A program made the translations under genes and the position numbers. A stretch of DNA of 64,000 bases from Bugula neritina (Eukaryota; Animalia; Bryozoa), in assembly GCA_964035545.1 (NCBI GenBank), contig OZ037767.1, positions 10,240,581 to 10,304,580 of the forward strand, given 5' to 3'. The stretch's first letter is position 1. Every line of letters starts with the position of its first letter. A model generated the notes under the pieces. The model ran no database searches, was not told the DNA's origin, and saw nothing but the letters and a program-made list of their open reading frames with translations. This document shows positions 1-64,000 of the stretch, in pieces.

Positions 1-70
1 GATAGTTGTGTAGACAAAATACTATAGAGCATAGAGAATACATAGATAGTAAACAAAAACCGCTGGTTAC

Positions 71-3000
71 CTTTCGGAGCTTAAGGTGGCCAAAAGAGAA
101 CTTCTTATCCCCTAGATGCCGACCAGGTACGCTGCCAATAAGGCAAACTCTGCAAATAAGATAATGTACTGACAACATTGATTGGACAGAAAGGGGCCAC
201 ACGTGAGAGCCATGTGCAGTTCATCATGTATATTATGTGAAGTTCATTTTGAGAAAAAAAATGTTATTTGCCAATACAGTGGATTTTGAACCTTTAAAGA
301 ACCTGGAGTGCTACAGAGTTTCAAACCCACCTGCGCTTTATAGCAAATTCTTACATACAGTTTTACAACTACATAGTATGGTTATAAATAAGGTAATCTT
401 TGTGCATTATGAGTAGCATGTGGTATGGTACAAGACCTCTAGTGTAATCTATTTAATCAGTAGCTGTTGAGAAACTAAGAATTGAAATCTACAACATTAT
501 TGGTGAGAGTTGGTAGAAACATACCTACATTTAGACATATCATGCTGTCTGATGAGGTCTATCCATTCTGCTATGAGCTTGGACTTGTATCCTGACAAGT
601 ACTCAATGAGATCCGCCTTGAAATTCGTGATTGAATCGCCAGATCCTAGAAACAGCAAAGTGTAGTAAAGAACTAATTATCCAGAATGGTAGTGCAGCAG
701 CAGTAGCAGTAATAGCAGTAATAGCAGTAGTAGTACTAGTACTAGTAGCAGTAATAGCAGTAGTAGTACTAGTACTAGTAGCAGTAGCAGTAGTAGTACT
801 AGTACTAGTAGCAGTAGCGGTAGTGGTGGTGGTGGTGGTGGTGGTGGTGGTAGTAGTGGTAGTAGTGGTAGTAGTAGTAGTAGTAGTAGTACTAGTGGTA
901 GTGGTGGTAGTGGTAGTAGTATATAGTAGTAGAGGTAGACAGAAAGAGAAATAGAGAAGGGGAAGAGAGAGGGGAAGAGAGAGGGGGAGAAAGAGAGGGA
1001 GAGAGAGAGAGAGAGAAAGGAGGGGGGGGAGAGGAGAGAGAACTGAGTAGTTTTACTTACCAGGAGGACACAAAGGGCTGCACCATAGAGCTTGGGTTTT
1101 CTGAAACCAGTCCATAGGAATGAGGTTAGCAGTGGTGATCATAACTCGTATTCCTGTGGTGTATTTGAGTATCACCATCTTTGTGTGGTGAACACCGTAA
1201 GGGATGTCCAATTTAGCCTAACAATTCATACATATAAACTATTAGTGTGGATAGAGGTAACTAGTACGAGTTATACCTATTATATCACTAAGAGAAATGC
1301 TAAGGACTGCCACTTCACAACTATAGCAATTCCCTTTTCTTTATTCACTATAATCAGGAGGTAAATCAACACTAAAAACTGAAATAATGGTTTGCCAACT
1401 ATTTTTGATAACTTTTTATACGTCCATCACCATTTAAAATATTCTATTGCATAAAGCTACCCACTTTATTAAATGAATACAAATTCCTGACTTTCCATAA
1501 ATCAATATCTGCTTGACTGTCAAAACAAAGCAACAGGTCGAAGTTCAAACTTAGTTGGTTTAAGCCAGTCTGTCTTCTTTAACCCAAACTCTGTCTGACT
1601 GTATGTAACTTACACTTATCAAATACTTACTTCTACTATTTTTATATTGCTATTTGAGCCTCTCTGTTCCAAGAGCTCTATACGTGAGTCACCCTTTAGT
1701 CCATGGACCACAGTCATAGGTTTGTTCCGGTCACACGGTTTATACTGTTGTCTGATCCAATCCAAGTCAAACATGTAACTCAGCTATGAAGTAGACCAGT
1801 ACAACAGGCTGTATACACACTGGAATATCTTTTAGAGTTTGTATGTCAAAGCTGTTTAAAGACAAGCTATAGGAACTGCGTAAGCCATAATATACTACAG
1901 AAATAGAATATATTACTCTACATCATACTAGCGCAGGGGTGAGCAACTTCTTTTGCATGAGGGTCAAGTTCAGGGGTCAGCCAAAACAAAGGGCCACACG
2001 ATTGTACACATTAAATTTTATTATAATAAAGTAATTCGTTACCAATACTATACTGTGCTAATCAGAATGCATATAACAGTTTTCACTTATCTTAAGTATT
2101 AAAAGGGCCACTGAAAAATGGGCCAAAGACCACAGGTGGCCCTGGGACCCCCAGTTGCCCGCCCCTGTACTAGAATTATATCACACAAAGTGGTATTTTT
2201 CTCTAAGTGTGTGCAAAGTATGTGTGTGTGCTCGAGCACAAATGATATAACCTCTCAACTGTTTTACAGAGCTATTACTATGCAGGCAAAATGTGCCTTT
2301 ATCTACTGTCAAAACTGACATGTAAATATAGTACAAGACAATATGAGTTCAGCATTTTGTAAAAACTTACAAGGCATGACGATTCCAATTCAGCCTTTGT
2401 TCCATTAATAACATCTACAAAATAATCCAGTTTAAAGAGTAAAGTGACTTGCAATGAATATCAAGTTAATACTTACAACACAGTGTAGACCCAATACTAA
2501 AAATATTTTGCTTGCGGGCTAAATGCATTGGTTAGTATGATTTTTTCAATAAAGTTGCTTTGACAGCTTTTAATGTTTGATAAAAAAGTGATGAATATCA
2601 AAAAGTTTGCAAAGACAGTTTCTTTTCACAGCCAGGTCAAGGTGAAAGTTATTAAGATAGAGAAAGCTAATCAAGTCAGGCAATCCAACCAATATGCAAA
2701 CTTTTGTTGGAAGTCATTACTTGATATAATCAGCTAAATATGACCTGAATTAAAAAGAAATTGGTAAGAATAACAAATTAGTAGATCCAATTCTATCAGC
2801 TCCTAATTTTCAATATGTTTATAAACATATATTATTATAATAACTACCAAATTGCAAAATCTTCCATCTAATTATAATAGCGATTAACTCTTCAACAATA
2901 ACTATGTTTGGTTATTTATTTAAATTATAAAGATTTACTAAAATGCAATTACGAGTTAATTTAAATATAGAGTAAAGATTAGAAATAAAGAGATAAAGTT

Positions 3001-3904
3001 CAAAATCAAAACTCTTTGGTTTCCCTTTTTAACTAGCCTAAGTTCCGAAGGCTTGTAGCAAGATAATCCATATTTTAAAGTCAACTACCTAAGTAGGTTC
3101 ACAATTTCAGTGAGTAAACAGAAAAGATCTAAAGCCTTTACAAGTTATCGAGAGCTTGCATACAACTAATAGTGAAACAGATAACTTACTATAAAGTGTG
3201 AGAGAAGAACCTTGATTATAGGAGTTGTCTATCCCACGATGAACATAAGTGAGATAATAGTTGTATTTATTACAGCTCTGGCTGAGAGCCACTTGTGTTG
3301 CTGGAGATAGTTCGTTAGTCGTGTCCTTATCAGACGTCAGCTGCATATTCCCTGGGCGGATTGAACTGGTACCTGACTCACCACTACCAACACTAGACTT
3401 GGCACAAATCTCATCAGTCCCTTCAGAGCTGTTCTTTCTTTTCCGTGACACTTGGTCTGCTTACAGAAAAGTTATGAGACAACTTTTCTCATAATAAATT
3501 TGATTCTTTCATAAATTGTTCTTAAATTGCACTGAATTAAAGTAGTTTTAAACAACTGCATGTTTTGATGGCACTTCTGTTATGTAAGTTTAAACAAATG
3601 CAATTTTATGCTCAAATTGAAGAACAGCCATATTCAGAAGCAGTGACATTTTGAGCACAAATTACTGGGAAAATTCTTTTCATGGGTTTGGATAATTATT
3701 ACTAATTAAAAGAAGTACTTTTATTAAGCTAAAACAAGTGGTAATATATCAGTAATATCAGTAATATATCAGAAGAAAAAAGGAAATAGCATATATACCT
3801 GAGTGAGCAAGCTCGTTTGGGTGACTAAACTCTTTGAAATGCAGTGGATTTTTCCGGTAGCATTTGCTACCATACTTACATGCAGGTAAACCATCGTCAC
3901 CCAT
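71..3904 (-). CDS. TDP1: Tyrosyl-DNA phosphodiesterase 1, 5' part (7 coding exons; gene continues beyond the window start)
   Basis: Spliced exons 3904-3799, 3456-3190, 2414-2371, 1783-1631, 1217-1061, 645-525, 149-71 are all GT-AG and phase-consistent. Translation includes [33 protein letters not shown]...[20 protein letters not shown] (first HxK..N catalytic motif), [16 protein letters not shown] and [11 protein letters not shown]...FGHLKLRK, collinear with human TDP1 as recalled. Confidence 0.95.
688..1041. repeat. (GTA/GCA/GTG)n trinucleotide microsatellite followed by a GA-rich tract, in a TDP1 intron
   Basis: Directly visible; explains the poly-Val ORF 631..954. Confidence 0.95.
1934..2167. 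mobile_element. Non-autonomous hAT-type MITE (234 bp)
   Basis: Termini CAGGGGTGAGCAACT...AGTTGCCCGCCCCTG; imperfect 8-bp TSD TACTAGCG/TACTAGAA; internal GGGCC motifs typical of hAT/Charlie-like elements. Confidence 0.8.
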
Positions 3905-4857
3905 TTTAACCTACCACACACAAAAACAAACCTATATATATTATATAACATGTATTGACTATACATCATCTTATGAGATAATGAATGAGCCATGCTTGAA
4001 TTAAATAGAAGAAATATAAGTTATACTTAATACTCTTAAGTAGGTTTAAAACCAAAATTTGTATGTTGATATGTAATCAAAGCTGAAAAAACTTCATTGT
4101 AAAACTAAATTACAATAATTAAAATAAATTTATTTGGTTGTAAATGATAATTTCATAGCCATGCTATACACTAAATTAATACATCCAATGATAACATTAC
4201 TTTCTATTCCAGTACAGTTTATGCTGCGACACATGTAACAAACGCTACTTGGTCTTCAAATTATAATAAAGAAAGTCAGGCTCTCAGCATTGTGTGTGCA
4301 GCTAGAGAAATAAGTCTATGAACAGGAATCTGCGTTGAAAAGATTGGTTCCCAAACAATAACGGATAATTATCCCATCTTCGGCTCCAAAGCATTATTTA
4401 GCTTCATACTAAAAGCCTGAGAAAAGACTAAAGAGTAGAATTCACCCTATTTTCACGCCATTACATATGTCAGCTATGAAAGATTTGACTCCTATCTGCA
4501 GTGGCAATAGTTGCACAATGCATGAAATCATAAAAAAATTATTGCACTATCAGTGTTTGCACTCAAAACATATTTAAAATGACAATCACAATAGTTAGAC
4601 TCACAGTTGTATACTAAATGAACTGTTGCATATTAGTAAAGCTTAATGATGCAGGCAATTAATATTATATTAATATTATTATATTATTTATAATAAAAAG
4701 TTGAATAATAATATTATTAGTTTGGTAAACCCTACAATTAATATAATTTTCTGTGCCATATTGATATACATTTAGCTTTACACTAGATAACCGTTAGGAT
4801 TCAGCACTTGAAAATACTTAAAATTAAATAACCACAAGAAGCAGAAACCCTGAAACA

Positions 4858-5420
4858 TGGTGTCATCTCAGTTAGACGTCTCCCAGTTAGACGCTAGGCT
4901 AAATTTCTTACTTGGACGCTTCCCAGTTAGATGCTATTTATTTATTTTAGTGCAGTATGCATATTTTTATGCGCAATTTATTTTAATTTGAACATTTTTC
5001 AAGTATATATGTATATTTAAATAAATTCTAGATTACTAGATTACCTTTAATCTTGAAATAAATTCCTTTGATCTGCATTAACTTATTAAGTTTGCATTTT
5101 TTATACTTCTTGTAGCTTGAAAAAATATTTCATTAACAAGTATTCATTAGAAATAATGTCTATTATTAATATATTACTGATTCTTTGACCCACATAAATC
5201 TGTGAAAATTAGAATATTATTACAGATAATTCATATTAACTATTATTTCATGCTCAGTAATCAATAAAACAGTTATATAAGTATGTATAGGTATACTACT
5301 ATATATATTTTACTAAAACAAAATAGGTCTAAAAGCGTTCATGTGGGAAGCATTTATCTCGGATGAAATCTGACACACAAGTGACACAGTCACTTGCCTT
5401 GCGTGCAAACTGAGACACCA
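4858..5420. mobile_element. Degenerate MITE-like element with subterminal repeats
   Basis: Left end TGGTGTCATCTCAGTTAGACG matches the reverse complement of the right end GCGTGCAAACTGAGACACCA; four AGTTAGACGC-like repeats at 4870-4935; AT-rich core; no clear TSD. Confidence 0.5.
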
Positions 5421-6009
5421 CACTATTATTATCATAATAATCACTTAGAAATTTTATATTAATATTGTAACAGCATAATATTAATTATAATATAAATTAC
5501 AAATATCCATATTTGCATTCTTGGTAATCATAATCATGATAGCGATCTCCATACTGATATTCACTTTCAGATTGAGATGAAATTTAAATTTATTACAATT
5601 ATCATATTCATTATTATAATTAGAATTATAATAAATATAATAATATAATTAACTTTAAGCACTCATTTTAAGTTCAACAACTTGAATTACAAATTCTACC
5701 ATACTCATAGATATAATGATAATACAATGATAAACATAAAGTAAAAGTTGAACATAAAGCTAAACTTAAAGATAAAACTAAAAGTAAAACTCAAAGTCAA
5801 AATTAATTTAATAATTAATAAATTATAAAAGATAATGATAAAATTAAGTGCACACAATCATATTCATTTATCATTATAAATCTCATTTATTACTATTAGA
5901 ATTATTAGACACAATTTCAATTGATGAAATAGATATTAATACTTTAATAGTGTCAATGGTATTACATTAAAAAAACATTTATTAATATGATTATCATTAT
6001 GAATATGGT

Positions 6010-6380
6010 AACGGCCACTGGTGGTTAAAAAATAAACGTTCGAAGTCTAGAGCACCGGAATGATATAATACAGAGCAAAGCTTCGCTCGTTACATCTTTG
6101 AACTGAGCCTGAGCCTTTTTATCAGGAGCTCAGGGTTGCGGGTGACTAATTGCAGAAGTTTCCGATTCTCAAGTTTAGTGTTAGGTCCCTCAGCTCCAAA
6201 CTTGAGAGCTCAAATCACTGAACTCTAAATGGTCTTGTTTAGTTCACTAGCCCAAACTGCTCCACTCTTTCACCCCCAAGTTTGGAGCTGCTTTTAAAAC
6301 AGTGTAATAGGCTGTAGGACTAGGAGCATCAATTAATTTGTATCGTCTTCTCGTTGAACTTGACATGGTACTCATAATGT
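6010..6380. promoter_or_regulatory. Probable bidirectional promoter region of TDP1 and the ASB-like gene
   Basis: Both start-codon exons are preceded by splice acceptors (3911-3912 minus; 12202-12203 plus), so non-coding first exons lie between them. This is a locally CpG-containing island between two AT-rich periodic tracts, the same architecture as the CFAP70/ZW10 promoter. The TSSs are not determined. Confidence 0.35.
6117..6299. mobile_element. Older copy of the fold-back MITE family also found at 45389-45549
   Basis: Left TTTTATCAGGAGCTCAGGGTTGCGGGTGACT and right TCACCCCCAAGTTTGGAGCTGCTTTTAAAA are imperfect inverted repeats and align with the arms of the 45.4-kb copy. Confidence 0.6.
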
Positions 6381-6743
6381 TTGAGTGTACATAGTATTAC
6401 CATTACGGCATTAGTATTACTATTAGTTGTAAAACTGAAAGTAAAAACTAAAAAGGTTCAGGTTGGGTAACTTCAAGTTACTAATTTGTGCATTATCGTT
6501 AAGTCTTTTTGACTGACTGCAGACAAGCATAAGCTTTCTAAAGTGTAAGGAAAAAAGTTATTGTAAGATAATTTAAATTTATGTTATCAAGTATTACTAT
6601 TACTATTAGTATTACTATTACTTTTACTATTAGTATTAGTATTAGTGTTACTGTTAGTATTGATAATCATAATGATAATGGCTGCACCTACACTTACAGT
6701 TACTGGCAATACTATTAGTATTACTAATAGTAATACTAATAGT

Positions 6744-7546
6744 ACTTACATCAAAATCAATGGTGTCATCACGCTAGACCGCCTAGGGATGGCTGGGCGT
6801 TATAGGAGTGCCTCAATTTTTGAACATACTTCTATCCTAAGGACATTGTTCCTGGATACAGTCCCCTGGGTTGGGCATTGGGTACAAAGAGGGTTCATCA
6901 ACTCGTCCAGTGGTTGAGAGGTAATAACAGTAGAGATGGTTGGTTGTTTCTATTTCTTCAGATTCCGTATTGTACAGGGAGAAAACTGTTATGGAAACAG
7001 TTGTCAGTTGTGGGAATAGACGGTGGTTCACTTTTGGTGGTAGCTCTTGTCTGGACTGAGGCCAGAGGTTGACTCATAATTTTATCATAAGATGTGCTGA
7101 GAGTAAGATGTGATTCCTCTTTCGAGAGTATCTTGTGCAGCAGTTTCACTCGAGAGCTCTTCCGTTGCACATCCAGCTGTAGTTGCGTTTCTCATTGGCC
7201 TCTGAGACCTCTCTTTTGCCCTTTAATTCACTGATCATTCTCACCCCTTGATTCGGAACCATTTCTAGAGCCTCTATCTTTCTGTTTGAGCATGGGTCCC
7301 AGGCACATGAGGCATGTTCTAAGTGAGGACAGCAGATAGACTTAAAAGCTATTAGTTGCTCAGTAGAGAGCTCTTTTGATTCTACCAATTTGCTTTCTTG
7401 CACTACATATTTTGTTGGCTATGTGGTACGTGAACTTCATGTCTGACTGTAGTATCACTCCTAGGTATTTTCTTTGATCTGTTTGCTCTGGTACCGTATT
7501 ATTCATTGTATACTGTAGGAATGTGCCCCGAGAAAAAAGAAAACTC
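6744..7546 (-). mobile_element. 5'-truncated, frameshifted LINE (CR1/L2-group-like): RT C-terminus plus 3' UTR
   Basis: Three overlapping minus-strand frames give YTMNNTV...RKYLGVILQSDMKFTYHIANKICSARKQIGRIKR / LIAFKSICCPHLEHASCAWDP...IEALEMV / RVKLLHKIL...FHNSFLP. These match the KYLGV, RP.LEYAS..W.P and SF.P motifs that follow the RT core in non-LTR ORF2. Confidence 0.85.
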
Positions 7547-7926
7547 ATGAATGTGTGTTAAGCACCTTAATCGCACGTTGGGTTTATCCCACAGCTCCTG
7601 TTTTGGGTACCAAAAAACGGCCCACTGGGCACTCTCTGTTTGAGCACGTGAGCCCGATAAAGCAGGCTCGTGTCTTTTACTCATTTAAAGTTCGAAAACA
7701 TGTTGAGGACATTTTGTTCCCGAAGCCTTTAATCATTCGATTTACCGGATAAAACCATGCACATCGAGTGTCAGCTATCCTGAGAGAAACATCAGGGGAA
7801 CCAGCTACTAGGCAGTCTTTCACCCATATGCTTAAGTTTGGTGATCGATGTGAATCGCTGTGAGCCTTCACCAGAGTCCTCTCTGGCTTGGCCTTGCTCA
7901 AGCATAGTTGACCACCTTTTGGTTCT
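7544..7926 (-). pseudogene. Decayed 28S (LSU) rRNA fragment, ~380 bp, domain II region
   Basis: The plus strand matches the reverse complement of conserved 28S blocks in the correct order: CATTTAAAGTT, TAATCATTCG.TTTACCGGATAAAAC, CAGCTATCCTGAG.GAAAC, GGAACCAGCTACTAG, CACCAGAGT..CTCTGGCTT, GCATAGTT.ACCA.CTTT. It has many transitions and two ~8-9 nt deletions in invariant blocks. Confidence 0.9.
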
Positions 7927-10184
7927 AAGAATAATAGTGATAGTGATAGCTATAATCATAGTCATAGTTATAATGATAATTACTTTTGAGTTGTAACCTT
8001 CAACTTAAACTTGTTTAAACTTGAAGGTCTGTTGTCATTGAGGTTGGCTATTGTTAGTGTTACTCTAGATGTATGTCATACTTTTGGCACAAAAATAAGT
8101 TATCACAGTAAATATGTACAAGATTAAGTATTTCATACTGATACTTATATTCATACTTAACTGTTTAGACGATAAAATTAGTTGTAAAATATTAATCTGT
8201 TATTATCATTATGATTATGCAATACTAATACTTCTAATTATACTAATCAAAAGTCAAATGTTGGTCATGGCAAAATGGAAACTGCTTAAACTGCAAATAA
8301 AAATCGTGATCAGGTATAAATTAAACTTGCAATGACAAGGCTAGAGGCTAGATTTTACTCCCAATACTTATACTACTTTAGCAACATTTCAGATTTTAGA
8401 CTTTTCAAATTTCAAGACTTTAACAACCAAGACTCTGGTTAGGGCAATTTTAGAAATCTAATCACATTGTTAACATTGTTGATTAATGATGGTCTAAGCT
8501 TAACTGAAATCAAATCATAGTTATATTTAAAAGTTGGCCAAATCAAATCAATTCTTTTGTAAAAGACATTGAGTCAAGATACGCTGTGGCCTCAAATCAA
8601 CCAGAGTCAATTTGGATTGACTTGCAAGTCTTTAAAACAAGTCAATATGTGCCATAATTGCATATTTATATAGATTTTTTAAAAAAATTCAAATTAGCTG
8701 CATGCATTCTGGAGAGTAAATGAAATGATAATTTTTTTTGAAGGGTTGAGAAAAGTGTCTTATGACTTAAACAAATTAGTAGCTATAAGTTGAACAAACA
8801 ATTCAGTTTATTATTTATGATCCAAGTTCACTTTAAGATGTGCTCATTACTTTAACAGAAGGTTCTGGTACTTAAATTATTATGAAGTATCAAATGGTCA
8901 GAAATTTGTTATAACTGCATTTCATATGTTTATAATCAAGCATTTAGCCATTATTCTTTCTCATATGCCCACAAAAGGCTCACATAGGTCTATAATTTGC
9001 TCTCACGCCCTTGTTGTTAGTGCTCTTAGGTCTATTATTTGGTCTCACACTTATTATTCATTCCCATACTCTTATTTCTCCCTCTTTTATGCTCATTATT
9101 CAGTCCCATACTTTCATTAGGCACTCTCATATTCCTATCATTGGCTCTTCTATAGTCATTCTCTTATGCTTATTATTCTCTCTCATACCCCTATTACTGT
9201 ACTTGCTCTTGCGCCTGATTCTGACTCAATAGTATTTGTGTACACATCACAATATTTGAGCATATGCCAGTTTACTCAGTTCACACTTTTTTGTTGAAGC
9301 CAGTTTTGGAAAGTAATAAAATATCCTAGGGCTTAGATCAGGAGTGTCTAAGCTTTTCAGAGCAAGAGCTAAAGAAGTAGAATATTCCATTGTGAAGGCT
9401 ACAAATTGCAAAATTCAGTTTGAGCTCGTGGCTACAGCACCAGGTTTTTCAAGTTAGTTTGCTCCAAATTCACATCAATAATTACACAATGGCATCCTAA
9501 TAACAATCACAGGCTGCATGTTTTTTAGCATGTATAGAAATAAAGCATTTACATTGAGTGGTTTTCCTTCTCCAATTCATATACAGAGCAAAATAATTTT
9601 ATATATGTTGTGCGTTTGAGGCCAATATAAGTGTTAAACAGGCAGGCTTAAACGATCAAAGTGTTGTATGTACAATCTTACATGCAGTATAATTTTAGAA
9701 TAGCATAATTTAAAAGGGAAACTCTGTCCAAAAATAGCTTTTTGAATAATTTTAAAGCAATTTCTATTTTACTTGAGCTAATTACTGCTATAAGTTAAAA
9801 GTAATATGCTTCAGTGGTCATTGCTGTATTATCCTACAATAGGTTTGAAACAATAAATAGAAGTCTTTTCTTACAATCCTATGTAATAGCATTTCATTTG
9901 AGTAAATAGTAATTTTCTGTAAACTAATCAACAATAACCTTTTGACAGGTTGCAACCAAGTTTGCATTTAAGATTAAATTTTCTTACGCTGACACCCACA
10001 AAAATTGGGTGGTAGTAAATATAATTTAAGTATAAATATGGCCTACATAGCTAATTTATATTTTTAGAAGCGGGGTCAATATAAGTTTATTTTTATTTTT
10101 ATTTGTGCTTCGATTAGCAAGTCATTGGTTACAGGCACTGCACAGAATGAAGTTTAGCAGTTCTAACTAGTGTATGCAAAGGAA

Positions 10185-11771
10185 TGCCCATGACACACTA
10201 CAGTCGAAACTCGACTGTGGCGGCCATTTTGAAGCTGCTCGCGCATACCTTCAACGTCACTTCCTACTTTTAGCTGGTCACACTACAGTTCACTACGAAC
10301 GATGAAAGCTAACTGTCTCTAGTCTCGCAGTAAACTTTTAAACCAATAGGAATGCGATAAATCAGTTTCTGCAGTATCCACACTAACCAACAATTAAATT
10401 TAGCGCAATTTTTTGAGATTTACTAGCATAATTTAATAAGATTTTCTAGTTATTTTTATTCTAATTTACTAGCTTCAATTATTCAAAATTACTAGCTTTA
10501 TTTAATGATATTACTTAGCTTTATTCAAGCTCATTCACTAGCCTAAAGAACTAAATAGTACGCTAATAAAATTCAACCAAATTAGAAAAACTAAATATGC
10601 AGATAAAATTCAGCAAAATTTATCTAATGAATACTTATTTTCATGATTTATTGAAACTTTCATACATAACGTCATCATAATTATTTTAAAAGTAAAATAA
10701 TATAATTTTCGAAGAACCAAATCAAATAATAATGCTCGCTAGTAGCACGTGAAAAAAGTAAAAGCACTTATGGGGCTGCCACACTACAGTCAAAACGGCC
10801 ATCTTGAACGCGTTTTCGAGGCTAAGCGATGACCTCTGTGACGTCACAACTGTCTGATTTCTGAACGCAACTGTCAGTTTTTCGCGATGCGATGAAAGTT
10901 CAACATGTCGAACTGTCATCGCTGAAGTTGAGCGATCAGCCAATCACTGACTGGCCAGGTAAACCCTGATTGGTTAAGTGCTTTTACTTTTTCCACGTGC
11001 TACTAGCGAGCATTATTATTTGATTTGGTTCTTCGAAAATTATATTAATTTACTTTTAAAATAATTATGATGAAGTTATGTATGAAAATTTCAATAAATC
11101 ATGAAAATAAGTATTTATTAGATAAATTTTGCTAAATTTTATCTGCATAATTATTTAGTTTTTCTAATTTGGTTGAATTTTATTAGCGTACTATTTAGTT
11201 CTTTAGGCTAGTGAATGAGCTTGAATAAAGCTAAGTAATATCATTAAATGAAGCTAGTAATTTTGAATAATTGAAGCTAGTAAATTAGAATAAAAATAAC
11301 TAGAAAATCTTATTAAATTATGCTAGTAAATCTCAAAAAATTGCGCTAAGATTAATTGTTGGTTACTGTGGATACTGCAGAAACTGGTTTATGGCATTCC
11401 TATTGGTTTAAAAGTTTACTGCGAGACTAGAGACAGTTAGCTTTCATCGTTCGTAGTGAACTGTAGTGTGACCAGCAAAAAGTAGGACGTGACGTTGAAG
11501 GCATGCGCAAGCAGCTTCAAAATGGCCGCCACAGTCGCGTTTCTACTGTAGTGTGTTATGCCCATTAACCAATCAGGGTTTATCTGGCCAGTCAGTGATT
11601 GGCTGATCGCTCAACTTCAGCGATGACAGTTCGACATGTCGAACTTTCATCGCATCGCTAAAAACTGACAGTTGCGTTCAGAAATCAGACAGTTGTGACG
11701 TCACAGAGGTCATCGCTTAGCCTCGAAAACGCGTTCAAGATGGCCGTTTCGACTGTAGTGTGGCAGCCCCA
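10185..11771 (+). mobile_element. ~790-bp PIF/Harbinger-like MITE, outer copy (10185-10770 + 11568-11771), interrupted by a second copy
   Basis: Imperfect TIRs TG(G/C)(G/C)CAT.ACACACTACAGT.GAAAC / TGGGGCTGCCACACTACAGTC.AAAC; flanked by GAA/TAA (degenerate 3-bp TSD); the rejoined halves equal the reverse complement of the inner copy. Confidence 0.8.
10771..11564 (-). mobile_element. Inner, inverted copy of the same MITE (794 bp) with a perfect TTA target-site duplication
   Basis: agcacTTA[TGGGGCTGCC...GTTATGCCCA]TTAaccaatc; TTA at 10768-10770 and 11565-11567. A 3-bp TTA/TAA TSD is characteristic of PIF/Harbinger. Confidence 0.85.
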
Positions 11772-12228
11772 TAATGAAATAATAAATACAATATTTGAAA
11801 CGGCCAATTCTCTATAGCTGCTTCACATCAGTGTTGCAGGATTATGTTTGTTACAAGATACCTATATTTCACAAGGAAGCCCTAGCTCATATAAATTACG
11901 TAATCAGAAATACCCATAGTTATTAACTATAGGAGTAACACTTCAATTTTACATAATCAGTAAGAAAGCCATAGCTATTAGTAGAAAGGCATGCATTGGA
12001 AGCCTGTTATTATACTTAATACAAAGAAAAGCATCTGGCTATTAATAGAAAAGTACGAAAATATTAGGATTCTTGTAGGTTTACTGGGGGTGTACACAAT
12101 TTTACTCAATGGGTAGTGATAATCTGGCAACCTCTGAGTGTACTTCAGGTAGAAAGTGCTCAAAAATGAGGTAATCACTTGAATTACTTGCTTTTCATTT
12201 TAGGAAGTTCCCTAATTACAAAGTCAAA

Positions 12229-15050
12229 ATGGGTAAAGATAAAAATAATAAAAATAGATCAAAGTACAAGAAAACTGCTAGTGAAGATTTGTTTGCTTAT
12301 GACCCTTTGGAAGAGCTGGCTGGTGGAAATAGTCACCCTCTTATTGCGGTAACTTATTGAATAATTATAAATATGTAACTCGTGAGCAGACAAAAATTCT
12401 GACCAATCATTCTAATTCATCGTTTTTTCATTGTGAGCTCATAATATGTAAATTATTATTATTATTATTATTATTATGTAAATTACGCACAGCCAATTTA
12501 TTTATGTTTTTCTCTCTTGTGAGGATGTAATGCTCTATTGGTGTTAACCATGTATTTTCCTAGTTTAACTGTGTAAATATATCATGTAGGCTTTCAAAAT
12601 CGGGGTATAAATAATAAACTCAAATGCTTATTAATTAGTATGTGTGTTCAACTTTTTACCGGTTGCTTCTTTCATAGTTGTAATCTGAAACATTGAAATG
12701 CTCTGGATTTTGGTATTGAGAGTTACTATTTTTAAGCTGAATAAAGTTAGCTTCAACTATTCCATTTGGCAATAAATTTGAAACTCTTATATTAAAATTT
12801 GGCACAAAACTTGAGCAAGCAAGCTAAGCAAACAAAAAAATGTTGTTCATTTGAGTAATTTTTTTATGCTAGAAAGTAAACTTTGCAAAATCCATTGAGC
12901 AAGTGACTCAACAGTTTAGACAAACAGCTGTTGCGGTCCAAGTAACTATAAACTGTGTACCAGACAATCCAACTGTACTAAAAACACTTTTTAGTATAAA
13001 AGCAATAGGTAAACAAAACTATTTGGCTTGGCATTAAAATATAAAAATGGCATGTATATTTTAATATCAAGTATTTTTTAACAATACATTTGCTTTCAAT
13101 CGTATGGTGAAAATAAAACCTGATATTTAAAATATTATTTTTGTGGTGTAGGCATGCAGAGATGGTGATGTGGAGCAACTTGAAGATTTGCTGCTACACT
13201 ATGCGATGTATGACAAACCAGTGCGAGTATGTGATTACTCTGGCTGGCAAGCAGTTCACTATGCTTCTAAGTTGACTGACATATCTTGCTTGAAAGCACT
13301 CTTAGATTTTGATGATACACTGGTGCTCAGTGAAACCAAAGATAAAACTACCCCACTCATTGTAGCAGCAGGTCTTGGTAACTTGCCAACTGTAGACTTA
13401 TTACTCAAGTATTTGAGCAAAACCGATATACTTAGGAGAGATCTTCACGGGCGGAATGCTATCTACTATGCGATAATTTCTAACACTGAGTCATGTACCA
13501 GTGTTGCTCTTTCGCTTTTGGATAATTGCAAAAACATTTTGAGTGTTATTGATTGTTTAACTGACAGCATAGCCTTCACAACTATTCGCCTTAAGAACAT
13601 GAAAGTTTTCCGATACTTGTTAAATTCCGGTCTTGATCTTCGATATAGCTTCGAGGATGACCAGTATGAATATTCAGATTACAGGACACCTGACACATTA
13701 ATGGCTCAATGTGTTTTCTTTGATTGGGTTGATGGGTTGCAGGTTTTAATTGAGACAGAAGCTCAGACAACAAAATGGAAACAAGATTTTAGGACACCTC
13801 GATTGAATTATTTGTTCAGGCTATCACACATGGAAAAGCATTGCTCTGCATGGCATCTTGTGTTTTATTTAGGTCGAACCCAATGTCTCAAATTGATGCT
13901 GGCTCACGAAATGACCTTGTCTTTTATCGATCACAATGTTGACCGAGAGCACATTAATCTGCATTTCCCTTTTCCCCTATGTTTGACTTTAGAAAATGAT
14001 ATATGGGGAAAAAGAGATTTTATCAAATTTTTTCTCTCAATGCAGTCATGTTCAGTTTTTGACGAGGGTTATAAAGTGACCGCTCAGGCATGTTACGATG
14101 TGGGATACAGTAATGCAAGAAAATTGGTTGTTCACCCATTAGTGGTTGCCCTTGAAAGTGTTTTCAATCAATGTACCATTGAGGAACATAGTGCTCCAGA
14201 ATCAGTTGAAATGCTTCTAAGTTGTGGTTTTTCTTTCAACTTTAATTTCATAGCAGTAAATTCCAAAGTAAATTCATCAATCTGCTGGTGCAACTCATAT
14301 CAAAAGCTTTTGGAATTAGCTTTAGATGATGTCAGGGTATATGCTGTTTTAGCAACGGTATTGCAAAAAGCTCATCAATTTCCTATCACCTCTCACTGCT
14401 TTTCTGCTTCTTGTATATTAGAAGCAAACTATATCAATAACAAAGTGTCATTGGATTCATTACTACAAAAACCTCTTTCTCTGCTGCTTTCAATTCTTTC
14501 CAAACAAAGTGATTCTGAAATAATCTCATTCAGAAATGCAGTTTGTGTGGTAGGAAATAAGTTAGCTCTCACCGGTGGCGAAGGTAACAATATATGTAAA
14601 TTTCTGAATAAGACTGCATGTCATTGGACCTCAATTGCTCATCTTCTACTCAAAGGATTTCATGCATTTCCAGATGAAGGCGTTGACCAGATATCATTCT
14701 CTATGGTGTTTCTTCGAGATAATGAAAAACAAAAGTTAGTTGCCCCACATAAATCAAATGTGAGCCCATTTCAGCAAATGTGCCAACAGAGTGCTGTTTC
14801 GAGTTTAATGAATCTCTGTAGACAGGCTATTAGAAATCAAATGGGTGTAGTTCGATTAATAAAAGAATCTGTGTGGATTCCTGATGTCATTTCCGGTCAC
14901 AACCTGCCAAATTCTTCAGGTGTTTCTAATTCCACTGGCGTGCCCTCAATTTTTGATCAGCTCAAAATACCCACAACATTAAAACTCTATCTCCAGTATG
15001 TACCTGAACTCATTAAGTATGCTGACCATTGTAAGATGCTTTCACAGTAG
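12229..15050 (+). CDS. Ankyrin repeat and SOCS box (ASB-family) protein, ~672 aa, 2 coding exons
   Basis: Exon 12229-12348 splices in phase 0 to 13152-15050, completing an ankyrin repeat across the junction (HPLIA|ACRDGDVEQLEDLL). Further repeats: GWQAVHYA, TTPLIVAAGLGNLPTVDLLL, GRNAIYYA. C-terminal SOCS box SSLMNLCRQAIR...LKIPTTLKLYLQY. Confidence 0.88.
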
Positions 15051-15705
15051 CATAAATTTGCAATATACTGCATGAACTTTTACCATTTATAACCTTATTG
15101 CCCTGCCAAACCATAATCAATGTAACTTTGAGCAATAAAATTGCATTCAGAAAAATGTGTAACATTTTTATTACATTTTACAGTGAAGATTCTTAAATTA
15201 TTGTTATAAAATAGTATATTAGCTAAATGCTAATGTTTATTATGTGCATTGTGCCTTGTATTAATTCCTATCTTTACATCATTAACAGTTGAATAAATGA
15301 TGCTTTATAGAAAATTAGCATTTTTTGTGTTAATTTCTTCAAGTCATATAAATGTGTTTGTCTTTTCTGTTGTTTGTTTTATACTGTTGATAGCTTAACA
15401 TGATAAAGTCACTTATAACCACATCAGCTTATAATTGTCAGCTTCAAAGTTGAGAAATTAGCCAGCTATAAGTATCAAAATCGTATTTTATTTTTTGGCA
15501 ATAAATATGTGTGAAGAAAAAGTTAATACAACATGCAACGATAAACAAAATATTTTCAGCAATATTTGATAAAGTACAACAAAATGTTATGTTCATGTAA
15601 GATATATGATGTAGTCTGCGCACACATAGTCTTTAATCAAAAGGTATTTTACTTCTAAAGCAGCAAATTTTATATCCAGCATAACCCTTGGTACTGGTAG
15701 TGTTC

Positions 15706-18700
15706 TCACAGCTCTGGATTACCAAATCCTACTTTTACTTGGAGTTGTCTTATTTCAGTGAGCAAGTCTTGATCTTTCATGTTCAACTAAAATTAGAAAA
15801 TTAATGTATAAAATAAAAAATCTATGTAACCAAAAAATTAAGTGCTGGTCTATTCAGGATAAACCAATATTATTAAAAAGTATTATAGTCATCTGAAATA
15901 TAATAATTCAACAAAATAAATTTTCTACTATAATCACAAGCTATAAAGTTACAATGCCATATCATGGAAGTCAATAAGCATGCTTTCTAAATTTTCTATT
16001 ATAAAATGCTCTCATAGAGCAAATAAACAAAATTTTCAAGATAGGTTGATGAGCAGTAACAATTGTGCTAAACATTGGTGAGGGAGCTACAAAAGTCGTA
16101 AGTCACATTAAATTTTTAAAACAGAAAGTTACAAATTTAGCAACAATAATGGTACAACCTTTAGGGCATATTTGAATGCCTGTTCAGCCTCTAGCTTCCT
16201 TCCAGTCCTCAAGCACACCATTGACAAATACCCCCACACTTCCGAGTCTTCGTTGTTGAGTATGTTTGCTTCTGACAAGGCGTCTTCTGCATCTGCCAAT
16301 TCATCCAATCGGTAGCAGGCTATGCCAACACCCAGCCAGGAGATGCAAGATGGCGAGCTTCTGCACGCTTGTAGGAAAGTGTGCTTAGCTTTCTGGAACT
16401 CTCCGTCTTGCAAGTAGATGGAGGCTAGCCTTAGGTATATGGAGTGTGTTTCTGAAGGGTCGGTGAGGAAGGACAGCGTCCGTTCGTAGCATTGCTTAGC
16501 TTCAGATATGTCCCCAGCTAGATATTTGAGATGTCCCATTAAAGACCAGGCATCGGCATTCTGCAAGAACAGTAGTTAATATGAGTGTAATACTCTACTC
16601 TATAACACAGTATACTCTATTCTATAACATAGTAATACTCTACTCTATAACATAGCAATACTCTACTATATAACATAGTAATACTCTACTCTATAACTTA
16701 GCAATACTCTCTTCTATAACATAGCAATACTCTATTCTATAACATAGCAATACTCTATTCTATAACATAGTATACTCTATTCTATAACATAGTAATACTC
16801 TACTCTATAACATAGTATACTTTACTCTATAACAAAGCAATACTCTACTCTATAACATAATATACTCTACTCTATAACATAGTATGCTCTACTCTATAAC
16901 ATAGTATACTCTACTCTATAACATAATATACTCTACTCTATAACATAGTATGCTCTACTCTATAATATAGTATACTCTATTCTATAACATAGTAATATTC
17001 TACCCTATAACATAGTATACTCTACTCTATAGCATAGTATACTCTACTCTATAACCTAGTAATACTCTATTCTATAACATAGTATACTCTACTCTATAAC
17101 ATAGTAATACTCTACTATATAACATAGTAATACTCTACTCTATAACATAGTAATACTCTATTCTAAAACATAATGTACTCTACTCTATAACATAATATAC
17201 TCTACTCTACTTACTTGATAGTCAATTTGAAGTGCCTCATTTAGCTCTTCTTCTGCATCTGGCAATTCTTTCTTCTGCAGTTTCAACCTGGCCAGAGCAA
17301 TATGGTAATCTGCAGTTGGTCCTCCATCTTTTGACGCTATAAGTAGCTGCATCCCAAGAGCTCTCTCCGTGAATGGTATGGCCTTGACCTCCAGCAACCA
17401 ATCAATAGTCTGCATGTACACACTATCAACAAAAACAGACTACTCACAATTGCTTTATAGAGATACAGCGCTCTCTCTCTCTGTATCTCACGAATCCCTT
17501 TCTCACAAAGTTCCATAGGTAACAAAAAGGGCTTAGACTCCTGTTTTGTGGCTTATATATCTGAGTACAGAGACAAAATGGCCAAATTTAGCAGATCTGT
17601 GAGTTAAATCTGGTATTCTACTATGTCATGAATTGAGGTTTTGGAACACGCAGCAGAGTTAGTTATGAAGAGAGCACTGTATGTGGAAGAGTTAAAACAC
17701 AAGATGAAAAAAATTACTTTCATTGTCAAAGAAATTGGAAATTATGATCTAATTGAAAAAAATTACAAATGGAGAAGTCTTAAACCATGTTGCAACTAAC
17801 AACTGCTTGTACATTCGATAAATAATTCTGTGTAGTTACATAATTTCTAGCATTTATCAATTTATAAAATTTCAAAGAGGCCTTACTTGAATATTCATAA
17901 TGCATGGATTAAACAAATTTGTTTTATTTGAAAAAAGGATAATTATACAATACACATACTGAATGATAAACATGTACAGTTACTAAAGACATTTCATCTG
18001 TAAGTTTAATTTTAAAAGAAGGCTGTTGTTTTGGTGTTTTATCCACAAAGACTTTCCTAGTTAGGTTCAATTCCGACAACTAATCCTATACATTAAAATG
18101 GAAAAACAGCATAGTAAGGTGAAAGTTCAAAGTAAAAAGGAACAAAATAATGAAATGAATGAGTATTATGTATATGCAAGTACTTCCAGAGTATTACTCC
18201 ACCTGTACAATATTCTTATGGGTAGACAACCCCTAAGTGGTGGATACATCAAAAGGGTAATCATACACATAGTTTTTCCTCAACATGAAAACTAAGCTCA
18301 ATTAAAGCTTACTAACAAAGAGTTGCCTGAAATGACACTCTGTTGGAATAGTAAACTCACCTAGACTGAGGCACAGGAGTTGGTTCACGGGGCGCATCTA
18401 CAGCCAGCCCATCTACAGCCGGTGCAGCTGAAGGTACAGCGTTAGGGTCAGGAGTCGGGTCAATCGGAGATTTAGACTGGCTGGGAGGACGACCAGATGC
18501 CAGAGATTCTTGACTTTTAGTTCTGGTAGCCAATTGACTGCCACTTGCACTGCCTACTGTGAGAATAGTAACTAAATAGTGAGTACAGTATGTATAGTAA
18601 GTAGTGTAAGTATAGTAAGGATAGTAAGTACAATATGTCTAGCGAGTATAATAGGTACAGTGAGTACAGTAGGTACAGTGAATATAGTAAGTGCAGTATA

Positions 18701-21700
18701 TATAGTGTAAGTGTAGTAAGTATAGTAAGTACAGTATATATAGTGTGTACAGTACGTATCATGAGAATAGTAAGTGGAGTATTATAGTAATTATAGCAGT
18801 TATAGTTACTAGACTAAGTACAGTAAATATAGTGAGTGTAGTGAGTGTAGCAAGTATTGCAAATATTATACTATGTATAAGGAGCATAGCAAGTGTAACT
18901 TGTAGCATGATCAAATATGTTTATACAGTTCAATTGTATCTCCTTCACAGTACAGGTACAGTATGATTAACTACGTCATGGATAGTACAGTTTACTTGCA
19001 CTACTTAAAAATTACTACAAATGTCAGAGAGAGCCCTTTTATAGTAGAAAGCAGTAAACACTTGCACAGAACAGGTAACATTTTTGTGTTCACTGATTTC
19101 AGACACACACCTCTTTTCCGGGAGTTGACGGACGATTTCTTCTGGTCAGCTTTGCCAGTTGCACCTCTACTGGAGCCACCAGCTACTTTACTGGACGACG
19201 CGCTTTGGTGAGCCCCTGCCAAAATAAATAAAACGAGTTGATAGTTTAATCACAGTTAGAGATGTCAATAACATATTATAAACATATTAATTTGGAAGAT
19301 AAAATAATAATTATGAGGAGGTTTCTGAGTTACACTAGTTCAAGTGACTAATTTTATAATTCGAAGGTATCTGCTTGTCAGATGAAGTAAACACACTTCA
19401 AGCCTAAACTCCAAACCAAAACATATAATTCAAAGCAAATTACATCTACATCTACAAACCATTAAATACTAATCAAGATTTACTGACCTATAAGTATTAC
19501 TATATAAAGTTAGAGGATTTACAAACCATCAGCAGGCTCGGATTTCTCGTCAGCAGTTTCCAGTGGCAGCGGGGCTGAGCCAACAACTTCAGCAGGCAGA
19601 GCTGAACTCTCCTGCTGCTGCTGCCTGCACTGTTCTATATTCTTTTTGTTTGCCTCAATCGAAGCCATTTCAGCCCCTACAATGAATACCAGAGTGTATG
19701 AGTTGAAAACCATAACACTCTAAACAAAAGTAACATGCTGTCCAACTGTACGCTAGAACCAATATAACAGGCAGTCACACCATGCTGTAAAAGAAACAAT
19801 GGAAAGAGATATTAAATGTTGCAACTAAAGAAAATGGGTTGGTCACATGATTACCAATATCATTCTCTATGCCGTCATAGAACAGGCTTAGCATTGTCCA
19901 TGCAATAACACTGTTGGGGGCTACATTAGTCGCTGCTTCAAAGAATGTCTCAGCTGCTTCCACTCTCTCCTCCATAGCACATACCACTCCATACAGCAAC
20001 AGCCCATTGAGATGGCTTTGGTTTATCGATATACATTCCTAAAGAATAACAACCACATACGCTTGTATAAGATGGCACACTCTTCCACCGGCCCTTACCT
20101 GCAAGCTTCAGCCTCCAAAAAACAAGTTGATTAACACAGTTTTTAAAAGCTTCCAAGTATTAAGAAACATTTGCTAGTTTCAGGAACAACTAAATGCCAT
20201 GATTGAGTATAAAAACAGAAAACAATAAAAGTTGATTAATTCTTTAGCTGACCTTCTCTACATGTATGTAATATATACTATAGATATAGCAAAGATTTCA
20301 AAGTTTTGGTATTTATTTTGAAACAACATGCATGCAGTTAACTTTCTAGTTATGGTTGGTTACAATTTTAATTAAAATCATCAAATACAAACAGAATAAT
20401 ATGGATACAAGCTGCTTCAGTGACGGGCATCAATTCAAATATTAGATTAAAGACAGGCTTTAATGGGGGAAACCATAAAGTGAGAGCTACATATGCCACC
20501 TGGTAACTTACTAGTCAACAATATATGACTTGACTATAAATATTTTCTAACCTTCACTTCACTTACCTTAAAACATTCCTCAGCCTTTTCGATGTCGTTT
20601 ATATAAAGGTTAAACGTGCCATAATCGAACCAGTGTTCAGCATCTAATCTGTCTCGAGCAATTCGCTACAGACACACATTCATTATAGTATATATGATAC
20701 ATCAGACACAGTTATAGTATATATGATGTATCAGACACACTTATTATAGTATATATTACACATCAGACACACTTATTATAGTATATATAATACACCAGGC
20801 ACACTTATTATAGTATATATAATACATCAGACACACTTATTATAGTATATATAATACATCAGACAAACTCAAAGTACGTAAACATAAGTTGAGCAAGTTT
20901 TTAGCAGACGAACCTCTTTATAATACTTGTCTGCCAGCTCAAAGTCTTCATTCACTTCAGCTTCTCGTGCAAAGTGCTTCAGCTGAGCAGAGTCAGTGAG
21001 GGGTTTCGGGACTGGAGTCTTGTCTTCCAGAGATAAGAACTTACTCAATGCTACGTGCATCTGATCGACCAAGTAGACATACAGCTCACTGAGAAACGTC
21101 TGCAACATGTTCATATACAACTTTAATGCATCACAAAACATCTTGAAGACAACCAAAATATTAGCCAGAAAAAAGGTAATGTGTAAATATAACAGCTTTG
21201 AAAACATTAACCGTTAGAAATCATAAATGTTTTGATAAAAAGTAAGCAAAAGTTAAAAACAGAAGTATACATAAAAGACTTGGCAATTGAAAATTCTTCA
21301 AACAAGATTAGTTTCATTATATTTAAAACAATTAAAAAACACTCAAAATGAGTAACTAATTTTTACTATTATACTTTCATTTAAGATATCATAGCAGACT
21401 AACCGTAAATATTAAACATGAAATTCAGCATTCGACGTAACTTAATTGTGATAGTATGACAAAGTATAACCTAAAGCCTGACTATAAAACTGTATCACAA
21501 AAATTGCATCTTCGTACTTACTGAGTAGCTGGGGAGATTATATTCACTGAATCTCAACCATAGAACATGAGTGTTTGCTGTTATGTGATAATGAAATTTG
21601 TTCAGCTAGTTTATTGGTTTTACTCAAGTTCTTTTTCAAAAAATATTTTACTACAAAATACACTAAACCCGCAACTTTATTTGTTATTTTACCTGCAGTT

Positions 21701-24700
21701 GTTGTTGACTATTGAAGTTAGTTGTCTGTAGATATTTTTCTCGGACTATTTTGATTACTGAATGCTTGAGTTGTTCTTTGAAGGCGAAATACTTCCCAGA
21801 TGAATTGAGTTCGTAAAGCAAGGCCTGTCTTTGCTCTTCCTTGGGCCCAGCCGTGGCATTAAAACTCTTTCTTAAGTCTTCAAACGCATCATTGTGTCTG
21901 TAATGTAAACATAGATATCTTAACTACATATTATAATCTTAAAAATATATGTATATGTGTTGCAATTATATAGTTAGATATAATCATACTGTAACCATGG
22001 AAACAGAGGGGTATTTGTGACTAGTGAAATGGTTTTGATAACAATTAGAACAAGTTGTCCAGCCTGGCTCCCAATAATCAACATAAAAAATATGTTAGAC
22101 AAAGAATATAAGGCTAAAAATTATTTGATCGAAGTTAGACATAACTCTACAGTGTAGATCCCATATGTATAAATCTTCCAGTATCAACTACTTTGTAGCT
22201 CTTGTATGTACACTGTGCATTCTAGACATACCTTAACTCCTTAACTCTGTATTGTAGATCTTATGTGTACATTGTGTATGGTATTATTTACTTCAACTAC
22301 TCCACTCTATTGTACACTGCATATATACACTTCGTATGTACACTGTCTATCCACATTGTGTATGTACTGTGTATGTACACTGCATATGTACACTGTGTAC
22401 GCTCTCACTTACCTAAACTCTTCCAGTATCATCTGAGCAACGTTGGCTACTTGACCATGAAAGTCTTCCACAGCCTTTTGAGCTCCATTAGTTCTCTTAG
22501 GAAAGGCAGGTCTGGGAGGGATATACTCTGCTACTCTGGCTGCCAGCTCCTGTGGAGGTCTTTTTGGAACCTAATTATATATATTGAAGGACATATGAAA
22601 TATAAGCTAACCTATTAAACATTAGATAGGCTCACACCATGGTACTTAGGAGCAATCTTGGTTTTTGTATACTGCGTAAGCGGCGGGCGTTTTGAGTAAT
22701 TCATTTCATTTCTTATTAGCGACTATCCTCAACCATAACAGCATTTGAGTATAGGCATGTGACCCTTTGTAGATGTGGAACACAGTGATTCGTTTCAACC
22801 ATTTTTCTTACAAAATTAAAAAGTATTTATACAGCCAACTTGTACATGTTCATTTACAATATTTCTTGGTGCAAATTAGATTGGGATCTTGAATCACAAC
22901 TTGATTAAATGGCTTTGAGTTACATCTTAATGCATTAACTCGTAGATGTTTCTATGACTAGCAATTATTTAAGGCAATAAACAGCTTTGTGCAAGCATTA
23001 AAACAGTATCCAAGACTTGTGAATTTAAAATGATGTAAAAAAACAAACTTAGGCAAATATTAATAGAAGACTTTTTAAAGACAACATCCTGTTATGGTAT
23101 CCTGTCTAACGACTTTATACTTTTACCTGTATGTGTCTACTATTTACAATTTTAGCTATATCATAGGTAGAATTTATTTGCTGAAAAACTATGCATTCAC
23201 GAAGAGCTCACCATAGGTCGAGCTAGCTTGACCTCTAAACACAGATAGCTTTTGTTCTCTACATACTGTTGGCCTTCAACATTCTGTGGTGGTTCGGCTT
23301 CAATGCCTCCCTCACCAGGGCCAGCTGTTTTGGTCTGAGCAGAAGTCTAAAATGAGTATCACAAATCCATAAGTACCACAACAAGCTGTGAGTATCACAA
23401 CAAGTAATGTTCAATTTATAATTCAAGGAGTCAACACATTGACATTTGTAAGTTTTAATATGCTTTATAAAGTACGAGTAAACAAGAAATTACATGTTGC
23501 TACAGTGTTTTTTAGCTTCCATAAAATGTTGGATTAACAAATGTTAGATGTTTGAAGATAATAGATGCAATTACATGCCACAAACTTTACTAAACACGTT
23601 GAAAAGATACAAGAGTGTTTAACTATTGCAAGTACTGAGAAATGTACACTGTATTAAATGGGAATACTAGAAGGAGAGAGACACTGTGAATTTAAGTGTT
23701 TGTTAGGTTAATCAGTAAAACAAGTTTACTACATAAAAATAATATTATGCTATAATGAAAGTGGTTTGAATAACCTAGCGTGTCATCTTTAACAACCTTT
23801 ACCCAAATAAGTTTAAATTAAACTCATTCTAGATCTCATTGAGATTGTTCGACACTATGCAGACTTTCCGAAAAGATGAATAAAACAAGATGATCACCGG
23901 AGGAGTGTTAGTTATGAAAATGAATGAGAAATTGTGGATATAGTTTATACCATCGGTTGTGCTGCAGTAACCGTGTTGCCAATTGTAACAGAGGGCTGCA
24001 GGTAAAAAAGAAACACAAATTCAAAAAACAAAAAAACAACAAAAATAGGCAGCTTGCATTTTATTATATGATTTAAGTCAATGTACAAAATGGTTAAAGT
24101 AGAACTATAATGAAAACTGGTATGTTTTTATTTGATTATGAATAAACAATAGATTTAGGGCAACACAGGATTGGGCTTAGATTTCTGATATTGTACAATT
24201 TTCCCATTGACAATCAAGTAAGATAAACAAGTGAATTTTTAAAACAGAACAGTAAGAGAGAATACAGATAAAATAGAAATGAGTCAGAGATAGTAGTGGT
24301 AAAACAGAAAGGTATTAGAACTAACGTGAGGAGATTGAGAAGGAGAGCTTTTACCAATATGTACTAAAGAACTGTTGCTGCTAGGGGAAATGTAGGCAGA
24401 GCTAGGTTTGTGCTGTAAGTTTGAATGAAGTCTAATCTACAATCAGGTGATTGGGTTAGTGACACGTAGGTGTCTGTGCACCCCATGATACATCTGACAG
24501 ATGACAAGATGCCAGTTGTTGACAAGTTATAGTCAGTGTCAATAGAAGCTCACAAAAATACAATTCTTTAGAACTAATCAACCTGTTTTGTGTTGGATAT
24601 CTTTGTTTATGAATATAAAGCACATGCAACTTATAATTGAGAAGCCTATGAATAGCTGAAATGTACAGTTTGTACTGGTTAAGGAATAACTAAAAATGTG

Positions 24701-27700
24701 TCATTTAATTTCTCAACTAAGGTTTTGAAAGCCTAGTGATGCACAAAGGAAGCCATAGCTTGAGTCTCTCAACTTACACCTTTTCTCGCATCAGTCTTAG
24801 CTTTATCCTTTTCACCACCCTTCTTAGGGTATGGGCTAGCAGCGCCCCTGTTAAGCTGCCCGTGAACCGATTTCACCGCATCCTCGGCTGTTCCATGTTT
24901 TCTTCTAGTCTGTACAACAGCATAAATTTATCAAATTAATTCAAATATTGTGAAGAGCTCACAATCATATTAAATTGCTTTTCAAAGAACTTTTCAAATA
25001 TGTGTATGCTTTTCACTGAGTCATCTAGTAATGATTTTTGAACTAATATGATATCAACAATTCTAAAGCCAGACCTCTATTCAACTGGGGCAGTTACAGA
25101 ATTGATTAAATTTTCAAAAACTCAGCTTAAATAAAAGTTTCTCTATTAAAGAAGTTATGCAATTACTTCACATCATAGTCTATAATAAAATCTAAGATAA
25201 ATGTCACTATTGCAGTTGAAAAATAGTTAAACTTTAAATTAACACAAAGATTACCATTTTAATTCTTGTGGTGTGAAGTAAACAATAAACAAGCTCATAG
25301 ACTCTATTACCTTTTGTAAAGACTACAATTATTGTTTTGAAGAAAACTCTTCTAGTATTATCACTGTGCTGTGCATTATAGTCCAAATTTCAGACATTAC
25401 TGTTATGAAAAAAGCTAATGAATAAACAAACCAATGAAATTTTGGGCAGCCGATAAGGACTTTTTAACTTTTTCCAACTAAAACAATAATGTTTTGAGCT
25501 AATTTTTATTTTCACCCAACTTTTTTATTATAAATAATAATAAATGCTTTACACAGCATTATAGTGTGAAAGGACATGCTTAAATCGGAACAGATAACTA
25601 ATGCAGCTATTCTGCTCTTGTACTTTACACCTGAGTTTAAATAACTAAATGATTGAAAGATTATAAGGTTGAGTATTAAAAGCAACAAAAGGCTAAAATA
25701 TAACAAATCGATTTCGTTTTGATGCCAGAAAAGTGAATTCATTGAGGAAAAAGTGTGAACACAGTCGCAGCAACAAAAGAAGTTTTATTATGAGGTACAC
25801 TGTGCATAGTCTGCAAAGAAAATGTGGGTGTGGACAAGCAACGGATAGTATGACGCAACGTAATCAAGTAGTAATAAATAGGAAGTAAACAGACATACAG
25901 CAGGATACTTTCTAGACACCAAAGCCCTCATTTGCTGTCAAATTAGTAAATAAATTAAAATTATTGAGACAAATTAGAATATACAGAGCAAGTAAAACAG
26001 CCAAGTTCTGTAAACAGGCGAAAAGTTAAGTACAATCTTACCCTAGTATTTTACAATAATAAACAGTATTGATAATTTACACCATATGCTAAAGACCTAC
26101 TTTACAACAAACTCATGCATGCTACAAACAAAGTTCTACAATACAATTTCTCAAGTAGTGGGTTTTAAACTTTTGGAGGTCTTTAGTCATGAATCGAAAA
26201 CAGTTTGATCCTAAACTCACATTCATGCTCTGACATTTATTTAATAAATTTAATCTATAATACGTACATAATAATCTACGTTATATGATACTCTATATAG
26301 CATGATGATCTATACGAAATGCAACCTATATTACATGATAATATGTAATAAATAATAATCTATATTACATGATTACTTATATTATATTATAATAATATAT
26401 ATTACATGTAATATATAGTACATGATACTAAGCATATACAGAAGTGAACAGAGCATACCTTCTCCTGATACTCGTGGTCTGTATACGGATATATCTTATA
26501 AGCACCTCTAATCCTTGTCACTGTAACATAAACAACACAATTTCTTCCATATTGTTATTCCTTCACAAACACAAAATGACTTACACGAAAGTACTATATT
26601 TCTCTGGGTCTGCATGGTTTATTTAAAACTGGTTCTTTCCTAAATAAATAAAAATATTTGTTTCTATATATTCATATTCATAATACGATTGGTTTCACCG
26701 CACAAGATCTATAAAGGATATGCCGCTTAGAGTTCAGGTTCCTTATGTGAAACTGACATGACTTGGTGTGACATGAATTGGTGTGACATGACTTGGTGTG
26801 ACAGTAAGTGATATAAAAAGCAGCTCGCAACTTAATAGATCGTTTCATTAATTCTTATGAATATTAAATGACTTTTCTCGTTCACAAATAATAGGCAGAC
26901 ACTGAAAACCTTCATGATGTTAAATCAATGTAGGGTTTCACCAGTGTAGCATACTAGCAGACATGAAGTTCAAATACTGCGTTTCATTCTAAATGTTTTC
27001 GACAGGCATGCAAACTCATTTATTTATATAACTATATATTATATGGGTTCAAGGTTTTCATACCTCCAGGATATAGCAAAGGCGCCAGGTTGACGTAAGC
27101 TACTCCGTGGTAATACACCTGGTTCTCCTCATCCTAAAATACATCACAGTAAAGCTTAGAACCAAACTCCGTCCGTTTCTACTCACACTGAATTTAGCCA
27201 CTGCTTACACTTTCAATCGCAGAGAAAAAGCCCAACACCCATGACTTAACACAGTTTACAACCAATCTAATACACACATTATAACTTGTATATTTTGCAT
27301 TATTTGGTTTCAACAAATTCAACACATGCAGATACGAATAAGAAAAAGTTGCTATAGAGCATGTAGTCATAATAAGAGTACAACAATGACTCAACCAGCA
27401 AAATACCACTCAGTGCTGAATAAATAAATGAAAGTATAGAGTGCTGCCGTACTGAGGGTCAAACAGAAGAAGCTGCTGAGAAAGGAAACAGCGCCATGAC
27501 ACTAGCAAACTACACACGACATAATATCTGAGAAATATAACTCATTATTGACATAATAGTATGGTGTACGTAAAACTGCAGAGAGCTTATATAATATATA
27601 CAGACCACTCTTTGATCTTGTCGTAAATAGACCTAAAGAAGGATGGTTTGAGTCATGACTGAGTCCGTACACCTGGCCTACAGTACTTTAGTTTTTCTAA

Positions 27701-30700
27701 TAAAACTAATACAAACTTTGACAAGATGTAACATAAAACATGTCCTAAAAAATACTCCTCTACTACTAGGACACCCTATGGCCTATATATTTGTTTGTTA
27801 TACGTGGTTTGCTATATTACAGTTCCTTATGATAATGTAGTTTGCTATATCTTTAATATTTCACAGTGAGAATTCCATAAGTGTTATGAGCTGCTTACAA
27901 GCTTCTAATTATGTTACTTAATTAAAGTAACCAACTGACTAACTCAGGCTGCTAGGAAAAATATGTCGATGTTTATGGCTCAGGACTAGTAACCTTACTT
28001 GTTAATCTCATACGTCTCAGCTACTCAAATTCCAACATTTATCATGCTATTAGTAATTGTAATTATAACTAATCATTACATTATGCTGTCAAACATATTA
28101 GATTTTATGGCTTAAATTTATTCAGTTTATGTTGGATATATGTTTTTTATTTGTTAAAATCAAAGATGAATGCTATTTTAATTCATCTAACCAAATGCAC
28201 AGGTCTACTGCGAAATGGTGCTTAGCAAAAAGGAAATCACTCAGTTCATTCGTAGAACTGGCTCTGCCCATTCATGCATATGCTTTAAAAACTGCACTAA
28301 AAGCAGAGTAAGAGTAAAGTACAACAAACAGATAAAAATAGAAGCTCCAGAATACACGGGTTAGGCATGCACCACTGACGTCACATCAGTACAACGAACC
28401 AGTACAAAGTATGTTAGAGTAGAACAATAAAATGTAAAAAACAAAACTGAGGTGAGACTTCAGTAATGTCTGTCACTATGGAAACATAACAACAAAGGTA
28501 ACAAAAGATATTATCCAAATTACTTTGTTGATGTTGATCTAAAATAACGAAGCATAATATTAAATGTTGATTTGGCACGAAAGTCAAATAAAAAAGCTTT
28601 GCTAGATATTTAAAAATGCTTAATGCAGATATTAAGTCAAAATTTTGCATTACTTTTTGGATAAAAAGTATATATATTAAATCAAATTAAAAGCAATAGA
28701 ACTTAGTGTAAAAATAAAGTTAGTTAGTGGTACCTAGTGTAATACTAAAACACTACTTTGACTATTGTTCTAGTTGTTTGAATATAGCTCGAAGCTTATA
28801 TGGAATTTGGGTAGATATATACATATATAATAAATTAACCTAATACATAAAATATTACACCATAAATAAAATTGTTTTTGACTCTGAACTAAAAGCGAAA
28901 ATTAACCTAGGTAGAGTAGCTACTCTAGTTACATATATAACACCCTTGGAGTTTCAAATTGGTGCACTTTTTATACCCATAGTTATTTCAAAATATGACG
29001 TGAAATATTAACGCATATAGTTTACAATAATCTACCATCACCAAGCGCAGTGCAGTACTTCCTGACACAACCCTCACTACATTTGCTATATAACTGAATT
29101 AAAGGCAATGTATTATACTTCGCTAAACAGCAACCACCAACCTTCTTTCCTTTCCCTCCGGCTGGCATAGGCATTCTCATTACCTCCACTGGCCATAGTC
29201 TATTTTTCGCTATCTTTTCTTGCAGTCTGTGAATTTCAGCAAAACAAGTCATACATAAATAAATAGATTATAATACAATGTTTTCATTAAAATCTGAACA
29301 AATCAAGCATATGTTATGCAGAAACAATATTTTAAAATATTTCCACTTCAGTAAATTCTGTTGAGAAATGCAAGAAGATATGAAAAGCGAATAAAATACA
29401 AGTGCATATTCAGATTGCAGACAGGTTTAGTTCTAAGTTATTGTCATCAGAGTTCAAACAATTATTTTTAGTGATTATTGTTCTTTTGAAAACTTTTATA
29501 ACTTATATAACTTTGGAATTTTGCTTAAAAAGAAAAACACAAACATAGCTGCACTTACGATTTGTTGGCAGAAGCTTCAAGGAAACACCTTCTCTCTGTA
29601 TTCCAGGTGACTCTGTTCTTCTCCTGCTCAGAGACAGTTCTGTGCTCCCTGTCTTCCTTTGCCTTGTAATCCCCATCCTCTTCATCTATGGGATCTTGAG
29701 ACAAGAAGCTACAGCAGCAAAGGAATTCATTGGAAGAGGTCGAGAAATGTGCATATTTTCATTGCAATAGATTATTAATTATTAAAAAAAATTAAAACCA
29801 GTATAAGAAAGATTAGAACAGCAGAAGAAATACATAGACAAGCCAATAGTTCAGGAAATATATATGACTTTTATAAAAAGAGAAATTTTCTATTGCATAA
29901 AAACACAAACCCTTGAAGTTTACAAGTCATTCAGTGTAAGCAAAGTGTTAGCTCAAATAAAACTCGAGTCACTTTCTCACACTCGATATTGCTTTCGTTT
30001 GAAGAATTTAAAGTTTTCGATTAGTTAGCCTCAGCTGCTGCATACCTGTTGGGAATGTAGGAGGAGTTTCCGGGCATGGCGCTAGTTCCAGGATGCAACC
30101 ACTTTCTCTGCTTATTCGGTAACTCTTTGTCGATGCCTGGTTTAGGTGCGCCATTCCCAAACACCAACGTAGTTTCTTTCTGAAAGCACACAATAAAGTA
30201 GGAATACTGTGAGGAGCTTTTGAACAAAAAAGCCGACTAAAGAGCTCGAGCTCATCTCACATGATACTTTATATGTTGACTCAAATTTCATAGCTAAGAA
30301 AAGTAAAAGTTGTATTACAAATCATAGTGGCAATAAATACTAAGGCAAAAAAAAAAGGTTTTTTTATCTGTTGCCTACAATTTTCAACCATTTCTTATCC
30401 CCTTCCCCCGAATTTTCAAAAAAGCCAAAATCAGTGATTAATTTAATCTAAAAATTATAGGGGCATCCATTTACACCTATACTTGAGGACAGTGCACATG
30501 ATTTCCTATTCGCCAATGCATGTGATGAATGAGTCACACTTGAACAGACTGGTGTTAATTTATTCACTAAACCGTGTCCCCATTGGCCCGTTTTCAATAA
30601 AAAAAATTTGGTTAAATTATTTAAATATATTATAGTCTTGAGTGGGGATTATACAGCCATTTCAGTAACTATAAATTTAAGTTATAATTACTGTTGAAAC

Positions 30701-32655
30701 TTTACTAACCAAGGAAAATTACCTAAACCATATTCAGAAATAATTTTCAAAATAGTTTTTTTTCATTAAAATAGACATGTAAAGCCAATTGGACATACAA
30801 TATTTTAGCTGTCATATATACCTCTGAGTTCATAGGCAGCGGGAGACTGGCCACATATGCAAACTGCTGCCCCGTAACTTGAAAAGCATCTGGAGGTGAG
30901 AAAACACTCTCTATAGTTACGTTAAGTAAGTTAGTCTCCTCAGCAGTAGTTGACGATACGAGAGGCTCGTTGACAGATAGCTGGAGATCCAACTCTGGTT
31001 TGGGCAGTTCCGACATGAGGTTCTCGATAGGCGAGCCCGGCACGGAGTGAATAGTAAGGGTCTGCTGGTGTTTGTTTTTGTCAGCTGTAAGTATGTATTA
31101 TGCTCTGCTTTACATCAACAGGAAACTATCTTTACTTTGAAAGACATACAAATGCCCAGAATGTGAAGTTATTTAAACAATATTATCATTAAGATACTTA
31201 AATTAATATAAGATTATGTTATGAGCATATTATGTTGCAGGTGTTGCCATTTGAAAAATTTTAAAAGTATATAAAATGTCTTTGGAGATTACCAAAGAAA
31301 AACGGCTCACAAATATTTTATGTAAAATAAATGTTTTATGTTTTTTAGCAAAATTGATTTATTTCATGATGATTTTCACTACTTGTAGTTGTCTTACCTG
31401 TAAGCATGGGAAATAAGTCTACAGTGCATTGCCCAATCAAATTCGTCTTTTCTTCTTTTTGTCTTTTCTCCTTTGGCAAAACTTCTATTATAGATACTAA
31501 AATAGAGAAAGTTGAACAAAATGACAGGGTGAACCTATTTATTGCAGGTCATGTGATTGTCAATATACTATTGATATAATATCATGATATTACATCAATA
31601 TACTATTGATATAATATCATGATATCAACAAACGCTATTAAAAGATATCAACTGTAAGTTGTTATATTCTTGTGCTACCAAGTTTTTGTTTTATTGTTTT
31701 CCAACATATAAGAAGATAACTATAAACTTTGTATGAAAACTACAGCATAATATAATATAATAAATACAACTACAGTCTATATAGTGTAAAAGGGTAACCA
31801 TAACATAATTTTAGCAAAAGTAGACTACATGCACAATACAAAAACCAAACTTTTGAATCAATAACTGAACACAAATTCCATGAATAATAAATGCCAACAT
31901 AATAAACAGCGTGTCAAGTAAAGCCCAGAGAGCTACAGTCTCACACTGTCACAGTTAACACAGACATCTGAAGGATATGACATAGGAGCTTACACAAAAT
32001 AGGCTTATGGGCAATATCATCCAGGTCCCTTGCATCGTCAAAGTTGACGGTTATTGAGGTTGTGTAGTTGAGTTCTGCCGGTTCTTCGGCAGTACTTTCA
32101 ACCTTGACACTTTCACCCAGCGTCTTGTCATTCCACTCCACTTTAATCATCGCCAAAACCGCATCTCCGCGTAGACCTCTCTGTGAAAATCCAAGTTTGT
32201 AACAAGAAGAAATAAACATAAACAGCAATCTATTTTGTATGTAGAAGCAGTATTAGACTTCATAAAATTGATTGAAAATCAATTAGTTGCTTGAATAACA
32301 ACTTTTATGTTTTTATGACAAATAATAGTTGGCAGTTTAAAATTTTGTAAATAAACTATAAAACGCATTTTCCAATATTCTTTTTATTGGAAAATATGTA
32401 AGCTTTAATACTGTGATTAAATCTTAACTATTTAATCATAAAATGGGTTTGTTTTAAATGAGGAAGTATACAGCTTTTAGTTGTTTTATCCTACTTCATT
32501 GTTATGGGAAACCATAAACTTGCTATTATTATAAGTGTTTACAGGTCATCCAATATTAGAATTATTTATACAATACTCACCAGATTTCTGAGACGGAATA
32601 CAGTAAGTGTCAAGGATTCTGATGCCCTTGTATGTGGCAGTTCACTGTCGGCCAT
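15706..32655 (-). CDS. CFAP70: Cilia- and flagella-associated protein 70 (TTC18), ~1135 aa, 23 coding exons, C-terminal TPRs
   Basis: Exons 32655-32581, 32180-31994, 31496-31398, 31084-30822, 30179-30046, 29708-29559, 29226-29142, 27133-27064, 26520-26459, 24909-24778, (23995-23951), 23346-23212, 22570-22413, 21897-21693, 21099-20914, 20665-20567, 20038-19855, 19676-19527, 19215-19111, 18556/18553-18361, 17422-17215, 16560-16159, 15786-15706 are phase-consistent. Diagnostic peptides: [66 protein letters not shown]-terminal VGFGNPEL. Confidence 0.93.
16585..17212. repeat. 22-23-bp minisatellite (TACTCTACTCTATAACATAGTA) filling a CFAP70 intron
   Basis: Tandem copies visible from ~25 nt past the acceptor up to the donor. 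Confidence 0.95.
18560..18900. repeat. Degenerate 9-bp periodic repeat (GTATAGTAA-like)
   Basis: gtatagtaa gtagtgtaa gtatagtaa ggatagtaa...; abuts the CFAP70 acceptor at 18557. Confidence 0.75.
20668..20866. repeat. ~32-bp minisatellite (ACACACTTATTATAGTATATATAATACATCAG)
   Basis: About 6 tandem copies beginning at the acceptor of exon 20665-20567. Confidence 0.9.
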
Positions 32656-33834
32656 TCTTTTTATTCTGTAACAAATTTTATTGCATGTAAAGGTATATCA
32701 GATAAAAATAAGTACAAGGCAGTCAATTTAATAAAAACCAATTCAAGTTTGTTGAAAGTATATGACTCAAATTATTTCCGATTTCTATTTTTAGCAATTC
32801 ACAAGTTAAAAAGTGGCGACAATTTGAGGTAAAATAGACGACAATAGACAGAGAGGTGCTCAGCAAATTAAATACGAAGTGAAATGCATGCGTTACTACT
32901 ACTTTACATAATAGGGCAAGAAGAAATTAAAGCACTAGTTCCTATTATTATTTACTATTGTTTTATTAAAGTCTGTATTCTTCAGAATACTTATTTTTCT
33001 TAAATGTGACAGTTGGCTATCGAAACACACAACTGTATTTATTTTATGATTGGCTAAACAATACGCTGACTTAGCATTTGAAAAAAACTAAACCATTAAT
33101 TTAAATAACAAAATTAAAATTTCATTTGCATTCATGACAAGTATAGGATTAAAATGCATTTAAATGACTAGTCTTAACTGAACTTTCACATAAGTCGCTG
33201 AAATGTTGTTCATTCACATGCAGTAAAATTATAAACCTCCAAGTTTTAGTATGATTTCCTTATTTAAACTGAGCCATAGCTGTCTTAAATTTAATTATAC
33301 CATACGTTTATTAAATATTTAATGCATTAAACTTAGTTTCTGTTAGTTTAGTAATATTAAACAATAAAATAAAAATGTATGCATGTTTTGATTGCTACAG
33401 TTACTAAAATAAAACAATTACTAAATTACATTTACATGTATTAATAGAGGTATAATCATAATTATAATAGTGATACTGATACTAATAGTAATAGTTTGAA
33501 TGATGATTTTAAAGCTACCAAGTTTAAAACTAAAATCATTGTGATACAGTTATACCATATTGACCATGTAGCAGCAACACTCATTGCAAAATACTCATGA
33601 CAGTATTGTATAATAAAAAAATAAATTATATTTACAATAAGCATAACTCTAAAAGTATTACAGATTGCAACTTATGGTCACAATTATAACGATAATCATA
33701 ATGCTAATGGTAATCAAATTGAAATTATAGTAAATGTAATACTTATAGTTATACTAACGAAAAATTATGTTAGTGATCATTGTCATGGTCTAAAACTAAA
33801 TTTTTATAGCAATAAAATTGTGATTTCTCATTAC

Positions 33835-34605
33835 CTATTGTCTATTTAACTTAAAAGCCAGTTACTGGCACTTCGTGAGTTATAATCTACCAAATAAATA
33901 CTTTTTAAATGTATGTAAACCAACATGAAAGTCAAAGTATCGTGGAGTCTGAAGTTAACTACGGCTTGCCACTAGGTTACCAATAGAGACGCAGGCCGAA
34001 AAGTAAATTTTTGTACAGCCTGCAAATATATTATTGTAGAACTGTATAGTCGAGATAGCTTTTGTTTCGTATCTAGGACTAAGAGAAATTTTTCGACACG
34101 AACCAATCAAACAGAGGGTTCTATAACTTCAAACTGGTCTGCTCAATTGTGAGGTTAGATAACTCCATACTTCAAATCAATTCACGATTAATTTTTTGCA
34201 CTTGCCCATCGGTTTACCACGCTTGTGAAACCAATTGTAGCATGTGTAATAAATAAAATGCTCGATGAAAAAGTTTTAATTCAATTAATTAAATCAACTG
34301 TTATAGCCAAGATTTAGTGATAGAAAGATTTTACGATATTTGTGGCTTTACTTCATGCCTGCTTGGGTCAGACGCAGCATGATTTTTATAGTAGGATAAC
34401 TCCGTACTAGTGTTTTTGCCCATCTATTGGCGGTGAAATAGTAGTATATTTTGGTCGAAAGATAAAGCATATAGGTAGAATTTCTGTATTGATTAATTAT
34501 ACTTAAATATATATGTGTCGCGCTTTGTTTCACATGAATCGTGAGCGCTTTCGTCGACAACTCTTCATTGAAGATTCAAATGAGCTCTGAATCGTCCGCG
34601 AGGGT
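33835..34605. promoter_or_regulatory. Probable bidirectional promoter and non-coding first exons of CFAP70 (minus) and ZW10 (plus)
   Basis: CpG-richer segment between divergent genes; candidate minus donor (TTACCT ~33831-33836) and plus donor (GAGG/GTGGGT ~34603); both ATG exons start with an acceptor. Confidence 0.55.
33976..33990 (-). promoter_or_regulatory. RFX X-box-like motif upstream of CFAP70
   Basis: The minus strand reads GTCTCT-ATT-GGTAAC, fitting GTYNCY-N(1-3)-RGYAAC; an overlapping GTAACCTAGTGGCAAG lies next to it. Ciliary genes are canonical RFX targets. Confidence 0.55.
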
Positions 34606-35864
34606 GGGTTTTCCAAAACCTTTTCTTCTAAAACATAAAAGCCTTTACTTCAAACATAAGGTTTTCATCATTTATGTGTTATATATTTGTAGCATATTGG
34701 TGTATTAGTAAAAAAAAGTAATGTGATTGTGTATGAATCAAAATGTAAAACTCTAAGTAGTTTGAGAGTAAGTGTAACTGTAAGACTAAGACTCATAAGA
34801 GTAAGTTCTTAAATAATAAATTAATAATTATTTATTATATTACATTTTGATTTACTATTACTATTAGTATTAGTACTACTACTAGTATTAATATTAGTAT
34901 TACTATTACTATTAGTATCAGTATTACTATTAGTATTAGTTACTATTACTGTTAGTATTAATAATATTATTATTAATATGTTATACAATCTTAACACTAA
35001 CAGTTACAGTAAGATAAAATTGAAGTTCAAGTAATCTTCAAGTTTATACAGAAATATATCTAACCTATTTTATCCAATGAAATTATGCAATAATTACTTG
35101 AAAATTGATCAATGTTTAATTTATCATGCAGGTAGTTACAATTTAATAATTAATAGCAATTACAAATACAGTGTTGTCATTGTATCTCATTTTCAGTTTA
35201 ATATTTTTATTGTTTATTGTTTGTATGCTATAATTTAGAAAGTAATCTGAATAACTTAATAAAATAATTCCAAGTCTAACTGGCACCAATTGTACAATAA
35301 ATCTATTTTGCTTTGTAGGTCATTATGCTGTCATTTCTATTACAAATTGTTTTAAATCAATTATTTGTGATGTTTAAATCTTCATTGTTATGCAAAGATT
35401 CCTCCAAAAAATATACTGTTATAGTTTTTTATTGTCTTTTTGTTTTCAGATTTAAAATTATTTTTGGCGAATCTTGTTCAAGTGAAATCCCTTGCTTACA
35501 TACTTGTTAAGTTTGAGGTGATTTTTACTCGGTGTAGTAGTATTGTTGCAATTCTGTCTTGCACTAAATTCTAGGCCAATGTTTAAATTCTTCACTACCT
35601 AGAACAGCGATTTAGATTTTGACAAAACCTGGTTTAGTGTTCTGTTTAGTAAAAGCCATATCTGAGTTACTTATTCGTGTTGAATAATGTCAACTTCTAA
35701 GCTAACTAAAAGTGTTTTACTGTAAAAGTTCAGCAGTACTTATGGTTCCTAAATTTTGATGCAGATCAAAATTATAATTCTACTCATTAATATCGAATTG
35801 ATCTGCTTTTGTAGAAGCGTTTGGTGTTGAATGTTGAATAGTATATGACATAATTAGATTCAGG

Positions 35865-38800
35865 ATGAGTTCATTCATAGCTGAAACATTGATGTCTGCT
35901 GGTAAGTCATGCATATTGAATGTATACACTGGATACTTTGGGTATGTAAGGAGTTGTTGAAAAATGTGTAGGAAAAAACATTGATGAGTCGTAAGAAAAA
36001 TCTCAGTTGAAAGGCAAGATGTAATTAACCATTTAATGAAAGATTGCCCTCAATGTAATTCTATTAACTTTTCAATGAAAATCCTAATTTTTTATGTGTA
36101 AGTCACTTCACAGTGTGCAAATTATATGCTACTTTAATTTCCCAGGTTACTGCAGCTCAGTAAGCCATCATTTTTAAACTTAGTACATAAGTGGAATAAC
36201 TAAACGTAAATGTCAATGCTAAAAATACAACGCAATTAAGTATTATTGCGCTTGTTAGAGATACAAATATGCGCATGCAGTTTTACATTTAGCATACACT
36301 CAACTATTCAGTATTTTTACTATGTTTATGGCTGCTAGCACACTATTTTTCTTTAAGATTGTTCATGATGCTGTGCTAGATGCAGCCTAGTTCAGGGCTG
36401 ATTCCCATTAAATTGACAAATGTTCATCCTCAATTGTTAAAGAGTTATCTTCCCTAATTAATGTCTGTTGCAGTTGGTATAACTGACTTGCTCAGGAATC
36501 ATAAAAGGCATGGTTAGGATAGTAGTAGGCCTGTATTATGTAACTATATTGGTAAACTAATTTAAATTATTTAATTTACAGTTTTTGAAAATATGTTGAT
36601 GTGAATTTACGTTGAATATAAAAAAATTTCCATGGTTCTGATTGGCACAGTCTTAGGTAATCACTGATTGGTCAAAAGATATATCAACAATTTCTTTGTT
36701 TTGCAATAAAGTTCACTGCAAGAAGCATAATAAAACCATTAGTAAAAGTACTAAAATTTTAGTCAATAATAAAATGCTCAATATCAAAATAAATTCTGAT
36801 AAAACTGATAAAATTTTTAAATAAATATTCCTATATGCTTTTTGATTGATTGATTTATTTATTTATTATATATCACAGACATGAAAACATGTTGCAAAAT
36901 TCAGTGTAAATACTGTCCATAACAAGTAGACATGAACAAAAGTAGAGAAAGAAAAAAAAGTCAGAACTCTGTGGGATTACTTAAAATAAAAGATCATTTC
37001 GTAGGAAATGTTAATGCTAAGCCCGATAAAATGTTTTTAAATATGTGTGTTAGGTGTGAAGGACACAGAGCGGTGCAGCCCTAATTTAACTGAGATTTCA
37101 TCAAAGAGTGATGAGTTGCGAGTAGATGTGATGGAGTTCCTAAAGAGTAGATATGAAGATTTTGATTCCAGACTAGACGAAACGTCCATGTTGCATAAGC
37201 GTTGGGAGCAGCTCAGCTCTGCCTTGGACTCTACCCGCACTCTCATTCAGGACGAGGTTTGCTCAACCATTGTGCCTTATATTTTTTCTATTTACTGTCT
37301 GCTTTTTTATTGGTTACTTTCAGCTGATAGACATTCGTTGACTAATCTGTAATCACAATTTGACAGCAAGTTCTAGTCTTCTTTTTTGACTTCAACTATG
37401 TTTGTTTTCAATAAAAATGCAGAGATTTTTTGTATTTTATTTGTCTCATCTATTCAGTAGATTAAGTTGTCTCTACTGTCTTGTAGATAGACTTGAAGAC
37501 GTGTTCAACTGTCGAGTTAGCAGAGAACTCTGGGATACTCGAGAAAGTCAACGCCACTTTGGCCGTTCTCTCTCAACTCATTCGAGTACACAAACTCCAC
37601 CAAACTGTCAACAACCTTCTAACCTGCAAAGATTTCACTCAGGCTATTGTGGAGCTTCAAAAGATGAGAGAGGCATTAGATACACTGCACCGTGATCTTC
37701 CACAACTCAACATAATTAAAGTATGTTAATGTGTAAAGTGTATATGTGTGTATATGTTATAGTTGAATATTATGAATATACAACCACGGTGTAGTGCTTA
37801 GAGTGCTGGCTTTGTAAACAGGAGGTCAGTGGTTCGAGTCCAAACATCACTGGTAATGTTGGGAAAAGCATCCAGTCATAATTACTCTTGTCCCTCATCT
37901 GAATAAATCCTTAACCCGCAAAAGACCCTTTCCATCAGGGGTTGTCACAGGGATAGTGGCTAAACATTTGCTTTATTTTCTGTTATAAATACACACTGGT
38001 GTATTGTATTATTTTGAAGTACTATTTAGACATTCCATACACGCTTTGTGTTCATTAGCTCACCTTGGTTAATCCGTTTCATGTAATACATTAGGTTACT
38101 ACACAAATTCCTAAAGATTCAGTAGTAACTATGTATAACAGGTTTACTCAAACTGCTATAAGTTATAGCTCCTCACTTCTCAGCCTACTATGCTGTTGCT
38201 TTGTAATGGTGAATTTAATCAATTTTTTTCTGGTTTGCAGATCTTAAACATAGAGTATACCACCTTGGCACAATCTTTAAAACATTCGATGACTGAGCAG
38301 TGGAATTCTGTAGTAAACATATCCAAACAAGATTCCGGTGGTAATGCTATTACTTAACGTATACCTTATTACCTATACATCTCCATTGCCTAAAATATAT
38401 CATATTACTTATACTTCTCTATTGCATAGGTATATATCTTTTTAATGCTACTTGCTTTTAATTATTACCATTAATAATTGAAAATTTATTTTTATGGCTG
38501 AATATAACAACCTGTAGAGGTTATCAGTAAAAAGAATTAGTGTTATATACTGATATGTTTGATGATGCTGTTATTCGCCCAGTTGATTTAAGCTGCTGCC
38601 CCGATGTTTCTGGTTGCTGCCTTACACCAATGCTGAGAATACACTGCATCATATGTGAAATGGGTTCTCAATAGTTCACTCTCCTCTTTTTCTTTCTTCA
38701 TAGATTGGAGTAAAAATTATAAATTGTAGCAGTTTTTAGTTTTTATCTTGCGACTTGAAACATTCGAGGAAGACCACTCCGTACTCTAATTTTGTACTGG

Positions 38801-41800
38801 CTGATCTGTTAGCTAGTATCCTGGGGATTGTATTGTATTTTGTAGGTCAAGGGAGGCAACTCTTTGCTCCACTTTGGATGATTTTTTGTGTTGTAGAATC
38901 ACAACCATTTTTCTGCCAATATTATTTGGTATATTATATTATATTGTAATGTGTAGCTGACTGCACCTGTTCATAGTCGAGTGTTTCAATAATCTAGCTT
39001 CATTTCTAGGAGTTAGGTTGCAACTGTGTGTCATCGCGAAGCTGTTTTAAACTAGTCTCTTGTATTTCAGATGTCCAAACTATCACTTTCAACATTCAAA
39101 CTCTGCAAACTAGAAATCATTTATCGGAGCTCTGCAAAGCCCTGCATTCCGAGGAAATGCTGAAGTTGAAGTTGGGGTCCTTTGCTGACTCTCTAAAGAT
39201 GGCATTTCACTGGATTGTAAACTATCCAAAGACAGTAGTTACCGAAGAAACCTCTGCCAACACTTTGTCTGTCTGCGTGAAAAGGACGGCCAGCAGGTGA
39301 ATATTTATATTTTCTTAGATAAATGTGCAGCAAATGGGGTTAGAAATAGCCTTGGTATGGCAGAAGTAGTGTACCGGGGCAGGGCTTCATCCTTTGTGTA
39401 ATGACAGGCTACCAGCTGATGCCCACATCACACAACTCCACCTGCGGCTTTGTTTTCTAATAAATCCTTGTTGATTCATCCTATAAGTATTATATATTTC
39501 ACACACATGCACGCTCACCAACAAACACACGTATTTTACACTACTAATATTTATTTCTATTAGCATTTCTCCGTCTTGGCCGAGTTCCGTGTACAAGCAG
39601 CTATATCGTCTACTCAAACCTCTTGCACATCGTTTACTCTCCATTCCACTAAACAGCGGGGAGGGATCAACACCGCCCCCCACTGTTATGGATGTACTTA
39701 GAGAACTGTGTGCTACAGCTTATATTGATTGCATTGTTAAGGGTTGTCTTGTGCCGTCTGTGCCAACCAACCAATCAGATCTTGACAAGTATAAAGATGT
39801 CGTCATGGAAACTAAGAAAATTGAGGTGTGTAGACATTTATATAGCGGTAATACAGTCATACATAGTTTGTCTGCTTTCGAATTGCAGCTTTTTACTGTT
39901 GAACCTGTACTGTTAAGGGTTATCTTGTTATAAATTTTAAAATAGTGTCTAATTGAATCATGTTTGGATTGATTTTGTTTTCAATGAATAAAGAATTTTG
40001 ATTGCATTTTCATTGATATTGAAGTATGACTTATAAAGCTTAAACAATTAAAGAAGCCCAAATATCGGTTGCTACATATGATTTAGTTTAAACTGGAAAA
40101 TGCCAGCTGAATGGGAAAATATGGAAAGAAATTAGACAACTACAAACATATGTTTGTTTTAGGACTTCTTCCAACAGATCGGGTTTATATCACCCACTTG
40201 TACATCGCTGACTTCGTATCTTGGTAACATCAATGTCCTGTTTGCTAATAAGAAATGCCAGCGTTTGCTGTCACAAGCTCGTAAACTTATGAAAATGGAG
40301 CTGTTTAATACTATACAGCTGGACGAGAAAGACAACTCCAACAACAAATGGTCCTCATTTATTGCCAAGTTAGTACCAATTTACACTCACTTAGCTAATT
40401 AAATTCATGGCATGAGACATTGCATAGAACTTCTATATCTTACAGAGATTCTGATCTGGTATTGTAAGTGTAAGCAATGTATATGTTAAACAGTGAACAG
40501 TCACATGTACATGTGTACGTGTGTGACTGGTCACATATACATGTATACGTGTGTGACTGGTCACATGTACATGTGTACGTGTGTGACTGGTCACATGTAC
40601 ATGTGTACGTGTGTGACTGGTCACATATACATGTATACGTGTGTGACTGGTCACATATACATGTATACGTGTGTGACTGGTGATGAGACGTCTTGCATGC
40701 ATGCGAAACACCATGATTGCTTAGAGCTGCGCCACTCTTTCCCTGGCACCATTTTATCCAGTTTGTTTTTTATCCACATACTACAATTTCACTTCAAAAA
40801 ATTATGTGAACATAATGATATGTAGCATTTCATTTATTGTTATTCACTAATATTATATGTCATGTCTAGATATTGTTTGTCTGGAGTTTGTTAGCAATAA
40901 GAGCCTCTCTTGTGTCATAGTCTCACCATCTCTGTGTTGTTATGTAAGTGTCATATGCTATATGATTACAGGCGAGACGACTCCAACTCTAAAGATATAG
41001 ACTCCCAGATTGAAAGACTCAGTGAAAATACTTTAAAATTTCCTGCCTGCGCCATTAGGTAATTCCTAGAAATAAGTTTAGTTGTGTCTCTACACCTTTC
41101 TTTTCTGTGAAATTGGCCCCTACCTTACACCACTTATTTTTTAGCTAATGCTATGTATCACTTCTACCTCGTATTTACCACCACTTCTAACCTACTTCTA
41201 CCTTGCACTTATTTCTACCTTTCACATACCTTTATCTTTTACCTCTCTTCACCTTTTACTCGCATTTTACCTACTACTTTTCATCACCCGCCTCTACCTT
41301 TCACCTGTGCTTTACCTACTTTCTTTCTCTCGCCAATGTATAATATGCATTTAATTTCTTTCCAGTGAAAGCTGCATGGAGCTTCTGACCTTGGTGCATG
41401 AGATGATGGAAGAGGCTTGCATATCTGGCCATGCAGCTTGCACAACACAGATTCTCTACACCATACGCAGCATGTTTGAACTGTACACCAGCGTTGTTTC
41501 CGACCACCATAGAAACAGTATTGAGACACTGCCACAAGTCTCTGGTGAGATTGGTTATACTATTCTGACACTTGCTTGAGATTGTCATGTCTCACTTTAC
41601 TGACACTTGCTTGAGACTGTCATGTCATGTCACACCAAACTGACACTTGTTTGAGATAGTCATTTGTTACTATGCTGACACTTGCTTGAGATTGCCATGT
41701 CTCATTATACTGACAATTGATTGAGACTGTTATGTCATGTCACGCTTGGTGTTGCATTGCTGTACAAAGTTTTCACATTATGGTGACAGCTTCTTCTGTT

Positions 41801-44800
41801 GATTGCAGCCCTCTACTACAACAACTGCATGTTCCTCTCCCACCAGATGATCCTATTGGCTAGTCAGTATAAACCTCGTCTGTCCAGTATCCTGCAAGAT
41901 GTCAGTGCAGTCACATTCGTAGACTTAGTTCCACTGTTACGGGCTCAGGGCACCGAGTCTTTTCTTGACCAAATTCAGTTTCAGAAAGAAAACTTGCTGG
42001 AGTACTTGCAGGCTGCTGAAGGTTAGTCTATGCTCTAGCTCAGTTTCCTTTTTGTTACGGGTGTAGACTCCCTCTCCCTCACCAGCAGCAATGTTTCAAA
42101 TAAGAGAACGACTATTTTACACTACTTGTGTTCACCTAGTCGCTTAGGGGACCATAACAGACTATCACCGTAGTGACTGGGTGTCATAGTTTTACGGAAA
42201 AAGGAAACCCTTAGGAACATCAGAAAAGGCCAAATATAATATTGCTTTTAACATTTGTGATAAGTTTTCCAAGTTTTTCCAAGTTTTTTATGATTTTTCA
42301 GTTTTGAGAAGTATTTGCTTGATTAGTTAATATTTCTCTTTCTATGAAGTACTGTTGACACTTGGGCAGGTTTTAAATACACGGGAGTAGAGGAGAGATA
42401 CCAGATAGCTCATCAGTCTATCAAACAGTGCATACACCAACTGAGTCACCTGAAAAGAGTCTGGGTTGATGTACTACCTGCTAGCAACTATTCCAAGTCT
42501 ATCGGTACTTTCTAGCCTTCACATTGCGTTTAGTGTCTTTATTGATCTTTATATCTAATAGATGTTGTGATGTAGATATGTACTGGGAGGAATGATGGTG
42601 ATTTACTTCTATTCCTTGTTGTTTGCAGGTCATCTAACAGCTTGTGTTGTAAAGGAAATGATGTCAAGCATAATGTCATTAGAAGACATGTCTTCAGATG
42701 ATGCTGCCAAACTGCACCAACTTATCACCATGGTAACTGTCTAACAGCCTGTTGTATGCTATACTATGTCTATACTATATAAAATTTCTATACTATACTA
42801 GGTGTATACTATACTATGTCTATACTATATACTGTGACTATACTATATACTATACTATATACTATTGTTATGTATATACTGTTATGTCTACAATTTTACT
42901 ATAATATCTCTATACTATACTATATACTATATCTATACTATACTATGTCTATATTCTATACTATGTCTATACTATATACTATGTCTATAATATATACTAT
43001 GTCTATACTATATACTGTGTCTATACTATATACTGTGTCTATAATATATACTATGTCTATACTATACTATGTCTATACTATATACTGTGTCTATACTATA
43101 TACTGTGTCCATACTATACTATATACTATGTCTATACTATATACTGTGTCTATACTATATACTGTGTCCATACTATACTATATACTATGTCTATACTATA
43201 TACTGTGTCTATACTATATACTGTGTCCATACTATACTATATACTATTGTTATATCAGGTACGAGAAGCGGCACCTGGTCTTTTCCCTGGAGACAAGGTT
43301 TCGGCTGTCGGTTCTCTGATGAAACACTGTTCTGGTTGGAGCAGATTCCTGGAGCTGGACATTGTGCTGACTGCCTCCCTGCACGACATTGTGGACCGGT
43401 GGTCAGAAGGAAAGGGACCTCTGGCTGCCGAATACTCTCCAGAACAAGTTAGTAGTTGTCTCTCTTGCTTACTCTCAGTAGTTGTCTCTCTTGCTTACTC
43501 TCAGTAGTTGTCTCTCTTGCTTACTCTCAGTAGTTGTCTCTCTTGCTTACTCTCAGTAGTTGTCTCTTTTGCTTACTCTCAGTAGTTGTCTCTCTTGCTT
43601 ACTCTCAGTAGTTGTCTCTCTTGCTTACTCTCAGTAGTTGTCTCTCTTGCTTACTCTCATCAGTTGTCTCTCTTGCTTACTCTCATCAGTTGTCTCTCTT
43701 GCTTACTCTCAGTAGTTGTCTCTCTTGCTTACTCTCAGTAGTTGCCTCTCTTGCTTACTCTCATCAGTTGTCTCTCTTGCTTACTCTCAGTAGTTGTCTC
43801 TCTTGCTTACTCTCAGTAGTTGTCTCTCTTGCATGTGTGCTCTAGTCTTATGTTGGCTCTTGGTAATCGTCTTCTATGTTAGTAGTTATCATTCCCATGC
43901 GATGTTCCTGTAACGTATTGCTAGTTGCCTTCTCGTGTATATAATACTAATAACCTGGTGGTTAATATGTTAATTCAAGACTCTCTGTAACAGAGAATGA
44001 AAAGAAAACTATCAGTATAAAAACTGACATGTCATTTTTATGTTTATTAATTTGAATGATATTATCGAAGCAGCATTAGTGCTCGGTCTAAAATCTTCAT
44101 ATATTTTGTATAAAGTTCTGCAAGTTCAACTGCAAAATGCCTGCTTTTTAAAATTATTTTTGCAACTTTTACTCGCATTTATATCCTTAACTCACGAGTT
44201 TTTGGTATAAAATGTGCAAGTTCTATGTAATAATAAAATTGCAATCAAAAATTTCAAGCTCCCAACTACACCCAAATGTGTCTGGCCTTGTTTTTCTCAC
44301 CTATTCTCACCGCTTTGTCCTGTTCTGGTAGCGGAGTAACTGGCCTTGTAGTTGTTCTAGTTGACATAATAAGAGTATGAGAAAGATGTCTGAATGAACT
44401 GAACAATGATGACACATAGAACTGGTACTTGGTCCTAGGTAGCTTGGTTTTGCATGGACTGGTATAAACATATTAGCTGACTTGCTTGCTGCTATGTAAT
44501 TGTCAGAATAAGGTAACTTTCACGGTGATGTAACTATTAGAATAAGGTGACTGTCAAAATATGGTAATTGTTGGAACAAGGTTGGTGCCATAATGTGGTA
44601 AATGTCTGAACACCTTGTTGAATCCATAGCTAAGAGATGCAATGTGTTCACATTTATTAGCAGTATAACTAAATTATATCCAAATGTTACCTCATAAAGC
44701 TGATAGCTGGGCTGTTAAGTGTTAGTCGCAGGCAAAATATAGGGTCGGTGTGAGAGAATAAACATTGGTCTCTAAATGAAATGTTATTTTATTGGTTTGC

Positions 44801-45216
44801 GTCTGTTACTTGTTGGGTTATGTCCTATGCTAATGTTTGTGAAGAAGAAATTGATATAAAAATATGAAATTTCTTTTTCTTGTTGTTTAATGTGATTGTA
44901 AAATATCATTGCCTATACTTAACAGTTTCCATTTTGCCCAACCAAATTATACCATTTCAATTACATTTTTATCCCTTTGTAAATACTTGGGGGAGGTGGT
45001 GGTCTTGTAATCAGGCCTAATTCAACTGGTGCCTTGCAAAAATAAACCTCACAACAATTTATGGTTGTTCTCAAAGTTTCATTTTTTCCAGTAGACTCTA
45101 GTGGCAACTGTTGCAGACTCTCCATTGAGTTTGTGTTATTTTAGGTAAAGTCACTGATCAGGGCACTGTTCCAGAATACAGACAGGAGAGCTGCAACTCT
45201 AGCCAAGATATGTTAG
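35865..45216 (+). CDS. ZW10: Centromere/kinetochore protein ZW10 homolog, ~748 aa, 14 coding exons
   Basis: Exons 35865-35901, 37054-37256, 37487-37720, 38241-38340, 39071-39296, 39564-39825, 40163-40368, 40972-41058, 41366-41544, 41809-42021, 42370-42504, 42629-42732, 43259-43447, 45145-45216. Peptides: MSSFIAETLMSAG, FANKKCQ, FPACAISES, AALYYNNCMFLSH, ASLHDIVDRWSEGKGPLA, VKSLIRALFQNTDRRAATLAKI. Confidence 0.95.
37781..37962 (+). mobile_element. tRNA(Thr)-derived SINE, copy 1
   Basis: A-box CGGTGTAGTGC, loop TTTGTAA, B-box GGTTCGAGTCC, then a body shared with the copies at 46.5 and 56.3 kb (AGCATCCAGTCATAATT, CCTCATCTGAATAA, CCCTTTCCATCA). Confidence 0.85.
40501..40680. repeat. 30-bp minisatellite x6 (TCACATGTACATGTGTACGTGTGTGACTGG)
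   Basis: Six near-perfect tandem copies in two variants, with the internal palindrome CACATGTACATGTG; lies in a ZW10 intron. Confidence 0.95.
41565..41740. repeat. ~35-bp degenerate tandem repeat (CTGACACTTGCTTGAGA...)
   Basis: About five copies in ZW10 intron 41545-41808. Confidence 0.85.
42760..43250. repeat. TATAC-based compound minisatellite filling a ZW10 intron
   Basis: (TATACTATATACTRTGTC)n; explains ORFs 42816 and 43069. Confidence 0.95.
43449..43832. repeat. 26-bp minisatellite (TAGTTGTCTCTCTTGCTTACTCTCAG) starting at a splice donor
   Basis: About 14-15 tandem copies immediately after exon 43259-43447. Confidence 0.95.
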
Positions 45217-45388
45217 AGTTGTCTTCTTTTTTTCCTCCAGTTACTTCTAATACACTGACTTGCTGGTGACCGTATTATATTTAGCTACGTATTGTATGTG
45301 GCTGCCCTGAGTGCGGGTGGTTGGCTGATCGCCCCCTTCCTATGCTAAATGACCCCCTCAGCCCTGCTAATGTGAAGATATCGAATAC

Positions 45389-45549
45389 TTTTACAAGCAG
45401 CGCCGAGTTGGGGGTAAATGAGTGCAGTAGTTTGGTATTCTCGAGTCGGGAGTAGAGGGTTCCAAGTACCAGCCTAAACCCTCAACTCCGAACTCCAGAA
45501 TCTCAAACTACTGCACTCAGTCACCCCCAACTTGGAGCTACTTATAGAA
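45389..45549. mobile_element. Fold-back MITE with ~70-bp inverted arms in the probable ZW10 3' UTR
   Basis: AGTTGGGGGT.A.TGAGTGCAGTAGTTTG pairs with CAAACTACTGCACTCAGTCACCCCCAACT; it lies between the stop (45216) and AATAAA (~45875). Confidence 0.8.
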
Positions 45550-46273
45550 CAATTCTAATATATCATTTGGTGTATTTGCAATATATTGTTTATAAGTTTT
45601 TGAAGTTGGATTATTTAAGTGAAAAAGTGCTTTAGTTTTGTAGTTCTGAACGCCCGTAGCATGATGTAATATAGATAATGCATTTCATATTGTTTTGCAC
45701 GCTACTGTTATCATAAAATTATCAGCAGAAATATCATATAACCTGTATATATTACATGTAACCAGGTAGTATATATTATCTGTTATATCTTAGTTCATTG
45801 GACCATTTTATGCAAAATTATGTTTGGTTTTTGCTGTGAACTAGTGGATACTAACTCTGAATTGCTATTTATGCAATAAAGTAATTGTTATAATTACTTT
45901 AAAAGATAGTGTCCAATGAAATATCGCATTTTCTCGTGAGTTATTCTACAAGTTTTTCACTTCATTTAAATATGACAGCATCCAGGTAAATATTATCGCA
46001 TGCTATATCCAGGTAATATTATTGGCTATAAGTGCATAGGCAAAAAGACTCTACCTAAGTGATATCATGCCCAGGTAAAAAGGATCTTCCTAAGTGATAT
46101 CATGTGCAGTGTAATTGCTGATGGTGTGATAAGAGCAGTGGGAAAATGCCATCTGGTGTTTATTCCTTCAAAACATTTCATGTTTTATACTAACGCTGAG
46201 TACATCTCAACTCTAGACTGAAAACATGTCGGATACTATTGTTAATCCTCAGCATTGTGATAGTATGTGAGAG

Positions 46274-49200
46274 ATGTGCTCACTAAGATTGTTTACTATT
46301 GCGTTGCTGGTAGTTTACACCTCAGCATGCACCAAGCTTGTGTTGAACCTTTCTGAGGAGATAGATGAGTACTTTGTGAATCAGTACAGTCACAGACAGG
46401 TATGTTATGTCTTTCTATTTCTTGTATGTACTGAAAGATGCTGGAGCTTGCCATGAGGTGATATTGTATACCAGGCTTTAACTTATTATGGTATACTTAC
46501 ATTACATGGTATGCTTTAACTCATTCTGGTATCTTTACAATATATAAAAGCTCACGCAAGTTTATAGTCGCTATCCCTATGTAAACCCCTGATGGAAAGG
46601 TTTTCTTAAAGCGGGCTAAGGATCTATTCAGATGAGGCACAGGAGTAACTATGACTGAATGCTCTTCCTAACATCACCAATGGTCTTTACTGAGGTTCTA
46701 ACCCATGACTTTGGGTTTACTAAGTCGTTATAAATTATGCTTTAGCTCATTTTGGTAAAATATTATAATATACAATTACATTATATTATCATAACTCATT
46801 GTAATATAATTAGATTATATTGTAATTTAGTTGTATCATTTATTATACTCCAAAACATTGTGGTATATGGTTATTTTATAATACACGTATTAGTACAGTT
46901 ATATTGCTGCTATTTGTTACAGTTTATTAGACTCGATAAAGTGTTTGACTACAGGACTTGTGACAGCTACAAGTTACTGGAGTCTGGCAATGTCACTAAC
47001 ATACAATTGGAGGGGAACCAAACGGTGGTTGTTTGCTCACAGATGGTTAGTTGTAGATGTTGTAGTCTTTAGAGCTGTGGTAATCATGAATCTCTACTCT
47101 AATTATGTTTAGAATAGAGAAAAATTTAGTTACTGAATCAACAGTTGAACACTTTGTGCTAAGCTATCTTGATTAAATGTATTTTTTCAACTTTGCTAGA
47201 AATGTCTTCATTCTTACAGAAAATAACCAATTTACAAGTAGATCAAAAAATGTTTTCTTTTGACGAAGTAATGCAGAACGTTTTTGTTGCACAACCATGA
47301 TATGTGAAATAAATGAAAATTATGGTATGTTTTAAAAGAATTGTCACACACTTAGGTACAGTTACTAGTATACCATCAGGACTTATTTACTCCCTGTGTT
47401 ACTTTTGAAATTTTGAAGTGTTTTCAAAATAATGACCTTTTAGTGGAAATTGTTTCAGCTAATTATTCATACCATTATCTACTCATTTATTTGTTAAATA
47501 ATAATTATATAATATGTAAAATTAATGTGTAATAACTAATATATAATAAATATTAAATTATTGTGGTTCGTAGCCCCATCCCACCATCAATATACTTTAC
47601 TTGCAAGATCTCATGTTATGTCTCTTCAAAGTTTATATCAGTAAATTATGTTCCTTTCAGCAAAGAAGTAACAAGTTGTACCATTTCAGTGGAGTAGACA
47701 ATGGGACAACTTCTTATGTCATCTGGTCTAATGAAACTCACCATACACAAGGTGTAGATCTGATTGGTACAGGTATGTTGCTTGTATTACAGTTTATTGG
47801 CAGTACATACACACAGAATCTAATATGTCTCATAATACGTGAATGGAGACTGAGTGGCCATGCTATCAAGCAAAACTGCATTTACCTCGAAAGATAATGA
47901 TTGGTGAAAAGCACTTCAACATTTGCAACACTGGCATGCAGAATTTTTGACTAAAGTTTATGAAAATTGTGCAATAGTATTTTTTGTCCATATAGCACTG
48001 CAGAACTCCATTAACTTAAGTTTTTATTAAAAAGCCAACTTAAAATCATTATTAAGTGCAGATGGTTTGCATCTTTGTTGTCAACAAATTTTGTTTACAT
48101 AAAAAATATGATATGTTATATATCTAATCAGATAAAAAAAAAAGTTGTAGCTGTATAAACTGCCCACAAATTGAAATTCTTGAATCTATGCATAGCTTAA
48201 ATTTATTGTGGAAAATTTACATCTAAGTTTAACGCTTAAAAACACATCGGAACCGCTGAGCATTTTTATGCTGCTATTTTGTAAAATTTTAGCAAATACT
48301 TGAAACAGTTGAATTTAATATTAAACCGAATGGCAAGGGGTTTTAGATGTATATCTAAATTAACCTTTGTGTTTCAATGGATGTTGTTTAAATTAAATTT
48401 ATTAAAAATTGTCAATATTATTACAGCGATATTTTTAGTAGCATACTGAATAAACAACAAAATACAATTTACTGGTGTTCTGGAATAGATATAACTTTGA
48501 ATTCTAATTTTGTTAGGTCTATCTACGGATTTTGACTTTGGATCTGTCAGCTATTCCGTCCTGAAATACTCTGAAAATGGTGACCGAGGATACTTCACCG
48601 TTGATGTTGTTTGGACCAACCCATTCCCTTCACGTATGTTTAATGCTTTACCCTGTGTAATATCTGGCAGCTGTAGGTATTTTAAATTTGAACAACCTGG
48701 TTTAAATTTTCACCTGTTGCTGTGTGTCAAATTGGCTGTTGTTGGTCAGAGGTTGATTTATGGGAAACCAACAAGTTAGTATTGTGAGCTTCTACAGCTG
48801 TGTGCTCTTACCTTATATATACTGACCTTCACCTTACCTTATATATACTGACCTTCACCTTACTTTATATATACTGACCTTCACCTTATATATACTGACC
48901 TTCACCTTACCTTATATATACTGACCTTCACCTTACTTTATATACACTGACCTTCACCTTACCTTATATATACTGACCTTCACCTTATCTTATATATACT
49001 GACCTTCACCTTACTTTATATACACTGACCTTCACCTTACCTTATATATACTGACCTTCACCTTACCTTATATATACTGACCTTCACCTTATATATACTG
49101 ACCTTCACCTTACCTTATATATACTGACCTTCACCTTACCTTATATATACTGACCTTCACCTTACCTTATATATACTGAGTTTCACCTTACCTTATATAT

Positions 49201-52200
49201 ACTGACCTTCACCTTACCTTATATATACTGCTCTTACCCTACCTTTTATATACTGACCTTCACCTTGCCTTATATAGACAAACCTTAAGTTGTATAGACT
49301 GATATTTATTTCTTTGTAAAAATAGTGCTTCACTTTTATTTTTAGTGTCGAGACAGTTTTGGGAGCCACCATTCTGCTACCAGTCCCCAGGCAACGCCCC
49401 ATGTGCTTATATAAACTCCACAGCAATTCGTCTGACCTTGTTACCGGCAGCAAAGGCTGTTCAGACTGACACTATACTACATGTATGCTCTTCAGTACTG
49501 CTTCTTTACTCATAGTTTCAGTTCAACATTATTTTCTGAAGTTGAATAATTAACCAAAATTAAGTGTAAATAAATATCAAAATAATAAATTAACGAATGC
49601 TATAATAATATAATAATAAACAGTTTATGATTTTAAAGTTTGTTAAAAAAAAATTTCAATTATTCAATTTTTGCTGATTCTGTAAGACTGTAGAGCCTAT
49701 GATGGGCTGCAGATCAGGCTTGTCCTTCATGCTTAGTTTTTAATGTGATTATGTTTTGGCATGTGGTCACAGATTTGGTGATCTTGTTATATCATCAGTA
49801 ACTTTACTACCAACATTCCTACTTGTGTTCATTATTATGAAATTTATTACTAGGAACATATTACAAAATCTAATAAAAACGAGTTTGTGTGCATAAAATA
49901 AATTTATCATCCTTAATGGTAAAATCTGGATTTTCTCATATAGTTTAACCAAAAACCTCTTCTTTTCCAATGAAAAAACTTCTGTTTCTGATAGTAAATT
50001 TTGTTGTAAAACTTTAAGCCTAGTTGAGTAATTTTTTATTTCTTAGCGTTTTCTGTCTTAGTCTAAATTTTTGCGGTGTAACATCTGCTGTGCAGTCTAC
50101 GGTACATACTCCATTTTATTTAGCTGCATCCTGGACGGATGCCAACGTGTCCCTTCAAACTCCCGCCAGTGAGGATGAGACCTTCTGACTGCCCACCAAA
50201 CTCCTCCTTCTGCAAGTCTAAATGTTGGTTCCTTTGAATGTCTTACCAGTGATATTATCACTCAACTTATTTGTTATATGTTCACTATAATAGCCAATAT
50301 TTAGTCACTATAATAGCCAATATTTAGTCACTATAATAGCCAATATTTAGTCACTATAATAGTCAATAATTAGTTTCTATAATAGTTAATAGTTAGTTAC
50401 TATAACAGTTAATCAGTAGGTGCTATCACTATAATAGTTTGGTCAATCTAATAGTCACTCTAATAGTCAGTCACTCTAATTGTTGGCAACAGTTAGTCTC
50501 CAGTTACGCAGTACTTAATTTTATTTGCTGATCAGTAGTGCGTCACTGTATTAGTCAGTGGTGAGTCACTGTATTAGTCAATGGTGAGTCACTACTCTGA
50601 TACTAGTAGTTTTTAGTGTTATGCTGATACGGTTAATGGTTGTGTGTATCCTGCAGGCTCAATCAAAGCTAATGTGGAGAATGCCAATATAGAGGTTGTT
50701 AATGCCACTGGAGTTGTCCTCACATGGTATCCTCCCGACGACAAGGAAGACGTGGCAGCTTATGCTATTAGATGGGGAATCCTTGACGACCTGGAAGGTA
50801 CTAGAATGTTTTTGTACTTGACTTCTCACTGACGTGCTGTTTTAAGGATAGATATTTCTGATATGTTGTTTTCATGGCGTGGGGATTCGTAGAAAGCCCT
50901 TGTTCCTCTATCAGATTACCTGTGTCAACATTTGCTGTTTAGAAACTGTTCAAATTAAGTGTAAGACTCTGAGGCTTTGAAATCTTATGCAAAAAGTTTG
51001 GATTGCTAGATTTTAATTATCTATCAATAGCATAACTTTAAAATTTTATTGGAGGTGTTGAAGACATGTTGGAATCCCCATAACTTTATAAGTTTAATAT
51101 GCACGGTTTTGTTGAATAATATTCCAACAACTCACATTGTTGCTTGTGTTTTCCATTTTCTATTTTGATTGCTAATTTTGGAATGAAATCATTTTTTACA
51201 GTTTAATTTCTTGTTTGCAGAACATGAATTAATGAGGAGATTATAGATTATAATATAATTGTATTGTATAATTTTGTATTGTCTTTTCAGGAGCTTCGTA
51301 CAAATTGTGTATTATGAAAAGTCAAATTTATGTTTTATATTAAGACAAATATTTTTACATGGCTTGGAACGGAGGAGGTGATAAACCCATCAGCATCAAA
51401 TTGAACTCGCACTGAATCCTAATTCTCTGCCGCACAGCTTACTGCCGATTTATTATTTCATGTAGAGGACTCCGCATCATTTCCTATAGACTGCTCCACA
51501 GGCTTCTTCTGGGTCTTGCCTAATTCTTCGGCCGAGAAACAAGAGTGCAGCTTTCATGTAGATATCGCGGAATTTTCCCACAAGTATATAGCTGCGCAGG
51601 TAAGAGTTTCCTGTGTACTGCACAGGTAAGACCTGTCATCTACAGTTTCATGTCTACTGTAGAGATAAGAGTTAGATCTCACTGTTCATCATTCAGACAG
51701 TCCTTAGCAGCTGTTGGTAAAATCCTGTATTCACTGCAATTTGTAAATTATAAGCTACACATGCAGGTCAAATTATTATTAAATTTGTACAGCATCTGTT
51801 TAAAACAGGTGAAATTGTAATATAAAGCCTTCATGTTGTACATAGTTAAAGAACATTTTGAAGTCGTGTTCTCAAATGTCATGTATGTTCATGATCTTTA
51901 TAATTGAATTGTGGTGTTTAAGAGGGGGCAGGATGAGCATCCGCCCAACTATAGACTTTCGCAGTAGAGCTAGTTTTATCAGTTACATGTTTTTTAAGTC
52001 TTACAAAACACAAAACATTGTCAAGCATTGTAATAGATTTCAGTACATGAAACTTTATTAAATGCCACACATAGTTTTTGGCTATTATTTTTATTATAAT
52101 TACTACATATGTTTAATAACTATATAATTAGAAAATTATAAAACATTTGTTTGTATGCTGAATGTTTGCTACGTTTCAGGTTGTTGCACTGTGTGAAGAC

Positions 52201-55200
52201 CAAGCCTTACAATTACCTGGTTATTCAGATCGGCATAAAGGTATTCACAATGTCACTATAAGTGCAAAGCTGGTTGACGAGATTTTCATTCCAGCTCGAT
52301 ATGATGTCCCTTACCATCCCGATACAGGCCTAGGTACTGATTATACGATATATACTTATTTACATTGTTCAGTGTATTAATTTATGCTATTCGTTATAAT
52401 AATTCATGTCATATTTCCCTGTATGCTTTGTTGTTACATTTTGCTGTATGATACTTTATAATATTTTTTATAATAGTTTATGTCATATTATCATGTAAAA
52501 TTTTTTGTTGTTGATTTTCTTTAATTACTCTTTCAACAGAAGAAATTCATGCCTCTCCTGAAGACAGCCTGAAAGTTGTATCCCCCAGTGCGCAGCCATT
52601 ACGTGCAGGTGACGTATGCTATACGATTACCTTTACATCACTGAGTCATAGCACAACGTCTGCTATATCTGTATATCACTGAGTCATAACATAACGTCTG
52701 TTATATCTGTATACCACTTAGTCATAGCACAACGCCTGCTATATCTGTATATCACTGAGTCATAGCACAACGCCTGCTATATCTGTATACCACTGAGTCA
52801 TAGCACAACGTCTGCTATATCTGTATATCACTGAGTCATAGCATAACGTCTGCTATATCTGTATATCACTGAGTCATAGCACAACGTCTGCTATATCTGT
52901 ATACCATTGAGTCATAGCATAACGTCTGCTATATTTGTATATCACTTTCTGCCTAAACCAGTCTTTACTTGTAGAAGCAAGAGACAGTGAAGGTGCTAAC
53001 CCAACGGTTACCATCTCTGCAGCTGCTAGTGTCGGAGTGCTGGTGGTGTTAGTGGCTGTGGCAGGGATCATAGCATTAAAAAGACAACAATCAAAGCACC
53101 AGAAATGTGGCTCTGTACTAGATAATCTGGAGCGGAACCCGATATATAAAGCCATATATGTTAACATGTTTGTAGTCCACTCTATTTATGTTTCCACGTG
53201 CACGTATGTGTGTGTAAATATGCATTAGGCTATTGTTTGATAAAAAGTGACGTATATTTTATGAAAGTATGCATGTAAAGGTATATGGGAGTTATTTTTT
53301 CAATAAATGCATATACCAGTCTGCTAAATGTTGCTGTTACAGTGATGAAGCGGACAGATGGGAGTTGCCCCGCACATGCATTGAGTGGGGAGAAGAGATT
53401 GGCTGTGGCGCTTTCGGTTCTGTTTTCAAGTGTCTGCTACACAAAGAGAAGAGTGATTGTTCCACCACGGTTGCTGTGAAAGTTCTAACAGGTAATGCTG
53501 TTTCACCGCAAATCTAGTAGCATGGCTTCCTTGTATGGTTTCTTGTTCACATCTATTGGGTTAATTATATATCATGTGTCAGCAACAAAGGTGGGTACTA
53601 GGGCTACCTTAGCCATGGTGCTTGTTTTGCATGCAGGCAAGCTACAATGTCATTAGTGAAATTGGAAATGACGTATGCTCAAACTTAGTTCTTTGCCACT
53701 TACGGAGCTCTTCAGATTTGACCTTGACATGGTTTGATACAAACAGCTAAATGTACTCGTAAAGCTGCTCTACATACTAGTGTACTTTACATTCAGCACA
53801 CTTAATTAGAATTTTCACTTAAGCATTAGTTTTGTGCATTGCACATTTGGTGGTTTTCATTCCAATTACTAAATTGAGATTCAGTTTGCAGTGTATTAGT
53901 TATAATACTTTATTGTCCAGGAAAAGCAACTTCTTAAAGAATTTTGTACAAATGATAGCCTAGCTAAGTATTTCTAGCTTGCTGAATTATATAAGGTTGG
54001 AGTGTTTGCCTAATGTGAAAATGTTCTGGTATTTTCATCATTTAGCTTCAAATTCTATAAATTCAGTTTCTATGTTGGGGTTGGTTGCATCTTTGCCAAA
54101 TCAATTTATTTTAAAGTATGTGCAATATAGTAGTATATACAATACTGTAGTATATACAATACAGTAATATATACAATATAGTAATATATACAATACAGTA
54201 GTATATACAATACAGTAGTATATACAATACAGTAGTATATGCAATACAGTAATATATACAATACAGTAGTATATACAATACAGTAGTATATGCAATACAG
54301 TAGTATATACAATACAGTAGTATATGCAATACAGTAGTATATACAATACAGTAATATATACAATACAGTAGTATATACAATACAGTAATATATACAATAC
54401 AGTAATATATACAATACAGTAATATATACAATACAGTAGTGTATACAATACAGTAGTATATACAGTACAGTAATATATACAATACAGTAATATATACAAT
54501 ACAGTAGTATATGCAATACAGTAGTATATACAATACAGTAATATATACAATACAGTAGTATATACAATACAGTAATATATACAATACAGTAATATATACA
54601 ATACAGTAGTGTATACAATACAGTAATATATGCAAGTCTTTTTCACAACTGGAAGTGTTTATCAACTTTATTCTCTAGCAAACTCCTCGACACAAATCAA
54701 TCCTCTGGTTTATCTTGTTGCTGTCAGCTACTGGGACTTGCAGGTTCTGTTCTGTTCAGGTTCTGTTGTCATGCGATGTCTGTCAACAGTGAAGAGCATT
54801 GAGTGATTGCATTTCTCAGTCACACAGCATTCATCAGGCAATGTCAGCTTCAATTTACATTCACAAAAATGTTCAGTAATTGCACAATCATGAGAGAACG
54901 AGAGAATGTTCGGGTGACAGAGCAACAGGCAGCGAAACTCTGCTGACTTTGCTATCCAATCTGCAAATGGCAAGGCCTTGTGCTAAAATGAAATTAAACA
55001 CTCAATGGTTTCTTTCAAAGAAACATTAGAATGTAGAGACTGTATTGGTCATTTATATCAACTATAGAGTACTTAGTGCTACAATACCACAGCTACTGTA
55101 GCCATCACCGCATTTCTTGTTGTCACTACCACAGTCGTCAGTACTTTTAGTATTAAAGGATGAATTCTGAATCCTTCAGCAGTTGATGTTTAATCTATTT

Positions 55201-58200
55201 TTTTAGAATTTCACATCAATGAGTTTTTCACTGCTCATCTTACAAAATGGTGGCCCGCTTTGTGTTCAGGCGTATATGCATGTAAGGATTTAGAGTCTAG
55301 ACTAATTGTTGCTATCAGTATAATTATTAAGGATAGACAACTCCGTGGCCTCAAACACAAACATTCTCATAAAATACTGTGTGTAAGCAGCATGCTATAA
55401 AACAATCAGTATTACTTAAGGGTTTGCACTCACTGCTCCTGTTATGTTGAGTTTACACTAATTCAGGCGGGCTCAGCCTTTACCCTCTCTCTCTATCTGT
55501 AGTAGCTATTCTCGCTGTGTTTATGTAGGGTTTAGCTAGTTTTGCTTAAGAAATCTATTTTTTTGCTGTTACAACACTTAATCTTAGTAAAATGTAGGTA
55601 CTAAGTAGGGGTACACCTGGATACACCTGGCCAGTAATTCTGCACCTGTAAGAACATATCCACGCTTAGAGCAAGCAACCCCCTTGACATAATATCTGTC
55701 TTGACTAGTACACGGTTATTAGATGAACTCTAGCCTGTAGTTCAGTTTCTTTAATAGCGGCTGTACTGACTGTCCACCCTTCAACTTCAACATTGTTATA
55801 AATTATGGCTACTTATAGTCAAATTCTGAATATATTATACTTTTACATTTATCTTACATCTAATATCAAGTTGTATACAATTCTATTTATAGAAAATCAA
55901 ATATATTTCATGTGATATTTGTCTATCACTTAAACATTAGGATGAATGTCAAAAATGCACGAGAAGATATTTACTTGAACAAAATTTATGAAATGCTTTA
56001 TTGTTTTTTCAACATAATATAGCTGACAGCAATGAGCTCTCAAGGCAGCAGTTCATTCAAGAGATCATGGTGATGAAGGACTTGGAGCGTCACCCTAACA
56101 TTTTACAGCTGGTCGGTTGCATCACCTTGTCTGGTCCTGTTTATCTTGTCATGGATTACGCAGTTAATGGAGACCTTCTTTCCTTCCTTCACCGGCAAAG
56201 AGCAGAGAGCGTAAGTTGATATCACTCTTTATATACAAGGGAAATACAGTAAAAGGAGCAACCGTGGTCTAGAGGTTAGAGCATTTGCCTAGTAAGCAAG
56301 AAGTCATGGGTTTGAACCCGACAAAGGCCATTGGTGATGTTAGGAAGAGCATCCAGTCATAATTGCTCCTGTGCCTCATCTGAATAAGTCCTTAGCCCGA
56401 TTCAACAAAAAGCCCTTTCCATCATGGGTTTCTCACAGGGATGGCGACTATAAACTTGCGTGAGTTTTTTGTATATACGAGTGACATACCTGTATCGTGA
56501 GAGTCACTAGCCACTGCTAGCTCGACATCCTGCTTCTTTAACGTGAAACTTGAGGATATATTTGTGTGAACTCAGATAATTGCAGGCAACTATCTTGTGA
56601 TTTCTCTGATTACTGCGAGTATAAAACAATGACTGTTTATCCATAATCACTGTCCAGCATTTCCGATTCAAATTATAATTACTAAAGTATAGAATTTATA
56701 TGGCCTAGAACTTAATTTACTCCTCCATGAGTATTACTCATCCATCTGTTTGTTTCAACTGAAATGCATGTTGCAGACTTTGCTTTCTTTTTACTTACGT
56801 TGCAATATGCCCATTCCATATTTTGGGAAATACTTTGCTTTAAAGAACCGTATGTACCATTTCCTTATTTAATTGATTTTTGCTAGCCATTGAATTATTA
56901 TATATTCAGTGTTAATGACTAGATTTCTCCCGAATGTTGAATGCACTGCAGTATACGTTGCACTGTATACTGGTATGTATAGTCATTAATTTATCAATAA
57001 TATCAGTTTAATAGATGTATTATATATAATTACATGTGTAATGCCATTTCTTTCGCTGATCACTGATTAGCTATGATTTATGTTGTGTTATATTCTCATT
57101 TCACATGGATACAGGCACATGTACACCAGCTCTATACACTGTATTTTATTTGCGTGTATATTTGTCATGCTATGAGAGCTCTGTGCAATGCATCGCGTGA
57201 TCAGATTCCCATTCATTGGCCTTGAGCATTTCAAAACTCACAATTACCTGTCATAAAACTCCAATGCATGTTTGTGTGACTTGGCTTTGTTTTTCTAAAA
57301 AGATTTTACTCCCCCCTCTTTCCTGTGTTGGGAGAACAACCAGCAACTGTGTTTTATCACTCTGGAATATGCTTAGAAATGTTGTGGCGAATTGAAACTA
57401 ATTTTTCTCACTTTTAAACTTGGACTAAATTCTGACTGGTAAATCATGTACGATGTGTGGGGTATGCGTTGCCCCTGCCACTCAATTTATCAACAATTTT
57501 ATTTACAATTTACTATTTGTAGAGCTGCATGCATTCACAGTTGCTAAAGATGGCTGTCGATGTCACAGTTGGTATGGTAAGTACATATTTAGCAGAGTTT
57601 CCTATTCTCTTGTGTAGGAGTACATATCTAGCAGAGGTTATGTGTTCTCTTGTGTAGGAGTACATATCTAGCAGATGTTATGTGTTCTCTTTTGTAGGAG
57701 TACATATCTAGCAAAGGTTACGTGCACCGAGATTTGGCTGCGAGGAATCTTTTACTCGATGAAGACTTCACGGTCAAGATTGGAGACTTTGGCTTGGCGC
57801 GTCACCTGCACACAGACGATGTGTATATTGTTCAGTGCAACAAAAGACTACCTGCCAAGTGGCTCAGTATAGAAGCCTTGGCACAACTCAGATTCTCTAC
57901 AGCTAGTGATGTGTAAGTATATGGTGTAAGTACATCACACTGTATGGTGTAAGTATAGGTAGGGTGTGTAGCAGTGTAGGGTGTAAATATATCACACTAT
58001 ATGGTGTAAGTATATCACATTGTGTAGTGTATCACATTGTATGGTGTAAGTATTAATATATCACAGTTTGACTGTAAATGCGTAATATATTCCACATTGA
58101 GATACTATATTAAGTATCTGGTATAATGCAATACAATGGAAACATAATAATGCGGTATGTAATGTACATCATTATTAGTATAAACTTAATATGTCCAATA

Positions 58201-61200
58201 AAGTTATTATATAAACTATGTATGTTGACTACATTCTAATTTTAGCTGGGCCTTTGGAGTTGTCTTATATGAGCTGTTTTCCTTGGGGGAAACCCCCTAC
58301 TCTGCCATAGATTCAGCAGACATATTGAAATACTTGACTAATGGACATCGTATGGCTAGACCTATACTCTGTGATGAAAACATGTAAGTTCTGTGTGAAT
58401 AACATAGAATAACTGTAAGTGTACGTTCTGTAAGTGTAAGCTCCATAGCCTAACTGTATGTTACTCATCTCTGATCCTTAACATACTGATATGATGTTTT
58501 ATTTTCATTCAAGAAAGTAAAAATTATTAATTTATTAACCAGGTAATCTGGTGGGCAGAAGAAAGGTTTTAGTTTTACACTTTAGTGTTTCAGGCATGCT
58601 ACACTAGAATACACTACAAGGATTTGTGGGGAGCATAATACGATTAACATTAATAAAACTAGCACCAACTAAAATAGCCCCAACTAAATAACCCCAACAA
58701 AAATAACACCAACAAAAATAACACCAACTAAAATAACTCCAACTAAAATAGCCCCAACTAAAATAGCCCCAACTAAACAACACCAACAAAAATAACGCCA
58801 ACCAAAATAACGCCAACCAAAATAACGCCAACCGAAGTAGCACCAACTGTAAGAACACTAATTAAAACACACTTTGGTACTCTATAATACCACCATTACT
58901 ATATGCTGTAACACATATTGCATATTATAAGGCGTCATGCAAAGTGTCTGTTCTGGTCACACAGACACACCATAACCTACACCATTAGGTATAAATATTT
59001 ACACTGCTGGGTACAAGCTGTAGTAGTGTGTACAATCAAATTCTAACAGCCAGCATCTCCAATATTCTTGCTGAGGAGGTGTGGAGATGAGATTTGGGAG
59101 AAATATCTCAAAGGTAATAAAGCTTGCAGCTCAGTTCTGAATACAACTCTTTTACAGCTTTATCTGTTTGATATTTTATATTTACAACAGTTGCTTGAAT
59201 GGAAGCGGATATGGAATATTTGACATCATCGCGCATGACGTAGTGTCATACAGTCATACTTCTCACCTGTTGATTATAAGCATTCCACCTACACTTTACA
59301 TACATATACTTTAGTACCATATGTCTAGTATATAAGTATAGCACTCTGTGCATTATACAAACTCTGCATTATATACATTATACATAAATTATACGGTATA
59401 TACAACCTCTACATTATATACAAATTATAAATTTTACGAATTATAAATTTTACTAATTATACATTTTACGAATTATACGTTTAACATTGATATTTATATA
59501 TTAATTATGCTTTCCTACTTTGTGATAGGAAATGCATAGACTTTGGTAGATTCCTTTCACAACACATTAGTACATGTCAAAGATGCAATGAGTTACACCA
59601 CAAACATACTTAGGATTGTCAAATACTTGTATATAACACAATATGATTGTGTGTAAATTATAAGAGTTATTATTTGTAGTTTCAGGGTATACTGTATATT
59701 AGTAAATTAGTTGCAGTATAATATACCTATAGTATGATATGCCTATATAATATCATATACCTAGAGTATAATAGGCCTACAGTATAATATACTTGCAGTG
59801 TAGTATACTTACAGTAACATATACCCACAATGTTGTTTTGGTATACTTTTATTTCAAAATAAATGAAGTTAACTACGAAAGCTGAACATAAATGCAACAT
59901 TGCCTTTTAGAATATACGAGTAGCTGTGTATATGTTATGAAAAATAGCTAGGAGACTAGAATATATTATACACCATACAAGCATATATAGCAAGCTATTA
60001 TAAAGTTCCAACAAGTAGATAATATAATATACAATATATGAAAGTACTCCAGCTGCTGTTGTCATGTTCCCAAGGTGATAGTAGAATAGAAGCCTGAAAG
60101 TTTTAATTTGGTTGTGGCAATTGCTTTTACTAGATTGTAATAGAGATGGTACTTTCTAGCTAACCTTGTTCTTTTTTTAGCATTAATTATTATTAGATTT
60201 TCAACAAATTACATCAGCAATAAATTATATAATGATTAGCAATTACTGAAATGTTGAATTAACCATCAGATGCTTCCACCTTCTTGATGCTGTAATTTAT
60301 CATTATTTCATGGTCTTTACTTTTATTAATTCGGTAGAAAGAAATATCATTTATCATATTTACACTCAAGTTGGCTTTTCATGTGGACACACCCTTGGTG
60401 CGGCATACTCATGTAGTCACACATATTTACATACAAATTGACTTACTATAACCAATCAATTTAAAGTCGTAGTTGTGTAATGATTATTCATGTTTTGTAT
60501 ATATTTAGTCTTTAATAAGAGTTAAATACATTTTTATAGCATAATTTGTCCATATCTTCATAACTAGTATTGTCTATAGCTGAATCCAATACCTTAAATA
60601 TGCCTCATTTGAGTCAATATTTATTCAGCCCCATCATAGTCATTCCATGTTCAACAATGTTTCCTTTAGCTGTTGACGCAAACTGGTGTTGCTTTCTAAT
60701 TGAGAATTTCATCTTTTCTCTTTCTATTCACACATTAAGTATATGTAAATGTATGACTCGTATCATCTATTTGACAAAATATATTAGATATCAAAAATGT
60801 GCTTTGATAAAACCTGAAGAAATTACCTGGATTATGTCGCCTCGGCTTATACTAAAACTGTAATTCATCATTTCATATCATCTTCAAGTGCAATCACATT
60901 GTCCTGCTTTTTGGGAAATGCCAATCCAAGTGTTTATAATTCAAAATCAGGTATTTAAGAGGCAAGTAGCTAACACTGACTGTTTGCTTGTATACACAGT
61001 GTGACATCTCCGCATCTTATCTTGTCACTCCGGGTCGGTTGCAGGCAGCTGTACACCTTTAGTTCCTCGTCTTTTCCTTGTCTCAGATGTTTAGGATCGG
61101 TAGGCTATATTTTGTTAAATGCACCTGTGTTTGCAGTTGTAATTATACAACACTTCAGTAAGCTTCAGTCAACTCTACTCTAATATGTACTGCAGATATG

Positions 61201-63076
61201 CCTTCATTCCCCTCACTCACTCTTCAAATAACATATTTTTAATTAGCTTGATTTTTATTTTCCCTTCAGCACCCTGCAAGACTTAGGCTGAGTTCTACAT
61301 TAGTTCAGCTGGTTTTCTTGCTGGTTGCACATGTTGCAGATCTGTTAGTTTTGTACAGACTGCTAATATATGTAGACATGTACATACATTAACAACTTAC
61401 ATCAATCAAGGAAATTAATTAACTTTCTTATTTATCAGTTTTCGGTGCAAATAGCAGCTGTGTGAAATTTACAGCAATTAGTGTTTTCCTGGTAATTACA
61501 ATTAATTTCGAAACAAACAATTGAGTTATGTTTTAATTTTAATCATACCATAAACTAGTAGCTTTTAAGAAGTTATGTGTACCTCAAACTTCTTGACCAT
61601 ACTATTTTACTCACAGGGATGACAACTTAATTTAAGAGATTTAATGGATGTTGATTGTAATTTCATAGCACTAGCTATCTAAAAGTGCAGATGCAAATTT
61701 TAATTAATATATTGGTGAAATCAATTTTACTCGTCTGTGATGGCTAATTTTATATAAGTAAATTTGACTCATTTTAGCAGTTGTCTACCCATTTTCCTAA
61801 TCCCATACTTTTTTACAATTTTACTTTCGCTCTATAATCGCTACTATAAGCTGTAATTAAGCTACAGGGCTTTTTACTATCAAAACAGTTAAATCAAAGT
61901 AGTCATGATATCATTTTATTATGAGGTTTTAATCAATGAAATACCAATTAATAGTTTAATTTAATATGCATATTATAGACATTTATTCAATCTATAAACA
62001 TATTAAATGTCATTTAATATGTGATTGAAGCTACTAACCAGCCATTTTAATGATCAGCCAGCCTTAGAAAGGCAAAACAAATAGTTAAATCTACCCTGTA
62101 TAATAGCAATGACTTGTTAGATAAGAATCTGTTGTATTCAAAATTGATTGTTTACTGTTAAATATAAAAATGTTGGTTATGATTTCACATTTTAAAACTG
62201 TAATTAATGGCAATATAATCTAGGAAATAATATGCTGTAGATGTGAGGTACTCTGTAGGTAGTCTGTAGGTACTCTGTAGGTACACTGTAGCTATACTGT
62301 AGCTATACTGTAGGTACTCTGTAGGTACACTGTAGCTATACTGTAGCTATACTGTAGCTATACTGTTATAGGTGTGAGGTTATGATAATGTAATGCTGTA
62401 GGTATGAAGTGATGATGCAATGCTGGCAGACTGAACCAGGTGATAGACCCTCCTTCACTCAACTCCACCAACAGTTATCCCTCTGGTGTGACACATTAGT
62501 CATTGGTGAGATGATTCTCACTTTCTCTTCAACTGTTGGTGTCAGATGCTCTTAGTAATAGTGACTCATTTTTATGTCACTATGTCCGACATATTTATGA
62601 CTCATGCTGACACAGTGCTGATACATGTTGACATATTTATATATGTATGATATGTATATAGTATGTATATATTGTGTATATAGTATGTATCTATTGTGTA
62701 TATAATATGTATATATTGTGTATATAATATGTATATATTGTGTATATAATATGTATATATTGTGTATATAGTATGTATATATTGTGTATATAATATGTAT
62801 ATATTGTGTATATAATATGTATATATTGTGTATATAATATGTATATATTGTGTATATAATATGTATATATTGTGTATATAACACGTTGCAGAAGAAAAAC
62901 TAGAGGAAAGATCCAGGCAGTTTTCATTATTTTTTTCGTCAGAAAAACCTACAAGCCAGGACTTCCTCTCACCTTCAGCTGTGACACACTCCCCCCTCTC
63001 CTCACTACACCCTCCAGGATGTGACCTTCCCAACGCTTTGCCAGTATCTCTTATCATTGACTCAACGCACCTTTAG
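46274..63076 (+). CDS. Receptor tyrosine kinase, ~807 aa, ~18 exons (signal peptide, FN3-like ectodomain, TM, NPxY, intact kinase)
   Basis: Exons 46274-46399, 46923-47045, 47661-47772, 48517-48633, 49346-49482, 50124-50168, 50617-50797, 51466-51599, 52180-52333, 52540-52608, 52975-53167, 53343-53491, 56023-56210, 57523-57576, 57698-57912, 58246-58383, 62402-62505, 62892-63076. Motifs: [27 protein letters not shown]...[68 protein letters not shown]. Ectodomain exon boundaries are less certain than the kinase ones. Confidence 0.85.
46541..46748 (-). mobile_element. tRNA(Thr)-derived SINE, copy 2 (inverted)
   Basis: The reverse complement matches the 56255-56478 copy (GCTCACGCAAGTTTATAGTCGC, TTCAGATGAGGCACAGGAG, ATGCTCTTCCTAACATCACCAATGG). 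Confidence 0.85.
48809..49275. repeat. 26-bp minisatellite (TTACCTTATATATACTGACCTTCACC)
   Basis: About 17-18 tandem copies in an RTK intron. Confidence 0.95.
50282..50480. repeat. 23-bp tandem repeat (TCACTATAATAGCCAATATTTAG), decaying 3'-ward
   Basis: Three perfect copies followed by degenerate ones. Confidence 0.85.
52637..52946. repeat. 38-bp minisatellite x~8 filling an RTK intron
   Basis: ATCACTGAGTCATAGCACAACGTCTGCTATATCTGTAT tandem copies. Confidence 0.95.
54120..54633. repeat. 17-bp minisatellite (ATATACAATACAGTAGT) x~30
   Basis: Directly visible; explains the three Y/C/I-rich minus ORFs. Confidence 0.95.
56255..56478 (+). mobile_element. tRNA(Thr)-derived SINE, copy 3 (most complete)
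   Basis: GGAGCAACCG-TGGTCTAGAGG (A box), anticodon loop CTAGTAA (AGT), GGTTTGAACCC (B box), core GGTGATGTTAGGAAGAGCATCCAGTCATAA, tail ...TAAACTTGCGTGAG. Confidence 0.9.
57577..57722. repeat. 40-bp tandem repeat spanning an intron/exon junction
   Basis: GAGTACATATCTAGCAGAGGTTATGTGTTCTCTTGTGTAG x~3.5; the last partial copy is coding. Confidence 0.9.
58660..58850. repeat. 15-bp tandem repeat (ACACCAACAAAAATA-like)
   Basis: About 12 degenerate copies in the long RTK intron. Confidence 0.85.
62245..62366. repeat. 11-bp tandem repeat (TACTCTGTAGG/ATACTGTAGCT)
   Basis: About 11 copies just upstream of the acceptor at 62401. Confidence 0.85.
62640..62880. repeat. 22-bp minisatellite (ATATGTATATATTGTGTATATA)
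   Basis: About 10 copies ending ~10 nt before the acceptor of the last RTK exon. Confidence 0.95.
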
Positions 63077-63458
63077 AAGCCTTGTGCGACCTTGCTCTCC
63101 ATGAGTCAAGGTCAAATGTCATGGAGTAGAACTGCTTTCAGCTGTAGAGATATCATGTCTCTAAAAAAAGTTAAACTATTGTTTGTTACGGTTTTGTTGT
63201 CTGCCAATTGTGCAATTAATTTTAAAAAGAGTGAAGGAGAGAATTTAAAAAATATTAATGTTTGAGCATTTATATGAATCACAATTTAACTGCTTGTCTA
63301 CAATTCTTATATAAAATTTATATTTTATTCATTGCAACTTTCTTATATTATTATGTTCTATAATGTTTATTGATAAATATTGTTACCACTACAATCATTT
63401 AAACCTACACGTTGTATCACAGCATATCATTGTATCTTATCATAAAACTATTATTTTA

Positions 63459-63465
<7 letters not shown>

Positions 63466-63527
<62 letters not shown>
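63466..63527. repeat. (TA)n microsatellite
   Basis: Directly visible. Confidence 0.95.
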
Positions 63528-63530
<3 letters not shown>

Positions 63531-64000
63531 CTTTTCTAAAACATATGTTTTCTATTAAAAAAGAATTATATTGAATTTTACTAGATAAAATTTCTTTTAT
63601 TTTGTTAACTGCAATGTTGTGTCCTACAAAACTACAGTACGAAAAGCATACCGTCACATCTGCACAAGCAGAGCTCATGTTTCTGAAAATTGATATTAAA
63701 ACAAATTGATGTGTGGGGAGTAAGTGTATTGGTTGTAGTTGTATGGTATGTGTGCACGGCAACTGCTCAGTGCATCCTAGTAATATATACTGTTATATGT
63801 ATGCTTCACCTGTCCTGGTGTGTGTATCGTGTATACATATATATCATATGTACATATCTTATACCTATATCAGATATATATACCATGTATACATATCTAT
63901 ATCATATGTATAGGTACGTATCTTTCTATGTCATGTATGCACATATGCACACATACTCACACACACAAACATACACCACGAAAACACACACACTCACACA

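What the first reader, a model, noticed from the sequence alone, without database searches (positions are those of the whole stretch)
6744..7931. 28S rRNA-LINE chimeric retroposon (candidate rRNA-headed SINE-like element)
Seen: on the minus strand ~380 nt of 28S rRNA (7926-7544) is joined without spacer, in the same sense, to the last ~800 nt of a CR1/L2-like LINE (RT C-terminus plus 3' UTR). No 28S sequence resumes on the far side of the LINE, and the hexamer tract continues on both flanks, with a candidate low-complexity TSD TAATAGT (6737-6743 and 7932-7938). Known: template switching during target-primed reverse transcription makes ncRNA-LINE chimeras (U6-L1), and 28S-derived SINEs are described in a few vertebrates. 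Inference: the LINE RT switched from its own mRNA onto ribosomal RNA. If this is multi-copy with one fixed junction, it is a new 28S-headed retroposon family in an invertebrate.
Basis: partly seen in the sequence, partly recalled or inferred. Interest (0 to 1): 0.8.

Follow-up and report, generated by a model that had tools for sequence, protein, structure and literature searches.

The report
One-off 28S rRNA-LINE retro-chimera
An old, dead, single-copy insertion in a marine invertebrate genome joins a 386-base piece of the animal's own 28S ribosomal RNA head-to-tail to the last 800 bases of a jumping gene (LINE); it is best read as a copying accident of the LINE's reverse transcriptase, a kind of event already known from mammals and fungi, and not as a new family of mobile elements.

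Summary
On the minus strand, window 7929-7544 is positions 952-1354 of the genome's own 3794-nt 28S rRNA (15.8% substitutions, three deletions). It is joined bluntly and in the same sense to window 7543-6744, the last 800 nt of an APE+RT LINE of CR1/L2/Jockey type.

A single retroposition of a chimeric cDNA is well supported:
- The two halves have decayed equally once base class is allowed for (65.7 changes expected, 61 observed).
- Only the composite carries a candidate 9-bp target-site duplication (8/9), and removing it restores one in-phase hexamer tract.
- Neither half has a duplication of its own.
- A short-read contig spans the junction.
- The same genome holds a second, young, independent 28S-to-LINE sense chimera. 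Its 28S part ends exactly at the mature 3' end.

It is not a SINE-like family. No other locus in the 216-Mb assembly spans the junction, and the 28S piece matches only itself and 17 rDNA units.

28S/LINE-1 chimeras (18 loci) were described in primates in 2025. This is therefore a new member of a known kind, with a different LINE type and phylum. Template switching, RNA ligation and read-through cannot be told apart here.

In passing: LINE 3' ends in this genome lie next to ACT/AGT hexamer tracts far more often than chance. The scan had already noted these tracts.

The parts
7930..7938 (-). 5' copy of the candidate target-site duplication (ACTATTATT), the last unit of the upstream hexamer tract
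   Evidence: 8/9 identical to the 9-mer directly after the LINE 3' end. 0.44% of tract 9-mer pairs match as well.
7544..7929 (-). Internal fragment of the host's own 28S rRNA (positions 952-1354 of 3794). It starts just 3' of the GC-rich D3 expansion segment. It is decayed: 61 substitutions in 385 aligned sites, deletions of 8, 9 and 1 nt, one 1-nt insertion.
   Evidence: Substitutions are GC-to-AT biased (G>A 24, C>T 11 against A>G 4, T>C 3). The fragment shares the host-specific variable helix with the own 28S.
7543..7544 (-). 28S/LINE junction. It is blunt: no filler and no microhomology.
   Evidence: three-way comparison with own 28S and the longer LINE copy L056. (contig 7430-7581 spans it).
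6958..7543 (-). 5'-truncated LINE, coding part: the end of the RT domain and the C-terminal region of ORF2, broken by stops and frameshifts.
   Evidence: ORF fragments. (53% and 47% identity to residues 689-739 and 810-875 of an intact 891-aa relative). (77-79% DNA identity to three sister copies).
6744..6957 (-). LINE 3' UTR, ending in the family's terminal short repeat (TTGAT...GATGTAAGT). There is no poly(A).
   Evidence: the 3' ends of L057, L056 and L030 share CCTAGGCGGTCTAGCGTGATGACACCATTGATGTAAGT.
6735..6743 (-). 3' copy of the candidate target-site duplication (ACTATTAGT).
6578..6755 (.). Downstream part of the ACT/AGT hexamer tract into which the composite inserted. The upstream part is 7930-7980.
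   Evidence: Removing the insert and one TSD copy gives one continuous in-phase hexamer tract.

Best explanation
This is a dead, single-copy chimeric retro-insertion made in one target-primed reverse transcription event.

Inferred sequence of events:
1. A LINE of the CR1/L2/Jockey type nicked an ACT/AGT hexamer tract and began copying its own RNA from the 3' end.
2. After about 800 nt, just past the RT-coding region, the reverse transcriptase left the LINE RNA and continued on a 28S rRNA molecule. It did so either by template switching or because the two RNAs had been ligated.
3. It copied 28S from position 1354 back to 952, stopping at the GC-rich D3 expansion segment.
4. The composite cDNA was joined to the target, leaving a duplication of about 9 bp.

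Since then both halves have decayed neutrally by about 13-18%. The element never amplified.

Shown: the anatomy, the uniqueness, the equal decay, the host origin of the 28S piece, and the recurrence of such chimeras in this genome. Inferred: the RNA-level switch itself and the order of the steps.
For: 1. The fusion is blunt and same-sense, with the LINE truncated inside ORF2. The longer sister copy L056 continues upstream as RT.
2. The halves have equal age. Changes per ancestral base class:
   - A/T: 28S 8.5%, LINE 11.1%
   - non-CpG G/C: 28S 20.0%, LINE 16.4%
   - CpG: 28S 28.3%, LINE 38.9%
   No class differs (Fisher P 0.36-0.56). Applying the LINE rates to the 28S composition predicts 65.7 changes against 61 observed. 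The ML terminal branch of the LINE half is 0.13 in a star tree of four copies.
3. A TSD candidate (8/9) lies exactly at the two independently defined ends of the composite. The sequences at the inner junction give no TSD for either half alone. The reconstructed empty site is one in-phase tract.
4. The 28S piece comes from the host: it shares the host-specific variable helix and shows a GC-to-AT decay spectrum.
5. The junction is present in an independent short-read contig.
6. There is a second chimera in the same genome (L061:3001-4413). It consists of 28S 3332-3794 at 98.5% identity, ending at the mature 3' end and not followed by rDNA spacer, then a T-rich linker of about 30 nt, then a 5'-truncated copy of a young LINE family. 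This shows that rRNA, as RNA, gets attached to LINE cDNAs in this genome.
7. [quoted passage not shown]
Against: - The TSD lies in low-complexity sequence and has one mismatch.
- The 3' boundary is not bridged by reads.
- Both ends of the 28S piece are internal to the rRNA, so this locus alone does not prove an RNA origin.
- There is no microhomology or filler at the junction to mark a jump.
- The LINE-half age is an upper bound, because subfamily differences are counted as decay. Equality of ages is therefore compatible with, not proof of, a single event.
- No outgroup genome was available to show an empty site.
- Whether the second haplotype seen in the reads carries the 28S half could not be read. 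Conserved rRNA-like contigs may be filtered by the tool.
Confidence: 0.75

Rival explanations
1. Read-through (5' transduction) instead of a template switch. A 5'-truncated copy of this LINE once sat inside a 28S gene at position 1354 and was co-transcribed with the pre-rRNA. That transcript, recognised by its LINE 3' end, was reverse-transcribed in trans and truncated at 28S position 952.
For: It would give exactly the same anatomy, the same TSD and the same equal ages. LINE-type elements living in rDNA and co-transcribed with 28S are well known (R2; general knowledge). The sister copy at C1:21.36 Mb is 5'-truncated within 4 nt of the same point, as if an 800-nt truncated source had existed.
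Against: No rDNA unit or other locus in the assembly carries this junction or any LINE at 28S position 1354. The four copies form a star tree with no special link between the window copy and the C1:21.36 Mb copy. The second chimera cannot be explained this way, because its 28S ends at the mature 3' end and is followed by a linker that is not rDNA.
Confidence: 0.1
2. Two independent events. A 28S pseudogene fragment already lay in the tract, for example as filler DNA at a break. A LINE later landed at its 3' edge, or the reverse order, with loss of whatever lay between.
For: Dispersed rRNA fragments without any LINE do exist in this genome (C5:12726794, C2:20154691, and a DNA-level 18S-ITS1-5.8S remnant on C2). 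LINEs of this genome favour the hexamer tracts, so two hits at one tract are not absurd.
Against: This reading needs a zero-base gap, the same orientation, indistinguishable ages, no TSD for the LINE alone and a TSD for the composite. Of the six dispersed 28S fragments examined, two (this locus and L061) abut a 5'-truncated LINE in the same sense at 0 and 30 nt, which chance adjacency does not predict.
Confidence: 0.1
3. A member of a 28S-headed, SINE-like non-autonomous retroposon family.
For: It has a head-plus-LINE-tail layout like a SINE. SINE28 shows that 28S can found a SINE (PMC4994717).
Against: The junction and the 28S piece are unique in the 216-Mb assembly. The element is 1186 nt long and its 'tail' is 586 nt of broken ORF plus the UTR. 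The second chimera has a different 28S segment, a different LINE family and a different junction, and is also unique.
Confidence: 0.02
4. Assembly artefact that joins rDNA reads to a LINE.
For: rDNA and repeats are classic places for misjoins.
Against: The 28S piece differs from the rDNA at 16% of aligned sites and in four indels, so it cannot be misplaced rDNA reads. Contigs of a short-read run reproduce 7430-7581 and 7772-8022 exactly.
Confidence: 0.01

Closest known systems
[quoted passage not shown]
   Same: A sense-oriented 28S fragment of a few hundred nt (reported range 50-482 nt, median 269; here 386) is fused to the 5' end of a truncated LINE as one insertion. Fragments are taken from along the 28S, and each locus is a one-off.
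   Different: The LINE here is not L1. It has short direct repeats instead of poly(A) at its 3' end and a CR1/L2/Jockey-type ORF2. The host is a lophotrochozoan (a bryozoan, according to earlier notes of the scan). The target is a hexamer tract, not the L1 TTTT/A motif.
U6/L1 and other bipartite chimeric retrogenes of mammals; WEIRD/MGL chimeras of Magnaporthe (PMC4476161, PMC2104539)
   Same: Same layout: a cellular RNA copy at the 5' side, a LINE 3' part at the 3' side, the same orientation, and direct repeats around the whole. In Magnaporthe, switching occurs at preferred sites of the LINE RNA. Here a sister copy is truncated within 4 nt of the junction.
   Different: U6 chimeras usually carry the full-length small RNA joined at its 3' end. 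Here both ends of the rRNA piece are internal. The Magnaporthe chimeras are numerous (33), while here two were found.
SINE28, the 28S-derived SINE of mammals (PMC4994717)
   Same: 28S rRNA sequence mobilised by LINE machinery. SINE28 derives from the 3' end of 28S, as does the second chimera noticed here (L061).
   Different: SINE28 is multi-copy (27 human loci), transcribed by Pol III, and has no LINE body attached. The window element is unique, comes from the middle of 28S and carries 800 nt of LINE.
rDNA-specific LINEs (R2, R1 and relatives) and their 28S co-transcripts
   Same: 28S sequence directly upstream of a LINE-type element in the same sense.
   Different: Those elements sit inside rDNA units at fixed sites with 28S on both sides. 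Here the locus is on another chromosome-scale contig than the rDNA, 28S lies on one side only, and position 1354 is not a site occupied in any rDNA unit of this assembly.

Membership tests
LINE-mediated bipartite chimeric retro-insertion (cellular RNA + LINE 3' part) | The 5' part copies a cellular RNA, the 3' part is a 5'-truncated LINE reaching the element's canonical 3' end, and the two are fused directly in the same orientation. | tested here: met
   28S 952-1354 abuts LINE at 7544/7543 with no spacer. The LINE ends in the family's terminal motif.
LINE-mediated bipartite chimeric retro-insertion (cellular RNA + LINE 3' part) | A target-site duplication flanks the composite, not the parts. 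| tested here: inconclusive
   a 9-mer, 8/9 identical, lies at the exact ends. Chance within the tract is about 0.4-2%. No TSD exists for either half alone. However, the sequence is low-complexity and carries one mismatch.
LINE-mediated bipartite chimeric retro-insertion (cellular RNA + LINE 3' part) | Both parts were inserted at the same time. | tested here: met
   class-specific divergence is indistinguishable (65.7 changes expected, 61 observed). The LINE estimate is an upper bound.
LINE-mediated bipartite chimeric retro-insertion (cellular RNA + LINE 3' part) | The cellular part derives from processed RNA, not from DNA (no spacer, mature ends). | tested here: inconclusive
   The window piece is internal to 28S at both ends, which is uninformative. 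The second chimera of the same genome ends at the mature 28S 3' end and lacks the rDNA 3' spacer.
SINE or SINE-like non-autonomous retroposon family (rRNA-headed) | Several dispersed copies share one head-tail junction. | tested here: not met
   no other locus spans query positions 388/389; the 28S piece finds only itself and 17 rDNA units.
SINE or SINE-like non-autonomous retroposon family (rRNA-headed) | Short element (typically under 700 bp) with an internal Pol III promoter in the head. | tested here: not met
   The length is 1186 nt. The head is an internal 28S segment. Promoter activity cannot be tested here.
CR1/L2/Jockey-type (APE-bearing) LINE | ORF2 with an N-terminal apurinic-type endonuclease and a reverse transcriptase. 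| tested here: met
   in intact or longer relatives (L035, L032), Exo_endo_phos_2 scores E 1e-12 and RVT_1 scores E 2e-35. tie the window fragment to that ORF.
CR1/L2/Jockey-type (APE-bearing) LINE | The 3' end carries short direct repeats rather than poly(A). | tested here: met
   TTGATGTAAGTTGATGT in the window's family and ACAGAGTGAGTACAGAGTGAGT in the young family.
CR1/L2/Jockey-type (APE-bearing) LINE | Placement inside the CR1 or L2 clade in an RT phylogeny with reference elements. | not tested
   No reference LINE sequences were at hand. The protein search returned only unnamed proteins.
rDNA-specific LINE insertion (R2/R1 type) | The element lies inside an rDNA unit at a fixed 28S site, with 28S resuming after it. 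| tested here: not met
   there is no 28S beyond the LINE. The locus is on contig C3, while the rDNA is on C6, C135 and C9.

The most novel reading that the evidence does not exclude
Two claims together.

First, ribosomal RNA is a recurrent acceptor for template jumps by CR1/L2-type LINE reverse transcriptases in this bryozoan. There are two independent events of very different age. The young one starts at the mature 28S 3' end through a U-rich linker.

Second, these LINEs home to the promoter-proximal ACT/AGT hexamer tracts that the scan has flagged as an unexplained genome-wide feature.

Taken together, the chimeras would be natural snapshots of the first step of SINE birth by a stringent-type LINE. 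The tracts would be LINE landing pads, or even be extended by LINE priming.
Probability: 0.3. Interest if true: 0.5.

Novelty: new member of a known kind. Interest (0 to 1): 0.3.

Why it matters
In itself it is a piece of junk DNA. It has three modest points of value.
- It extends rRNA/LINE chimeras, documented so far for L1 in primates, to a LINE with a non-poly(A) 3' end and to a lophotrochozoan. SINEs with CR1/L2-type tails are thought to arise by just such a jump, and few raw, unamplified intermediates are on record.
- Together with the second, young chimera, it offers a pair of natural products from which the jump rules of this reverse transcriptase could be read: a blunt internal acceptor in one case, the mature 3' end plus a T-rich linker in the other.
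- The flanks point to a link between LINE integration and the hexamer tracts behind promoters in this genome. That link bears on a feature other readers of the scan found unexplained.

Tried and rejected
- Pfam on the three window ORF fragments gave nothing. They are too short and decayed, so homology was shown through an intact relative instead.
- The Rfam-family search of the whole genome ran in a strict mode and listed only four full rDNA units.
- An ncRNA head on the sister copies was looked for with Rfam at E up to 0.1, on L056-L058. None was found.
- The C1:21.36 Mb copy, whose 5' end is within 4 nt of the window junction, has ordinary AT-rich DNA upstream. The tree gives it no special kinship with the window copy. 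A shared truncated source is therefore not supported.
- LINE coding sequence was sought next to the other dispersed 28S and 18S fragments (tblastn with ten LINE ORFs). None was found. One 18S fragment is a DNA-level rDNA remnant with ITS1 and 5.8S.
- A foreign or contaminant origin of the 28S piece was rejected. It shares host-specific variable sequence and a GC-to-AT decay spectrum.
- A G>A excess on the sense strand, as a sign of cDNA editing, is not significant (24/118 against 11/90, P 0.14).
- No TSD was found for the second chimera.
- Joints in the read contigs that skip 1694-1767 nt have sides of only 20-21 nt in a high-copy repeat. They are not empty-site alleles.
- The mir-451 and MIR7502 hits at 6628-6761 are below threshold and reflect the self-complementary tract.
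- The protein word search gave no clade names.
- The organism name (Bugula neritina) comes from earlier notes of the scan and was not tested here.
Full report
**1. What is there**

Read on the minus strand, window 8400-6300 contains the following, in order:
- an AT-rich, period-6 tract
- a 28S-like stretch
- a stretch with broken ORFs that carry LINE C-terminal motifs
- a period-6 tract again

Rfam's eukaryotic LSU model matches the minus strand above its gathering score. A more permissive run gives 178 bits, E 1.3e-45. The well-aligned part runs from model position about 812 to about 1193. The part of the match upstream of window 7930 is low-confidence alignment to the repeat tract.

The assembly (216 Mb, 321 contigs) has its rDNA on contigs C6, C135 and C9, while the window is on C3. 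A full 28S unit is 3794 nt (fetched as L055). Against it, the window fragment is 7929-7544 = 28S 952-1354:
- 324 of 385 aligned sites are identical (p = 0.158, K2P = 0.18).
- The window copy has deletions of 8, 9 and 1 nt and one 1-nt insertion.
- The 5' edge is sharp. The own 28S continues upstream with the GC-rich end of the D3 expansion segment, whereas the window continues with hexamer tract.

**2. The LINE half**

From 7543, the base after the last 28S base, to about 6744, the window matches three other loci at 77-79% identity: C1:11.34 Mb, C1:21.36 Mb and C4:11.47 Mb. It also matches some shorter fragments.

The C1:11.34 Mb copy continues upstream of the junction point with reverse-transcriptase motifs. 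The window copy is therefore a 5'-truncated LINE, not a complete short element.

The genome holds more than 150 related LINE loci, several with open frames of 930-950 aa. One such frame (L035) has Exo_endo_phos_2, Exo_endo_phos and RVT_1 domains. The window's ORF fragments align to its residues 689-739 and 810-875. The window piece is thus the end of the RT domain, the C-terminal region, and a 3' UTR of about 214 nt.

The sister copies end in the same motif...CCTAGGCGGTCTAGCGTGATGACACCATTGATGTAAGT(TGATGT). This is a short direct repeat and not poly(A). I did not place the element in a clade, because the protein search returned only unnamed proteins.

**3. The junction**

A three-way comparison shows the following:
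- The 28S runs up to ...CTCATGAG. The own 28S goes on with ACACCACAAAAGG.
- The LINE starts with TTTTCTTTT. The longer copy has ...AGCAAGATA before it.

There is no filler and no shared base. A 152-nt contig of a public short-read run reproduces window 7430-7581 without a difference, and another reproduces 7772-8022. The junction and the 5' edge are therefore not assembly products. In any case, a fragment that differs from the rDNA at 16% of its sites could not be misplaced rDNA reads. The 3' edge lies in repeat that the tool skipped and is not bridged.

**4. One copy or a family**

The whole element finds only itself across the junction. The 28S half alone, searched with a permissive threshold, finds itself and 17 rDNA units and nothing else. 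The 'new 28S-headed retroposon family' reading fails for this assembly.

**5. One event or two**

(a) Age. I inferred the ancestral state of the LINE half from the majority of the three sister copies. For the 28S half I took the own 28S as ancestor. Changes by base class are as follows:

| Base class | LINE half | 28S half |
|---|---|---|
| A/T | 43/389 | 15/177 |
| non-CpG G/C | 48/292 | 31/155 |
| CpG | 7/18 | 15/53 |

No class differs (Fisher P 0.36-0.56). The LINE rates applied to the 28S composition predict 65.7 changes, against 61 observed.

The higher raw divergence of the 28S half (15.8% against 14.0%) is thus explained by its G+C and CpG content. An ML tree gives a star of four copies with terminal branches of 0.13 (window), 0.097, 0.095 and 0.176. 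The caveat is that the LINE figure is an upper bound on decay since insertion.

(b) Target-site duplication. The 28S start was defined by homology to the own 28S, and the LINE end by sister copies. With these ends, the 9 nt before the composite (ACTATTATT) and the 9 nt after it (ACTATTAGT) agree at 8 of 9. Among all 9-mer pairs between the two flanking tracts, 0.44% do as well. The upstream 9-mer matches 2 of 146 downstream positions, and the downstream 9-mer matches 1 of 53 upstream positions. Removing the insert and one copy gives one continuous tract in a single hexamer phase. The sequences at the inner junction give no duplication for the LINE alone or the 28S alone.

(c) Recurrence. A search with the whole own 28S lists only a handful of fragments outside the rDNA. 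I fetched five of them. One of these, on C2 (L061:3001-3462), is 28S 3332-3794 at 98.5% identity. It is followed, after a T-rich stretch of about 30 nt, by a 5'-truncated LINE in the same sense. That LINE is 97% identical to a young family with an intact 948-aa frame.
- The 28S part ends exactly at the mature 3' end.
- The rDNA 3' spacer (GCGAGCAAACG...) does not follow.
- This chimera too is unique as a chimera.
- Hexamer tract lies on both its sides.
- I found no TSD for it.

It has a different 28S segment, a different LINE family and a different age. It shows that rRNA as RNA becomes attached to LINE cDNA in this genome. Counting the window's own locus, two of the six dispersed 28S fragments examined abut a truncated LINE in sense at 0 and 30 nt. 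The other four have no LINE coding sequence nearby.

**6. Mechanism**

I read the locus as a single target-primed reverse transcription in which the enzyme passed from LINE RNA to 28S rRNA.

The data do not separate three routes:
- a template switch during cDNA synthesis
- prior ligation of the two RNAs
- read-through from a truncated LINE copy that once sat in a 28S gene at position 1354

The third route gives the same anatomy. It is disfavoured by the absence of any such copy in the rDNA and by the second chimera, which it cannot explain. Concerted evolution would, however, have erased an old source, so I keep it at about 0.1.

The stop at 28S position 952, directly 3' of a GC-rich expansion segment, fits an enzyme stalling on structure. 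That is inference.

One oddity remains. The C1:21.36 Mb copy is 5'-truncated within 4 nt of the window's switch point. In Magnaporthe, switches occur at preferred sites of the LINE RNA (PMC2104539). With two cases, this is only a hint of a pause site.

**7. Comparison with what is known**

- Chimeric insertions of cellular RNAs with L1 are long known (U6/L1; PMC4476161, listed).
- A 2025 preprint reports 18 28S rRNA/LINE-1 chimeras in primates. The segments are 50-482 nt (median 269), 83% in sense, and are attributed to ligation or template switching (10.1101/2025.02.02.635956).
- SINE28 is a Pol III-transcribed, multi-copy SINE from the 3' end of 28S (PMC4994717).

The window element matches the first kind in every feature I could test and fails the defining feature of a SINE family. 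What is new is the LINE type (non-poly(A), CR1/L2/Jockey-like) and the host. Earlier notes of the scan name the host as the bryozoan Bugula neritina; I did not test the name. I rate it a new member of a known kind.

**8. Seen in passing**

The first 60 nt after the LINE 3' end carry an A[CG]T-every-six pattern in 5 of 10 copies examined, across two families. The criterion is a score of at least 4, which 1.5% of random 60-mers of the window reach. A sixth copy has the tract on its 5' flank. Other agents of the scan described these tracts behind promoters as unexplained. That LINEs land in them, or prime on them, may bear on that question and deserves a genome-wide count.

The reads also show a second haplotype about 6% different in the LINE half. 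The rDNA array on C6 changes orientation near 7.186 Mb.

**9. Verdict**

- Interest is modest (0.3): an ordinary product of a known process in a new setting, with a useful second example and a lead on LINE targeting.

Noticed in passing
L061:3001-4413 (G000:C2:23512636-23514048, + strand): A second, young 28S-to-LINE sense chimera. It consists of own-28S 3332-3794 (98.5%), ending exactly at the mature 3' end with no rDNA spacer, then a T-rich linker of about 30 nt (L061:3463-3492), then a 5'-truncated copy (97%) of a young LINE family with intact 948-aa ORFs. It is unique as a chimera. Hexamer tract lies on both flanks. No TSD was found.
   Followed up: partly
3' flanks of LINE copies: window 6684-6743; L056:4778-4837; L061 from about 4413; L066; L068; the 5' flank of the copy in L058 (3385-3560): LINE 3' ends lie directly against ACT/AGT-every-6 hexamer tracts. 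Five of 10 copies of two families score at least 4 in the first 60 nt, against 1.5% of random 60-mers of the window. This suggests the promoter-proximal hexamer tracts noted across this genome are preferred LINE landing or priming sites.
   Followed up: partly
L057:3476-4301 (G000:C1:21360699-21361524): This sister LINE copy is 5'-truncated within 4 nt of the point where the window copy switches to 28S. It has ordinary AT-rich DNA upstream. This may mark a pause or switch hot spot in the LINE RNA, or may be coincidence.
   Followed up: partly
window 6751-6994, 7225-7433, 8171-8234: Contigs of run X1 come in two versions of about equal depth that differ at about 6% of sites (15/244 plus a 6-nt insertion; 13/209). 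This looks like a second, highly divergent haplotype that also carries the LINE half. Whether it carries the 28S half could not be read.
   Followed up: no
G000:C6:7113109-7274514: The rDNA array is in two opposed blocks. Units lie on the + strand up to about 7.186 Mb and on the - strand after it, with a partial 28S (1-842) at the turn (C6:7186027-7186868). This is either a real inverted array or an assembly fold-back.
   Followed up: no
G000:C5:12726794-12727063; C2:20154691-20154839; C2:22930138-22930210; C1:12158121-12158193; C2:15827479-15828059; C3:18742377-18742793; C1:35247015-35247691: Other dispersed rRNA fragments were found: 28S pieces at 72-97% identity and 18S pieces at 65-88%. 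None has LINE coding sequence beside it. The C2:15.83 Mb one is a DNA-level remnant with 18S, ITS1 and 5.8S.
   Followed up: partly
window 6371-6441: This short stretch has very high contig depth in all three runs (about 3000-7600). It is a high-copy repeat next to the tract and is the source of the spurious 'skip' joints in the read table.
   Followed up: no
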